Below, in pieces: positions 1 to 11,541 of a stretch of DNA of 11,541 nt. The notes under the pieces were generated by a model. That model was not told the origin of the DNA and made no database searches. It worked only from the letters and a program-made list of their open reading frames with translations. How positions within the stretch are numbered: position 1 is the stretch's first letter; the number at the start of each line of letters is the position of its first letter. Source of the DNA: Promethearchaeota archaeon (GTDB lineage Archaea; Asgardarchaeota; Lokiarchaeia; Sigyniarchaeales; SOKP01); the NCBI GenBank assembly GCA_048941015.1, contig JBHLNZ010000090.1:1-11541 (forward strand), read 5' to 3'. The position numbers were made by a program, and so were the translations under genes.

Positions 1-122
1 TTTAAGTTCTATTATATTATTCCTAATTTGGATTTTATAATAAAGGAAATATTAAAATCCAATAGATTTTTGAAATAAGTAATAATAAATTATTAAAATT
101 AAACTAAATGGGGAAAAATAGG

Positions 123-1514
123 ATGAAAATCGTAATTTTAAACGGTAGTCCTAAGGGAGACGAAAGCGTATCGATGCAGTATGTTTTATATATCAAAAAA
201 AAGCATCCAGAGCATGAATATGTTATCCTAAACGTTGCACAGAGCATTAAGAAGATAGAAAATGATATTGAGAGATTTAATAGAATAACTGAAGAGATTG
301 ATAATTCGGATGGTGTAATTTGGGGTTTTCCTGTTTATGTCATGCTTGTCTGCTCCCAATATAAAAGGTTTATCGAATTAATCTTCGAAAATAATGCTAA
401 TCATGTTTTTAAAGGAAAATATGCAGCGGTGTTATCAACATCTATTCATTTTTATGACCATACAGCGCAAAATTATATTCATTCGATTTGTGACGATCTT
501 AATATGAGATATTTTGGATTCTTTGCTGCTGATAGTTGGGATTTGTTTTATCCTAAACGCAGAGCAAGATGGTTATTTTTTGCAGAGAAATTTTTCGAAG
601 CTATTGAAAATAATCTTCCAACTACTAGAGAATATCAAGAATTGAAATCTCGCGATTTTAATTATATTCCAATTCAAAAAGTTAACGAGGAGGGGAAGAT
701 TGATAACAATAACAAAACGATAATTGTTCTTTCAGAAGATACTAATGATGATAATAATTTAGGAAGAATGGTTAATACATTTAAAAATTCTTTCAAGAAT
801 GAGATAGAAGTATATAATATTTATGATTTAGATATAAAAGGACCTTGTATTGGTTGTACAAAATGCGGATACAATCATGAATGCATTTATAATGAAAAAG
901 ATGGATTTACAGAATTCTGGACCAATAAAATAATGAAAGCTGATGTCTTGATATTTGCTGGAAGAATAAAAGATAGATTTTTATCTTCGTATTGGAAATT
1001 AATATATGATAGAGCATTTTTTAATAATCATACTCCGACTATAATTGATAAACAGTTTGGTTATATCATTTCAGGACCTCTCAGCCAAATTGCAAACCTG
1101 AGAGAAATTTTACAGGCCCATATAGAATACCAAGACTCAAATTTCTTAGGTTTTATTACTGATGAGTTTGGAGATTCTGCTGAAATTGATCGATTATTAT
1201 ATAATTTTGCGAAACAAGCAAATGATTTTTCAAATGCAGACTATATTAAGCCTCGAACTTTTCTTGGGGAAGCCGCCATGAAAATCTTTAGAGATGATGT
1301 TTACGGAAGAAATCGGTTTGTATTTCTAGCAGATCATGAATATTATGAGACTCATGGTGTTTATGATACATTTCCGCAAAATGATCAGAGAGCAAAAAAG
1401 TTGAATGACAAACTGATCCCATTAATGAAAATTGATAAAGTACGAAATAAAATGAACTTAAAACAAGAATTTTTGCGACCGTTTAAAAAATTATTAGCAG
1501 ATCCTAACAAATAA
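123..1514 (+). CDS. Two-domain flavodoxin-fold NAD(P)H-dependent FMN reductase / iron-sulfur flavoprotein (Isf-like)
   Basis: N-terminal MKIVILNGSPKG FMN-binding loop, so the start is more likely ATG 123 than 108. It also has a GFPVY flavodoxin motif. The second flavodoxin-like domain carries CIGCTKCGYNHEC (Cx2Cx2Cx5C, 846-884), the compact Isf-type 4Fe-4S motif, followed by ADVLIFAG...KLIYDR. Confidence 0.85.
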   Translation: MKIVILNGSPKGDESVSMQYVLYIKKKHPEHEYVILNVAQSIKKIENDIERFNRITEEIDNSDGVIWGFPVYVMLVCSQYKRFIELIFENNANHVFKGKYAAVLSTSIHFYDHTAQNYIHSICDDLNMRYFGFFAADSWDLFYPKRRARWLFFAEKFFEAIENNLPTTREYQELKSRDFNYIPIQKVNEEGKIDNNNKTIIVLSEDTNDDNNLGRMVNTFKNSFKNEIEVYNIYDLDIKGPCIGCTKCGYNHECIYNEKDGFTEFWTNKIMKADVLIFAGRIKDRFLSSYWKLIYDRAFFNNHTPTIIDKQFGYIISGPLSQIANLREILQAHIEYQDSNFLGFITDEFGDSAEIDRLLYNFAKQANDFSNADYIKPRTFLGEAAMKIFRDDVYGRNRFVFLADHEYYETHGVYDTFPQNDQRAKKLNDKLIPLMKIDKVRNKMNLKQEFLRPFKKLLADPNK

Positions 1515-1517
1515 AGT

Positions 1518-2768
1518 TTATTTTATTTTTTTAGAGAAAGTTGTTTTAGTTTTTAGTTTTTTTTGCGTCTTTGTTGATATTTTGGGTTCTATTATTTCTT
1601 CCTTTTCTTTAAGTTTCACTGGTTTTGAGGGATCAATTGGCGTAAGGCATGACCAACATGCATTTTCCAGAGAGCTTATAGCTTCTGAACATTTTGTACA
1701 ATAGAGCGCATCACATTCTGGACAAAGGTATATTTCCCTTAACAATTTTCCTTTGCATACCAAGCATATTTTCCTCTCTCTATGATATATTACTTCTTCT
1801 TCAGTTACTTTTTCTGGTCTTACAAAAATTCCTAAAATTTGAGGAGAGCCTTCTTTTTCCCTTTTTTGATTTTGGGCAATTATTTCAAATCGAATATTCC
1901 TTATTGTGAAAAAGAATAAAGTGTATATATATACAAAAGCAATAAAGAATTCCATTACAAAATACCATTTTAATCCATTAAGAATGTCTAAAATGATAAT
2001 TGCTGCCAAAAAAGGGACAGTTATTATTGCATATAACATCCAATAAAGTAAAGCTCGAGAAAGAAACTTAGGATTTACAATTGTGGGGAGTATGGTAATG
2101 AAGCAGCCGAAGATTAAAAGAAGCGGACTCACTGCTAGAGGATATACCCCAAGCTCTTTATGTTCACTCTTTGCAAGATTTAACGATGTTATAAACATAA
2201 GAAATCCAAATGATAAAAATGATGAAATAGCTTTAAATTCGAGACGAGACCATCTTGTGTATAAGTAAAATACAAGTGGGACTAAAATTGACATCCCTAA
2301 AATAATAGGGAAATTAAATATAGCTTTTACTAATGTATGATTAGCAAAAAATATAATTTCAATTGAAAGCAAAATTAGATAAGTTATAGTAAAAAGGTAT
2401 TTTGTTTTTTTTACTATTATATCAAACGCAAATAGGAAGAAAGTGAAACCTATGCTTAGAGAAATATAACTTAGTCTGCCATAAATTTTATAGATAACAT
2501 TTTCTTGAAATGGGGTGACCGCTAAATAAGTGTTACTATCAAAAAGAGCAAGTTCTCCGGGTATTTGAAGAACTTGAAAGAAAGTAAATATTAAGCTAAA
2601 AGCAAATCCAAGAATTAAACTAGCAAGACTGAACATTATGAGTTTTTCGTTAAAGATTTTTCTTTTATCGCCTTTATTTATGAAATAAACAGCAGATAAT
2701 AAAGCAATAAATATAGCGACGCCCCATAAAGATCTTTCTAGAGGGTCCCAAACGGGTGCAACATCCAT
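1518..2768 (-). CDS. Polytopic membrane protein (~9 TM) with C-terminal 8-Cys C4C4 RING-like zinc domain and Lys-rich tail
   Basis: About nine hydrophobic segments in residues 14-290. These are followed by CLVC-x10-CPEC-x4-CTKC-x10-CWSC (nt 1647-1766) and a basic tail. Confidence 0.8.
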   Translation of the reverse strand: MDVAPVWDPLERSLWGVAIFIALLSAVYFINKGDKRKIFNEKLIMFSLASLILGFAFSLIFTFFQVLQIPGELALFDSNTYLAVTPFQENVIYKIYGRLSYISLSIGFTFFLFAFDIIVKKTKYLFTITYLILLSIEIIFFANHTLVKAIFNFPIILGMSILVPLVFYLYTRWSRLEFKAISSFLSFGFLMFITSLNLAKSEHKELGVYPLAVSPLLLIFGCFITILPTIVNPKFLSRALLYWMLYAIITVPFLAAIIILDILNGLKWYFVMEFFIAFVYIYTLFFFTIRNIRFEIIAQNQKREKEGSPQILGIFVRPEKVTEEEVIYHRERKICLVCKGKLLREIYLCPECDALYCTKCSEAISSLENACWSCLTPIDPSKPVKLKEKEEIIEPKISTKTQKKLKTKTTFSKKIK

Positions 2769-2836
2769 GCTTTCTAATTATTTGTTTAATTATGTAATTA
2801 TTAACATAAACGATTATTTAATACTTGCATTTGGAT

Positions 2837-3430
2837 CTAGTTCCCAAATTGTTTAATTAATTTTTTTATAATTTCTATTACGTCTAAGGCAGCATTTTGA
2901 ACTTTATTGGTTAAATTCAGTTTAAAGAATGGGAGATCAACATTTTTGCCTAAATCATCAAAATTGATCTCATCACCTCCGTACAACTTTAAATCATTAA
3001 AACCTTGAAGACTTTCTGGAACAAATCCAATCATAATAACTCCCATTTCTGGAATTTTCTTTAAAAGAAGATCGATAACAATATGAATTGGAATTGTATG
3101 TGATGAAATTGGTACGTACTCACTTATATGTCTTCGTTCTATAATTGCTACTGTACCAGGGGGTTTATTTAAAGTGCATGTATCTATAAGAATTAAATGA
3201 GAAGGATTAAAATTGATAATTTCTTCAATTCTTGTCATAGGATCAGTCCCAGCATTTAGGAAAAGGAACTTCCCTTTAAAAGGATTTACCATCTTAAAAT
3301 AAATTAGAAGTTCACTAATAACGTAAGGACCAACCCCATCATCAGTTAATTTTTCTTCTCCAATTCCCATAAAAACAATTTTACGGGAACCCTTTAGATA
3401 AGATTCTAATTTATGGTACAAATCTTTCAT
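2837..3430 (-). CDS. hycI: Hydrogenase maturation endopeptidase (HycI-like, peptidase A31)
   Basis: IVFMGIGEEKLTDDGVG corresponds to the GxGN..xDDGxG motif. It also has NAGTDP, ILIDT, PPGTV and SSHTIP, so the Asp/Asp/His ligand positions are present. The start is probably ATG 3430 (MKDL); the ORF track uses 3457. Confidence 0.8.
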   Translation of the reverse strand: MKDLYHKLESYLKGSRKIVFMGIGEEKLTDDGVGPYVISELLIYFKMVNPFKGKFLFLNAGTDPMTRIEEIINFNPSHLILIDTCTLNKPPGTVAIIERRHISEYVPISSHTIPIHIVIDLLLKKIPEMGVIMIGFVPESLQGFNDLKLYGGDEINFDDLGKNVDLPFFKLNLTNKVQNAALDVIEIIKKLIKQFGN

Positions 3431-3515
3431 TGCTGAGATAAAAAATAGAAGATTCATTAATTAATTTATCATAAAATAGAGTAAATCTTTTATTTCAGAA
3501 ATTTTTGAATTTATT

Positions 3516-4394
3516 ATGCTTTTAAAAGGAAAAAATATTATCATTACTGGTTCGGGAAGGGGTATTGGAAGGGCGATTGCTATAGCTTGCGCAAAAGAAG
3601 GAGCTAATCTTGGTTTAACAGCTAGAACTTTAGAACAATTAAATGAAACTAAGAAAAAAATTGAGGATTTGGGGATAAATGTTAAGGTTATAATAAAAAG
3701 TGCTGATATTACGCAATATAAAGAAGTTGAAAATGCTTTCAAAACTTTCTATGAAGGTTTAGGACAATTCAATGGAGTTATTGCAAATGCAGGTTATTCA
3801 AGAATGTGGGTAAGTCATGAATTCGATACTAATAAGTTTTCTGAGATTATTAATACCAATATATCAGGAGTTTTTCATACCTTTAAAGCTGCTTATCCAT
3901 ATATGAAAAAGGATGATAAAAGTAATAAATCAAGGTTTATTATTACAGGTAGTGCAGCATATACTAACCCAATGGTTAAATTAGCTGCTTATACAGCAAG
4001 TAAATATGCCGTTGTAGGTTTACAATATTCATTAGCACAAGAATACAAGAAAGAGAATATTAGTTTTAATATGGTTCTCCCAACCATGGTTGACACAGCT
4101 CTTCTAAGAGGATCTAAAGCTGGTGATGGAAATAAGCCTCCAAATGTTATGGATCCATGGGAATTAAATGAATATTACCTTTTTCTATTATCTGAGAAAG
4201 CAAATAAACTAGATAACAGTTTGATTTTTACTAGTGATTTTGAAGAGCTAAAGAAACTTCTTTCAAACGCGCCCTCAGGGAAAAAAGAAAACTGGAAAGT
4301 ATTCAAGGAATATCTGGAATCCAACGCTCCTAAAATCTATGAGAATGTTAGAAAGTTAGGAAAATTAGTTGACTTTTTTATTTCTAGGATGTAA
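3516..4394 (+). CDS. Classical short-chain dehydrogenase/reductase (SDR), probably NADP(H)-dependent, substrate unknown
   Basis: TGSGRGIG Rossmann motif, Arg after beta-2 (TART), NAG motif, catalytic Ser (GSAA) and YTASK (YxxxK), and PTMVDT. Confidence 0.93.
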   Translation: MLLKGKNIIITGSGRGIGRAIAIACAKEGANLGLTARTLEQLNETKKKIEDLGINVKVIIKSADITQYKEVENAFKTFYEGLGQFNGVIANAGYSRMWVSHEFDTNKFSEIINTNISGVFHTFKAAYPYMKKDDKSNKSRFIITGSAAYTNPMVKLAAYTASKYAVVGLQYSLAQEYKKENISFNMVLPTMVDTALLRGSKAGDGNKPPNVMDPWELNEYYLFLLSEKANKLDNSLIFTSDFEELKKLLSNAPSGKKENWKVFKEYLESNAPKIYENVRKLGKLVDFFISRM

Positions 4395-4452
4395 TTATTT
4401 CATTCTATGTTTCTTTCTAAAATTTAATTAGAGCTAATGAATAGTCAAATTC

Positions 4453-4460
4453 TTTAAAAA
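4453..4460 (+). promoter_or_regulatory. Possible archaeal TATA box for the endA-PINA unit
   Basis: TTTAAAAA ends 24 nt before ATG 4485, a spacing typical of short or leaderless archaeal transcripts. The AT-rich background makes this weak. Confidence 0.3.
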
Positions 4461-4484
4461 AAAAGTATAATAGTATATTTAGGA

Positions 4485-5102
4485 ATGGAAGAAAAATCGC
4501 CAAATAATTTAGAAAAAGTACAAATCAAAGGTATTTTTAAGAAAGAGAAAGTATTTATTTTGGATCCAAGAGGATTACAAGAATTTTATGAGAATTCATA
4601 TATAGGATCTATAGAGAAAGATGAAAATGGTAATGATATATTAGTTTTGGAAGCAATAGAGGTACTACTTTTAATAGAGAGACAGAGGATTCTTCTTTAT
4701 GAGGACAACGATGAGAATAAAGTTCAATATACCTTTGAAACAGCATTAGAACATTTTACCAATTATGATGAGAGATTGTGGCAAAAGTATATCATTTATA
4801 TGGATTTACGTAAAAGAGGATACATAGTTAGAGCTGGATATGGCGAAGGTATAGATTTTCGTGTTTATAAACGAGGAGCTGATGTTGAGAAAGATGCAGC
4901 AAAATTCTTAATATATCCTGTTTTTGAAGGAGATCCTATAGAATTAAAAGATCTCGACAAAATATCGAGAGTTGCTTTAAGTTCTCGTAAAGACTTAATA
5001 GTAGCAACAGTAGATAGGTTAAGCAAACCTATTTATTATAGCGTAAATAAATTCCAAATTATAAATAATGTCGAAATAGATGAAAGTGAGTATGCCAGAT
5101 AA
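4485..5102 (+). CDS. endA: tRNA-intron (splicing) endonuclease subunit, probably the structural (non-catalytic, beta-type) subunit
   Basis: N-domain helix LEAIEVLLL. C-domain YMDLRKRGYIVRAG...DFRVY...SRVALSSRKDLIVATVD...IYY. The catalytic His position (Tyr+10) is Ala, and the GxKFG-type motif is replaced by GYGEG. Confidence 0.88.
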   Translation: MEEKSPNNLEKVQIKGIFKKEKVFILDPRGLQEFYENSYIGSIEKDENGNDILVLEAIEVLLLIERQRILLYEDNDENKVQYTFETALEHFTNYDERLWQKYIIYMDLRKRGYIVRAGYGEGIDFRVYKRGADVEKDAAKFLIYPVFEGDPIELKDLDKISRVALSSRKDLIVATVDRLSKPIYYSVNKFQIINNVEIDESEYAR

Positions 5103-6744
5103 ATTTGCATGTGATACTAGTGTTATATTTAATGGTTTGATTTTAGATTTAATTGAAGATGGAGAATTAGGAGAAAAACCTGAAATTTTTATCTCTAATA
5201 TTGTTGTTGCGGAAGTAGAATATCGAACAAATATTCAAAAAGAAATTGGCTTTTTTGGTCTTCATGTATTAAGAGAATTACGTAACTTGCATAATGAAGG
5301 AAAAATTATTCTCCATATAATTGGAAAACGACCTACAAGAGAAGAAATTAAGATGGCTCCAGGGGGTGAACTTGATGCTCTTATAAGAGATCTTGCTCTA
5401 AAAAATGAAGCCATTTTGATCACTGCTGACAGAATTCAAGGAGATGTTGGAGTATTTGAAGGTTTAGAGATAATGTATGTTAAAGAGAAGGCTATACCTA
5501 GAAAAATTGGCCCTCTTTCTTTGAAATTGTTAGAATATTTTGATGAAACAACTATGAGTGTGCATCTTAAAAGAACTCTCCCTCCATATGCAAAAAAAGG
5601 AAGTCCTGGAAATTGGTATTTACAAAGAGTAAGAAATGAACCATTATCATCAAAAACAATTGAAGATATTGCTATTGAAATTATTGAAAATGTACGAGAA
5701 GATGAACATTCTTTTATTGAAATTGAAAAGTATGGTGCTGTTGTAGCTCAATTAAGAGAATTTAGAATAGTTATAACCCGCCCTCCTTTTTCGAATGATG
5801 TTGAAATTACTGCTGTACGTCCATTAGTAAATCTTACATTATCTGATTATTCAATAGATGCAAAATTACATAATAGAATAAAAAAGGCAGAAGGAATTTT
5901 AGTTGCAGGAGCTCCTGGAGCAGGTAAATCTACATTTTCAGCTGCATTAGCTAATTTTTATTTAGAGCAAAATAAAGTAGTAAAAACATTAGAAAGTGTA
6001 AGAGATTTACAAGTCAGGCCAGAGATAACGCAATATACTAAGCTTGAAGGAAATTTAGAGAATTCTGCTGATATATTACTACTTGTAAGACCTGATTTTA
6101 CAATATTTGATGAAGTACGTACCACAAAAGATTTTGAAATCTATTCTGATTTTCGTCTATCCGGTGTAGGAATGGTTGGCGTCGTACATTCTTCTTCTGC
6201 AATTGATGCAATTCAAAGATTTATCGGACGTATCGAACTAGGAATGCTTCCTTCGATCATTGATACAATAATTTTTATAGAAGGCGGAGATATTACGTCA
6301 GTATTAATATTAAAGATGACTGTTAAAGTTCCGCATGGATTTCGAGATAAAGATTTAGCAAGACCAGTGGTAGAAGTTAGAGATTTTAAATCAGATTTAT
6401 TAGCATATGAAATTTATTCTTTTGGACAAGATATTGTAATAAATCCTATTAATCCAGTCAAAGGATCAAAAACTGGAAAGTATAGCAAATATAAATCAGT
6501 AAGAGAGAAAAGAGGTTCACAACAAATCGATTTAGATATAAGTGTTGAGAAACAAAAGATAATACTTAAAGCAGATTTAGATTTTGCTAGTAAAAATATT
6601 ATAATATATTCTGATGGTCAAGAAATATTCACTGGCTCACTTAGTCGAAATGCAAGTATCTCACTTTCACTTTCTAACAAAGAAGGGAAACGAGTTTTAA
6701 AAGAATTTGAAAAATCGAGAAAGATTTATGCTATATTAAAATAA
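5092..6744 (+). CDS. PINA: PIN-domain (PINc/VapC) plus P-loop ATPase, archaeal Holliday-junction branch-migration ATPase family
   Basis: PIN acidic residues in CDTS, AEVE, GELDALI and ITAD. Family motifs FDETTMSVHLK, RIVITRPPFS..EITAVRP, LLVRPD and GVGMVGVVH..AIDAIQRFIGRIELG. Walker A is GAPGAGKS and Walker B is TIFDE. The start is probably ATG 5092 (MPDK), overlapping the endA stop. Confidence 0.92.
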   Translation: MPDKFACDTSVIFNGLILDLIEDGELGEKPEIFISNIVVAEVEYRTNIQKEIGFFGLHVLRELRNLHNEGKIILHIIGKRPTREEIKMAPGGELDALIRDLALKNEAILITADRIQGDVGVFEGLEIMYVKEKAIPRKIGPLSLKLLEYFDETTMSVHLKRTLPPYAKKGSPGNWYLQRVRNEPLSSKTIEDIAIEIIENVREDEHSFIEIEKYGAVVAQLREFRIVITRPPFSNDVEITAVRPLVNLTLSDYSIDAKLHNRIKKAEGILVAGAPGAGKSTFSAALANFYLEQNKVVKTLESVRDLQVRPEITQYTKLEGNLENSADILLLVRPDFTIFDEVRTTKDFEIYSDFRLSGVGMVGVVHSSSAIDAIQRFIGRIELGMLPSIIDTIIFIEGGDITSVLILKMTVKVPHGFRDKDLARPVVEVRDFKSDLLAYEIYSFGQDIVINPINPVKGSKTGKYSKYKSVREKRGSQQIDLDISVEKQKIILKADLDFASKNIIIYSDGQEIFTGSLSRNASISLSLSNKEGKRVLKEFEKSRKIYAILK

Positions 6745-6761
6745 CGACAAAGTTACCGGTT

Positions 6762-7511
6762 TCATTTTAATATTTGCTTTACTTTTTCAACAATTGGAGG
6801 TAATACCTCCATTATATCATCGAAAAATCTTAGATCTGCCTCATAATCATATGGTGTTTCTCCTTGATTTAGGATTATTAATTTAGCGCCATAATTTTTA
6901 GCAATACCCGGCATATTCGCTGCAGGTGTTACAACTAAAGATGAACCAATAACAAAAAAAACGTCAGCATTTTCAGACCTTCTTATTGATTCTTCCAGTT
7001 CATCATAAGGTAAGGGATCACCAAAGTTAACAATACTTGATATGATCCTACCATTACAAGCAGGGCAAGTTGGTTGGCCTTTTCGAGGATTTTGTGTTCT
7101 ATATCCTTGACCCCACCTAGTTTTATCCCATCCTGCTTCTTCAAATGTCATTTTTAAATTACAATCCAGGCATTTCATAAAATACATATTTCCATGTAAT
7201 TCTGCTAACCTTTCAAATGGAATACCAGATTTTGCATGCAAACCATCAACATTTTGCGAAATCAAATAATTTAGTTTCCCTATACTTAAAAGATCTACAA
7301 TAGCGTAATGAGCTATATTTGGTTGCACCTGATCCCAGGGAGGACTTTTAGGAGGTGGTAATCCTTTATCTCTCCTCGTCCAAACTCCATCAGGACCACG
7401 ATAATCAGGTAATCCTGAATGAGTGGATATTCCCGCGCCTGTAAAAACTACTAGCTTTTTAGATTCAGCAATCCATTTAGCAGTCAGATCAATTTTTTCT
7501 TTAAGTTCCAT
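6762..7511 (-). CDS. NAD-dependent protein deacylase, sirtuin family, class IV (SIRT6/7)-like
   Basis: Motifs GAGIS, [25 protein letters not shown] (catalytic His), CxxC...CxxC Zn site, NFGD, GSSL and LNQGET. Confidence 0.95.
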   Translation of the reverse strand: [249 protein letters not shown]

Positions 7512-7557
7512 ATAGAATTAGAAAAGAAAAAAATAAATTAAAATTTATTTTAATTTT

Positions 7558-7677
7558 CTATTTAATTTCATTTAAATCAATTCCTTTTGTCTCTTTTATA
7601 TATAGGTAAATTAACGGTAAATTAATTAAAACCACTAGACAAATTACAATAAATGCTGATTCTTGGTTAAAGATTAT
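7558..7677 (-). pseudogene. Remnant of the C-terminus of an MFS (sugar-porter-like) transporter
   Basis: Manual translation of the minus strand gives IIFNQESAFIVICLVVLINLPLIYLYIKETKGIDLNEIK*. This is one TM helix plus the (P/K)ETKGxxLxEI terminal motif. An in-frame TAA lies immediately upstream (7678-7680) and there is no ATG. Confidence 0.7.
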
Positions 7678-7770
7678 TTAAAAATTTAATAGAAAAATTT
7701 CAATAAAATGTCTAAAAAAAATATCATATGAATTATTTTCAAAGAACTAAGCAATATACCAAAATCTCTA

Positions 7771-8508
7771 TTATTTTTCTTTAGAATGTTTTAGAATAGT
7801 GATAAGATTGCGTAAATTATCCTCTAAATTATAAAACTGAACCATTTCAAGTGGTTCTTCCACATTTCCTATTGTTGATACATGATGAGAATCACTACCT
7901 ATAGAAACAGGGATTTTGGCAGTAATTAGTTTTTCAAAAAATATTTTATTTACACTTGAATAACAATGAGAATAACTTGAATTGAATTCAAAAAATACAT
8001 TATATTTACATAGAAATTTTATCAATATATCTAGGTTTCCATGAATGAAAAATGAAGGATCGAAATGTGCTAAACCAAAAACACAGGGCTTATCTTCATT
8101 GTTTATACGTCTCATCCAATATTCAAGTAAGTTGTTAATAAAAGCAATACCTTCCGGACTTTCTAAATATTCAAACAGAATAATATCAAAATTTAAGGGG
8201 TTTACTAATTTTAAAATATATCTCTGAGAACTTGAAATATCAATCTCCACACCCCTAAGAAGCATCAAATCTATATCTTTATCATATAAGTATTTTTGAC
8301 ATACGGATATTTGGTCAAGATAATTTTCAATTTTTTCATTACTGTTTAAACTTGGAATAATATTCGATTTCCAGGAATTAGTTAAATGATCAGTGATACA
8401 AATAATTTTTAATAACTTTATGGATTTTTCAACTATATTTGGTATGCTATTATTACCATCAGAGAAATTTGAATGAATGTGTAAATCTATTTTGGGTAAA
8501 TCTTTCAT
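7771..8508 (-). CDS. Stand-alone PHP-domain metal-dependent phosphoesterase (YcdX / HisPPase / PolX-PHP-like)
   Basis: Metal-binding motifs DLHIHSNFSDG, ITDH, GVEID, LAH, EFN and GSDSH. Confidence 0.9.
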   Translation of the reverse strand: MKDLPKIDLHIHSNFSDGNNSIPNIVEKSIKLLKIICITDHLTNSWKSNIIPSLNSNEKIENYLDQISVCQKYLYDKDIDLMLLRGVEIDISSSQRYILKLVNPLNFDIILFEYLESPEGIAFINNLLEYWMRRINNEDKPCVFGLAHFDPSFFIHGNLDILIKFLCKYNVFFEFNSSYSHCYSSVNKIFFEKLITAKIPVSIGSDSHHVSTIGNVEEPLEMVQFYNLEDNLRNLITILKHSKEK

Positions 8509-8530
8509 AAAAATTTTTTTTATTATTAAT

Positions 8531-10396
8531 CTAAATACCTAATGATTTTAATTCACGGTGGATATACCATAACATAATTCCACTAAAACTGAGAATAATT
8601 CCAAAGAAAATTAATAATGAGTTAAAGAAATATTTTCCAGCATTCTGTGTAATAACTATAGTTCCAAATGTAACTTCCTCAATAATAACAATATTAAAAT
8701 AAAAGAGAAATACAATAATAATGATGATTATAAAGGAAATAAATTGACATACTGCTAATAAAATATTGATAATATGAAGAATCTTGGTCCTCCTTTTACC
8801 TAGTTCTATTATCTGAGCTGCACCAAACTTAATTGCAACTTTTTCCTTATCAATTTTTTTGATGAAATAATATGCCATTTCTCTCAATGGAATTACATCA
8901 AAAATTACAGTTCCGATTGTAAAAATACAAACTCCTATTAAAATTCTATTAATAAAAATCAAATTATCATTTACATTTGAGAAGTTGTTAACAATGAAAA
9001 TAAAGGAACTGAGAAAAATAACTAAGAAGAACTTGATTCCCGCTAGTGTTAAAAAAGTTGAAGATCTATCCGCAATTGTTAATAAATAATAAGCTACGCC
9101 AATTATTGAAATAAAAATCCCCAATTGAATAGCTTCTATTGATAAAAAAAGTGCAAATACTAAGAAACATATACTAATAAAAATGGGTAAAAATGGAAAT
9201 AATGGGGCTTTAAATGGTCTATCAAGCTCTTTTCTTTTTCTTCTTAATATTACAGCAGCATAATTTATAAATGCTAATCCAATAAAGTAAATAAAAATAG
9301 TGGTTTCAGCTGCTAATCCAATACCAGCAAAGATTGTAAAAATTATTGAAATAAATGATGTTAAAGCTAAACCTAATACTGGCAAATCAGATTTCTTCTT
9401 TACTTGCTTTATTTTTTTTGGAACATATCGATCTCTTGCTAAAGCGGTAATAATAGCAACTGCTGAACCTATTGCAGCATTCATTGCAATAAAAGTTGCA
9501 ATAATTGCAGCAATAGCCATAATATAGAATCCAGCGACATGATTAAAGACATTTTCTAACACATCTGCTAATAAAATTGGTCTATCCCCCAAATTTTCTG
9601 CAGAACCTCCAATATTTATTAAAACTACATAAGATACGGCGATATATATCAGTAATGTTATCAAAATTGCTAATACATTTAATTTTGGAATATTTTTTGA
9701 CGGGTTTTTTAAATTAGGATTTAAATATGCTATATTCGAAGTTATAGAAGTAAAAAAGATAATTAATATAGAAAAAGAGTATATTATTCCAAAAAAATTA
9801 GTTCCCGAACTAATAAAACTAGGATCATAATTTGGATTATAGTTCAGGGGTGGAATGATTAATCCTGTAATTATGAAAAATATGAAAATGATTATGAGTA
9901 GGACAGTTAAATATAGAAGTGCCTTGATAGCAACTTTTTGGGTTCTAAATATTACAATACTAGTAAAAATTATCGAAAAAATCGCAAGAGGAATAACAAA
10001 GGTATCTACCCCAATAATGTTGGATTTTTTAAATATTTCATCAATTACTAATGCAAAAGTCTGAGCTGAGAAAGAACAGGTTGCTATATTAGCAATCCAT
10101 AAAAAGAATCCAATAATAAATGCCAAGAAGCCTCCTAATCCCTCTTTAGTGAAATTATAGGCACCACCTGCTATAGGAAGACTTGTAGATAATTCTGCAT
10201 AGTTAAGTCCTGTAAAGAAAATTAAGATTCCTCCTAAAATTAAACTAATAAGAACTCCTGATTTTGCTATTTCAATTCCAAAACCGAGGAGGACGAATAT
10301 TGACCCTCCTATTCCACATCCTATACCGTAAAGAACTCCTTGATAAAGCTTTAGTGTTCTTGCTGCTGGGACTTCTTCTGTTTTCGTCTCATTCAA
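8531..10396 (-). CDS. APC-superfamily amino acid permease-like transporter with extra C-terminal TM segments
   Basis: TM1 GIGCGIGGSIF, YAELSTSLPIAGGAY, KNPSKNIP, ALARDRYVP and LRRKRKELDRPFKAPLFPFLP are APC motifs. About 180 further residues follow, with about four more hydrophobic segments. The start codon is TTG. Confidence 0.88.
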   Translation of the reverse strand: MNETKTEEVPAARTLKLYQGVLYGIGCGIGGSIFVLLGFGIEIAKSGVLISLILGGILIFFTGLNYAELSTSLPIAGGAYNFTKEGLGGFLAFIIGFFLWIANIATCSFSAQTFALVIDEIFKKSNIIGVDTFVIPLAIFSIIFTSIVIFRTQKVAIKALLYLTVLLIIIFIFFIITGLIIPPLNYNPNYDPSFISSGTNFFGIIYSFSILIIFFTSITSNIAYLNPNLKNPSKNIPKLNVLAILITLLIYIAVSYVVLINIGGSAENLGDRPILLADVLENVFNHVAGFYIMAIAAIIATFIAMNAAIGSAVAIITALARDRYVPKKIKQVKKKSDLPVLGLALTSFISIIFTIFAGIGLAAETTIFIYFIGLAFINYAAVILRRKRKELDRPFKAPLFPFLPIFISICFLVFALFLSIEAIQLGIFISIIGVAYYLLTIADRSSTFLTLAGIKFFLVIFLSSFIFIVNNFSNVNDNLIFINRILIGVCIFTIGTVIFDVIPLREMAYYFIKKIDKEKVAIKFGAAQIIELGKRRTKILHIINILLAVCQFISFIIIIIIVFLFYFNIVIIEEVTFGTIVITQNAGKYFFNSLLIFFGIILSFSGIMLWYIHRELKSLGI

Positions 10397-10446
10397 CTTT
10401 TATCATTTATAATATTCATTAGAAAACTAAAATTTTTAAAGAATCC

Positions 10447-11541
10447 TTAAGATTTTTCTAAATGGAATATTCCAGAAATTATTGCAAATAACGCACTAAT
10501 TAACAATAAGAAACTTACTACACTTATATCAAAATTTTCAGAAGTAAATAAATTTATACTACCAAAATCAATAAAATTTAACATATCACCAAATGCTAAA
10601 ATGATTAAAAATATTCCAAAACAAATTAAAATCCCTCCAAAAAATTTTGAAAGTCTATATATAAAAGATAAAGTCTCTAATCTGTGAATTCTGCTCTCCT
10701 TATCCCTTATTTCTTCCTCTTGATTTTCTAACTCTACCTTAAGTTTCTGAAGTAATGCCTTTGCATCGTTAGTACTTTGATCAATTACTTCTTTAGATTT
10801 AATAAGTTTATCATGTTCAGTTTGCATGAACTCTAACTTCTCAGTTAGGGAATCTAATCGTTCTTCTCGCTCAATATATTCAATATTAGTACTTTCAATA
10901 TTTTTCTTAATATCTTCTAACCTTTTCTCGTTCGCTTCAATTAAGCTTTCCTTCTTTAGCATGGATTCATTAATAGCTATCAGATCTTCATTCAGATCTT
11001 GAATTCGAGACTCAAGATCAATCATTACTTGTTGCTTTTCTGTTAATTGAATTTTATACTTCGCTAAAAGTTCTTCATATGCTTGTCTTTGTTTCTCCAT
11101 CTCTGGAAATCCTTCTTTATAATCTTCGATTTGTTGTTCGACAACTTTAATTCTATCTTCTTTTTTTTCTATTTGTTCTGATAAAAGTTTCTTTTCCTCT
11201 TCTTTAGCTTCAATTTCTTTATCTGAATGCTCCAATTCGAATTTATTTTTGCTTATAGAAACTTTTAAAGTCTCATTCTCGGCAGTAAGGCTTTTAATTT
11301 TTTTTTCTAATGCTTCAGCATCTTCTTTTTGTTTTTCAAGAATTGTATTTTTTTCCTGAATCTCTTGATTCAATTTCGCAATTTTCGAGCGTAATTCATC
11401 CTGAGTAGCAACTTTTTCTTTAACACTATCTGTAAGTACAATTAAATCTACTTGCCTAGTTTCATAGGTTTTTACTAATTGTTCATTATTCTTTAGAAGT
11501 TCTTTATATTCTTCTTCGAGATTTTCCTTACTCTCCTTTGT
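10447..11541 (-). CDS. Long coiled-coil protein with C-terminal two-TM anchor (5' end outside the window)
   Basis: The frame stays open from 11373 to the window edge (TKESKENLEEEYKELLKNNEQLVKTYETRQVDLIVLTDSVKEKVATQDELRSKIAKLNQE...), so the TTG at 11373 is probably not the start. About 290 residues are E/K/Q-rich heptads, followed by FFGGILICFGIFLIILAFG and VVSFLLLISALFAIISGIF. Confidence 0.85.
   Translation of the reverse strand, partial: TKESKENLEEEYKELLKNNEQLVKTYETRQVDLIVLTDSVKEKVATQDELRSKIAKLNQEIQEKNTILEKQKEDAEALEKKIKSLTAENETLKVSISKNKFELEHSDKEIEAKEEEKKLLSEQIEKKEDRIKVVEQQIEDYKEGFPEMEKQRQAYEELLAKYKIQLTEKQQVMIDLESRIQDLNEDLIAINESMLKKESLIEANEKRLEDIKKNIESTNIEYIEREERLDSLTEKLEFMQTEHDKLIKSKEVIDQSTNDAKALLQKLKVELENQEEEIRDKESRIHRLETLSFIYRLSKFFGGILICFGIFLIILAFGDMLNFIDFGSINLFTSENFDISVVSFLLLISALFAIISGIFHLEKS

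Follow-up and report, generated by a model that had tools for sequence, protein, structure and literature searches.

In Frye's scheme of 2000, class IV of the sirtuins, which holds human SIRT6 and SIRT7, is said to be eukaryote-only. The first-pass annotation of the gene described here relied on that premise, which is outdated: a review of bacterial sirtuins reports class IV in bacteria (PMC8603916), and in the phylogeny of Grau-Bove et al. (2022; bioRxiv 10.1101/2021.11.30.470311), SIRT7 is the sister of a Heimdall/Loki sirtuin clade, with good support. Also, three sirtuins from Lokiarchaeum have been assayed (bioRxiv 10.64898/2026.07.02.735847). LoSIR2a and LoSIR2c are canonical according to the supplementary table of that study, while LoSIR2b (GNAMCCOK_01652, from Ca. 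Lokiarchaeum ossiferum Loki-B35) belongs to an Asgard clade named SIR2b. Of the three, it was LoSIR2b that removed acetyl groups in vitro from peptides of the lysine-rich Loki histone tails and from yeast H4K16ac peptides in an NAD-dependent reaction, and its activity is robust and comparable to that of SIRT1. The same study found that Asgard SIR2 enzymes rescue the silencing defect of yeast sir2. Both the kinship of compact Asgard sirtuins to SIRT6/7 and the histone-tail activity of our protein's counterpart are thus already published.

We examined a compact sirtuin gene from another Asgard archaeon. It lies in an 11,541-nt stretch of DNA, which we refer to as the window. The open reading frame is intact, from the ATG at 7509-7511 to the stop codon at 6762-6764 on the minus strand, and the start residue agrees with that of the close homologues at two related loci (L006 and L007). 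The protein matches the Pfam family SIR2 (PF02146) with 113.9 bits, where the cut-off is 24 bits. From the sequence and the alignment, the catalytic histidine, the QNxD and GAGxS motifs for NAD, and the four zinc-binding cysteines are all present (Table 1). We take the QNVD motif to contact the ribose and the nicotinamide of NAD, and the GSS motif presumably binds the NAD phosphates. The gene presumably has its own promoter in the AT-rich spacer.

Table 1. Features of the compact sirtuin gene and its upstream spacer, in window coordinates.
Feature	Position	Strand	Basis
Whole gene: compact (class-IV-like) sirtuin, 249 aa	6762..7511	-	ORF and Pfam SIR2 match
GAGIS NAD-binding motif, residues 25-29	7425..7439	-	G25, G27 and S29 invariant in 62 homologues
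18-residue linker, residues 46-63, replacing the canonical helical module	7323..7376	-	alignment and AF2 model
QNVD motif (Q86, N87, D89)	7245..7256	-	invariant columns
HGN motif with catalytic His106, in a class-IV-type AELHGNM context	7188..7196	-	H106 and G107 invariant; matches SIRT6 AELHGNM
Zinc-binding module C114-x2-C117 ... C149-x2-C152	7056..7172	-	Cys columns conserved
Zinc-module insert (...QPT), residues 127-148	7068..7133	-	regional alignment; motif also in LoSIR2b
GSS motif (G189-S191), Rossmann fold	6939..6947	-	conserved columns
AT-rich spacer, 259 nt, GC ~0.24, upstream of the sirtuin gene	7512..7770	.	base composition

The window protein resembles LoSIR2b in its size, in its linker (18-19 residues, ...QVQPN in LoSIR2b), and in its SQNVDGLH...AELHGN motifs. 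It also has the insert in the zinc module, with the pattern WD..KWG.GYRT...QP.CPAC (WD..KWGNGYRT...QPGCPAC in LoSIR2b, from the supplementary table). So the two hallmarks of the SIR2b clade, the short linker and the WD..WG.GYRT insert, can be read by motif in the window protein. The two proteins are ~58% identical, as aligned by eye, and the assays are those of LoSIR2b. When we looked for the LoSIR2b motifs among the homologue loci and proteins that we had collected, we found no match.

The short linker is what sets the protein apart from canonical sirtuins. The first-pass annotation had counted 18 residues between RGPDGVWT and PNIAH and had stated that the helical module is missing. The count is exact in the 249-aa translation, and the Pfam SIR2 match is split into two pieces, with profile positions ~27-57 unmatched. 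In the AlphaFold2 (AF2) model, residues 43-61 form only short helical turns. The genome (3.59 Mb in 144 contigs) encodes three more sirtuins on other contigs. These match the full SIR2 profile, and they have 16-18 extra residues where the window protein has the short linker. The spacing from GAG to SQN is 60 in the window protein and 59-63 in eukaryotic class IV proteins, versus 76-83 in canonical sirtuins.

Among solved structures, SIRT6 is the best relative of the window protein by both sequence and fold, which bears out the assignment to a class IV (SIRT6/7) architecture. When we ran phmmer against the PDB, human SIRT6 came first (E = 1.5e-48), as a single stretch in which residues 2-243 of the query align to residues 29-268 of SIRT6. 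Sir2Af2 was second (2e-43, in two stretches), and SIRT7 was matched at 1e-30. The alignment to 3pki_A also confirms the strings that the first-pass annotation had quoted for human SIRT6, with 18 residues from GVWT to PTQTH and with ADLRI. In this alignment, the N-terminal half of the window protein aligns to SIRT6 free of gaps, and the ADLR motif is common to both proteins, as had been claimed.

A comparison of an AlphaFold model with SIRT6 had been proposed as well. Our AF2 model (from 62 homologues) has a mean pLDDT of 96.1 and a pTM of 0.91, and SIRT6 is its best fold match. With Foldseek, the best ~30 matches listed were all SIRT6 (TMq of 0.83-0.85), while Sir2Af2 and Sir2Tm had TMq of 0.68-0.75. 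With VIA-align, SIRT6 had Z of 30.1 and an rmsd of 2.0 Å over 233 residues, and Sir2Af2 had Z of 28.3 and an rmsd of 4.0 Å. As judged from the model, the preference for SIRT6 over Sir2Af2 is clear by rmsd but modest by Z. The Rossmann and zinc-module fold of the model matches solved sirtuins at Z of 23-30. Sir2Af2 (PDB 1ma3) and Sir2Tm have the same catalytic core and the same CxxC...CxxC zinc site as the window protein (Z of 26-28). Unlike the window protein, they have the helical module, and therefore they match in two stretches and with an rmsd of 4 Å.

The window protein and human SIRT6 (PDB 3k35, 3pki, and 8f86) both lack the helical module, both align without gaps from GAGIS to HGN, and both have the AELHGNM and ADLR motifs. 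However, they are just 36-38% identical. The window protein also lacks the N-terminal (SIRT6 residues 1-27) and C-terminal extensions and has nothing beyond the core. The second pair of zinc ligands is CxxC in the window protein and is spaced in SIRT6, and the loop of the zinc module differs.

To describe the distribution of the compact sirtuin, we start with the Asgard archaea. A search of 5.8 billion proteins gave thousands of matches, and the best 120 were from Asgard MAGs (76-89% identity). Among 301 genomes sampled evenly from the window's phylum, 110 have strong orthologues (E <= 1e-60). Of the 68 genomes from the window's own family, 57 have the compact sirtuin, at 65-89% identity; nine further Asgard families have strong matches, at 43-60% identity. 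Because the protein is conserved within its own family and across other Asgard families, it is not a chance reading frame. At the same threshold, none of the 76 sampled genomes from one family (f9) had a match.

Four genomes in this sample contain tandem duplicates of the compact sirtuin. In one genome of the window's own family (G210:C9:775000-777500, locus L094), one copy of the pair is 82% identical but is interrupted: it has two in-frame stops, a TGA and a TAG, inside ~27 extra bases. At this place, the window gene has no interruption. G273, G279, and G240 have tandem pairs too. Separately, the proteins with 76-81% identity come from MAGs that NCBI names as Odin-, Thor-, Heimdall-, or Hermodarchaeota. 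In our GTDB-based sample, only genomes from the window's own family reach 65% identity, so these labels from the submitters look unreliable, and we left them out as evidence of breadth.

More broadly, we searched a representative library of 1.84 billion proteins, and we scanned one genome per prokaryotic species for the pattern of the short linker. The representative library yielded a few archaeal or unnamed relatives and then full-length matches to long proteins with ~37-45% identity. The six long matches with a named source or from EukProt were all eukaryotic: a fish SIRT6, a lycophyte, Mantamonas, Pelomyxa, a EukProt transcript, and a chytrid. We took the eukaryotic origin of matches from a look-up of names and from a profile search. 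Many class IV sirtuins from protists (P0198, P0235, P0299, P0367, and others) have Kelch repeats or a ZnF-UBP domain (PF02148) as fusion partners. Three metagenomic relatives with 48-61% identity, P0121 (408 aa), P0128 (537 aa), and P0131 (481 aa), have N-terminal extensions of 160-290 residues, and no Pfam family matched these extensions.

The pattern scan found short-linker sirtuins, with 59-61 residues from GAG to SQN, in many bacteria. The carriers include Dehalococcoidia and other Chloroflexota (on contigs of up to 1.77 Mb), MAGs labelled as Deltaproteobacteria or Syntrophia, one MAG from the Planctomycetota, and a high-GC group with labels of Actinomycetota, Acidobacteriota, or Proteobacteria. 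With a G+C content of 44-70%, the bacterial loci do not represent mis-binned Asgard DNA. The bacterial short-linker sirtuins have 48-59% identity to the window protein, versus 38-45% for the eukaryotic proteins. For instance, a homologue from Chloroflexia is 49% identical to the window protein (E = 5e-84), while the fish SIRT6 is 38% identical; the best match of the Chloroflexia protein in the PDB is also SIRT6 (1.5e-44). Homologues as close as the eukaryotic ones, or closer, are thus widespread in bacteria, which largely corresponds to a finding that the first-pass annotation had named as counting against its reading.

The compact sirtuins from Dehalococcoidia or other Chloroflexota and from "Deltaproteobacteria" (such as L029 and L045, whose contigs are 0.64 and 1.77 Mb long) resemble the window protein in the short linker and in the motifs, at 48-52% identity. 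Unlike the window protein, they lack a 19-residue insert in the zinc module, and their hosts lack histones. In the Chloroflexia homologue, this shows up as a 19-residue gap at the insert. The insert (GWD..WG.GYRT) is present in the Asgard clade and in a small clade of high-GC bacteria, and the Chloroflexota clade lacks it. This pattern fits our phylogenetic tree, which groups the high-GC bacteria with the Asgard archaea.

We built the tree with IQ-TREE (LG+C20+F+G4 by PMSF; 80 rows and 258 columns) and rooted it with 18 canonical prokaryotic sirtuins, including the three paralogs from the same genome. Unnamed metagenomic sequences, eukaryotic classes I-III, and LoSIR2b were left out. Supports are given as ultrafast bootstrap / SH-aLRT. 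All the short-linker sirtuins fall into a single group (100/99), which splits into a eukaryotic class IV clade (100/100) and a prokaryotic clade that contains the window protein (94/90). Within the prokaryotic clade, there is a Chloroflexota/delta clade (95/97), and the high-GC bacteria join the Asgard archaea (76/76), whose sequences form a group of their own (80/86). In an extended quick tree with fungal proteins named sirtuin-7 and with more protists, the topology was unchanged and the short-linker group had an SH-aLRT of 99.

Could the short linker be convergent, with an ordinary archaeal sirtuin of class U or III having lost its helical module independently? Sir2Af2 is the second-best relative in the PDB, and the best family matches in NCBIfam are CobB models, but we consider convergence very unlikely. 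Classification with HMMs had been proposed as a check, and none of the seven NCBIfam models for CobB or deacylases (NF040867, NF001753, and others) reaches its curated cut-off (203 versus 320 bits for the best, and 197.8 versus 243 bits). Also, the linker sequence (WT.RDKGL.PPK) and the motifs that follow (SQNVD.LH..SG....LAELHGN) are common to the short-linker group and eukaryotic class IV. The canonical sirtuins from the same genome fall in the outgroup, beside Sir2Af2 and Sir2Tm. Because the short-linker group is separated from the canonical sirtuins with 100/99 support, its members have the deletion in common and did not acquire it independently. The likeness to class IV is homologous.

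The tree agrees with the first-pass annotation that this is a prokaryotic sister of the SIRT6/7 lineage, since the prokaryotic clade is the sister of the eukaryotes. It does not agree with the label of a eukaryotic signature: the window protein lies outside the exclusive eukaryotic SIRT6/7 clade, and the sister of the eukaryotes is a mixed clade of bacteria and Asgard archaea, not the Asgard archaea alone. The window protein is thus a sister of SIRT6/7 rather than a eukaryotic signature. The Asgard clade of Grau-Bove et al. (bioRxiv 10.1101/2021.11.30.470311) consists of proteins of the same kind, and we make the same claim that Asgard archaea have relatives of class IV. In contrast to their tree, the clade that includes our protein also includes bacteria, and it is the sister of eukaryotic class IV as a whole rather than of SIRT7, with no verified animal SIRT7 among our sampled sequences. 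We tried to identify a eukaryotic subgroup with SQNCD as SIRT7, but one of its members (P0152) scores higher to SIRT6 than to SIRT7 in the PDB. Another eukaryotic match, P0141, is also nearer to SIRT6 than to SIRT7 in the PDB search. Only some fungal members carry the name sirtuin-7.

It is possible, but in our judgment rather unlikely, that the Asgard clade is the specific sister or the direct ancestor of SIRT6/7, with vertical inheritance at eukaryogenesis, and that bacteria obtained their copies by horizontal transfer. With Asgard archaea and eukaryotes constrained together, the tree is not rejected by an approximately unbiased (AU) test (delta lnL = 3.33, p = 0.406), and Grau-Bove et al. 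(2022) did recover a well-supported Asgard clade as the sister of SIRT7. However, our best trees place the Asgard sequences with bacteria (94/90) and the eukaryotes outside, the Asgard protein is nearer to bacterial homologues (49%) than to eukaryotic ones (38%), and large Asgard families such as f9 have no orthologues. With a single short alignment, the link between Asgard archaea and eukaryotes is neither recovered nor rejected. A more elaborate scenario, which we view as more doubtful still, would combine vertical ancestry of SIRT6/7 in the Asgard clade and secondary transfers to bacteria with a role for the basic, aromatic insert (residues 127-148) as an early element for docking onto histones or DNA. 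The analogy for the insert is the zinc-finger loop of SIRT6, which contacts the nucleosome.

The rest of the window has ~29% G+C and archaeal-type genes, including a subunit of the tRNA-splicing endonuclease, a HycI-type hydrogenase maturation protease, and a PIN-ATPase. Using tblastn with ten proteins from the window against 40 related loci, we found that the synteny with EndA, PIN-ATPase, and HycI is kept only in the close relatives L006 and L007; at the other Asgard or bacterial loci among the 40, no neighboring gene was linked to the sirtuin. Because the synteny is confined to close kin, the neighborhood gives no functional inference. On the plus strand (4485-6744), the gene for the tRNA-intron endonuclease subunit (PF01974/PF02778) runs into the beginning of the gene for the 554-aa PIN and ATPase protein, and this pair and HycI are convergent to the sirtuin in L006 and L007 as well. 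On the same strand as the sirtuin and 259 nt upstream of it is a gene for a PHP-domain phosphoesterase (7771-8508, minus strand). In L007 as well, this gene is close to the sirtuin, but in L006 it is not. Another gene on the minus strand (1518-2768) encodes a 416-aa multi-pass membrane protein that has a cysteine-rich C-terminal tail with four CxxC pairs and no Pfam match. Scans of the whole window for tRNAs and Rfam families found nothing.

SIR2 domains are common in defense systems, which raises the question of whether the protein might be an anti-phage NADase effector. We give this idea almost no weight. The sirtuin and its two neighbors had no match to the PADLOC models of defense systems, the full zinc module and the catalytic set of a deacylase are present, and the gene stands alone, without a sensor partner. 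Also, its closest relatives are deacylases.

Instead, the most likely function is the deacetylation of lysines in proteins, probably including lysine-rich histone tails. We are fairly confident that the gene encodes a compact, stand-alone NAD+-dependent lysine deacylase, the counterpart of LoSIR2b, which likely acts on histone tails and on other acetylated proteins. The protein comprises a Rossmann domain that binds NAD and a zinc module of the Cys4 type, and the 18-residue linker joins the two. From the conservation and the model, His106 is predicted to be the general base, and Asn87, Asp89, and the GAGIS loop would position NAD+. By established sirtuin chemistry, the acyl-lysine would attack C1' of the nicotinamide ribose, and the products would be nicotinamide, the free lysine, and O-acyl-ADP-ribose. 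The window protein is the catalytic core only. In SIRT6 and SIRT7, the N- and C-terminal extensions serve for chromatin or nuclear targeting.

The genome encodes five histones. One of them (G000:C137:9215-12391, locus L099) has a lysine-rich N-terminal tail, MAKKKPAPKKKAE, whereas in the other four any extension is limited to a few residues. The tail of this one histone is a likely substrate, probably along with other acetylated proteins. The idea of a histone substrate is plausible because LoSIR2b, an enzyme of the same type, deacetylates the tails of Loki histones. Since bacteria without histones often have this type of enzyme too, histone tails cannot be the sole or ancestral substrate, and a broader range of substrates is likely.

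Alternatively, the protein might be mainly a long-chain defatty-acylase or a mono-ADP-ribosyltransferase and a weak deacetylase, as human SIRT6 is in vitro. The SIRT6-like architecture and the structural match to SIRT6 are consistent with this, and the JGI pipeline automatically named some close homologues "mono-ADP-ribosyltransferase sirtuin 6". We nevertheless think that this is improbable: LoSIR2b, which is of the same type, is a robust deacetylase at a level like that of SIRT1, and the window protein begins at the position of SIRT6 residue 28, so it lacks the N-terminal segment of SIRT6. In SIRT6, that segment contributes to the acyl channel.

The window gene is one more orthologue of a known compact sirtuin. 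The idea of histone erasers in Asgard archaea is already in the literature, from phylogeny in 2022 and from biochemistry and yeast complementation in 2026. What we add is a caution: the compact architecture is not a signature of Asgard archaea and eukaryotes, as many Chloroflexota and other bacteria have it, and from the tree of a single gene one cannot tell whether eukaryotes obtained the compact sirtuin from Asgard archaea. If Asgard archaea did have a SIRT6/7-type eraser that acted on tailed histones, then some of the chromatin toolkit of eukaryotes would be older than eukaryogenesis.
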